Shown here: in pieces, positions 1-32,232 of the stretch | Layout of the letters: the number at the start of each line of letters is the position of its first letter | Position numbering within the stretch: position 1 is the first letter of the stretch | Assembly: GCF_010672085.1 (NCBI RefSeq) | Contig: NZ_JAAHHT010000051.1 | Span: forward strand, 934-33,165 | DNA from: Okeania sp. SIO3I5 | Lineage (GTDB): Bacteria > Cyanobacteriota > Cyanobacteriia > Cyanobacteriales > Microcoleaceae | DNA: 32,232 nucleotides | Direction: 5' to 3' | Program-made: the position numbers and the translations under genes | The notes under the pieces: model-generated | What the model saw: the letters and a program-made list of their open reading frames with translations, nothing else | Databases searched by the model: none | What the model was told of the DNA's origin: nothing

Positions 1-372
1 AAAAATATAAATAATACATAAAAAAATATTACTTCTACTCTAAAATTTCATATAATTTTAATTGACTTTAATTTAGGCTGCTCCGATTAGAAATTTTGCT
101 GAATTCCATAGAATTAAGTTTAATAAAAATGAACATAAAATTCACCATTGAGTAATCAAATTAAGCCATCTATTATTTATTAAGTTACTCGTAAAAAAGA
201 ATTATTCAATAGATAAAAATAACTATAATTATTGCTCTGCTGAATAAATATGAAAAAATTGAAATATAAAAGTTTCAGCCTTTTTAGATACCTAAAAAGT
301 GCAAGCTTTTAGAGCTAAAAGGTTCAAAAAGCTAGCCTAGCATTTAAGGCTTACTAAGACAGAAAAATTAAC
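1..372 (-). repeat. Partial copy of a MITE-like element (AATTAGGGTTTGCTGAAAAAG / TTATTCAGCAGAGCAATAATTAG terminus family), truncated relative to the 524..1000 copy
   Basis: Positions 1-372 are near-identical to 524-895. The shared sequence contains 'taattattgctctgctgaataaatat', the reverse complement of the 3' terminus of the copies at 17470-17933. Confidence 0.6.
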
Positions 373-523
373 GGACTATTCTTCCGATTAGTAATTTCAT
401 ATTTGTTCGATTCTGCATTTGTTGAGGAATCTTTATTGATTTTTTTGGGCTTTGTTGCACAAATATCCTCAAAGCCTTGCCGTTATATTTTCCTATTTAT
501 AGTACAATGCCCTTTGAAAAAAA

Positions 524-1000
524 TATAAATAATACATAAAAAAATATTACTTCTACTCTAAAATTTCATATAATTTTAATTGACTTTAATTTAGGCTGCT
601 CCGATTAGAAATTTTGCTGAATTCCATAGAATTAAGTTTAATAAAAATGAACATAAAATTCACCATTGAGTAATCAAATTAAGCCATCTATTATTTATTA
701 AGTTACTCGTAAAAAAGAATTATTCAATAGATAAAAATAACTATAATTATTGCTCTGCTGAATAAATATGAAAAAACTGAAATATAAAAGTTTCAGTCTT
801 TTTAGATATCTAAAAAGTGCAAGCTTTTAGAGCTAAAAGGTTCAAAAAGCTAGCCTAGCATTTAAGGCTTACTAAGACAGAAAAATTAACGGACTATTCT
901 TCACGAATCTATCCTCTAAACTCACGGTAAATTCTTACTCATGACTCATGACTCATGACTCCTACCCCTACCATTCAGACTTTTTCAGCAAACCCTAATT
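524..1000 (-). mobile_element. Full-length MITE-like element in minus orientation
   Basis: It ends at 980-1000 with 'ctttttcagcaaaccctaatt', the reverse complement of the AATTAGGGTTTGCTGAAAAAG terminus. Inside are (CATGACT)x3, 'cctacccctacc' and 'ttattcagcagagcaataatta', matching the 17693-17933 copy in reverse complement. Confidence 0.6.
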
Positions 1001-1124
1001 ATTAACTATAACTACCGAATTAATGTTTTTTGTATTTCTCTATAGATTGTTATAAATAAGACTATCTCTAAGATAAAAACAGTTTGATAAATAACCTATT
1101 TTTTCTTTAATCCTAAAATTAATA

Positions 1125-4100
1125 ATGTCAATAAAAGTCAGTCTGAATCATCAACTTATTTACAATTTTGACCGCCCTATTATTCTCGGACCGCATCAGT
1201 TAGGATTGCGTCCTTCTCTTCATTGTCCTACTCCGATTCAAAGTTATTCATTAAAAGTTGAACCTCAAGAACATCAAATTACTTGGCAACAAGACGTTTA
1301 TGGTAATTTTATTAGCAAAATTAACTTTCTTCAGAAAACAGATAAACTAAAAATTGAAGTTGACATAATCGCTGAACTTAAACCCATAAATCCCTTTGAT
1401 TTTCTCCTGGAAGCTTATGCAGAGAAATATCCTTTTGTTTATGAAAATTCGCTAAAAAAACAACTAACTCCTTTTTTAGAAATCGCCGAATCAGGAGATT
1501 TACTACAGGAATGGATAAATAAAAATAGACAAATAGACACCTATACTACTAATTTTATCAATTCTATTAATCAACAACTTGCTCAAGATATTAACTATGA
1601 AATTAGACTAGAACCAGGTATTCAAACTTGCGAAGAAACTCTCCACAAAAAAATTGGTTCCTGTCGAGATACAGCTTGGTTATTCGTACAAATTTTGCGT
1701 CATTATGGTTTAGCAGCTCGGTTTGTTTCTGGATATTTAATTCAACTCAAAGAAGATATCCCACCCCTCGATAATTCCCCTACTCCAGAATTTGACAATG
1801 GAGACTTACACGCTTGGGCAGAAGTTTATTTGCCGGGAGCGGGTTGGATAGGTCTAGACCCCACCTCTGGTTTTTTGGCAGCAGAAGGTCATATTCCCCT
1901 GGTCTGTACTCCAGAACCTACAGCAGCAAATCCAGTACAAGGCACGACTGAACCCTGCGAGTCTAACTTAGAATTTTACGTCACGGTCTCTCGGTACGAA
2001 GAAAAACTAAGACCTACTAAACCTTACAGTGAAGAGGAATGGGAAAAAATTAACAACCTTGGTAGGGAAGTTGAGGCAAAACTAAGACGTCTTAGTTTAG
2101 GGTTAACGATGGGAGGAGAACCTACCTTTATTTCTATTGATAATTTTGAATCTCCACAATGGCGAGTGGAAGCTTTGGGAGATGAAAAACGCCGACTTGC
2201 GGGACAGTTGTTAAACCGTCTGGAAAAAAGATTTGCTAAGAATGGAGGATTATTACATTATGGTTTGGGTAAATGGTATCCGGGTGAAGCTTTGCCAAGG
2301 TGGGCACTAGGATGTTATTGGCGTCAAGATGGAGTTCCTATTTGGAGCGATCGCTCTCTCATGGCACAAGACAATAAAGATTATGGTCATGCTCGGAAGG
2401 AAGCAGAAATTTTTATCCAGAGTTTAGCGCAACATCTGGGCGTTAATTCAAGTTGCATCATTCCTGCTTATGAACAGGAAACTGAAACACCTGCGGGTTA
2501 TGTTTTGCCGATTTTGTCAGTCTTGAAAAATGAAAATTTGCACTGGAGTAGTTGTCATTGGCAATTACCCGAAAGTAAATTTCACTTGATCCCTGGGGAC
2601 TCACCCTTGGGGTTTCGTTTGCCACTTAGTTCCATTTCTTGGGCAGAAAATTTGGAACCTGAAGCAACCGTCGATATTAACCACCCCCCCACAACTCCAA
2701 GTCCTACATTCTTAGAAGCTCCTGAAAATTCTATTCGGGTAGCTTTAACCACAGAAGCGCGACTTGGAAAAATACATATATTTATCCCACCCATGACTTC
2801 TGCTAGAAGTTATTTAGATTTAATTGCGACGATTGAAAATACGGCAAAGCAACTAAAAATTCCCGTCATAGTTGAAGGTTACACACCTCCTGGGAATGAG
2901 GGAATAGATGGATTTCAAATTACTCCAGACCCAGGGGTAATAGAAGTAAATATTCATCCCGCAGAAAATTGGCATGAGTTGGTCGAGATTACTACAAGTT
3001 TATATGAAGAGGCGCGTTTGTGTCGGTTGGGAACTGAAAAATATCAGTTAGATGGTCGTCGGATAAGTACCGGTGGGGGAGCGCATATTACTATTGGCGG
3101 TAAGAATCTGTCGGAAAGTCCTCTATTAAGACGACCAGATTTATTGCGGAGTCTAATTACATATTGGCAACATCATCCTAGTTTGTCTTATTTATTTTCT
3201 GGTTTATTTGTCGGTCCGACGAGTCAAGCACCCCGAATAGATGAGGCGCGACATGAAAGTTTGTATGATTTGGAAATTGCTTTTCAGGAGTTACAACCGG
3301 GAAAAGAAGTTGCCCCCGAATTAATAGATCGTTTGTTGAGAAATTTATTGGTGGACGTCACGGGAAATACTCACCGCACCGAATTTTGTATTGATAAATT
3401 ATTTCCAGTGGAAAATCTACGCCGTCGGTTTGGGTTATTGGAGTTTCGAGGATTTGCAATGCCTCCCCACCCTAGAATGAGCTTATTACAAATGTTGTTA
3501 ATTCGGGCTTTGGTGGCGTGGTTTTGGGAACAACCTTATCAACGAGATTTGATTCGCTGGGGGACAATGCTCCACGATCGCTTTTTTCTGCCTCATTATA
3601 TAGGTGAGGATTTTCAAAAAGTAATTAGAGATTTGCAGTCGGCAGGTTTTGGATTTGAATTTGACTGGTTTGCGCCGTTTTTTGAATTTCGTTTTCCGAC
3701 AGTTGGGGAAATAATGCGGGATGGGTTGCAGTTGGAGTTACGTTATGCAATTGAACCTTGGCACGTTTTGGGAGAAGAAACAACTGGTGGAGGAACAGCG
3801 CGTTATGTGGATGATTCGATGGAAAGGTTGCAAGTAATCTTGCGAGGTGCGATGGGAGATTCGCCCAATCAGGATAGTGTAGGTTCGCGGTATTTAGTTT
3901 TGTGTAATGGTCGTCAGGTACCTTTGCACTCTACGGGTGTGACAGGTGAGTATGTAGGGGGGGTAAGGTATAGAGCGCGGAAATATGGGAGTTTATTACA
4001 TCCAGCGATCGAATCTCATAGTCCGTTGCTGTTTGAAATTGTGGATAGTGCAGTAGGGCGAAGTATTGGTGGGTGTAGTTATTATGTGAGTCCTCCCAAT

Positions 4101-4259
4101 GGGAAAGTTTATCGGCAGTTTCCGGTAAATCATCGGGAGGCAGAGTCACGGATGGTAGAGCGGTTTATAGGAATGGGGCATTCTTCTGGAGAGGTTGAGT
4201 TGTCCCCGCTGCGGTTAAGTTCGGAATATCCGTTGACTTTAGATTTGCGGAGGACTTAG
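1125..4259 (+). CDS. Transglutaminase-like cysteine-protease core fused to a large DUF2126-type C-terminal region (1044 aa)
   Basis: Complete ORF. The transglutaminase-core catalytic triad context is visible: 'GSCRDTAWLFVQILRHYGLAARFVSGY' (Cys), 'DLHAWAEVYLPGAGWIGLDPTSG' (His, Asp). The ~800-aa C-terminal extension is typical of DUF2126 transglutaminase-family proteins. Confidence 0.85.
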   Translation: MSIKVSLNHQLIYNFDRPIILGPHQLGLRPSLHCPTPIQSYSLKVEPQEHQITWQQDVYGNFISKINFLQKTDKLKIEVDIIAELKPINPFDFLLEAYAEKYPFVYENSLKKQLTPFLEIAESGDLLQEWINKNRQIDTYTTNFINSINQQLAQDINYEIRLEPGIQTCEETLHKKIGSCRDTAWLFVQILRHYGLAARFVSGYLIQLKEDIPPLDNSPTPEFDNGDLHAWAEVYLPGAGWIGLDPTSGFLAAEGHIPLVCTPEPTAANPVQGTTEPCESNLEFYVTVSRYEEKLRPTKPYSEEEWEKINNLGREVEAKLRRLSLGLTMGGEPTFISIDNFESPQWRVEALGDEKRRLAGQLLNRLEKRFAKNGGLLHYGLGKWYPGEALPRWALGCYWRQDGVPIWSDRSLMAQDNKDYGHARKEAEIFIQSLAQHLGVNSSCIIPAYEQETETPAGYVLPILSVLKNENLHWSSCHWQLPESKFHLIPGDSPLGFRLPLSSISWAENLEPEATVDINHPPTTPSPTFLEAPENSIRVALTTEARLGKIHIFIPPMTSARSYLDLIATIENTAKQLKIPVIVEGYTPPGNEGIDGFQITPDPGVIEVNIHPAENWHELVEITTSLYEEARLCRLGTEKYQLDGRRISTGGGAHITIGGKNLSESPLLRRPDLLRSLITYWQHHPSLSYLFSGLFVGPTSQAPRIDEARHESLYDLEIAFQELQPGKEVAPELIDRLLRNLLVDVTGNTHRTEFCIDKLFPVENLRRRFGLLEFRGFAMPPHPRMSLLQMLLIRALVAWFWEQPYQRDLIRWGTMLHDRFFLPHYIGEDFQKVIRDLQSAGFGFEFDWFAPFFEFRFPTVGEIMRDGLQLELRYAIEPWHVLGEETTGGGTARYVDDSMERLQVILRGAMGDSPNQDSVGSRYLVLCNGRQVPLHSTGVTGEYVGGVRYRARKYGSLLHPAIESHSPLLFEIVDSAVGRSIGGCSYYVSPPNGKVYRQFPVNHREAESRMVERFIGMGHSSGEVELSPLRLSSEYPLTLDLRRT

Positions 4260-4846
4260 AGGTATTATTTTTGATTACATGAGTATATATTATCGGTAAT
4301 ATATACACCACCAGACCAATCATGGTAACTAGGATATGGGTTGTAATCATTGTTTTGGAAATTTTTACATTATTCATAATTCATTGGTTGGTTTGTGTGA
4401 TTTTTAATTCAGATGGTGGTGATTATTCTCAGGACAAACGCATCTAAATTCTGTAAGCTCCTGCTGTTAAGCTTTAGAGAAGTAACGAGTATGAATACTC
4501 AGAAGTCTGACATTCTTCCCCTGTCAGAATTTCAAAATAAGATGCGTTTGCCCTGTGGTTATTCTTTTAATCACCCCACTTAGATTAAATATAAAATGTA
4601 CTATTGTCAAATATCAAGTATAAAATATTATATTATTTCAAGCTTGATATTTTTTGATTTTTATTAATAGCCATTTCCAGAAATTAATATTTTACAGGGG
4701 TTTTATGTGAATCATCAGATATATTTAATTAAAGCAATAATTATGTACTAAGTATTTAATAATACCTTTGCCTAAATGTTTATACTTGAAATGATTAATG
4801 GTATAGGTTCGCCAATATTTTGAAGAAGACAAATAATATAAAATCC

Positions 4847-5029
4847 GGTAGTCCTGCTGAGGAATGGCGAAGATACATAAGTTTTGTAATTTCTTCCCAC
4901 ACCTCCCACACCTCCCACACTTCCCACACCTCCCACACCTCCCACACCTCCCACACGAACCAACTTCCCACACCTCCCACACCTCCCACACCTCCCACAC
5001 TCTCTCTACCATTCCTCAGCACCACCACC
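4847..5029 (+). mobile_element. MITE copy A with imperfect ~21-bp terminal inverted repeats and an internal (TCCCACACC)n 9-mer tandem array, flanked by an 8-bp target-site duplication
   Basis: Terminal inverted repeats are 'GGTAGTCCTGCTGAGGAATGG' (left) and 'CCATTCCTCAGCACCACCACC' (right). 'taaaatcc' flanks the element directly at 4839-4846 and 5030-5037. About 11 TCCCACACC-type 9-mers lie inside. Confidence 0.7.
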
Positions 5030-5169
5030 TAAAATCCGGCTAATTAGTTATCGTATAGCACTTTTGCCGCTACGCGGAATTCAAAATTCAAAATTCATGC
5101 ATTATTGGTTAGTAAGGGTTTTAGGATTTTGTAACTGGTCAGTTATTTCTGCCATCCTGTACTAGGAAG

Positions 5170-5960
5170 ATGAGGTAAAATCCCTATTTTCGAGAGCTTC
5201 GGAAAATGAAAATATGGTAGTCCTGCTGAGGAATGGCGAAGATACATAAGTTTTGTAATTTCTTCCCACACGAACCAACTTCCCACACGAACCAACTTCC
5301 CACACCTCCCACACCTCCCACACCTCCCACACTCTCTCTACCATTCCTGAGCACCACCGCCGAAAATATTTCTCCTATTGCTCTTGGGAAAATTCCTGAA
5401 TATGGAAAAGTTTTTTTTGAACGGTTAATTGGGTTGAATAAAAAGTCATGCGTAGGGGCGAACAACCCCATCTAATCTTTAGAATATCACAAAAGTTGTG
5501 AGGAAGCAACGGGAAATCTTTTGACCCCCCGAAATTTTTGGGAGCTTCAGACAATGAAAATGTTCGTGATTTTTGATTGAGCAGGAAGGGAAAGATTTGA
5601 TGAGGGAACAATCTCTATTTCCGAGAGCTTCAGAAAATGAAAATATTTCTGCTATTGCTCTTGGGAAAATTCTTGGATATTGAAAAGGTTTTGTTGAGCG
5701 GTCAATTTGGTTGAATAAAAAGTCATGCGTAGGGGCGAACGAGCCCATCTAATCTTTAGAATATCACAAAAGTTGTGAGGAAGCAACGGGAAATCTTTTG
5801 ACCCCCCGAAATTTTTGGGAGCTTCAGACAATGAAAATGTTCGTGATTTTTTGATTGAGCAGGAAGGGAAAAATTTGATGAGGGAACAATCTCTATTTCC
5901 GGGAGCTTCAGAAAATGAAAATATTTCTGCTATTGCTCTTGGGAAAAAATTGCTTTCGCT
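5170..5960. repeat. Tandem array of ~276-290-bp units (family 1), about 2.7 copies, with the first copy interrupted by MITE copy B
   Basis: The unit landmark 'ttgaataaaaagtcatgcgtaggggcgaac' recurs at 5433 and 5709. 'gagcttcagaaaatgaaaatatttctgctattgctcttggg' recurs at 5626 and 5900, and a partial copy lies at 5180-5215/5370-5400. Each unit is itself built from two related half-units, both containing 'gagcttcagaMaatgaaaatRtt'. Confidence 0.75.
5216..5361 (+). mobile_element. MITE copy B (same family as 4847..5029), inserted into a unit of the ~280-bp tandem array with an 8-bp target-site duplication GAAAATAT
   Basis: The same terminal inverted repeats are present ('ggtagtcctgctgaggaatgg' ... 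'ccattcctgagcaccaccgcc'). 'gaaaatat' lies at 5208-5215 and 5362-5369. Removing the element and one copy of the duplication regenerates the sequence 'gaaaatgaaaatatttctSctattgctcttggg' seen in the intact paralogous unit at 5636-5670. Confidence 0.8.
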
Positions 5961-6044
5961 TTGTCGCTGCGGACGACTCTTAAACCGGATTCTATATTAA
6001 AATTAATTTTAATATTTTCAAATAGATATGAACAGGAAATAAAT

Positions 6045-7172
6045 ATGTTGAAATCGTTAACTATAAATAATTTTCGTTGCTTCCAATCTTTTGAACTTCA
6101 ACAACTTAGCAGAGTTAATTTATTAGTTGGAATGAATAATAGTGGGAAAACTTCAATTTTAGAAGCAATTCAACTTTTATATTCCTTTCATCAACCAGGC
6201 AAATTTCATAAAATGATATTAGATAGAGGAGAATATTTTACGGAAGGCGATCGCCAACTGGATATTCGTCACCTTTTCTATGGGCGTGAAATTTCATTAG
6301 GAAGCGAATTTTCTATAGTAGGAAATAATGGAAAAGAACAGGAAAAGTTCATTGCTTCAATACAAACAGAGTATCCTAATAATTCCGAGCAAGATATATC
6401 AGATAATTCAGAAGAATTTAGAGATGAGTTAGAATCATCAAAAAAACTTGTTTTTATACTTGATTGGCAGAATCAACCAGTAAAAATAAAACGAAATTTA
6501 TCAGATTATGGAGGTGTATATCTGGGAGACTCAAATTGGGCTATATTGGCGACAAAATTAAATACAAGAGTTGCTAAATCAATTGTAAAATCCCAATTTA
6601 TTGCACCATTGTCTCTGAATATTAGAGAAATTAGTAAACTATTTGATGAAATTGTATTAACACCAGAGGAAAATTTGACTCTAGAAGCACTGCAAATTAT
6701 TGAACCTAAAATTGAACGTATTGCTTCAATTGGTCCTGAAAAATACGATTCTAATAATGAAATTGTAGGAGCAAGAGGTGGATTTAGAGTAAAAGTTTCT
6801 GACCAAAAACAACCCATACCTATTGGCAGTATGGGAGAAGGAATATGGCGAATTTTAGCATTAGCGATCGCTCTGGTTTCTGCTCAAGGTGGAGTATTAC
6901 TTGTAGATGAAATTGATACTGGTTTACATTTTTCTACAATGTCTGATATGTGGAAACTTATTTGGAAAACAGCGAAAAAATTAGATGTTCAAGTATTTGC
7001 TACGACTCATAATAGTGATTGTTGGAGTAGTCTTGCGGATGTGATTAAAAGTGAAGGTTTAGAAAGTGAAGAAATTAAAATTCACAGAATAGAAGCTGAT
7101 AAAAATAGTTCTGTAGTTTTCACAGAACCAGAAATTGTTATTGCTGCAAAACGTGACATAGAGGTGCGATAG
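6045..7172 (+). CDS. AAA_21/AAA_15-type ABC ATPase (AbiLi/AriA/OLD-N-like), the ATPase component of a two-gene module
   Basis: The track ORF runs 5961..7172. I place the start at the in-frame ATG at 6045 (MLKSLTINNF...), which has AGGAAA 6 nt upstream. N-terminal 'LTINNFRCFQSFELQQLSRVNLLVGMNNSGKTSILEAI' is the Walker A region. C-terminal 'GGVLLVDEIDTGLHFSTMSDMWKLIW...VQVFATTHNSDC' carries the Walker B, D-loop and H-loop typical of AAA_21. Confidence 0.8.
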   Translation: MLKSLTINNFRCFQSFELQQLSRVNLLVGMNNSGKTSILEAIQLLYSFHQPGKFHKMILDRGEYFTEGDRQLDIRHLFYGREISLGSEFSIVGNNGKEQEKFIASIQTEYPNNSEQDISDNSEEFRDELESSKKLVFILDWQNQPVKIKRNLSDYGGVYLGDSNWAILATKLNTRVAKSIVKSQFIAPLSLNIREISKLFDEIVLTPEENLTLEALQIIEPKIERIASIGPEKYDSNNEIVGARGGFRVKVSDQKQPIPIGSMGEGIWRILALAIALVSAQGGVLLVDEIDTGLHFSTMSDMWKLIWKTAKKLDVQVFATTHNSDCWSSLADVIKSEGLESEEIKIHRIEADKNSSVVFTEPEIVIAAKRDIEVR

Positions 7173-7175
7173 TAA

Positions 7176-8121
7176 TGGCAAAAAAAGGAAGAAAATTACC
7201 TCCTAAAAATAAGCTCTTGGTAGAGGGTGCTGAGGATAAAAGAGTTATTCCATATTTGATAGAAGCGAATGGAGTTCCTTGGGGTGAAAATAAAGAAGAA
7301 GCTTCAACAATTAATAATTAATAATGAATAATGAATAATTAATAATTACCTCTCCTTGAAAAGAAGAGGATTGACTAATTATGAAAATTTTTATTTATTA
7401 TCCCCTGAAAAGGGGAGGCTTTAAACCAAAATTTTTCGGTAAGCATTCAGCACTCAGCTATCAGCTACATTACCTTTAGTTTACAAGTCAAGGTTATCAT
7501 TATTATGCTTAAATTCTTTGGTTAAAAATGGTAGAAGTTCAACTAAATTATGGCTTCATTCATTTAATGAACCAGAAAATACATGGCAAACTATTAGGAA
7601 TGTTTGTTTGCTTAAAAATTAAGGTTGAAAACCTTTGCTTTCAAGGAGAAAAAACAAAAAAATTATTTTTAACCAATCCTTTTATTAAAAAGAAAAGGTA
7701 ATTATTAATTATTAATTATTAATTGTTAATTATTAATTATTGAATAAGTATTCCTGATTTTCCTGAAAATTTACCAGAAACAGGTCTAATTCATAACACT
7801 AATTCTGGTGTTAAATTTGGAGTGTGGATGATGCCAGATAATAAAATGCGTGGGATGCTAGAAACATTTCTAACTTATATGATTCCTGACGAAAATGAAC
7901 CTATTTGGAATTATGCACAAACAGTTGTTATGGAAGCTAAAAATCAAGGTGCGCCATTTATAGAAAATCATAGTGATAAAGCTAATATTCATACATGGTT
8001 AGCTTGGCAAAATCCTCCTGGTCGTCAATTACATAATGCTGTGATGGAAAAAATATTAAATCCAAAACATCCCCAAGCTCAAATATTTATTAACTGGTTT
8101 AAAAAATTATATGACTTGTAA
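7176..8121 (+). pseudogene. Small partner gene of the ATPase, apparently split by a ~430-bp MITE cluster into an N-terminal fragment (7176..7322, 48 aa) and a C-terminal open frame (7744..8121)
   Basis: The ATG at 7176 lies 4 nt after the ATPase stop, indicating translational coupling. Fragment 1 reads 'MAKKGRKLPPKNKLLVEGAEDKRVIPYLIEANGVPWGENKEEAST*' and carries a TOPRIM/DUF4276-like 'LLVEGxxD' motif. The reading frame then ends in AT-heptamer repeats plus the ACCTCTCC-hairpin elements (7313-7743). A second open frame resumes at 7744 ('...ENLPETGLIHNTNSGVKFGVWMMPDNKMRGMLETFL...KLYDL') with no ATG until late; the annotated track start at 7822 is GTG. No frame-restoring junction was identified, and assignment to DUF4276/AbiLii versus DUF4435/AriB is by gene order only. 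Confidence 0.4.
7313..7743. mobile_element. Cluster of small ACCTCTCC-hairpin MITE-like elements plus AT-heptamer arrays
   Basis: The left end reads 'aattacctctccttgaaaagaagaggattgactaa' and a second hairpin 'cccctgaaaaggggaggctttaaacc' follows. The right end 'ttaaccaatccttttattaaaaagaaaaggtaattatta' is an inverted copy of the left end. Both sides are flanked by (AATTATT)n heptamers. The same termini recur at 19437-19560, 26590-26710, 26870-27060 and 28780-29040. Confidence 0.55.
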
Positions 8122-17976: not shown

Positions 17977-19287
17977 ATGTCTTCTTTAGATTCTCAAACT
18001 ATCAATTTTATTCAAAAAATACAACAGCAAATAGCGTCTCTATTGTTATATCAATCTGTTTTAAAAAAAACAGTAGGTGAAGCTTTTATTCAGCTATTAC
18101 AATCTTTGTCTAAAAATGATAGAACTGAAATAGAATACCTTCTAGCTTATGGCAACTGGTTTAGAACTATTGCTAGTCAAAATATTTCCTGGCAAGAATA
18201 TCTAATTTCTCAGATTCTTCAGGATGATAATCCTTTTAGTCAACAAGTTCAAAAAATAGATATTAATACCCTATCTCCAAATTTAATTGCAGCAGCAAAA
18301 CATGATTTACGAATCTTACAAAACCTTTATCAGCTAAGTGGTTACAAAATTAGTAGCTGGGTAGACACAATAGGTAAATTAAACTACACTCCCGTTGCTT
18401 GGGAATTAGAATCAGAAAGAAAAGAACCTATTTATGAACAGTTAAGAAATTTACAAAATTGGTCGGATGCTATTGAGATTTTAGCTACTCATTATCGTCA
18501 TTTTGGTACGGGTTTATTTGCTGAATCAATTGCTTTTGAATGGCGTAATGGTGAACTATTAACTATTACCTATCCCGATCCAGTTAAATTAAAAGAATTA
18601 GTAGGATATGAATTTCAACGAGATACTTTAATTAAAAATACAGAATTTCTCCTAGCAGGATATCCAGCACTTAATGTTTTACTTTATGGTAGTCGTGGTT
18701 CGGGGAAATCTTCCTTAGTAAAAGGTTTATTAAATGAGTATAGTCAACGCAATCTCCGTTTAGTTGAAGTAGCTAAATCAGATTTAAAAGATTTACCATT
18801 AATTATTGAAAAATTACGGAATGTTCCACAAAAATTTATTATCTTTGTTGATGACCTTTCCTTTGAAGAAGATGATGATACCTTTAAAGCTTTAAAAGTT
18901 GTTTTAGAAGGTAATTTAACTGCCAGACCAGCAAATGTGGTAGTCTATGCTACATCAAATAGAAGGCATTTAATAAGAGAATTCTTTAACGATCGCCCTC
19001 GCCCAAAAGATAGTGATGAAATTCATAATTGGGATACAGTTCAAGAAAAGCTTTCTTTTAGCGATCGCTTTGGTTTAACTTTAACTTTTGAACCTGCTAA
19101 CCAAGATACTTATTTAACAATTGTCAGACATCTGGCAAAGCAAGAAAAAATCAATCTAAATCCTAAAGATTTAGACTATCAAGCATTACAATGGGCAACT
19201 AGAAATAATGGTCGTTCTGGGCGAACGGCACGACAATTTATTGATTTTCTCAAAGCTAATGAACAATTAATAATGGATAATGGATAA
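17977..19287 (+). CDS. P-loop ATPase of the DUF815-like family (436 aa)
   Basis: Complete ORF. Walker A is 'LLYGSRGSGKSSLV' and Walker B is 'FIIFVDDLSFEEDDD'. 'VVVYATSNRRHLI' resembles the sensor region. The gene is flanked on both sides by AT heptamer arrays. Confidence 0.7.
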   Translation: MSSLDSQTINFIQKIQQQIASLLLYQSVLKKTVGEAFIQLLQSLSKNDRTEIEYLLAYGNWFRTIASQNISWQEYLISQILQDDNPFSQQVQKIDINTLSPNLIAAAKHDLRILQNLYQLSGYKISSWVDTIGKLNYTPVAWELESERKEPIYEQLRNLQNWSDAIEILATHYRHFGTGLFAESIAFEWRNGELLTITYPDPVKLKELVGYEFQRDTLIKNTEFLLAGYPALNVLLYGSRGSGKSSLVKGLLNEYSQRNLRLVEVAKSDLKDLPLIIEKLRNVPQKFIIFVDDLSFEEDDDTFKALKVVLEGNLTARPANVVVYATSNRRHLIREFFNDRPRPKDSDEIHNWDTVQEKLSFSDRFGLTLTFEPANQDTYLTIVRHLAKQEKINLNPKDLDYQALQWATRNNGRSGRTARQFIDFLKANEQLIMDNG

Positions 19288-19436
19288 TGGATAATTGATA
19301 ATTGATAATTAACTAGCTATTAGCTTTTAGCATTTCCGTTACAGAATGCTATGCAAACAGCTAACAGCTTGTAGGGGCGAATGGCCATTCTTATTGTTGG
19401 GTTTAAATCCCTGGTTTCTATAAACCGGAAGGTTGA

Positions 19437-19560
19437 GGAGAGTTCAACAATTAATAATTACCTCTCCTGAAAAGGGAGAGGATTGACCAAGAAGGAAAAA
19501 AATTTCTTTTCTCCCTCTTGAAAGGGGCAACTGTTAACCTTAATTATTTAATTATTAATT
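19437..19560 (+). repeat. ACCTCTCC-hairpin MITE-like unit followed by (AATTATT)n
   Basis: The unit reads 'taattacctctcctgaaaagggagaggattgaccaag...ctccctcttgaaaggggcaactgttaacc' and is followed by 'ttaattatttaattattaattattaattattcattattcattatt'. Confidence 0.5.
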
Positions 19561-19771
19561 ATTAATTATTCATTATTCATTATTTTGTATCATTCTTTTT
19601 TCGCACTGATATTAACAACTAAGTTTAAATGAATATAAACTTTAAGGTCAGGGGGGATAGCTTTTGTAGTAAGATTTATTCTGAATAAATAAAGCAATAG
19701 CTGAATGCTGAATGCTGAAGACTGAAGGCTAAATGCTGAAGACTAAATGCTGATAAAATGAGGTAACTAAA

Positions 19772-20218
19772 ATGGGTCTTTTTGATCAAGGAACAGCAAC
19801 AATACAAGCTACTGATATTAAGTTAGAACCTGCTGAAGCTTTTGCAGCGATCGCTTTAATTGCTGTAGCTGCTGATGGTATTATTACTGATAGTGAAAAA
19901 CAAGGTTTTAGTAAGATTTTCTCTCGCATGGAACTGTTTAGTAATTATTCAGATGAAGGCAAGAGAGAAATGTTAGATCGTCTCTTAGGTATGATTAAGA
20001 ATAAGGAAATTAAGCCTTTGTTTGATGCTGCAGTTATTAAACTTCCTCAAGAGTTAAAGGAAACAGTTTTTGCTGTTAGTACAGACTTAGTTTTAGCAGA
20101 TAGAGACCTTGCTGAAGAGGAAGAACAACTTTTGAATGAATTGTATAATGCTTTGGAAATTTCTGAAGCAGTTGCTACTAAGATTATTGATGTAATAATG
20201 ATTAAAAATAAAGGTTAA
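19772..20218 (+). CDS. TerB-like (tellurite-resistance TerB family) protein, 148 aa
   Basis: Complete ORF with GAGGT upstream. Two TerB-type amphipathic halves are present: 'AFAAIALIAVAADGIITDSEKQ' and 'FAVSTDLVLADRDLAEEEEQLLNEL'. Confidence 0.6.
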   Translation: MGLFDQGTATIQATDIKLEPAEAFAAIALIAVAADGIITDSEKQGFSKIFSRMELFSNYSDEGKREMLDRLLGMIKNKEIKPLFDAAVIKLPQELKETVFAVSTDLVLADRDLAEEEEQLLNELYNALEISEAVATKIIDVIMIKNKG

Positions 20219-20899
20219 TTTCAGTTATCAGTTATCAGTTATCAGTTATCAGTACCGACCCCTGAAACTGGTGGCTTCAAATATGAAATTTCTTTTTTTA
20301 TATCCTGGAAAAGGGAAGTTTGAAAGGCTATTTATTGTTTAATAGGTAATAAGAAAGAACAAACCTGTAATTATAATTCACTAGGTCATAATGGGTTGAA
20401 GTCTCTCATGCTTATTGCCTTTTTTCTCCTGCTTTACTTTAAAAAAATAATTTGATTAATACGCAATTAAAAATGCTAAATTAAGTTTTAGTAATTCCTG
20501 ATTTTTCCATAAAAGTTTTGGCTAAAATTTAGACATTTTATATTAAGTCAAATTGATCAATAAGAGATGAAAAAATTTCAAAGTATTTGCCTAGATTAAG
20601 ATTTGAGGATAGGATAAAAGTATCCTTTAATCGCCGGATTTGGTATTACTGTTTCTGAGTTTTACAGCAATGCATGAGGATAGTGAGGTACACTTATAGG
20701 ACTATTCTTATATTTCCTATTTCCTATTTCCTGTTCCCTTTTCCCTTTTCCCTTTTCCCTCTTCCCTAGAGCAATAAAACTTTGTACCTCATCAACTATA
20801 AAACTGCTGTAAATCCTATGTAATGCAAAGGAGAAGCAAACCCCTATTTCGTATTCTTCAATATATTATCTATCTTCACTATTCGATTTATTTTTATCA

Positions 20900-21316
20900 A
20901 TGTCTTTTTACTATAAAAGAATAGTTCATTTTCAAGATACTGATGCTGCGGGTGTGGTTTATTTTGCTAATGTTTTAGCAATTTGCCATGAAGCTTATGA
21001 GAAATCTTTAATAGAATTTGGTATTAATTTGAAGGTTTTTTTTACTAATCAAGAAGTTGCTATTCCAATTATTCATGCTGATGTTGATTTTCGTCGTCCG
21101 ATGTTTTGTGGCGATGAGTTAACTATTGAATTAATTCCTAAAAGTTGGGGAGATGATGAGTTTGAAATTTATTATCAAGTCTTTTTAAAAGAGATGGGAG
21201 AAAAGTGGGTGGCGAGAGCTAATACGAAGCACGTTTGTATCAATCCTCAAACTAGAAGTAGGCAGAAATTATCTGATGAAATTAGGGGATGGTTATTGAG
21301 TTTTGAAAGTTCGTAG
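20900..21316 (+). CDS. Hotdog-fold (4HBT-type) acyl-CoA thioesterase; resembles cyanobacterial 1,4-dihydroxy-2-naphthoyl-CoA hydrolase of phylloquinone synthesis
   Basis: N-terminal 'YKRIVHFQDTDAAGVVYFANVLAICHEAYEKSL' matches the 4HBT/DHNA-CoA thioesterase signature (the FxDTDxxGVV..AN motif with the catalytic Asp). Length 138 aa. Confidence 0.7.
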   Translation: MSFYYKRIVHFQDTDAAGVVYFANVLAICHEAYEKSLIEFGINLKVFFTNQEVAIPIIHADVDFRRPMFCGDELTIELIPKSWGDDEFEIYYQVFLKEMGEKWVARANTKHVCINPQTRSRQKLSDEIRGWLLSFESS

Positions 21317-21439
21317 TTTGGCGAAAATCAAGGAAAAGAAAATGATAGATATGTTTAAACATTTTTTTTGATTTAATAAGTCTTCTTTTGAGGATAGGAT
21401 TTACAATCTTTTTATTTATAAAACCTATTTGTTATCTTT

Positions 21440-22605
21440 TATATTTATTTTCCTTTCTACAATGTTTGCGCGATCGCCTAGGGATAATAAGAATTTTTGA
21501 GTTGAATAAAAAGTCATGCGTATGGGCGAGCTAACCCATATACCTTTTATGATATCACAAAAATTGTCAGGATGGAGCCGAAAATCCTTTGACGCGCTAA
21601 AATTTTTCAGGAGCTTCAGAAAATGACAATGTTATTGGTTTTCCACTCTACAATATTTGCTCGAATATTTGCGCGATCGCCAATAGGCAATAATCTTTTG
21701 AGTTGAATAAATAGTCATGCGTATAGGCAAGTTACCCCTGATAACTTTTATGATATCACAAAAATTGTGAGGATGGAACCGAAAATCCTTTGACCCGCTG
21801 AAATTTTTTAGGAGCTTCACAAAATGACAATGTTATTGATTTTCCACTGAGCAGCTATAGATGGAAAGATTCGACGATGGGAAAAACAAACATATTATAT
21901 TTATGGGAAGCTCTCACAAAATGAAGATATTTCTGGCATTGCTTTGCCAAAGAAAATTCCTAAATACTTGCATTGTCTATTACCAAAGAAATTTGGTTGA
22001 ATAAATAGTCATGCGTATAGGCAAGTTACCCCTGATAACTTTTATGATATCACAAAAATTGTGAGGATGGAACCGAAAATCCTTTGACCCGCTGAATTTT
22101 TTTAGGAGCTTCACAAAATGACAATGTTATTGGTTTTCCACTGAGCAGAGATAGATGGAAAGATTCGACGATGGGAAAAACAAACATATTATATTTATGG
22201 GAAGCTCTCACAAAATGAAGATATTTCTGGCATTGCTTTGTCAAAGAAAATTCCTAAATACTTGCATTGTCTATTACCAAAGAAATTTGGTTGAATAAAT
22301 AGTCATGCGTATAGGCAAGTTACCCCTGATAACTTTTATGATATCACAAAAATTGTCAGGATGGAGCCGAAAATCCTTTGACCCGCTGAATTTTTTTAGG
22401 AGCTTCACAAAATGACAATGTTATTGGTTTTCCACTGAGCAGAGATAGATGGAAAGATTCGACGATGGGAAAAACAAACATATTATATTTATGGGAAGCT
22501 CTCACAAAATGAAGATATTTCTGGTATTGCTTTGCCAAAGAAAATTCCTAAATACTTGCATTGTCTATTACCAAAGAAATTGGGAAACCAAAACAAGGGA
22601 AGACT
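21440..22605. repeat. Tandem array of ~292-bp units (family 2, related to the 5170-5960 array): one short ~206-bp variant followed by three full units
   Basis: 'ttgaataaaWagtcatgcgtatRggc' recurs at 21500, 21703, 21999 and 22291. Units are more than 95% identical to each other. They are homologous to family 1 throughout (for example 'atatcacaaaaRttgtSagga...aaatcYtttgacc...ggagcttcaSaaaatga'), but diverged at about 30%. Confidence 0.75.
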
Positions 22606-22839
22606 CAAAGATGCAGGATGTTAAAAATCTTTGAATATGGTTTCGACGACTCTCATATTTAATGGGTAAAGAAAAACAAGATGCCAACCTTTCTAACTTT
22701 ACAGTTTTCTCGACTGTAATTAACCTTGCCTAAATTTTTAAAGTTTGGAATTGAGTTTTAGTCAAAGATTGTTTAATTAGCTTTTCCAGAAAAAGTTGAT
22801 AGTAATGCTGGATGATAAATATATATATATCTATATTCT

Positions 22840-24033
22840 CTACAACTTCAAACTTAACTGCTCATCAGGCGGACTAAAACCCAAATGCCTCCAACCGGCA
22901 GAAGTCACAACCCGACCACGAGGAGTACGCTGCATAAACCCAATCTGCATCAAATATGGCTCATAAACCTCCTCAATAGTTTGAGCATCCTCCCCCGTCG
23001 CTGCCGCCATAGTCTCCAAACCAGCAGGTCCCCCATTATAATTCTCAATCATCGTCCTCAATAAATTACGGTCCGTCCAATCCAAACCCAGAGGGTCAAC
23101 ATTAAACAACTCTAAAGCTTCACCTGCAACCTCAGCATTTATCGGAGTCAACTTTTTCACTTCCGAATAATCTCTCACCCTCCGCAGTAAACGATTAGCA
23201 ATTCGAGGCGTACCACGGGAACGACGGGCAACCTCCTCAGCACCATCCTCCGTAATATCCGTATTTAAAAGTTTTGCTGCTCGGATAATAATTAAACTCA
23301 GTTCATCAACCTCATAAAACCGTAACCTCTGAATAATTCCGAAGCGATCGCGTAGAGGAGAAGTCAAAGAACCAACTCTAGTAGTTGCTCCTACCAAAGT
23401 AAAAGGTTTGAGAGGAATGCTCCTAGTCTTAGAAGTTTTACCTTGCCCGACTGTAATATCGAGTCGAAAATCTTCCATCGCCGGATATAGAATTTCTTCT
23501 GTCATTTTAGAAAGGCGATGAATTTCATCTATAAACAAAATATCCCCTTTTTGTAAACCTACTAGCAAACCAACTATATCTCTAGGTTTTTCAATAGCAG
23601 GTGCAGTAGTAATTTTACAATTAACTTCCATTTCTGCTGCCAATATTAGAGACATAGTAGTTTTGCCCAATCCCGGAGGACCATACAAAAGTAAATGGTC
23701 TAGAGATTCCTTTCTAGATTTAGCTGCCGAAATCGCAATATTCAATACTTCTTTCAGGTCTTTCTGCCCAATATATTCATCTAACCTTTGAGGTCGGATT
23801 TTTTCTTCATTTTGATTACTACCTTTTTCCTCAGTAGTTGCCTCTACTGCCAATAAAGCATCTAATTCCGCTGATTCAGATTGAGATTGTGATTTTTTGG
23901 TCTTATATGAAGTTTTTTTTTCGGAGGCGAAGAAAATGTTTTCATCTGGCCTTTCTGGTTGAGGAGATTGTTTTTTAGAAGAAATTATGGCCATAACTAC
24001 AAAATTAGAGCTAACATCCTTATTATCATACAA
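22840..24033 (-). CDS. ruvB: Holliday-junction branch-migration ATPase RuvB, with an N-terminal ~60-aa low-complexity extension
   Basis: '[22 protein letters not shown]' is Walker A and '[11 protein letters not shown]' is Walker B. Also present are '[22 protein letters not shown]' and the C-terminal winged-helix region '[31 protein letters not shown]'. An alternative internal start (Met14, about 23994) is possible. Confidence 0.9.
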
Positions 24034-24063
24034 AGGAGTATATTTAATATTTGTCCAAAACTT

Positions 24064-24597
24064 ATGAAATCCTTATTATCAGTACCAGAAAATATAACAT
24101 TTGAAGAAGCGATCGCCCTGACTAAAGAAATCATCTCTGAGGTAGAAATAGGCCAGCTATCGGAAACTCAAACAGAATCATTAATTGGAGATTTAGTCAA
24201 GAGTAAAAATGGTGCTAGAGGATTTTTCGTCGGTTATCTTACAGACTCTAGACCTTTAGCGGATAATCCATCACTATCAATATTCAAAGCCTTAGAATCA
24301 GCTCCAGAGATAGTGGTAGAACTATTGGTCAAAAATCTGGCCATGTGTTCGGCAATGGTAGTCCACCATCAGCGAAATCAAGATGAGGAGACAGCCAATG
24401 AATCAAAAAAAGTGCGCTCTCGAACCACGAAACTAATAAAAAGCGTTAATATTCCCAGTTTATCAGGCAATATTCAGGAATTATATCAAACTACAACTAC
24501 TGGCCAGGGAAATTACAAAGACTTTCTCAAACGTTGGGGTTATGATACTGAGCAATTAAAGGCAATTGAGCAAGCGATAGAACCTTTACTTAATTGA
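24064..24597 (+). CDS. Hypothetical protein (177 aa), divergently oriented to ruvB
   Basis: The track ORF starts at 23959 and overlaps the ruvB 5' end. The first ATG clear of ruvB is at 24064 ([10 protein letters not shown]...). There are no recognisable motifs. It ends in a (TTGATAA/TGGATAA) heptamer array. Confidence 0.5.
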
Positions 24598-24628
24598 TAA
24601 TTGATAATGGATAATGAAAACTATCTCT

Positions 24629-24842
24629 AATTAGGGTTTGTTGATTAAATATAAAAGCATTTACAGATAAAGTCTAAAGTCTTTTTAGGTTGAAAAAAGT
24701 GCGTTTGTTTCAATTAAAAACGCTCAAAAAGTTAGCATTTTTGGCAAGATTTTGGAAAAAAATTACTCTTCTGCTCCTTAAAAATACTTTTTCAGCAAAC
24801 CCTAATTATCAATAAAAATACTTTTTCAGCAAACCCTAATTA
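24629..24842 (+). mobile_element. MITE-like element (AATTAGGGTTTG terminal inverted repeat family) with duplicated right terminus
   Basis: The left end 'ctaattagggtttgttgattaaat' is at 24627. The right end 'ctttttcagcaaaccctaattatcaat' occurs twice in tandem (24787-24808 and 24821-24842). Confidence 0.55.
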
Positions 24843-25104
24843 TCAATTATTAATTACCAAAAAATTGTGTAATTAATTTTGCTTATGCACTTATCAACTA
24901 TCAATTATTCATTAAACTGTTAAGCATTTAAGCCGCATATTTGTTCTGTGCGCAGTTAAGAATAAAATCCTTATTAATTCTGTACGGGTGATTCGCAAAT
25001 CATCCCTACTTCCTTCTGATTTCTGACTGGCTAAAACGCATTTTAAATGTGTCTTATATTAGGTTGCATTAATTAACCACAATACAAAAAGACGGTATAG
25101 ATAA

Positions 25105-25230
25105 TTAAGTCATCTAAAAGATGACTTAAGCTATCAGGCAAGAATTTCAATCCTTGGCGATCCATCGGGTATAATATCCGCCAAGAAATAAATTTCTGGA
25201 CTGCACAACAAAAGTCATCTAAAGATGACT
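25105..25230 (+). promoter_or_regulatory. Candidate sigma70-type promoter (TTCAAT 25146-25151, 18-bp spacer, TATAAT 25170-25175) bracketed by two copies of a palindrome AGTCATCT-N2-3-AGATGACT
   Basis: Palindrome 1 at 25105-25129 is 'TTAAGTCATCTaaaAGATGACTTAA' (11-bp perfect arms). Palindrome 2 at 25213-25230 is 'AGTCATCTaaAGATGACT'. The -10 box is itself flanked by the 7-bp inverted repeat CTTGGCG/CGCCAAG. The whole lies 90-215 bp upstream of the wzm-like start. Confidence 0.35.
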
Positions 25231-25321
25231 AAAGATAGCTAGATTTATTATGGCTAATTAATGTGACTTGATATTAGCTTATCAATTATCCATTATCAAT
25301 TATCAATTATCCATTATCCAG

Positions 25322-26173
25322 ATGAAAGGTATTGTCCGCAAAACTAGCAGGGTTAGTAATTGGCTAACCGTAGTGAATAATCATTGGTTAGTTAATCTAA
25401 ACCTGTTATTCACATTAGTAAGAAGAGACTTGGAAGCAAGATATAAAGGCTCAATTCTTGGCAATTTATGGCCACTACTCAATCAGCTATCCCAACTTTT
25501 AATTTATACCTACGTCTTCTCAATTATTCTTAAAGTTAAGCTTGACCTAAAAGGATTACCAGAAGATAGTAAACTAACTTTTGGATTATGGTTATTTGCA
25601 GGATTAATACCCTGGTTAGCTTTTACGAGTGGATTGACTCAAGCTTCTGGTTCCGTAATTACACAGCCTAATTTAGTTAAAAAAGTAGTTTTTCCCCTTA
25701 GTTTATTACCCTTAGTTCCGATTCTTTCAACATTTATAGAAAGTACATTTGGATTAATAGTTTTAACAGGAATGTTTTATATATCATCCGGGGCGATAAA
25801 TCAAACATTATGGTTACTACCGATAGTGTTTATACCTCAGCTTTTATTAACAGCAGGTTTAGGATATTTTACTGCTGGATTAACAGTATTTTTGCGAGAT
25901 ATTCCACAAACTTTAGGAGTAATTATTAATCTTTGGTTTTACGTTACACCAATAGTATATCCAGCATCAGTAATTCCAGAAAATTGGCGAATTTGGGTAT
26001 TTTGGTGTAATCCTTTAACAGCGATCGCTGAAGTATATCGTGACCTAGTATTAATAGGAGAAATTAAACACTGGGGAGAATTAGCAATTTCTGGTTTAAT
26101 CTCTGTACTAATATTTTATTTTGGCTTTTGGGTTTATCAAAAATTGCGTCCTGCTTTTGCTGATGTTTTATGA
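25322..26173 (+). CDS. wzm: ABC-2-type polysaccharide/O-antigen export permease (Wzm/KpsM/TagG family)
   Basis: The track ORF starts at 25268, inside a heptamer array. A more likely start is the ATG at 25322 (MKGIVRK...). 'LVRRDLEARYKGSILGNLWPLLNQL' is the ABC-2 signature N-terminal region. Six hydrophobic segments are present. It is followed by a Wzt-like ATPase. The symbol is inferred from context and is not certain. Confidence 0.75.
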   Translation: MKGIVRKTSRVSNWLTVVNNHWLVNLNLLFTLVRRDLEARYKGSILGNLWPLLNQLSQLLIYTYVFSIILKVKLDLKGLPEDSKLTFGLWLFAGLIPWLAFTSGLTQASGSVITQPNLVKKVVFPLSLLPLVPILSTFIESTFGLIVLTGMFYISSGAINQTLWLLPIVFIPQLLLTAGLGYFTAGLTVFLRDIPQTLGVIINLWFYVTPIVYPASVIPENWRIWVFWCNPLTAIAEVYRDLVLIGEIKHWGELAISGLISVLIFYFGFWVYQKLRPAFADVL

Positions 26174-26210
26174 GTAAGCATTCAGCATTCAGCCATCAGC
26201 TATTAGCTAT

Positions 26211-26466
26211 TAATTAGGGTTTGCTGATTAAAGTTTAAAGCTTTTACAGATAAAGGTTTTAGCCGTTTTCTGTGTTGAAGAAGTACAAGGTTTTTGCTAC
26301 GCAAGAGCTGCAAAAAGTTAGGATTAAAGGGTTAACTATTGGCATAAAAATCAAGGGATAATTCTTATTTATGCCTCCTCTAAATTCCTTAATACTCCAG
26401 TTTCAAGTCTCCTATCTCCTGACTCTTACCCTCACCCATAATACTTTTTCAGCAAACCCTAATTAC
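26211..26466 (+). mobile_element. MITE-like element with terminal inverted repeats TAATTAGGGTTTGCTGATTAAAG ... CTTTTTCAGCAAACCCTAATTA
   Basis: Both termini are present. The internal sequence 'aaaaatcaagggataattct...cctctaaattcctta...ctcctgactcttaccctcaccc' is shared with the 13263-13620 copy. Confidence 0.6.
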
Positions 26467-26589
26467 TTGCATAATCAGCAGGAATTAGTATTCAGAAATT
26501 TAAGGATAATTAAAAGTATCTAAAGGCGAGGTTTAAATGAATATTTCTTGCGGTTAAAAGAGACTGATTTTACAGAAATAATTAATAAT

Positions 26590-27060
26590 TAAACAATTAA
26601 ACAATTAGATCATTCAGGTTTAAAGCCTCCCCCTTTCAAGAGGAAAAAAATAAATTTTTTTCTTTTAGCCAATCCTCTCCCTTTTAGGGAGAGGTAATTA
26701 TCCATTATCCATTAATGAAAGTAACTTTTAATTCTCCATTGATTTGTCAATTACTTTTGCTTCCTCCATTCTGTAATAGCTAATAGCGGAATGCTTACGA
26801 AAAAAGATTAATTTTTGACAATTGCTGCAAGATATTATATACTCTTTATTTATTGCATTTTTACCGAAAAATCAAGGTCTAAAGCCTCTCCATTCATGGA
26901 GAAAAAAGCGGTCGTTTGCGAATAATTCCGTAGCATGGGATGGATGGGTTACCTAACCATATCTAATCTCCCGTTGAGAAGAAAAAAAATTCCTTTTAAC
27001 CAATACTTCTATTACAGAAGAGGTAATAATTAATAATTAATAATTAATTATTAATTATTG
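26590..27060. repeat. Two ACCTCTCC-hairpin MITE-like elements (26590-26710 in inverse orientation; 26870-27060 long variant), with AT-heptamer arrays
   Basis: The first ends 'ggaggctttaaacc ... cctcttgaaaggggg ... ccaatcctctcccttttagggagaggtaattatccattatcc'. The second reads 'aaagcctctccattcatggagaaaaaagcggtcgtttgcg...gggatggatgggttacctaaccatatctaatc...ttttaaccaatacttctattacagaagaggtaataatta'. Confidence 0.5.
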
Positions 27061-27184
27061 AATAATAGCCTTAAATTTGTCTGGGAGACTAATTGCCCCT
27101 TCAATTTGATAATAAGTTGTTAATAACTCATAACTGATAGCTGATAGCTAATAGCTGATAGCTGATAGCTTACATATAAAATCT

Positions 27185-28567
27185 ATGATGCCTGAAACTG
27201 TAATTTCACTACAAAATGTTTCTAAATGTTTTAAACGGTATCGACATCCCGTAGACCGTTTAAAAGAAATTTTACTCCCAGGAAAAAGTCGTGCAGATGA
27301 ATTCTGGGCAGTACAAAATATAAATATAGAAATAGAAAAAGGGCATACTTTAGGAATTGTAGGGCGGAATGGTTCGGGAAAAAGTACCCTTTTACAAATA
27401 ATTGTAGGCACTCTAACACCAACAGCAGGAAAAGTAAAAGTTAAAGGTAGAATTTCTGCACTACTAGAGCTGGGAAGTGGATTTAATCCAGAATTTACAG
27501 GGAGACAAAACGTTTTTTTTAACGGTCAATTATTAGGATTAAAAACATCAGAAATAGAAGCAAAATTTGACAAAATTGCTAGTTTTGCCGATATTGGTGA
27601 TTTTATTGACCAACCTGTAAAAACTTATTCTAGTGGAATGTTTGTTAGGTTAGGATTTGCTGTAGCTACCAGTGTAGATCCAGATATTTTAGTGGTTGAT
27701 GAAGCACTTTCAGTAGGAGATGAAGCATTTCAAAGAAAATGTTTTGCTCGTATTCAAGACATTCAAGAAAGGGGAGGTACAATTTTATTTGTTTCTCATG
27801 CTGCTTCAACGGTAGTTCAACTTTGTGATTCTGCAATTTTGATGGATCATGGTGAAATGTTACTTTATCATACTCCTAAATATGTGGTTTCTAAATATCA
27901 GAAATTAATTTATGCTTTCCCTGATAAAATTCCCTCAATAAGAGAGGAAATTCGCCAAATTCCTAATTTAACTATTCAGGATTTATTTGATGATGAGGAG
28001 ACAGATGAATCAACATCTCAATCTCAACAAAATAGTGAGAATAAAAGTCAAGATCGGATTGCAGAATCAACAGAATATGAAGAAATTTATGACCCAGAAA
28101 TGATACCTTCAAATACCGTACATTATCCTAATAAGGGAGCAGAAATTATTGACCCCCATATTATTACTTTGGATGGTAAAAGGGTAAATCATTTAATTAG
28201 TCGCCGGGAATATTACTATACATACAAAGTAAAGTTTATTAATTCCACATCTAAGGTTAGATTTGGAATGTTGATCAAAACTCTGAGTGGTTTTGACTTG
28301 GGTGGAGCGTCTTTACATGGTTCGACTAAATCGGTAGAATATATTGCAGCACAACAAATAGTTATAGTTAAATTTAAGTTCAAATGTTTACTAAATCCTG
28401 GTGTATATTTTTTAAATGCTGGAGTTGTGGGAATGGCAGACGATCATCTGACGTATTTATCCCGTTGTATTGACATTGCTATGTTTAGAGTGCAACATTA
28501 TAGTGATTCATGCGGCACAGGTGTCGTTGACTTTTTAATAGATCCATTATTAATAATTAATAATTAA
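27185..28567 (+). CDS. wzt: Polysaccharide ABC exporter ATP-binding protein with C-terminal carbohydrate-binding extension (Wzt-like), 460 aa
   Basis: The nucleotide-binding domain shows 'GIVGRNGSGKSTLLQII' (Walker A), 'YSSGMFVRLGFAVA' (signature) and 'ILVVDEALSVGDEAFQRKC' (Walker B). A ~200-aa C-terminal extension (from about residue 250) is of the size and position of Wzt C-terminal glycan-terminus-binding domains. Confidence 0.8.
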   Translation: MMPETVISLQNVSKCFKRYRHPVDRLKEILLPGKSRADEFWAVQNINIEIEKGHTLGIVGRNGSGKSTLLQIIVGTLTPTAGKVKVKGRISALLELGSGFNPEFTGRQNVFFNGQLLGLKTSEIEAKFDKIASFADIGDFIDQPVKTYSSGMFVRLGFAVATSVDPDILVVDEALSVGDEAFQRKCFARIQDIQERGGTILFVSHAASTVVQLCDSAILMDHGEMLLYHTPKYVVSKYQKLIYAFPDKIPSIREEIRQIPNLTIQDLFDDEETDESTSQSQQNSENKSQDRIAESTEYEEIYDPEMIPSNTVHYPNKGAEIIDPHIITLDGKRVNHLISRREYYYTYKVKFINSTSKVRFGMLIKTLSGFDLGGASLHGSTKSVEYIAAQQIVIVKFKFKCLLNPGVYFLNAGVVGMADDHLTYLSRCIDIAMFRVQHYSDSCGTGVVDFLIDPLLIINN

Positions 28568-28779
28568 TAATGGATAATTAATAATGGATAATTAATAATG
28601 AAAACTATCTCTAATTATCAATTATTAATTACCTCTAGTTCAAACCATTGGATTGAATCAAGTAGGGAAATATTATTTTTTTTCTCCTTTTCCTCTTTCG
28701 ATCTAATAGCTAATAGCTGAGTGCTTTGATGAAACTATTACCGGAATAATTAATAATTAAAAAATTAAATAATTAGATA

Positions 28780-29040
28780 ATTCATGTTGAAAGCTTCCCC
28801 AATAAAGGGGCAAAAAGCGGTTGAGGGATGGATAGGTGACCTAAGCATATCCAATCAACCAAGAGAGCGGTTGTTTGCGGAGCAGTCCGTAGGATGGGAT
28901 GGATAGGTGACCTAAGCATATCCAATCAACCAAGAGAAATAAATCTTTTCCTTTTAGTCAATCCTCTTCCTTTTAGTCAATCCTCTCCCTAAAAGGGAGA
29001 GGTAATTATCAATTATCCATTATCAATTATCCATTAATGA
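28780..29040 (-). repeat. Long-variant ACCTCTCC-hairpin MITE-like element with an internal ~60-bp tandem duplication, ending in an (AATTATC/CATTATC) array at the start of the methyltransferase gene
   Basis: 'ggatggataggtgacctaagcatatccaatcaaccaagaga' occurs twice. The right end reads 'ttagtcaatcctctccctaaaagggagaggtaattatcaattatccattatcaattatccatta'. Confidence 0.5.
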
Positions 29041-29062
29041 ACTATTCCCTAAAGAAACAAAT

Positions 29063-32232
<3,170 letters not shown>

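Follow-up and report, generated by a model that had tools for sequence, protein, structure and literature searches.

IS1 of Escherichia coli is 768 bp long and produces target duplications of 8-9 bp, mostly of 9 bp. Among cyanobacterial elements, Nezha of Anabaena and Nostoc has been linked to ISNpu3-like elements, and filamentous cyanobacteria are reportedly the home of the STRR heptamer repeats and "small dispersed repeats" treated by Mazel in 1990 and Elhai in 2008. A MITE that contains a minisatellite, BrickBuilt, is known from Porphyromonas gingivalis (PMC4596501); a 187-bp MITE of Microcystis matches the ends of ISL3 (PMC11448079), and in a survey of 183,232 prokaryote genomes the highest MITE diversity was found in two Okeania genomes (PMC11602168).

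The stretch of DNA analysed here, which we call the window, comprises 32,232 nucleotides of a MAG of Okeania sp. SIO3I5, a marine filamentous cyanobacterium. Two MITE copies, A and B, lie in a spacer of 1.8 kb that is bounded by a DUF2126/transglutaminase gene (1125-4259) and an ATPase gene (6045-7172), whose product is 100% identical to a protein of that MAG. We put at roughly 0.9 the probability that both are non-autonomous MITEs with cyanobacterial IS1-family terminal inverted repeats, most likely moved in trans by InsAB'. Below we set out the anatomy of the two copies, the dispersed family to which they belong and the insertion sequence that shares its ends, and the tandem array into which one of them was inserted.

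Anatomy of copies A and B

The features of the two copies and of the array around copy B are collected in Table 1. Read directly from the sequence, both copies and their perfect 8-bp duplications have the coordinates and letters given in the original prediction, which had also described imperfect terminal inverted repeats of about 21 bp common to both and a 9-mer array differing in copy number between them. The left terminal inverted repeat is the same 21 bp in both copies, GGTAGTCCTGCTGAGGAATGG, and is matched by the right arm at 18/21 positions in copy A and 16/21 in copy B; at up to three mismatches the window has three occurrences of this 21-mer, where shuffles predict 0.01. The first 56 bp are identical between the copies. 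The nonamer TCCCACACC is present in 11.9 copies in A and 3.9 copies in B, and an interruption common to both copies, GAACCAACT, has in B been turned into a 17-mer, TCCCACACGAACCAACT, that is repeated 2.6 times. Neither copy contains a transposase gene, and the open reading frames that overlap them are the nonamer repeat translated. On the minus strand of both copies, the G-rich nonamer strand, (GGTGTGGGA)n, fits a G3N1-7 quadruplex motif.

Table 1. Coordinates of the two MITE copies, their target-site duplications and the tandem arrays (window positions unless a Dapis locus is named)
Feature	Position	Strand	Remarks
Left target-site duplication, copy A, TAAAATCC	4839-4846	.	Identical to 5030-5037
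MITE copy A, 183 bp	4847-5029	+	Aligns with 14 further nonamer-type copies at other loci
Copy A, left terminal repeat	4847-4867
Copy A, AT-rich spacer
Copy A, nonamer array	4895-5000
Copy A, right terminal repeat	5009-5029
Right target-site duplication, copy A, TAAAATCC	5030-5037	.
Left target-site duplication, copy B, GAAAATAT	5208-5215	.	Identical to 5362-5369
MITE copy B, 146 bp	5216-5361	+
Copy B, left terminal repeat	5216-5236
Copy B, 17-mer and nonamer arrays	5262-5332
Copy B, right terminal repeat	5341-5361
Right target-site duplication, copy B, GAAAATAT	5362-5369	.
277-bp tandem array, target of copy B	5174-5947	+	Partial first unit (split by B), two full units, partial last unit
Orthologous uninterrupted array	Dapis L012 4950-5903		3.5 units, all without the element

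The direct repeat around copy A reaches 10 bp (TAAAATCCGG), with a 2-bp ambiguity in the boundary, because the element begins with GG; the family consensus settles the duplication at 8 bp. Copy A lies 186 bp upstream of copy B in the same orientation, and since their duplications differ, the two copies represent independent events. A composite transposon reaching from A to B was ruled out as well, its outer flanks, TAAAATCC and GAAAATAT, being unlike.

A dispersed family and an IS1-family insertion sequence

A metagenome scan with the left end GGTAGTCCTGCWNAGKAATGG as query gave 63 loci, three of them chance matches in non-cyanobacterial DNA. Dispersed copies are thereby found at about 60 metagenome loci, with two more in Dapis and two in the window. 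The duplications recur at these other copies, as the original prediction implied: among 48 two-ended, MITE-sized elements, the flanks match at 8/8 positions in 28 and at 7/8 in a further 10, with the ninth flank base matching in only 6/40 and 3/40, which is the chance level. The duplicated sequences have an A+T content of 81%, against a background of 64%, and are A-rich in their first half and T-rich in their second. Six or fewer flank bases match in 13 of the 53 rows that represent elements with a detectable right end. Some of these non-matching flanks are explained by recombination or chimeric assembly, as in the pair L014 and L076, which have the left flank and the MITE in common and differ in the right flank.

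The pattern used to scan genomes, GGYRGTSSTGCTSAGGAATGG, was too narrow and misses canonical CATAGTAATGG ends; it gave ten matches, nine of them due to chance, and the sole cyanobacterial one was L008, a 94-bp copy in Dapis sp. BLCC M229 with a perfect 8-bp duplication, GATTTTTG. The other Dapis copy, in the spacer of locus L012, is 155 bp long and lies in the opposite orientation; it is flanked by AATTTTTT, again a perfect duplication of 8 bp, its ends read GGTAGTCCTGCATAGTAATGG and its nonamers have the forms TCCCCAAAC and TCCCCACAC. The MITE end and the array core were both absent from the viral collections that were searched.

The family ends enclose at least two types of interior. In the nonamer type, one 21-bp end is followed by about 24 bp of AT-rich spacer, then by 2-11 nonamers, CTCTCTA and the other end; a second type, of about 125 bp, contains a GGGAGCAAGATGCTCCC hairpin. 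Nonamer copy number varies from 2 to 11 over the family; L015 and L035 represent one insertion site in two samples and have 2 and 3 nonamers, respectively, and array length therefore changes after insertion. The outer right end is asymmetric in nearly all MITE copies, with GGTGGTGG as opposed to GGTAGTCC. The window copies form a subfamily with L008 in which TGCTGAGGAATGG replaces TGCATAGTAATGG, a change found in both arms of the window copies and in the left arm only of L008, which is a hybrid, its left arm being variant and its right arm canonical. The exact subfamily was seen in three copies only, the two in the window and L008.

An autonomous insertion sequence with the canonical ends of the family lies in a MAG of the same genus, that of Okeania sp. 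SIO2F4 (L077, 789-1577). It is 789 bp long, has GGTAGTCCTGCATAGTAATGGT at both ends and is flanked by an 8-bp duplication, GACTATCT. Its InsA frame (frame 0) stops just past an A9 run, where a -1 shift gives a 235-aa fusion protein that contains MDEMW...DDE. Two metagenome loci, L057 and L072, contain an element of 783 bp, both of whose ends are of the left type; the copy in L072 (2086-2868) has an 8-bp duplication, GAATAGTT. Both 783-bp copies are frameshifted pseudogenes. The conceptual product scores 183.6 bits with the NCBIfam model NF033558, "IS1 family transposase" (cut-off 100), 71.1 bits with PF03400 (cut-off 24.1) and 28.8 bits with PF03811 (cut-off 26.1), the Pfam domains matched being DDE_Tnp_IS1 and Zn_ribbon_InsA, and the intact protein closest to it, at 81% identity, is from Okeania sp. 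SIO2F4. With curated models above their cut-offs, a length of about 0.8 kb, an 8-bp duplication and, in L077, a -1 frameshift on an A-run that links the InsA frame to InsB', the elements in L077 and L072 belong to the IS1 family.

A search for a cognate transposase, suggested along with the original prediction, thus ends in an IS1-family element that has the canonical terminal repeat of the family and an 8-bp duplication; IS1-family transposases are also annotated on plasmids of many cyanobacteria. No such IS was found in the 32 kb of Okeania sp. SIO3I5 that were examined. The description of the two copies as a MITE "caught in the act" was overstated, as the insertion is fixed in the MAG consensus and the IS comes from a congeneric MAG.

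The left end of the IS is identical to the canonical MITE end at 21/21 positions and to the window copies at 18/21. The window copies thus differ from the IS end at 3/21 left positions, and they have GGTGGTGG rather than GGTAGTCC at the right end. The likeness of MITE and IS is confined to the ends, internal sequence being different. Since both arms of the window subfamily have an inner terminal repeat of variant form, which could reflect co-evolution with a different transposase, and since the scanned metagenome loci include no IS with exactly the variant ends, we considered that A and B might be real MITEs moved by something other than an IS1 transposase, for example one of the IS1595 family, which also makes 8-bp duplications, or by an IS1 relative that has diverged and has variant ends to match. 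We regard this as very unlikely, given that the canonical end agrees at every position with that of a complete IS1-family element, that the duplications are equal in length, and that the L008 hybrid joins the variant and canonical end types in one element.

We favor a model in which InsAB' of an IS1-family insertion sequence moves the MITE in trans. The transposase would bind the ends of about 21 bp and make staggered cuts 8 bp apart in an AT-rich target, and repair of the gaps would create the 8-bp duplication; these cutting and repair steps are taken from the known behavior of IS1. Copy B was inserted into the first unit of a pre-existing 277-bp array, and copy A at its position upstream. 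The interior is made up of the AT-rich spacer and a (NNCCCACAC)n minisatellite proper to the MITE subfamily, with a copy number that changes after insertion, presumably through replication slippage.

The empty site of copy B and its surroundings

Without copy B and one copy of its duplication, the window reads ...GAGAGCTTCGGAAAATGAAAATATTTCTCCTATTGCTCTTGGGAAAATTC..., which equals units 2 and 3 of the 277-bp array except for point differences. The L012 locus of Dapis sp. BLCC M229 is syntenic, with DUF2126, spacer, array, ATPase and DUF3226 in that order, and all units of its array read GAAAATGAAAATATTTCTG, uninterrupted. Once both MITEs are subtracted, the window spacer is colinear with Dapis through the B site (725 bp, 84.8%). 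Because units 2 and 3 are empty and Dapis is colinear across the B site, copy B is, judged from these sequence comparisons, an insertion that postdates the tandem array. The empty site that the original prediction had reconstructed from the neighboring unit, and the order of events it had drawn from it, are matched in this way by paralogous units and by the orthologous array alike. Around the site of copy A the Dapis intergenic region gave no alignment, and copy A rests on its own duplication.

The refuting case named with the original prediction, that the element belonged from the start to a longer ancestral repeat and has since disappeared from the other units, is effectively refuted and seems to us scarcely credible. 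Slippage between the two copies of an 8-bp duplication could in principle excise an element precisely and leave what looks like an empty site, but nothing in our results points to such a history: units 2 and 3 and all 3.5 Dapis units are without the element, the element recurs at dozens of sites that are unrelated to one another, flanked at each by a separate 8-bp duplication, and copy A stands outside the array. It is just as hard to credit that the copies or their positions are artefacts of short-read MAG assembly, with repeats collapsed or misjoined, for although the window does come from a MAG, and L014 and L076, which share only the MITE and the left flank, may include a chimeric join, both copies have perfect duplications, which a chimeric join at a MITE would destroy, and their flanks run on into sequence colinear with Dapis.

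The unit that received copy B belongs to a conserved sequence of about 280 bp, arranged in tandem in the window both here (277-bp period) and at 21480-22580 (294-bp period) and, in another genome, present only once, upstream of a gene of 52 aa (L079 3930-4200, minus strand). Within it are small hairpins, a -10-like hexamer and a series of very short ORFs (MKMFVIF*, MKIFLLLLLGKF...) whose starts share the form GGAG-N9-ATG; copy B is located in codon 4 of one of these ORFs. Two accounts of the array were tried and rejected. As a known or structured RNA, it has no Rfam match at the gathering threshold or at E<=1, and its consensus fold is weak (-12 kcal/mol, three covarying pairs). As a duplicate of part of the neighboring DUF2126 gene, an idea suggested by analogy with Trichodesmium arrays (PMC4143802), it has no tblastn similarity to that gene. 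A 3' fragment of DUF2126 (aa 828-1017), both duplicated and frameshifted, is present in Dapis at L012 4462-5000 between the MITE and the tandem array; it adjoins the array and is not within it, and Okeania is without the fragment.

Downstream of copies A and B lies a defence-like gene. The ATPase and its DUF3226 neighbor (7176-8121) match the PADLOC candidate anti-phage pair PDC-M38A/B, and the pair also resembles AbiLi. The DUF3226 gene of the window is interrupted by insertions of about 440 bp with heptamer repeats; that of Dapis is intact and encodes 221 aa. In a scan of positions 4260-6100 for promoters and terminators, sites were no commoner than in shuffles, and none lay inside the MITEs. 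Elsewhere in the window, a 926-aa ORF at 13657-16437 matches the eukaryote-type major vault protein (Vault repeats and shoulder domain), whose occurrence in bacteria is unusual, and a nested tandem repeat of 69/231/300 bp at 31265-32232 continues past the window end.

Nonamer arrays elsewhere and comparison with known elements

A reverse-complement nonamer array, which the original prediction had placed inside an unrelated MITE, is real: it is found at 17498-17526, within a different element with ends CCCTAATTAGGGTCTGCTGAA and TTCAGCAGAGCAATAATTAGGG. In 381 kb of cyanobacterial DNA, a sample selected for the IS1-type MITE, 15 of the 20 nonamer arrays of at least three units lie in MITEs of that type, at a fixed position. 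Of the remaining arrays, one is in a probably truncated MITE in L021, and the others belong to different small inverted-repeat elements, those of L015, L062 and L064. Nonamer arrays are present in at least four small inverted-repeat elements besides the IS1-type MITE.

Around the reverse-complement array there is a second MITE-like family, represented by adjacent copies at 17467-17700 and 17700-17940, each of about 235 bp and with ends CCCTAATTAGGGTYTGCTGAA and TTCAGCAGAGCAATAATTAGRG. Where one copy has its three reverse-complement nonamers, the other has heptamer-like repeats, and a related end motif is found in duplicate at 24779-24847. In L015, positions 655-770 hold an element of about 107 bp (GGCGTTGCTGAAGC...GCAACGCC) with its own nonamer array and the 8-bp duplication AATTTTTT, and this element is absent from the orthologous site in another metagenome sample (L035 520-530).

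It had been suggested that such arrays move between element families. Their occurrence in several unrelated small inverted-repeat elements stands; the movement itself is a conjecture. We think it unlikely that the (NNCCCACAC)n array is an independent module that was seeded or copied into the interior of such elements, among them the IS1-type MITE, the element at 17467-17700 and the elements in L015, L062 and L064. If this were so, MITEs would spread a minisatellite through intergenic DNA, and the G-rich strand, which fits a G3N6G3N6G3N6G3 quadruplex motif, could affect transcription or replication beside genes such as the defence-like pair.

The analysis leaves the understanding of transposition unchanged. 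What it provides is a fully documented MITE family for Okeania, Dapis and their relatives, a group whose MITEs are already known to be extremely diverse, with its ends, duplication length, target preference, partner IS and direct evidence of insertion. For annotation, the family accounts for spurious ORFs and broken repeats, and it is a possible strain marker, since presence or absence and nonamer copy number both vary.

Measured against the IS1 family, the partner IS is alike in its length of 789 bp and its terminal repeats of about 22 bp that start with GGT, and equally in its InsA zinc-finger/HTH frame, the -1 frameshift on an A-run that gives InsAB', the 8-bp duplication and AT-rich targets. 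In contrast to IS1 of E. coli, the duplication is consistently 8 bp in the Okeania/Dapis family, and whereas the partner IS is symmetric at its ends, nearly all of the MITE copies are asymmetric at the outer right end. Like the STRR and small dispersed repeats, the nonamers are short tandem oligonucleotides in intergenic DNA, of a kind often nested in hairpin or MITE-like elements. Heptamer arrays proper are abundant in the window, and a long one (TCAGGAG, about 28 copies) occupies 29837-30107. The tandem unit of the MITEs (NNCCCACAC), however, is 9 nt and not 7 nt long, and the label "STRR array" used in the original prediction holds only as an analogy. With Nezha, the Microcystis MITEs and the MITEs of the prokaryote census, copies A and B have in common their shortness, inverted-repeat ends, target duplications and mostly intergenic positions. 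BrickBuilt is alike in being small and intergenic and in having inverted-repeat ends and an internal tandem repeat of varying copy number; it differs in its 23-nt unit and its host, a member of the Bacteroidota, as against a 9-nt unit, a cyanobacterial host and an identified partner IS family in the present case. An IS1-derived MITE that encloses a minisatellite adds a clean case to a type of element already known and is not a new type.

What the first reader, a model, noticed from the sequence alone, without database searches (positions are those of the whole stretch)
5170..5960. Tandem array of ~280-bp dimeric units, possibly an array of small transcription units (family 1)
There are about 2.7 head-to-tail copies, each made of two related ~140-bp halves sharing 'gagcttcagaMaatgaaaatRtt'. 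Each unit contains promoter-like hexamers (TTGAAT...; 'ctttagaatatcac' with a TAGAAT -10-like box) and short hairpins (GGGGcgaacaaCCCC; 'gaccccccgaaatttttggg'). Between copies the hairpin stem changes GGGG/CCCC to GGGC/GCCC, and family 2 has TATGGG/CCCATA at the homologous place, which hints at a conserved RNA stem. Cyanobacteria carry tandem sRNA arrays (e.g. the NsiR1 repeats of Nostoc), so these may be repeated sRNA genes and not inert satellites. The array sits directly upstream of the defence-like ATPase gene.
Basis: partly seen in the sequence, partly recalled or inferred. Interest (0 to 1): 0.5.

Follow-up and report, generated by a model that had tools for sequence, protein, structure and literature searches.

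The report
Tandem array of promoter-bearing repeat units

Summary
The array is real. It spans about 5163-5947: two complete 277-278-bp units plus a leading partial unit that a 146-bp MITE has split. The units are not 140-bp dimers; the "halves" share only about 25-40 nt.

nhmmer found 451 copies in 117 stretches from Okeania, Trichodesmium erythraeum IMS101, Dapis and related MAGs, in arrays of 1-12 units at many unrelated loci. None were found in viral contigs, and Rfam has no match.

A ~135-bp core is conserved in blocks. One block is a near-invariant 22-mer, GTTGAATAAAAAGTCATGCGTA.

On the bottom strand the other blocks read TTGCAT-N17-(TGn)TAnnAT, a sigma-70 -35 plus extended -10. This is present in 70% of cores, against 1% on the top strand and 5.6% in shuffles. 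The -10 is symmetric, so weaker top-strand initiation is possible. In other genomes obg, pheS, thiG and moeA start 18-102 nt beyond the 22-mer in the bottom-strand direction.

Small ORFs are not conserved. There is no specific link to the adjacent AbiL-like (PADLOC PDC-M38) ATPase.

Best reading: dispersed, tandemly amplified promoter/leader modules. Transcription itself is untested.

The parts
5163..5215 (+). Leading partial unit, left piece (second-half segment ending in the 23-mer GAGCTTCGGAAAATGAAAATAT). It is cut by the MITE insertion. 5208-5215 is the left copy of the 8-bp target duplication.
   Evidence: (D4)
5216..5361 (.). MITE-like insertion that interrupts the array and is not part of the repeat family. 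It has imperfect terminal inverted repeats (GGTAGTCCTGCTGAGGAATGG / CCATTCCTGAGCACCACC), internal TCCCACACC 9-mers, and 8-bp target duplications GAAAATAT at 5208-5215 and 5362-5369.
   Evidence: (D3, D6, I1, I2)
5362..5432 (+). Leading partial unit, right piece (continuation of the second-half segment plus the spacer up to the first core).
   Evidence: (D2)
5433..5709 (+). Unit 1 (277 bp): a ~135-bp conserved core (5433-5557) followed by the more variable second part.
5433..5454 (-). Near-invariant 22-mer GTTGAATAAAAAGTCATGCGTA of unit 1. On the bottom strand it reads UACGCAUGACUUUUUAUUCAAC and is the proposed conserved leader of the bottom-strand transcript.
5455..5469 (.). GGCGA is conserved as sequence, but pairing is not supported by covariation.
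5480..5486 (.). Symmetric -10 module TAGAATA. The top-strand hexamer is TAGAAT (5480-5485). The bottom-strand hexamer is TATTCT (5481-5486), preceded by TG (complement of 5488-5489).
5504..5509 (-). Bottom-strand -35-like hexamer TTGCTT (family consensus TTGCAT), 17 nt from the -10. The predicted bottom-strand start is about 5473-5476.
5542..5564 (+). First 23-mer of unit 1 (GAGCTTCAGACAATGAAAATGTT), which forms the end of the conserved core.
5625..5647 (+). Second 23-mer of unit 1 (in the second part of the unit).
5710..5947 (+). Unit 2, truncated after ...CTCTTGGGAAAA. It holds the 22-mer (5710-5731), the -10 module (5757-5763), the bottom-strand -35 TTGCTT (5781-5786) and 23-mers at 5819-5841 and 5903-5925. 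The predicted bottom-strand start is about 5750-5753.
21501..22581 (+). Family 2 array of the same superfamily: one short copy (21501-21649) and three 294-bp units. The 22-mers are at 21501, 21702, 21996 and 22290. The bottom-strand promoter reads TTCCAT or CTCCAT -N17- TATCAT with TG.

Best explanation
The array is a local tandem amplification of a lineage-specific, dispersed non-coding module of Microcoleaceae cyanobacteria (Okeania, Trichodesmium, Dapis and relatives).

Each unit has a ~135-bp core that works as a self-contained promoter plus fixed leader. A symmetric -10 element is backed on the bottom strand by TGn and a TTGCAT-type -35 at 17 bp. This should recruit the housekeeping RNA polymerase mainly in the bottom-strand direction. 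Transcription would start about 7 nt past the -10 and run first through the GGGG..CCCC/UUCGCC segment and then the near-invariant 22 nt UACGCAUGACUUUUUAUUCAAC.

Where a gene follows in that direction (obg, pheS, thiG, moeA in other genomes), the module is placed to serve as its promoter and 5' leader. Where none follows, as in this window, it would yield non-coding or antisense transcripts that run away from the ATPase gene, towards the 3' end of the upstream gene. Because the -10 is symmetric, weaker top-strand initiation towards the T-run (a 42-52-nt product) is possible.

Copy number changes, and copies are homogenised, by unequal recombination within arrays.

Shown: the repeat, the family, the block conservation, the promoter-like architecture and its strand bias, the lack of coding and of conserved folding, and the gene adjacency.
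Inferred: that the promoter fires, the start sites, and any role of the 22-mer.
For: - Family size: 451 copies in 117 stretches, in arrays of 1-12 units with spacing modes of 180-200 and 240-330 bp. At least 46-70 copies per Okeania genome or related MAG.
- Block conservation: the 22-mer, GGCGA, [T/A]ATnnTATCA, ATGCAA, a T-run and GAGCTTCAnAnAATGA are conserved, with freely varying positions between them.
- Bottom-strand reading: T.86 T.92 G.79 C.87 A.86 T.80, then N17, with T.94 G.99 at -15/-14, and the hexamer T.96 A1.0 n n A.77 T.98.
- Motif count: TTGnnn-N16-18-TAnnnT occurs in 246/352 cores on the bottom strand (235 with N17, 204 with TGn), 4/352 on the top strand and 5.6% of shuffles.
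- Geometry: -11A and -7T are reciprocally paired and the predicted starts lie 18 bp apart, as described for bacterial bidirectional promoters (PMC10268837).
- Independent call: the generic scan finds TTGCAA-16/17-TACAAT in 2 of 7 units of L060, pointing at obg.
- Gene adjacency: ORF starts lie 18-106 nt beyond the 22-mer in the bottom-strand direction in 15 of 38 co-directional cases. Those with recognisable products start 18-102 nt beyond it. They include obg (two genomes), pheS (two), thiG (three), moeA (two), folC and a trmJ-like gene. That leaves little or no room for another promoter.
- Age and homogenisation: orthologous arrays in L179 and L010 keep the same right boundary but have 3 cores rather than 2. 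Paralogous units are 95-98% alike, against about 87% for orthologous ones.
Against: - No expression data could be reached. The one primary transcriptome of a carrier (T. erythraeum IMS101) has no supplement held, and it excluded RNAs under 300 nt.
- The generic promoter scan calls nothing in the two window arrays above shuffle level.
- The window's own -35 hexamers are weak (TTGCTT; TTCCAT/CTCCAT).
- No terminator or defined 3' end was found for a bottom-strand RNA.
- Arrays lie preferentially at gene 3' ends (convergent 26, divergent 7). That fits tolerated selfish DNA as well as it fits promoter modules.
- ORF starts are 'first start codon' estimates, and many loci are orthologues of one another, so the counts are not independent.
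Confidence: 0.45

Rival explanations
1. Each unit is a top-strand small-RNA gene: the TAnnnT box fires rightwards, and a 42-52-nt RNA carrying short hairpins ends at the T-run, as in NsiR1 arrays.
For: - The -10 is symmetric, so [T/A]ATnnT also reads on the top strand (T.50 A.98 T.77 n n T1.0).
- A T-run of 5-9 lies 42-52 nt downstream in nearly all cores.
- About a quarter of cores, mainly one subfamily (GCAAGG..CCTTGC + T-run), have a canonical terminator hairpin there.
- In L087 a solitary core lies upstream of a 2-repeat CRISPR-like array in this orientation.
- In the window, L010 and L179 the ATPase follows in this orientation.
Against: - The top strand has no -35 or TGn support (4/352 against 246/352), and T-12 is lost in a whole subfamily.
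- Hairpins before the T-run average -3.4 kcal/mol against -1.9 in shuffles, and the window copies have none.
- There is no conserved structure and no covariation.
- This model leaves the most conserved element (the 22-mer) and the block after the T-run outside the RNA.
- There is no Rfam NsiR1 match.
Confidence: 0.15
2. Selfish or neutral satellite-like DNA. A repeat that spreads and amplifies by recombination or an unknown mobilisation route. Its promoter-like blocks would be incidental or serve only its own propagation, with no host function.
For: - High copy number and dispersal to many unrelated loci.
- Preference for convergent intergenic regions and avoidance of divergent ones (26 against 7).
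- Variable copy number between orthologous loci.
- Concerted evolution.
- The IMS101 array is flanked by a ~200-bp duplication of its target region.
- No conserved fold and no ORF.
Against: - Mosaic conservation is the signature of selection on specific positions, not of recent amplification: near-invariant positions sit next to freely varying ones across genera and more than 350 copies.
- Solitary copies show no terminal inverted repeats and no target duplications.
- Housekeeping genes start 18-47 nt beyond the element, so those genes presumably depend on it.
Confidence: 0.25
3. A DNA-level array of protein-binding sites. The 22-mer and the GAGCTTCA..AATGA block would be bound by a lineage-specific DNA-binding protein (nucleoid organisation, recombination or regulation), and RNA output would be secondary.
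For: - The most conserved elements are sequence motifs, not helices.
- They sit at fixed spacing in regular arrays.
- The 23-mer motif occurs twice per unit.
Against: - No candidate binding protein is linked to the arrays.
- The 22-mer has no dyad symmetry.
- This model does not account for the promoter-shaped blocks and their strand bias.
Confidence: 0.08
4. A cis-acting RNA partner of the adjacent defence-like gene pair (PDC-M38/AbiL-like ATPase plus DUF3226), for example a repeat-RNA antitoxin as in type III toxin-antitoxin systems.
For: The array ends 98 bp upstream of the ATPase ATG. This arrangement is kept in two related genomes.
Against: - Only 4 of 199 flanking ORFs belong to this ATPase family.
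- The second array in the same window lies between a thioesterase gene and ruvB.
- Units are 278 bp, not about 36 nt.
- The better promoter points away from the ATPase.
Confidence: 0.03
5. An array of small-peptide genes: a GGAG-like ribosome site plus ATG after each 23-mer on the top strand, or the ATG inside the 22-mer on the bottom strand.
For: GGAGCTTCAnAnAATG looks like a Shine-Dalgarno site plus start codon. In a few copies 8-codon (MKMFVIFD, MTMLLVFH, MKTLMTFH) and 25-27-codon ORFs follow.
Against: - Across 572 sites the ORF length ranges from 1 to over 60 codons, stops are not conserved and 456 different peptides result.
- Bottom-strand ORFs from the 22-mer ATG are equally erratic, at 3-86 codons.
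Confidence: 0.02

Closest known systems
Putative mobile promoters (Matus-Garcia et al. 2012, PMC3488235)
   Same: Highly similar 50-100-nt sequences found upstream of non-homologous genes within a genome. T. erythraeum IMS101 is among the genomes richest in such families (22 families). Here the same core precedes obg, pheS, thiG, moeA and folC.
   Different: Most copies here stand in tandem arrays at gene 3' ends rather than singly upstream of genes. The unit is longer and has a conserved second part. I could not check whether this family is one of the 22 listed for IMS101.
Actuatons (sRNA gene inserted upstream of a gene that lacks its own start site; Kopf and Hess 2015, PMC6596454)
   Same: A repeated promoter plus short conserved leader, followed in some loci by a co-directional gene with no room for a promoter of its own.
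   Different: An actuaton is defined from transcript data (a discrete abundant sRNA plus read-through), and none is available here. In this window no gene follows in the main promoter direction.
NsiR1 tandem sRNA array of heterocystous cyanobacteria (Ionescu et al. 2010, cited in PMC6596454)
   Same: Head-to-tail repeats in a cyanobacterial intergenic region in which each repeat has its own promoter.
   Different: There is no sequence or model similarity. NsiR1 occupies one locus upstream of hetF, whereas this family occupies dozens of loci. The lineage here is different, and there is no supported terminator or fold.
The >6-kb, 7-unit tandem array that gives the most abundant ncRNA of T. erythraeum IMS101 (Pfreundt et al. 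2014, PMC4143802)
   Same: Same lineage. A tandem repeat array in non-coding DNA with one start site per repeat, and flanks that carry partial duplications of the neighbouring gene, as at the IMS101 copy of this family.
   Different: Those units are 736-973 bp at a single locus and were reported to have no similarity elsewhere. The present units are 180-330 bp and dispersed.
Bacterial bidirectional promoters with symmetric -10 elements (Warman et al. 2021, as summarised in PMC10268837)
   Same: -11A and -7T of the two strands are reciprocally paired, so the predicted divergent starts lie 18 bp apart.
   Different: Here one direction also has TGn and a -35 and the other has neither, so the output is predicted to be asymmetric. 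No start sites have been mapped.

Membership tests
NsiR1 (Rfam family) | Match to the Rfam covariance model | tested here: not met
   No Rfam family reaches its gathering score in the window. No NsiR1 match at E up to 10 in 5100-6050.
NsiR1 (Rfam family) | A single array upstream of hetF in heterocyst-forming cyanobacteria | tested here: not met
   Carriers are Okeania, Trichodesmium and Dapis. Arrays lie at many loci next to unrelated genes.
Actuaton | A co-directional protein gene directly downstream that lacks a start site of its own | tested here: inconclusive
   By position this is met for obg, pheS, thiG and moeA in other genomes. It is not met in this window for the bottom-strand direction. 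Start sites cannot be tested.
Actuaton | A discrete abundant sRNA plus read-through transcript | not testable with these tools
   No transcript data are held.
Putative mobile promoter | [quoted passage not shown] | tested here: met
   The same core lies 18-106 nt upstream of unrelated genes. The 22-mer is exact in every stretch the scan returned; the core-wide identity between those particular copies was not measured.
Sigma-70 type promoter (bottom strand) | A -35 TTGnnn, a 16-18-nt spacer and a -10 TAnnnT, optionally with TGn | tested here: met
   246/352 cores against 5.6% of shuffles. Window units read TTGCTT-N17(TGA)-TATTCT. The stricter generic scan does not call the window units.
Bidirectional promoter (symmetric -10) | -11A and -7T reciprocally paired; divergent start sites 18 bp apart | tested here: inconclusive
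   The sequence geometry is met. Start sites are not testable.
Structured small RNA | Conserved secondary structure with compensatory changes | tested here: not met
   RNAalifold gives 0 pairs on 80 copies. Five named stems do no better than shuffles. Single-sequence z-scores range from +0.7 to -1.7.
MITE | Terminal inverted repeats and target-site duplications at the ends of single copies | tested here: not met
   None was seen on reading the ends of 16 solitary copies. By contrast the inserted element at 5216-5361 has both.
CRISPR array | Repeats of 25-40 nt separated by unique spacers of similar length | tested here: not met
   Units are 180-330 bp and homologous over their whole length.
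Type III toxin-antitoxin RNA repeats (ToxI-like) | Short tandem repeats directly upstream of, and consistently linked to, the toxin gene | tested here: not met
   Only 4 of 199 flanking ORFs are this ATPase. Neighbours are diverse.
Integron attC / cassette array | GTTRRRY core site paired with an inverse core site across an imperfect palindrome, with variable cassette sequence 3' of the core site | tested here: not met
   GTTGAAT fits GTTRRRY. However, the 130 bp 3' of it are the conserved part and the 5' side is variable. No inverse core site was seen on reading the units.

The most novel reading that the evidence does not exclude
The near-invariant 22 nt (UACGCAUGACUUUUUAUUCAAC), with the adjacent UUCGCC segment, is a shared 5' leader 'tag' placed on dozens of dispersed transcripts, including those of housekeeping genes such as obg, pheS and thiG. 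One trans-acting factor (an RNA-binding protein, a nuclease or a complementary RNA) would control all of them through this tag. The tandem arrays at gene 3' ends would act as high-output decoys that titrate that factor. This would be a lineage-wide post-transcriptional regulon built from a mobile promoter-leader cassette.
Probability: 0.12. Interest if true: 0.7.

Novelty: new member of a known kind. Interest (0 to 1): 0.4.

Why it matters
Trichodesmium and its relatives carry an unusually large non-coding genome fraction (about 40% in IMS101; PMC4143802), and its content is only partly explained. This family accounts for hundreds of conserved intergenic units per lineage. It gives them a concrete, testable anatomy: predicted start sites at single-nucleotide resolution on a named strand, and a 22-nt probe sequence.

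If the modules fire as predicted, they are a natural example of promoter-leader cassettes that spread, amplify in tandem and become the promoters of essential genes. For genome annotation, the result warns against calling these units structured sRNAs or small-peptide genes, and against tying them to the neighbouring defence-like genes.

Tried and rejected
- **Coding, top strand:** ORFs after the conserved GGAG..ATG are erratic in length and sequence.
- **Coding, bottom strand:** ORFs from the ATG inside the 22-mer are also erratic. The 89-95-aa bottom-strand ORFs are read-through of repeat units.
- **Conserved RNA fold:**
  - Single-sequence folds are not better than shuffles.
  - RNAalifold in Python on 181 representatives gives about -9 kcal/mol on either strand.
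  - The tool run on 80 sequences gives 0 pairs.
- **Long-range pairing of the 22-mer with a downstream CGTGATTTTT-type segment:** the downstream arm is poorly conserved in the family.
- **Top-strand terminator:** present in only about 26% of cores. The generic scans find none.
- **Link to a neighbouring gene family:** none was found by clustering 199 flanking ORFs.
- **Phage origin:** the 18-nt head of the 22-mer (GTTGAATAAAWAGTCATG) is absent from IMG/VR contigs.
- **Literature:**
  - No paper holds a 17-nt piece of the 22-mer.
  - Nothing relevant came from the Trichodesmium/Okeania repeat searches.
  - Nothing relevant in the 202-genome cyanobacterial RNA-structure screen.
- **Expression data:** the supplement of PMC4143802 is not held.
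- **Source genome:** two exact-protein look-ups found nothing. The nearest relatives are MAG P01_H01_bin.35 (L010) and metagenome contig JAAUYL010107996.1 (L179), at 87-93% identity.
- **MITE status of the unit, integron attC and CRISPR readings:** rejected on anatomy.
Full report
**1. The observation**

The region holds a genuine tandem repeat.
- The repeat finder reports two 213-nt copies at 95% identity (5362-5574 and 5639-5851, spacing 277). It also reports two 100-nt copies at 98% (5570-5669 and 5848-5947, spacing 278).
- TRF did not list this array. It did list the sister array at 21697-22581 (294 bp x 3.0, 98%).

- 5216-5361 is a 146-bp MITE-like insertion with imperfect terminal inverted repeats, internal TCCCACACC 9-mers and a perfect 8-bp target duplication (GAAAATAT).
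- A 183-bp sister copy at 4847-5029 is flanked by TAAAATCC.
- Two orthologous loci lack the insertion.
- Without it the array is about 2.3 units: two complete cores (5433 and 5710) and a leading partial unit.

The unit is not a dimer of 140-bp halves. The two 23-mers are 83-84 and 194 bp apart, and only about 42 nt around them are alike.

**2. A large family**

All were from Okeania spp., Trichodesmium (including T. erythraeum IMS101), Dapis spp. and related Microcoleaceae or cyanobacterial MAGs. A metagenome scan added 65 stretches. IMG/VR had none.
- nhmmer seeded with a window unit found 451 copies in 117 sequences.
- These form 128 arrays of 1-12 units, with spacing modes at 180-200 and 240-330 bp.
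- That is at least 46-70 copies per Okeania genome or related MAG.

IMS101 has a five-unit, 273-291-bp array at NC_008312.1:38379-39760 with the same two-part layout.

L179 and L010 are syntenic with window 1205-12556 at 87-93% identity. They carry the same array upstream of the same ATPase gene, with an identical right boundary but three cores. Paralogous units in the window are 95-98% alike and orthologous ones about 87%. The arrays are therefore old and evolve in concert.

**3. Anatomy**

Only about 135 bp are found in nearly all copies. Solitary copies start at about TTTTTA|GTTGAAT and end right after AATGAAA. Conservation comes in blocks separated by freely varying positions:
- the near-invariant 22-mer
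- GGCGA
- [T/A]ATnnTATCA
- ATGCAA
- a T-run
- GAGCTTCAnAnAATGA

The second part of the unit is less conserved but recognisably shared between the window and IMS101.

**4. What it is not**

*Not coding.* ORFs after the SD-like GGAG..ATG range from 1 to over 60 codons and give 456 different peptides. ORFs from the ATG inside the 22-mer on the other strand are equally erratic.

*Not a structured RNA, on present evidence.*
- Single-sequence folds have z-scores between +0.7 and -1.7.
- RNAalifold gives about -9 kcal/mol on either strand for 181 representatives. It predicts no pair at all on the 80-sequence alignment A1.
Stems are broken in 25-40% of sequences.
- In 357 copies, G-to-A and G-to-T changes in the GGGG arm stay uncompensated 56 and 40 times.

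*Not in Rfam*.

*Not tied to the ATPase.* That gene and the DUF3226 fragment behind it match PADLOC PDC-M38A/B and AbiLi. However, only 4 of 199 flanking ORFs belong to that family. Other arrays adjoin dnaB, uvrA, sod, kinases and many others.

**5. The promoter reading**

On the top strand the box upstream of ATCAC is [T.50][A.98][T.77]nn[T1.0]. It has no TGn and no -35.

Read on the bottom strand, the same positions and their neighbours give the following:
- -35: T.86 T.92 G.79 C.87 A.86 T.80
- a 17-nt spacer ending in T.94 G.99 n
- -10: T.96 A1.0 n n A.77 T.98

This is TTGCAT-N17-TGnTAnnAT. It also accounts for the otherwise unexplained ATGCAA and ATCA blocks.

TTGnnn-N16-18-TAnnnT is present on the bottom strand of 246 of 352 cores (235 with N17, 204 with TGn). 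It is present on the top strand of 4, and in 5.6% of shuffled controls.

The -10 is symmetric. -11A and -7T of the two strands pair with each other, which puts the two predicted starts 18 bp apart. This is the geometry described for bacterial bidirectional promoters. Top-strand initiation is therefore possible but unsupported by other elements.

The stricter generic scan does not call the window units. It does call TTGCAA-16/17-TACAAT in two of seven units in L060.

The window units read TTGCTT-N17(..TGA)-TATTCT:
- unit 1: -35 at 5504-5509, -10 at 5481-5486
- unit 2: -35 at 5781-5786, -10 at 5758-5763

Family 2 reads TTCCAT or CTCCAT-N17-TATCAT.

**6. Positional support**

Among arrays whose neighbour on the 22-mer side is co-directional with the bottom-strand promoter, 15 of 38 ORF starts lie within 106 nt of the array edge. 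On the other side the figure is 6 of 32.

The close neighbours include housekeeping genes:
- obg in two genomes (the ATG is 27 nt from the 22-mer in L060)
- pheS in two genomes (about 47 nt in L087)
- thiG in three genomes
- moeA in two genomes
- folC
- a trmJ-like gene

There is no room for another promoter at obg or pheS. Transcription through the 22-mer from within the module is the simplest way these genes can be expressed.

Overall, though, arrays favour gene 3' ends: convergent 26, divergent 7, tandem 16 and 22. Most copies are therefore not gene promoters.

**7. Consequence for this window**

The stronger promoter direction points leftwards, away from the ATPase. It leads through the 22-mers and the MITEs toward the 3' end of the DUF2126/transglutaminase gene (1125-4259, + strand). 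Family 2 likewise points at the 3' end of the thioesterase gene (20900-21316). If active, both arrays would give non-coding or antisense transcripts. The ATPase could at most receive the weaker top-strand output, or it may use the AT-rich 98 bp in front of it.

**8. Limits**

- Nothing here shows transcription. The IMS101 primary transcriptome paper holds no supplement in the library, and by its own account it missed RNAs under 300 nt.
- No 3' end or terminator was found for a bottom-strand RNA. A terminator-like hairpin before the top-strand T-run exists in only about a quarter of cores.
- Flank statistics rest on crude ORF calls and include orthologous loci.
- The role of the 22-mer, which is the most conserved element, is unknown.

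**9. Comparison and novelty**

The closest concepts are:
- putative mobile promoters, for which IMS101 is one of the richest genomes
- actuatons and the NsiR1 tandem array
- the 7-unit ncRNA array of IMS101
- symmetric bidirectional promoters

The family itself has no Rfam model, and I found no description of it. I rate it a new member of a known kind, of moderate interest. It is a concrete, testable piece of the large non-coding fraction of Trichodesmium-type genomes, but not a new principle.

Noticed in passing
window 4847-5029 and 5216-5361: Two copies of a MITE-like element (183 and 146 bp). Both have imperfect terminal inverted repeats (GGTAGTCCTGCTGAGGAATGG / CCATTCCTCAGCACCACC), a variable internal run of TCCCACACC 9-mers with ACGAACCAACT interruptions, and perfect 8-bp target duplications (TAAAATCC and GAAAATAT). 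The second copy sits inside the repeat array and is absent from the orthologous arrays in L179 and L010, so it is a recent insertion.
   Followed up: partly
window 13657-16437 (+): A 926-aa ORF matches the eukaryotic major vault protein over its repeat and shoulder domains (Vault 6.6e-67, MVP_shoulder 9.8e-54). It is followed by a DUF815 AAA ATPase (17977-19287) and a TerB-domain protein (19772-20218). A vault-protein homologue in a cyanobacterium is unusual.
   Followed up: no
window 6045-8121: The ATPase matches PADLOC PDC-M38A end to end (9e-91) and AbiLi. Its expected partner (DUF3226 / PDC-M38B) is present only as a 99-aa ORF covering the C-terminal half of the profile. Heptamer repeat runs (7309-7348, 7699-7741) lie in the gap before it, so the partner gene may be disrupted.
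   Followed up: no
window 31263-32232: A third, unrelated tandem array runs off the window end. TRF gives a 69-bp period (12.9 copies, 72%) nested in 231- and 300-bp periods at 78-90%. It is purine-rich on the + strand (GC skew +0.42). Not examined further.
   Followed up: no
L043 6040-6260 and 7760-7990 (NC_008312.1 about 38040-38260 and 39760-39990): The five-unit array of T. erythraeum IMS101 is flanked on both sides by about 200 bp of near-identical sequence: the 3' end of the upstream gene plus the start of the downstream TPR-like gene. The target region was therefore duplicated when the array arose or moved. The published 6-kb IMS101 array shows a similar partial gene duplication.
   Followed up: partly
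L087 2228-2340: About 190 bp from a solitary core lies a two-repeat CRISPR-like mini-array (GTTTCAATCCCTAAGTAGGAATTTGGTTTGGGAAAG x2 with one 36-nt spacer). It sits in the divergent region between pheS and surE.
   Followed up: no
L044 3600-5700; L095 and L020: An IscB-like (RRXRR/HNH) gene lies between two solitary cores in L044. TnpB-like genes start 101-155 nt beyond the 22-mer in L095 and L020. These may be insertions of IS200/IS605-type elements into or next to arrays.
   Followed up: no
window 5040-5100 and 5948-5990; L179 and L010 equivalents: Short GC-richer motifs of the type GCCGCTACGCGGAA and TTCGCTTTGTCGCTGCGGACGACTCTTAAA recur at the array borders. Similar ones lie next to the IMS101 array (TTCGCGTTTCGCTGCGCGAC) and after family 2 (GGTTTCGACGACTCTCATA). 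This may be a separate small repeat family that marks array ends.
   Followed up: no
whole window: There are dozens of short tandem heptamer runs (AATTAAT, ACTGATA, TTATCAA, ATAATGG, TCAGGAG and others), typical of filamentous cyanobacteria. Overall GC is about 33%.
   Followed up: no

Follow-up and report, generated by a model that had tools for sequence, protein, structure and literature searches.

[quoted passage not shown] AbiLii is predicted to be an OLD-like TOPRIM protein and superposes on 6NJV (PMC13064643), and an unnamed ATPase and toprim pair from Nostoc is cited by Deep et al. Closest to the locus described here is PDC-M38, one of 145 untested PDC candidate systems, with no mechanism described (Payne et al. 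2024, bioRxiv 10.1101/2024.01.29.577857). Neither PDC-M38 nor DUF3226, the family of its smaller protein, was mentioned in the main text of the literature searched.

The window analysed is a stretch of 32,232 nucleotides from Okeania sp. SIO3I5, on a contig of a metagenome-assembled genome (MAG). The locus in question is a decayed version of a two-gene module common in cyanobacteria, in which an ABC-type ATPase is paired with a small OLD-like TOPRIM nuclease (a candidate phage defence); it is a pseudogenised member of the catalogued candidate system PDC-M38. The full reading, which is very probably correct, is of a recently pseudogenised pair made up of an AbiLi-like AAA_15/AAA_21 ATPase and a stand-alone OLD-type TOPRIM nuclease of ~220 aa (DUF3226), the nuclease gene destroyed and the ATPase ORF intact. 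Destruction of the nuclease gene by small repeat insertions and deletion is ordinary gene decay, and it is already public that the SIO3I5 partner fragments belong to DUF3226, as given in the NCBI annotation. The features described in the initial annotation were all present in the window sequence; its interpretation was essentially right apart from the guessed partner families, and its core claims survived testing. Features are given below in window coordinates.

6045-7172, + strand: ABC-type ATPase gene, 375 aa, intact (NEQ37323.1 / WP_293136919.1; Pfam, PADLOC and motifs)
6129-6155, + strand: Walker A, GMNNSGKTS
roughly 6195 to 6770, + strand: variable insert domain of the ATPase
6825-6851, + strand: signature-like motif, GSMGEGIWR
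6894-6917, + strand: Walker B, VLLVDEID
6999-7016, + strand: H-loop, ATTHNS
7170-7177, + strand: gene junction TAGTAATG (ATPase TAG, 2 bases, partner ATG), read directly from the sequence
7175-7303, + strand: partner N-fragment, codons 1-43, with the TOPRIM glutamate motif LLVEGAEDK (DUF3226 match; tblastn; DNA homology to L005 stops at 7303)
7303-7443, + strand: copy A of the ~140-nt dispersed repeat, 141 nt (87% over 142 nt to L001 7763-7903)
7309-7348 and 7699-7741: heptamer arrays
7349-7369: hairpin ACCTCTCC..., within copy A
7433-7476, + strand: 44-nt repeat of another small family (TTTTCGGTAAGCATTCAGCACTCAGCTATCAGCTAC...), overlapping the end of copy A
7477-7549, + strand: AT-rich filler, 73 nt, no match in the fetched loci
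7550-7609, + strand: partner middle remnant, codons 77-96 (blastn 90% over 60 nt to L005 5362-5420; tblastn frame +1)
7614-7744, - strand: copy B of the ~140-nt dispersed repeat, inverted relative to copy A (79% over 134 nt to L001 7770-7903)
7746-8121, + strand: partner C-fragment, codons 98-221 and stop, no usable start (DUF3226 match; NCBI annotation)

The ATPase ORF runs from the ATG at 6045 to the TAG at 7170-7172 with no internal stops, in agreement with the proposal that this gene is intact. In Pfam the product matched AAA_15 (1e-27) and AAA_21 (5.6e-19). Among PADLOC profiles it matched PDC-M38A (PDLC04611) at 9e-91, with residues 1-375 on profile positions 1-383 of 383, and AbiLi (PDLC02336) at 1.1e-50 over the full length (1-340 of 340); AriA profiles scored 1e-30 and 3e-27, partly in two stretches and far below PDC-M38A and AbiLi. 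The AAA_21-type layout of Walker A, insert, Walker B and H-loop that had been read from the sequence is confirmed. Changes in the ATPase on the window branch comprise 3 synonymous and 4 non-synonymous substitutions, very few for a branch test; in the ATPase of the sister pseudogene L085, 13 changes are non-synonymous, 3 of them stops, and 1 is synonymous.

The partner ORF begins 2 nt after the ATPase stop (TAG-TA-ATG), rather than the 4 nt first given. The same spacing is found in L003, L005, L010 and many other loci, and it suggests coupled translation of both genes. This second ORF extends over 48 codons, including KLLVEGAEDKRVIPYL, from the ATG at 7175-7177 (NEQ37324.1, 48 aa); it leaves the gene, enters the repeat and terminates at the TAA at 7319-7321. 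A startless open frame runs from 7744 to the stop at 8119-8121, where NCBI annotates WP_365671440.1 (123 aa, ATT start) and WP_293136922.1 (97 aa). Both frames are present as they had been described.

Against Pfam DUF3226 (PF11536; gathering threshold 27 bits) the N-fragment matched profile positions 1-28 (3.6e-06, 27.4 bits), the C-fragment positions 86-208 (4.3e-46, 157.8 bits) and a conceptual fusion of the two gave 3.6e-53 (180.9 bits), all above the threshold, the N-fragment narrowly; the matches of both fragments go far beyond what chance would give. The fusion matched PDC-M38B at 8.5e-63, and an intact orthologue (P0123) did so at 9.6e-77. By tblastn the N-fragment is 74% identical to P0001/P0003 and the C-fragment has 90% amino acid identity to P0001; at the nucleotide level the C-fragment is about 94-96% identical to the Dapis locus L005, varying with the span aligned. 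Homologues of the partner number 602, typically of 213-221 aa. Judged from sequence, both fragments are parts of one gene, as the initial annotation had held, and not independent small genes, because intact homologues of 216-221 aa exist and the syntenic locus L005 (Dapis sp. BLCC M229) encodes an intact partner of 221 aa.

The profile searches and PADLOC check suggested earlier were carried out on the ATPase and the fused partner and recovered AAA_15/AAA_21 and DUF3226, and PDC-M38A and PDC-M38B, respectively. The partner had been described as a small TOPRIM-like protein, and this part stands (OLD-type fold, E...DxD); the families guessed for it (DUF4276, RloB, DUF4435, AriB and AbiLii) gave no match. 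PF14103 (DUF4276) and PF13707 (RloB) had no match at E <= 1 in Pfam searches of the fragments, the fusion and 50 homologues, and at E <= 10 in PADLOC the AbiLii profiles did not match and only PDC-M38B profiles did. NCBIfam had no model for the partner, and a search of the partner sequence against solved structures gave no match.

Across 50 DUF3226 homologues E15, G16, D77 and D79 are invariant and D19 is nearly so. The AlphaFold model of the partner (pLDDT 80) has as its top Foldseek match the OLD C-terminal region 6njv (8e-4), and the Pfam OLD-like_TOPRIM profile matched 45/50 family members weakly. On this modelled structure, the DUF3226 family is predicted to have an OLD-type TOPRIM fold with a conserved E...DxD. 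In the window copy the TOPRIM glutamate is kept (LLVEGAEDK) and the DxD is lost, so that the catalytic set is incomplete. The codons concerned, in the middle remnant, read CAT TCA TTT plus one extra base in the alignment with L005, where the orthologue has GAT GCA GAT; with this frameshift the window copy is a dead TOPRIM member. The 44 nt that follow, encoding NEPENTWQTIRNVCL, are almost as in the orthologue.

The interrupting stretch, 7304-7745, consists of two inverted repeat copies, the 44-nt repeat, 73 nt of filler and the 60-nt gene remnant. Copy A contains, in order, a (TAATAAT)n array, a hairpin (ACCTCTCC..GAGAGG), an A/T spacer, a hairpin TCCCCTGAAAAGGGGA and then ..TTTAAACC..TTCGGTAA. 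Further copies of the ~140-nt repeat lie in L001, L007 and L012, with matches at about ten other sites in the window; a window copy at 19446-19584 has heptamer arrays at both ends. The 44-nt repeat has matches of about 80-82% at window 26167-26215, L005 8522-8563 and L010 4383-4424; the filler (7477-7549) matched none of the fetched loci. Mobility of the ~140-nt repeat is indicated by copies at non-homologous positions, within the window as well as on other contigs of Okeania and Dapis, and by L005 and L085, which have no repeat at either insertion site.

Disruption by a MITE had been proposed. Multi-copy small repeats do interrupt the gene at sites that are empty in relatives, and the unit resembles the MITE-like small dispersed repeats of cyanobacteria in being ~140 nt long, non-coding, hairpin-rich, multi-copy and variably present at orthologous sites. 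A classical MITE has terminal inverted repeats and target duplications, whereas the single ~140-nt unit shows neither clearly: the two ends of the 141-nt unit (TTCAACAATTAAT... / ...TTCGGTAA) do not mirror each other as inverted repeats, and the repeat junctions show no clear target-site duplication. No Rfam family matched the unit, or any part of the window, and no transposase is linked to it. A promoter scan of the window returned background level only, and the promoter and terminator scan was uninformative overall.

The orthologous locus was compared in relatives, as had been recommended, and yielded both an uninterrupted partner (Dapis L005) and a definition of both empty sites. L005 DNA aligns to window 5362-7303, 7550-7609 and 7746-8260. 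Relative to L005, a 141-nt repeat stands at codon 43/44, unrelated sequence has taken the place of codons 44-76, the catalytic DxD is mutated and frameshifted, and codons 96 and 98 are separated by a second repeat copy in inverted orientation. Copy A, the 44-nt repeat and the filler (7304-7549) thus stand in place of 99 nt of the orthologue, and copy B takes the place of a single Pro codon (CCA), L005 5421-5423 corresponding to window 7610-7745. The partner had been described as split by a repeat cluster. The insertions are real, and the stretch is not made of repeats only; since ~33 codons are missing as well, the gene was not cleanly split but had sequence both inserted and replaced.

Two other views of this region were discarded. 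A heavily decayed gene middle at 7480-7620 (tblastn 48% over 31 aa) was reduced by shuffle tests against L003 and L005 to 7550-7609, the only part left as homologous. A single foldback element at 7303-7744 (a self-match in reverse) was rejected because the enclosed remnant keeps the order and orientation of the gene and meets copy B at exactly the orthologous position.

The N- and C-fragments each carry one window-specific synonymous change, and 7444-7549 aligns with L005 5263-5361 no better than shuffles (z = -1.1), which means that it did not arise by decay of the missing 99 nt. From these two observations the disruption appears to be recent. With 33 codons and the DxD lost relative to L005, the inactivation that had been called probable is borne out, the damage is irreversible and excision of the repeats could not repair the gene.

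It is scarcely credible, on this evidence, that the split gene still functions, with the fragments working as separate proteins with the ATPase or the inverted repeats being removed at the DNA or RNA level. In its favour, the inverted copies A and B, with inverted-repeat arms at 7303-7396 / 7651-7744, can pair into a long hairpin when the DNA is single-stranded (-64.6 kcal/mol, z = -5.6), the flanking fragments are almost unchanged and NCBI annotates both as proteins. Removal of 7303-7744 or of either repeat, however, cannot bring back codons 44-76, and the invariant DxD is gone, with a frameshift. The C-fragment lacks an ATG/GTG/TTG start before family codon ~124 and would miss half of the TOPRIM core, while the near-identity of the fragments is equally predicted by a recent event. 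The SIO3I5 module cannot act as a nuclease-based system, repeat removal would not mend it, and the loss of the nuclease gene beside an intact ATPase ORF leaves an orphan ATPase without an effector.

That the interruption is an assembly artefact, the real genome having an intact partner, is likewise very improbable. The window comes from a MAG contig, the genome holds multiple copies of the interrupting repeats, a setting in which assemblers can mis-join, and no independent assembly of the strain was found (the exact ATPase and C-fragment P0004 were absent from the contig index, and the species from the genome representatives). Nevertheless the N-fragment, middle remnant and C-fragment keep their order and orientation across the insertion, the remnant meets copy B exactly where the orthologue goes on, and a mis-join would not give two separate insertions together with point changes in the DxD. 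Related assemblies, moreover, have similarly damaged copies with different lesions. Among Okeania-type loci other than the window, 7/7 examined have a different lesion in at least one gene of the pair; both genes are intact in three Dapis genomes and one metagenome contig. Decay of the locus itself is therefore the preferred reading, and the module decays independently across Okeania, which bears on the turnover of defence or toxin-like genes.

In an intact module the ATPase would, by analogy with PARIS, AbiL and the OLD nucleases, sense a phage-derived trigger through its variable insert domain and then control the TOPRIM nuclease, whose E...DxD metal site would cut nucleic acid and abort infection. 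Sensing and activation in the PDC-M38 pair are proposed here by this analogy only. In 83/84 fetched loci the ATPase gene is followed directly by DUF3226, the remaining contig ending just after the ATPase. Small plasmids of Acinetobacter and Citrobacter carry distant pairs and no other cargo, and no DUF3226 relatives were found in phage records. In 58 loci the immediate neighbours of the module, apart from Uma2 endonuclease genes, are mostly housekeeping genes, so there is no strong defence-island signal.

This neighbourhood also fits a module that is not anti-phage, whether a selfish cassette of the addiction or toxin-antitoxin type or an ATPase-nuclease pair with a housekeeping role, which is unlikely though to be taken seriously. 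PDC-M38 is on a list of untested candidates, a related ATPase and TOPRIM candidate (HEC-01) gave no protection (Payne et al. 2024), small plasmids that carry nothing but the pair are compatible with either addiction or defence, and a cell-cycle role outside defence is reported for an archaeal OLD-family ATPase (PMC12796447). Against this, architecture and folds match the validated defence systems PARIS, AbiL, Gabija and retron-OLD, and PDC-M38 cassettes were chosen because they are found inside BREX, DISARM or type I RM loci. The module is also patchily distributed, has been lost repeatedly and has an ATPase insert domain that is hypervariable, all of which is typical of defence genes. The defence and addiction readings overlap, since the behaviour of PARIS is itself that of a toxin-antitoxin pair. 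A broader proposal is speculative and rather improbable: PDC-M38 would be a distinct split OLD-family immune class, nearly ubiquitous in filamentous cyanobacteria and often Uma2-flanked, whose costly effector is repeatedly lost in Okeania, the orphan ATPase with its strongly diverged sensor domain being kept for another use.

Alone, the locus carries little weight, as a dead copy of a catalogued defence candidate whose fragments were already flagged as DUF3226. It does provide a clean, dated case in which a marine cyanobacterium rich in repeats lost a gene to small dispersed repeats and in which relatives define the empty sites. It also documents DUF3226 as a predicted OLD-type TOPRIM domain accompanying an AbiLi-like ATPase, both on small plasmids of proteobacteria and in about 80 cyanobacterial genomes, and it identifies intact copies worth testing, e.g. 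the Dapis pair at L005 4001-5799.

An AbiL/PARIS/OLD-type module had been proposed, and of this the AbiLi-like ATPase and the OLD-type TOPRIM partner stand, the partner being neither AriB nor AbiLii. In PARIS (AriA ABC ATPase and AriB DUF4435 TOPRIM nuclease; proposed as class 4 OLD) AriA sequesters AriB and is ~55 kDa, compared with ~375 aa for the ATPase here; the partner has no AriB/DUF4435 match, and DUF3226 is structurally nearer to class 1/2 OLD TOPRIM domains and PH0156 than to AriB. The OLD proteins of classes 1-3 (P2 Old, GajA and the retron Eco8/Ec67 effectors) are fused, whereas here, in the window as in every fetched locus, separate genes encode ATPase and partner. Lactococcal AbiL is like the module in the ATPase, which matches the AbiLi profile end to end, and the structure on which AbiLii superposes, 6NJV, is also the top Foldseek match of the DUF3226 partner; AbiL is lactococcal, and the DUF3226 family is cyanobacterial. 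PDC-M38 agrees best: the window proteins, B as its fused fragments, match both of its profiles strongly and over the full length, the two genes lie next to each other in the same orientation, and the window copy differs by its destroyed B gene.

In the window, an ABC ATPase gene that is still intact is paired with the gene of a small TOPRIM nuclease, a module of the PARIS/AbiL/OLD kind, and small dispersed repeats have destroyed the nuclease gene. The interpretation given in the initial annotation is essentially correct. The features of the module are as follows.

Features of the module in the window
6045-7172 (+), ATPase ORF of 375 codons, starting MLKSLTINNFRCF; stop TAG at 7170-7172
6129-6155 (+), Walker A, GMNNSGKTS
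Within the ATPase ORF, signature-like motif GSMGEGIWR
6894-6917 (+), Walker B, VLLVDEID
6999-7016 (+), H-loop, ATTHNS
7175-7321 (+), partner N-fragment ORF of 48 codons, containing KLLVEGAEDKRVIPYL; ATG at 7175, stop TAA at 7319-7321, ending within a (TAATAAT)n array
7303-7443 (+), copy A of a ~140-nt repeat
7433-7476, matches to a second small repeat family
7614-7744, copy B of the ~140-nt repeat, inverted relative to copy A
7744-8121 (+), partner C-fragment, an open frame with no start codon; stop at 8119-8121

The ATPase ORF, the 48-codon ORF running into the heptamer array and the start-less frame were all present as described in the initial annotation, except that the ATPase stop and the partner ATG are separated by 2 nt (TAG-TA-ATG) and not by 4 nt. 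The ATPase and both partner fragments exactly match proteins annotated in the Okeania sp. SIO3I5 MAG, where NCBI already names both fragments "DUF3226 domain-containing protein". In profile searches the ATPase matched Pfam AAA_15 (1e-27) and AAA_21 (5.6e-19), in agreement with its proposed AAA_21 type. The PADLOC profiles PDC-M38A (9e-91) and AbiLi (1.1e-50) matched it end to end, and AriA, NsnB, GajA and PtuA matched more weakly; its 375-codon frame is open and intact.

The partner had been described as a small TOPRIM-like protein, and this was right in kind but not in the families suggested, the actual family being DUF3226/PDC-M38. The 48-aa N-fragment aligned to positions 1-28 of the Pfam DUF3226 profile and the downstream frame to positions 86-208 (4.3e-46), and a conceptual fusion of the two matched PDC-M38B at 8.5e-63, placing the fragments in an ATPase-partner family. 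No matches to DUF4276, RloB, DUF4435, AriB or AbiLii were found with the fragments, intact homologues or 50 family members scanned singly; no NCBIfam model matched the partner, and a sequence search found no related solved structure. A database search returned 602 homologues; the matches listed came mostly from cyanobacteria, with lengths of typically 213-221 aa. Across 50 aligned homologues, numbered by the intact homologue P0001, E15, G16, D77 and D79 were invariant and D19 nearly so; this pattern is the signature of a TOPRIM domain, a glutamate followed by DxD. An AlphaFold model of P0001 (mean pLDDT 80, pTM 0.77) retrieved the C-terminal region of Xanthomonas OLD (6njv) in Foldseek (E 8e-4, probability 0.99), and 45 of the 50 family members touched Pfam OLD-like_TOPRIM weakly. 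The DUF3226 partner is thus an OLD-type TOPRIM protein.

That the two fragments are parts of one gene was established by comparison with the orthologous locus of Dapis sp. BLCC M229 (L005), which encodes an intact, uninterrupted partner of 221 aa (P0123). This locus is syntenic with the window, sharing the upstream DUF2126 gene, a repeat-rich spacer and downstream genes, and the two correspond in three DNA segments.

DNA correspondence between the Dapis locus and the window
L005 3317-5262 = window 5362-7303, 85% identity
L005 5362-5420 = window 7550-7609, 90% identity
L005 5424-5938 = window 7746-8260, 93.6% identity

From this correspondence, codons 44-76 and one Pro codon have been replaced: window 7304-7549 (246 nt) stands in place of 99 nt of the orthologue, and window 7610-7745 (136 nt) in place of the Pro codon. 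The similarity of 7444-7549 to the missing 99 nt of L005 was no better than that of shuffled sequence (z = -1.1); an earlier shuffle comparison was made against the intact metagenome locus L003. The stretch 7550-7609 is a true remnant of the partner gene, its last 44 nt, encoding NEPENTWQTIRNVCL, matching the orthologue almost base for base. Where the orthologue has the DxD codons GAT GCA GAT, the window reads CAT TCA TTT plus one extra base. Five substitutions and the 1-nt insertion are packed into these three codons (7554-7565), with hardly a change in the 44 nt that follow; they may have arisen at a frayed margin of the replaced segment, or in an inactivating event of their own. Because 33 codons and the DxD motif are gone, the module is irreversibly dead.

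The ~140-nt unit consists, in order, of a heptamer array, a hairpin ACCTCTCC..GAGAGG, an A/T spacer, a hairpin TCCCCT..AGGGGA, and then ..TTTAAACC..TTCGGTAA. It matches about ten further places in the window, and in other Okeania and Dapis contigs it occupies non-homologous sites (87% over 142 nt at L001 7763-7903, in another Okeania). Full or partial heptamer-array and hairpin copies were found in intergenic positions at 12505-12916, 16419-16502, 17943-17994, 19253-19303, 19446-19584 (with heptamer arrays at both ends), 26577-26733, 26983-27072, 28530-28690 and 28971-29046. No matches to 7477-7549 were found among the fetched loci, and no Rfam family matched. Two inverted copies lead one to expect a hairpin, and as single-stranded DNA the whole interrupting stretch can form a long one (z = -5.6). 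Disruption by MITEs had been proposed; the repeats do interrupt the gene and their sites are empty in a relative (L085), but terminal inverted repeats are absent from a single unit and target duplications were not clearly seen, so "MITE-like dispersed repeat" is the safer term. The spacer upstream of the ATPase (window 4820-5960) is also packed with repeats, including nonamer arrays TCCCACACC at 4895-5000 and 5298-5332, a 17-nt array, and ~280-nt tandem units also present at window 21497-22554 and in the orthologous spacer of Dapis (L005 2952-3910).

Each partner fragment carries only one window-specific change, both synonymous, which marks the disruption as recent. L085, the closest relative found, is a syntenic JGI metagenome contig (93% identity in the ATPase region) with no repeat at either site and with the middle of the partner gene present; its damage is of another kind, two stops and a C-terminal deletion in the partner and, in the ATPase, four stops and a 21-nt deletion. 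The other related copies were in the following states.

State of the module in relatives of the window locus
L001 and L002, two Okeania spp.: ATPase with three stops, partner intact
L008, O. hirsuta: ATPase with stops, partner with a stop
L010, Okeania sp. SIO2F4: both genes damaged, the partner with a different repeat flanked by duplicated ATGCGTGG
L012, Okeania sp. KiyG1: ATPase frameshifted, partner intact
L009, cyanobacterial MAG P01_H01_bin.35: ATPase intact, partner truncated
L005-L007, three Dapis genomes: both intact
L003, metagenome contig: both intact

At least one gene is inactivated in every other Okeania-type copy examined (L001/L002, L008, L009, L010, L012 and L085), by differing lesions; many copies in the genus, that of the window among them, have decayed independently. 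Elsewhere in cyanobacteria the partner was damaged in about ten of 80 loci.

With five outgroups, the window ATPase branch carried 3 synonymous and 4 non-synonymous changes, and that of its sister L085 1 and 13, the latter including 3 stops; these counts suggest that free drift of the window ATPase is unlikely, in numbers too small to be conclusive. Its insert domain (window ~6195-6770) is 71-74% identical to that of every other clade member except L085, against 82-98% among the remaining members and mostly 90-98% in the flanking segments. L085 (~3040-3600) has the same divergent allele, likewise still open, which makes it a lineage allele and not noise; its sequence suggests a sensor domain that was swapped or evolves fast.

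A DUF3226 gene directly follows the ATPase in 83 of 84 fetched loci, mostly genome representatives across cyanobacteria, the exception being a contig that ends just past the ATPase, and the spacing is often that of the window; judged by gene order, the pair is a conserved two-gene module. Distant pairs (23-34% identity) are the sole non-backbone genes on small plasmids, for example the 13-kb Acinetobacter variabilis pXM9F202-2-13k (L087, 2835-4651) and the 6.4-kb mobilizable ColE-type Citrobacter freundii pRHBSTW-00398_4 (L088, 2829-4675), where stop and start abut or overlap. No relatives were found in phage records. Immediate neighbours (n = 115 in 58 cyanobacterial loci) were mostly housekeeping genes, except for putative endonuclease genes of the Uma2 family (PF05685; PADLOC candidate PDC-S03), found beside the module in 22 of the 58. 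Fourteen of these genes are immediately upstream, in the same orientation; upstream genes fall at ~3200-3900 (L014, L025, L026, L033, L035, L039 and others) and downstream ones at ~5950-6780 (L062, L068, L070, L071, L073). Uma2, ATPase and DUF3226 could form a three-gene cassette, or the adjacency could come from common ancestry of the loci and from the sheer number of Uma2 genes that cyanobacteria carry.

Elsewhere in the window, 13657-16437 (+) encodes a bacterial protein of 926 aa homologous to the Major Vault Protein of eukaryotes (Pfam Vault 6.6e-67, MVP_shoulder 1e-53, Vault_2/3/4), followed by a DUF815 AAA ATPase (17977-19287) and a TerB-domain protein (19772-20218).

The window locus is a dead new member of a catalogued candidate kind, DUF3226/PDC-M38. 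PDC-M38 is one of 145 candidate systems chosen because homologous cassettes are embedded in BREX, DISARM and type I RM loci; HEC-01, a comparable ATPase and TOPRIM candidate, gave no protection in the same study. DUF3226 is not named in the literature searched. A passage of Deep et al. mentions an "unnamed two-gene system in Nostoc sp." of the ATPase and toprim type, credited to Makarova et al. 2011, which may be the DUF3226 family. ABC ATPases and TOPRIM proteins act as pairs or fusions in PARIS, AbiL, Gabija, P2 Old and retron-OLD, and the two domains are fused in class 1-3 OLD proteins (PMC10568477). By analogy, a trigger would be sensed in the intact module by the variable insert domain of the ATPase, and the nuclease effector would be the DUF3226 TOPRIM. 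In PARIS, an AriA hexamer sequesters AriB until binding of a phage anti-restriction protein leads to its release, and the released AriB cleaves tRNA (PMC10802264, PMC11464382).

Follow-up and report, generated by a model that had tools for sequence, protein, structure and literature searches.

Two tandem arrays are the closest described counterparts of the locus presented here. NsiR1 is a tandem small RNA array of heterocystous cyanobacteria, the repeats of which each have a promoter and yield a small non-coding RNA (PMC4030482; Ionescu et al. 2010). It is found in heterocyst formers only, where it occupies a single locus near hetF and produces a 60-nt RNA in a HetR-dependent manner, with the DIF motif TCCGGA at -35 (PMC4030482). 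The second system is an array of more than 6 kb in Trichodesmium erythraeum IMS101, made up of seven units of 736-973 bp and the source of the cell's most abundant non-coding RNA (PMC4143802). In this IMS101 array, each unit has its own transcription start, fragments of the flanking genes are duplicated, and the array has no similarity elsewhere in the genome (PMC4143802).

The DNA that we analysed, referred to as the window, is a stretch of 32,232 nucleotides from Okeania sp. SIO3I5 (contig NZ_JAAHHT010000051.1, positions 934 to 33,165), and it contains a tandem array that is one locus of a dispersed repeat family. Like NsiR1, the array consists of tandem direct repeats in a filamentous cyanobacterium, each with a promoter of its own that is here predicted from sequence. 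In contrast to NsiR1, the family is dispersed over at least 125 arrays beside unrelated genes in non-heterocystous Microcoleaceae; its -35 element is TTGCAT, a terminator was not found on the predicted transcribed strand, and there is no sequence or Rfam match. With the IMS101 array of more than 6 kb, the family shares the lineage and the intergenic tandem arrangement, transcription from each unit being a prediction in our case. However, its units are three times shorter and unrelated in sequence, and they are dispersed and occur in several genera. The possibility that the family is the source of the abundant repeat-derived non-coding RNA was ruled out, as that RNA comes from a different and larger repeat (PMC4143802).

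The comparison also extends to the short interspersed repeats of other bacteria, with which the family shares its occurrence at many intergenic loci. MIRUs of mycobacteria measure 46-101 bp and overlap the flanking ORFs, and the Correia elements of Neisseria belong to the MITEs, being bounded by terminal inverted repeats with a TA duplication, are not tandem, and have promoter or terminator activity embedded in them. As among these elements and the BOX repeats of pneumococci, loci of the family differ in copy number and have a modular build, and like Correia elements they contain an embedded promoter (here a predicted one). Unlike Correia elements, the family is without terminal inverted repeats or target duplications, and it has no homology to any of the three. 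REPs are 20-40 bp long with stems conserved by pairing, and their hallmark is GTAG followed by a GC-rich palindrome. The family resembles REPs and BIMEs in being intergenic and clustered and in having a GTAG-headed, GC-rich palindrome motif in its consensus core, but its stem is unsupported family-wide, its unit spans 180-470 bp, and no RAYT is linked to it in the 8-kb stretches around its copies.

Distribution and anatomy of the repeat family

The 21-mer TTGAATAAAWAGTCATGCGTA occurs six times in the window (0.01 expected), confined to its two arrays, and a scan of one genome per species with this 21-mer matched at least 114 8-kb stretches, all from Microcoleaceae. A profile search recovered 415 copies, which group into 125 arrays, so that the 18 Microcoleaceae genomes concerned hold at least this number. 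The family is specific to this clade, in which it is carried by Okeania, Trichodesmium (including IMS101) and Dapis. The arrays lie at many intergenic sites, each with 1-13 units placed head-to-tail. A unit (180-470 bp) is composed of a conserved core of ~125 bp and a variable tail of 50-350 bp, with conservation dropping past core position ~125. Arrays begin sharply at GTTGAATAAAAAGTCAT, 84 of 92 of them at core position 1, and block 1 at this left end is at least 90% conserved even among the 130 copies that the search pattern misses. At unrelated loci and in other genomes, the first core is preceded by a conserved leader of ~70 nt; the leader alignment, which took in L044 (IMS101), L124, L130, L143, L162, L171, L152 and L154, contains the invariant TTTTCC..TCT.CA. 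Short forms, in which the core is followed by a short tail, are common, with 49 of 248 complete units measuring 180-240 bp.

Five of the 125 arrays overlap an ORF of at least 120 aa. The gaps that hold arrays are convergent in 31 cases versus divergent in 7, so that gene 3′ ends are preferred and divergent (promoter) gaps avoided. No partner gene is linked to the family: clustering of 205 neighbouring proteins, taken from the 8-kb stretches around the copies, gave groups of orthologous loci only and no enriched family, contrary to the suggestion in the first-pass annotation that arrays might always lie beside the same gene types. It had also named a match to a prophage fragment as an outcome that would count against its reading, and here neither tails nor units matched anything in the phage, plasmid and viral collections searched. 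The literature searched likewise held no match to the family or its 15-mer. As a side observation, contigs break at arrays of the family, and gene callers place spurious small ORFs in its repeats.

The array in the window

The array at 21502-22584 consists of three 294-bp units and one 201-bp unit (Table 1). Tandem Repeats Finder reported 21697-22581 with a period of 294, 3.0 copies and 98% matches, and a repeat search of the window gave unit starts of 21702, 21996 and 22290 and, 201 nt ahead of the first of these, a diverged copy beginning at 21501. The first-pass annotation had recognized a tandem array with a short first unit, and this holds, but the sizes it gave (292 and 206 bp) are corrected to 294 and 201 bp. 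It had also correctly placed the array between the thioesterase gene and the 3′ end of ruvB, and its estimate of more than 95% identity between units agrees with the pairwise values of 97.3-98.3% for U1-U3. U0 matches U1 at 88% identity for the first 150 nt, after which the two are unrelated. This short unit is a core with a short tail, the common natural form described above, and the half-unit that had been proposed as the basic module could not be upheld, the second half sharing only a ~25-nt motif with the first. The leader occurs a second time within U0, at 21647-21702, and this copy includes a HIP1 site at 21672-21679 (21440-21501 aligns with 21637-21702), and the core of U0 is orthologous to the first unit of L124. 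We dropped the idea that the short tail is a duplicated unique flank, as the same leader is found at other loci.

The two arrays of the window (family 2 and its sister array, family 1) are homologous and collinear, as the first-pass annotation had stated, sharing 68% of positions when whole units are compared and 77-79% in the first 150 nt. The family 1 array is orthologous to a 3-unit array in L010. The thioesterase that flanks the family 2 array is 100% identical to a protein recorded from Okeania sp. SIO3I5. At the ruvB side of this array, synteny with relatives ends at the ruvB stop codon, which places the array at a rearrangement breakpoint.

Table 1. Coordinates of repeat units, conserved blocks, predicted promoters and flanking genes in the window.
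Feature	Position	Strand	Remarks
Sister array, family 1	5362..5947	+	partial tail 5362-5433, unit 5434-5710, truncated unit 5711-5947
4HBT-type thioesterase	20900..21316	+	array adjoins its 3′ end, likewise in L124
Array leader, short-tail type 'X'	21423..21501	-	TGTTATCTTTTATATTTATTTTCCTTTCTACAATGTTTGC...TTTTTGAG; includes HIP1 site GCGATCGC at 21470-21477
Block 1, near-invariant left end of core	21501..21523	.	GTTGAATAAAWAGTCATGCGTA; also at 21702, 21996, 22290; family 1: 5433, 5710
Unit U0, short form, 201 bp	21502..21702	+	core 21502-21626, short tail 21627-21702; nhmmer match, profile positions 1-146
Predicted promoter of U0	21549..21577	-	-35 CTCCAT 21572-21577, 17-nt spacer, TGA + -10 TATCAT 21549-21557; predicted start ~21541-21543, toward lower coordinates
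Block 5, right end of core	21610..21626	.	GGAGCTTCAsAAAATGA; also at 21811, 22105, 22399
Unit U1, 294 bp	21703..21996	+	core 21703-21827, long tail 21828-21996
Predicted promoter of U1	21750..21778	-	-35 TTCCAT 21773-21778, 17 nt, TGATATCAT 21750-21758; predicted start ~21742-21744
Unit U2, 294 bp	21997..22290	+	core 21997-22121, tail 22122-22290
Predicted promoter of U2	22044..22072	-	-35 TTCCAT 22067-22072, 17 nt, TGATATCAT 22044-22052; predicted start ~22036-22038
Unit U3, 294 bp	22291..22584	+	core 22291-22415, tail 22416-22584; last of array
Predicted promoter of U3	22338..22366	-	-35 CTCCAT 22361-22366, 17 nt, TGATATCAT 22338-22346; predicted start ~22330-22332
ruvB	22840..24033	-	flanks array

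A predicted promoter on the minus strand

Read on the minus strand, the core presents an upstream conserved block, an A-tract, a -35 TTGCAT, a 17-bp spacer and an extended -10 TGnTAnnnT, which together form a complete predicted promoter cassette of the sigma-70 type. The motif TTGnnn-17-TGnTAnnnT lies at a fixed place on this strand in 204 of 348 distinct copies, 202 of which have the 17-nt spacer, versus 0 on the plus strand and 2.9 on average in shuffles; the copies are related by descent, and these counts are thus non-independent events. Selection for a -10 element leaves its T1, A2 and T6 invariant and its middle free. Among 148 representatives with a mutual identity of at most 85%, conservation along the -10 is 0.94 (T), 1.0 (A), 0.43 (n), 0.47 (n), 0.69 (A) and 0.93 (T), with 0.88 and 1.0 for the preceding TG, while the positions beside the -10 reach 0.47-0.64 and those of the -35 TTGCAT 0.74-0.84. 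The conservation profile of the motif is that of a classical -10 element. The -10 is followed by a predicted initial transcribed region of ~45 nt, the last 22 nt of which, UACGCAUGACUUUUUAUUCAAC, are almost invariant, and block 5 falls at about -63 to -80 from the predicted start, just past the A-tract.

Within the window, the family 2 units have a degenerate -35 (TTCCAT or CTCCAT), with the extended -10 alone intact, and the predicted minus-strand promoters of family 1 read TTGCTT-17-TGATATTCT. In IMS101 (L044, NC_008312), cores are found at 38,380-39,511, with predicted reverse-strand starts at ~38,420, 38,699, 38,987, 39,260 and 39,551. A generic promoter and terminator scan gave nothing above shuffles; the scanner missed the promoter because TTGCAT scores 3/6 against TTGACA.

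The reading that we prefer, at about even odds, is that every unit serves as a transcription unit on the minus strand, with a non-coding RNA as its product. Transcription would begin ~40 nt inside each core, exit across the sharp core boundary and run through the neighbouring tail, so that each unit would be a small non-coding RNA gene. The transcript of the first unit would run on through the conserved ~70-nt leader; in the window, the leader at 21423..21501 would be the 3′ part of the RNA predicted to begin in U0, and the leftmost promoter would point at the 3′ end of the thioesterase gene. The product that seems likeliest to us is a regulatory or antisense RNA that is multi-copy and has a conserved 5′ seed; the invariant ACUUUUUAUUCAAC is the putative candidate for this seed, and a probe with the sequence of GTTGAATAAAAAGTCATGCGTA would detect the predicted RNA. 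A search for a terminator of this RNA found none, the stability of the predicted RNAs does not exceed that of shuffles (z -0.5 to -1.2), and nine first-unit RNAs folded together give a weak consensus structure. In T. erythraeum, 1,621 transcription start sites are intergenic, an unusually high share (26.7%), and abundant non-coding RNAs overlap gene 3′ ends (PMC4143802). The published IMS101 library for primary transcripts (Pfreundt et al. 2014) left out RNAs of less than 300 nt. We infer that the promoter would fire and yield a non-coding RNA. Because each ~125-bp core has a well-conserved predicted promoter on the opposite strand, we regard the arrays most probably as series of small non-coding RNA genes, or else as selfish repeats with promoters, and not as protein genes.

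Coding potential of the units

The first-pass annotation had instead read the units as plus-strand genes in which a Shine-Dalgarno (SD) sequence, GGAG, is separated by 9 nt from an ATG; the products would be small peptides (MTMLLVFH, MKIFLALLC...), and concerted evolution would keep each array uniform. GGAGCTTCAsAAAATGA is indeed conserved, with 9 matches versus 0.25 expected, an 8-codon ORF of the form M-K-x-L-V-x-F-H recurs with hydrophobic substitutions, and third codon positions show a slight deficit in conservation (0.56 versus 0.74-0.77). However, this ORF is kept in only 61 of 250 copies, the GG of the SD is weakly conserved, many copies having TGAGCT, GTGCT or TAGCT instead, and no ORF from the conserved ATG is longer than 77 aa in any copy. 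The ends of the second ORF also vary among copies, and there is no plus-strand promoter, its motif occurring in 9 of 303 copies where ~2% per position is the background. A functional plus-strand gene family is, on these grounds, extremely improbable. Three related candidates were tried and rejected: a plus-strand promoter with the block 5 TTCACA as its -35, for which TAnnnT lies 16-18 nt away in only the 9 copies just mentioned; a plus-strand terminator as a general feature, with a canonical stem beside a T-run in 23 of 146 representatives and in 0 of the units of the window or IMS101; and the idea that a genuine gene or transposase starts with the core, as no long ORF begins there.

A coding reading can also be made on the minus strand, where the ATG of block 1 (ATGACTTTTTATTCAAC, translated as MTFYST) would open micro-protein genes with a common N-terminus and variable bodies. 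This ATG is present in 363 of 370 copies, MTFYST in 313, at a position ~25 nt downstream of the predicted start, and in 8 of 207 copies the frame stays open as far as a stop within block 5. Against this, 180 of the 207 ORFs end before the next conserved block, ORF lengths (median ~16 aa) are as expected for AT-rich random sequence, and an SD is absent. Moreover, an alignment of 50 diverse copies is invariant at what would be third codon positions (columns 2, 5, 8 and 11) and variable at first and second positions, which is the opposite of coding constraint on a minus-strand ORF. We therefore regard micro-proteins as highly unlikely. For a small-protein gene family on both strands, the outcome was that no ORF is maintained across copies with coding-type substitutions.

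Evolution of the arrays

Family-wide, core identity is 88% within an array versus 69% between arrays, and for 237 of 324 units the nearest neighbour belongs to the same array, bearing out the first-pass observation that units are closer within than between arrays. The division into two families does not survive, however: within single genomes, identities between loci have a unimodal distribution (55-90%), most units fall together under single linkage at 80%, and the copies form the continuum that had itself been named as arguing against separate families. Concerted evolution fares no better. Orthologous arrays in different species keep unit-level orthology, with local duplications and differing copy numbers, a pattern that fits local duplication and does not fit full homogenisation. 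Unit counts at orthologous arrays are 8/5/5/6 in L004/L047/L014/L055, 10/13/9 in L033/L043/L041 and 3/5 in L028/IMS101, and in many other orthologous arrays copy number is the sole difference. This is the behaviour of a variable-number tandem repeat (the same locus with differing unit numbers), and is MIRU-like without implying homology to MIRUs. The array that follows the thioesterase gene is common to the window and L124, with 83.5% identity from the gene into the first core, and is absent in three close relatives. Between orthologous units, core identity is 87.4% versus 83.4% for tails, and arrays have been retained at shared sites in different genera (L028 versus IMS101). No clean pair of filled and empty sites was found that would delimit insertion ends, the single candidate being spurious. 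Arrays expand and contract through local duplication and unequal recombination, and their sites are retained from one species to another.

This pattern bears on the alternative that the family is selfish or neutral, satellite-like DNA, spread once by an unspecified mechanism, with copy number changing via slippage and unequal recombination, a promoter motif that is incidental or serves the element, and no gain for the host. Its arrays lie at the least harmful sites, as the counts of overlapped ORFs (5/125) and of convergent and divergent gaps (31 versus 7) indicate, and tolerated selfish DNA likewise avoids divergent gaps and prefers gene 3′ ends. The variable copy number of orthologous arrays, a core barely better conserved than the tail, the absence of the post-thioesterase array in three close relatives, the position of the family 2 array at a synteny breakpoint and the lack of detectable RNA structure all agree with it. 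What this alternative has difficulty accounting for is the conservation profile of the -10 and -35 elements and the 17-22-nt block that is near-invariant though copies average 69% identity, both of which are hard to obtain without selection. The same-site persistence across genera also speaks against it, as does the lack of terminal inverted repeats, target duplications and a linked transposase. On balance, selfish or neutral DNA is a serious possibility, though a somewhat unlikely one.

Hairpins, transposases and CRISPR-like arrays

A more specific mobile-element reading would take the core as a recognition module for a single-strand or HUH-type transposase (REP/RAYT-like, or an IS200/IS605-derived PATE), with a GTAG-headed GC hairpin close to one of its ends, another hairpin close to the opposite end, and arrays formed by insertion beside an existing copy. 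The left boundary is sharp and highly conserved, as such a module would have it, GTAG stands directly before GGGG-N7-CCCC in the consensus, and TnpB/OrfB_IS605 fragments lie near some arrays and, in L115, downstream of ruvB. However, the IS605 fragment of L115 has no core-like sequence, and no transposase family is enriched beside arrays in the 8-kb stretches. The hairpin itself pairs no better family-wide (62%) than slid controls (64%), its MFE of -4.3 versus -3.3 in shuffles amounts to a gain of ~1 kcal/mol, and the second hairpin is canonically placed beside a T-run in only 23 of 146 representatives. The paired hairpin changes to which the first-pass annotation had drawn attention are real differences in the window, but they are not matched by covariation in the family, where 62% of cells pair among 50 diverse copies and one pair combines 7 double changes with 16 unpaired cells. 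Inverted termini of the MITE type are not consistent in three units from two genomes, the core ends are non-complementary, and no target-site duplication was seen at array ends. Taken together, these results make a transposase module very unlikely.

A conserved module followed by variable sequence, with its own predicted promoter in each repeat, might also suggest a structured RNA or ribozyme, or a CRISPR-like guide array with a scaffold and a variable 'spacer'. A promoter in each repeat is reported for type II-C CRISPR repeats. Yet no Rfam family (Rfam 15) reaches the gathering threshold, nothing meaningful appears at E up to 10, and alifold gives no consensus structure. CRISPR arrays have repeats of 23-50 bp, unique spacers and cas genes nearby, whereas here the repeat is 125 bp, neighbouring 'spacers' are homologous (97-98% in the window array), and neither cas nor any other partner gene is linked. 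The probability that we attach to these readings is close to negligible.

Implications for Trichodesmium and its relatives

Even if it is silent, the family matters for assembly and annotation, because contigs break at its arrays and spurious small ORFs are called in them. With the window array at a synteny breakpoint, the family would supply recombination substrates for rearrangements. If its cores are active promoters, it could even spread via an RNA intermediate, using the abundant reverse transcriptases of the lineage; this is conceivable because a read-through transcript would hold a whole permuted unit.

Trichodesmium and its relatives, nitrogen fixers of global importance in the sea, have genomes that are ~40% non-coding. 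Their transcriptomes are dominated by non-coding RNAs of unknown origin (PMC4143802). We tentatively advance, as a rather improbable but far-reaching possibility, that the cores are active promoters and that the family is an undescribed class of multi-copy small RNA genes, with hundreds of units per genome and an invariant 5′ seed, common to Trichodesmium, Okeania and Dapis, which would be the source of a sizeable share of the clade's non-coding DNA and of its excess intergenic transcription starts. If the cores are promoters, they would act at hundreds of intergenic sites, mostly facing gene 3′ ends, and would be a source of both non-coding DNA and non-coding RNAs in these organisms.

A dispersed tandem-repeat family of the Microcoleaceae

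The two tandem arrays of the window, family 1 and family 2, belong to a clade-wide dispersed repeat family with a shared unit anatomy and mode of evolution. A promoter motif is conserved as well, on the other strand from the one that the first-pass annotation read. Repeat finding and unit alignment bear out the family-2 array as first described, including its flanking 4HBT thioesterase and ruvB genes. The thioesterase matches a protein from an Okeania sp. SIO3I5 MAG at 100% identity, which places the window in that organism or a very close relative. In pairwise alignments, its three long units are mutually 97.3-98.3% identical, and the short first unit matches them at 88% identity across 150 nt and diverges beyond. 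Units of families 1 and 2 are, as had been proposed, fully collinear, at 68% identity across the whole unit, rising to 77-79% within its first 150 nt. A 21-mer common to both arrays occurs six times in the window and nowhere outside them (0.01 expected).

Beyond the window, a scan of one genome per species found TTGAATAAANAGTCATGCGTA in at least 114 8-kb stretches, a lower bound, all from Microcoleaceae; carriers among the matches listed are Okeania spp., Trichodesmium including T. erythraeum IMS101, Dapis spp. and related MAGs. Scanning metagenomes brought in 47 further stretches, and no matches came from the viral, phage and plasmid collections searched. A search with a profile of the units in the window retrieved 415 copies in 125 arrays of 1-13 units. 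The repeat breaks assemblies, as many metagenome contigs (L125, L128, L134, L140 and others) terminate within or beside its conserved core. The first-pass annotation had distinguished two separately homogenized families, while noting that a continuum of copies would argue against them. Within single genomes (37-58 units each), identities between loci form one broad peak at 55-90%, and single linkage at 80% merges most units; the window's two families are thus two samples of one continuum.

Coordinates and sequence elements of the arrays and of other features of the window
Feature	Window position	Description
Family-2 leader	21423-21501	Identified by alignment with leaders elsewhere
Family-2 array	21697-22581	Tandem Repeats Finder: period 294, 3.0 copies, 98% matches
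Family-2 long units	21702, 21996, 22290 (starts)	294 nt each; diverged copy 201 nt upstream (repeat search of window)
Short-unit tail	21627-21702	Second leader copy
Core block 1 (+)		GTTGAATAAAAAGTCATGCGTA; first 17 nt at least 90% conserved even in 130 copies outside the search-pattern selection
Core block 2 (+)		GGCGA
Core block 3 (+)		TATCA
Core block 4 (+)		GATGCAAG
Core T-run (+)		Between GATGCAAG and GAGCTTCAnAnAATGA
Core last block (+)		GAGCTTCAnAnAATGA
AAA_15/AAA_21 ATPase gene	5961-7172 (+)	AbiEii/OLD-like; directly downstream of the family-1 array (5.4-5.9 kb), same layout in L010
MITE-like inserts	4820-5030, 5215-5365	Inverted ends GTCCTGCTGAGGAATGG ... CCATTCCTSAGCAC (partly by eye), enclosing runs of nonamer TCCCACACC; second copy interrupts a family-1 unit, with duplicated GAAAATAT on its flanks (by eye)
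Major Vault Protein ORF	13657-16437 (+)	926 aa, eukaryote-type domains (Vault repeats, Vault_2/3/4, MVP_shoulder); MVP - Tmemb_14 - DUF815 ATPase - TerB - thioesterase block syntenic in relatives
Dispersed repeat with ACTTTTTCAGCAAACCCTA	882-997, 13505-13620, 26346-26461, also 24786-24865	Copies 66-86% identical, frequently just upstream of long ORFs
Direct repeat	1-300, 519-818	300 nt, 99% identity, spacing 518 nt
Long tandem repeat	31185-32232	Nested periods 69, 162, 231, 300 nt; overlaps minus-strand ORFs, so probably a repetitive protein
Heptamer runs (AATTAAT, TTATCAA, ATAATGG)	7309-7348, 16426-16482, 19257-19310, 25279-25318 (examples)	Numerous window-wide; short repeats of the STRR type, as is typical of filamentous cyanobacteria

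Unit anatomy and a minus-strand promoter motif

Profile coverage falls beyond position ~125, and each unit, 175-475 bp in length, consists of a conserved core and a tail. Where arrays are uncut by a locus end, 84 of 92 start exactly at core position 1, and at unrelated loci the first core is preceded by a conserved ~70-nt leader, TATCTTTTACATTGATTTTCCTTTCTACAACATT...AAACTATAC..TTTTAG. Because its tail is a leader copy, the short first unit of family 2 represents a short form common in the family, in which a short tail follows the core, and is not a defective unit. In the long 294-bp form the tail is expanded, and only a ~25-nt motif, GAGCTTCA...ATGA, is repeated in it.

At a fixed core position, the minus strand carries TTGCAT, a 17-nt spacer and TGnTAnnnT, a sigma-70 extended -10 promoter motif. 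Of 348 distinct copies, 204 have the full motif, and the spacer is 17 nt in 202 of these; the + strand has it in 0 copies, and shuffles in an average of 2.9. Among 148 representatives of mutual identity at most 85%, conservation across the -10 positions is 0.94, 1.0, 0.43, 0.47, 0.69 and 0.93, with 0.88/1.0 for the TG, 0.47-0.64 for flanking positions and 0.74-0.84 for the -35 positions. Fixed T1, A2 and T6 around a free middle are the pattern that a -10 element under selection shows. Such a promoter would account for the conservation of the TATCA and GATGCAAG blocks. Transcription is predicted to begin at an A 7 nt past the -10 element (133/204 copies); the + strand T-run corresponds to a UP-element-like minus-strand A-tract at about -55 to -62, with GAGCTTCA...ATGA farther upstream, at about -63 to -80. 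In the window, family-2 units keep TGATATCAT with a weak -35 (TTCCAT or CTCCAT), and family-1 units carry TTGCTT-17-TGATATTCT.

Coding, structured RNA and mobile-element readings

The arrays had been read as functional gene units on the + strand. This reading was abandoned, since the 8-codon ORF of a GGAG-N9-ATG gene is present in just 61 of 250 copies with weak periodicity, no long ORF begins at that start codon in the family copies, and a second + strand ORF ends at different positions among copies. On the minus strand, ATGACTTTTTATTCAAC (MTFYST) is found in 363 of 370 copies. Coding was rejected here as well: 180 of 207 ORFs run into a stop codon ahead of the next block, with lengths as by chance, and the positions that would be third in a codon are invariant, the variation falling on the first and second. 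A structured RNA was likewise rejected, with no Rfam matches, no consensus fold and folding z-scores of -0.5 to -1.2. Compensatory changes had been proposed for a small hairpin, which shows no net covariation; 62% of cells pair versus 64% in a slid register, and the gain over shuffles is ~1 kcal/mol. Three units from two genomes show no consistent terminal inverted repeats of the MITE kind, and a CRISPR was discarded because the 'spacers' are homologous to one another and no partner genes are linked.

Evolution and location of the arrays

Units are, as initially noted, closer to each other within arrays, and this holds across the family: core identity is 88% within versus 69% between arrays, and the closest relative lies in the same array for 237/324 units. 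Full homogenization does not hold, as orthologous arrays of different species retain unit-level orthology. One variant is single in two loci (L014 and L055) and present in three copies in another (L004), and unit numbers at orthologous arrays are 8/5/5/6, 10/13/9, and 3 versus 5 (5 in IMS101). From these comparisons, arrays appear to evolve by birth-and-death through local duplication rather than by full homogenization.

The ortholog of the family-1 array is an array of three units in L010 (87-88% identity). The history of the family-2 array is more complex. Its ortholog, also of three units, lies immediately behind the thioesterase gene in a Trichodesmium sp. MAG (L124), where a single 83.5% alignment spans the thioesterase gene into the first core. 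No array follows the thioesterase in three closer relatives. On the other side, homology with relatives ends at the ruvB stop codon and the relatives compared have no cores there; the family-2 array therefore sits at a rearrangement breakpoint. In the closest relative (L115), an OrfB_IS605 (TnpB) fragment at 7874-8218 lies downstream of ruvB, at the position of the window's array, with no core-like sequence. Arrays are intergenic, overlapping an ORF of at least 120 aa in 5 of 125 cases, and prefer convergent over divergent gaps (31 versus 7 arrays). No neighbor gene family is enriched beside them. In IMS101 (L044), ~170 bp with the downstream gene's 5′ end are duplicated upstream of the array (6100-6240 and 7830-7960, by eye), so that a long direct repeat encloses the array.

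A putative non-coding RNA and its nearest known counterparts

We infer that each unit is a putative transcription unit on the minus strand, whose product would be a non-coding RNA with an invariant 5′ segment; the leading alternative is a family of selfish DNA that the host tolerates. As a transcription unit, each copy would yield an RNA with the 5′ end AUUGGGGGUUGUUCGCCCCUACGCAUGACUUUUUAUUCAAC, crossing the sharp boundary of the core and running on into the tail or leader, which holds a further conserved block, GUAGAAAGGAAAAUCAAU. The outermost predicted promoter in the window (start ~21542) would face the thioesterase 3′ end. This resembles, by analogy and not as a link, the 3′-3′ geometry reported for several abundant T. 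erythraeum ncRNAs (PMC4143802).

The searchable literature yielded no description of the family. The nearest known systems are NsiR1, a tandem sRNA array, the 7-unit ncRNA array of IMS101, which is unrelated, and dispersed repeat families such as MIRU or Correia elements; by the features that define each of them, the present family is not a member. It instead combines their behaviors, with many loci, arrays of variable unit number and one predicted promoter per unit.
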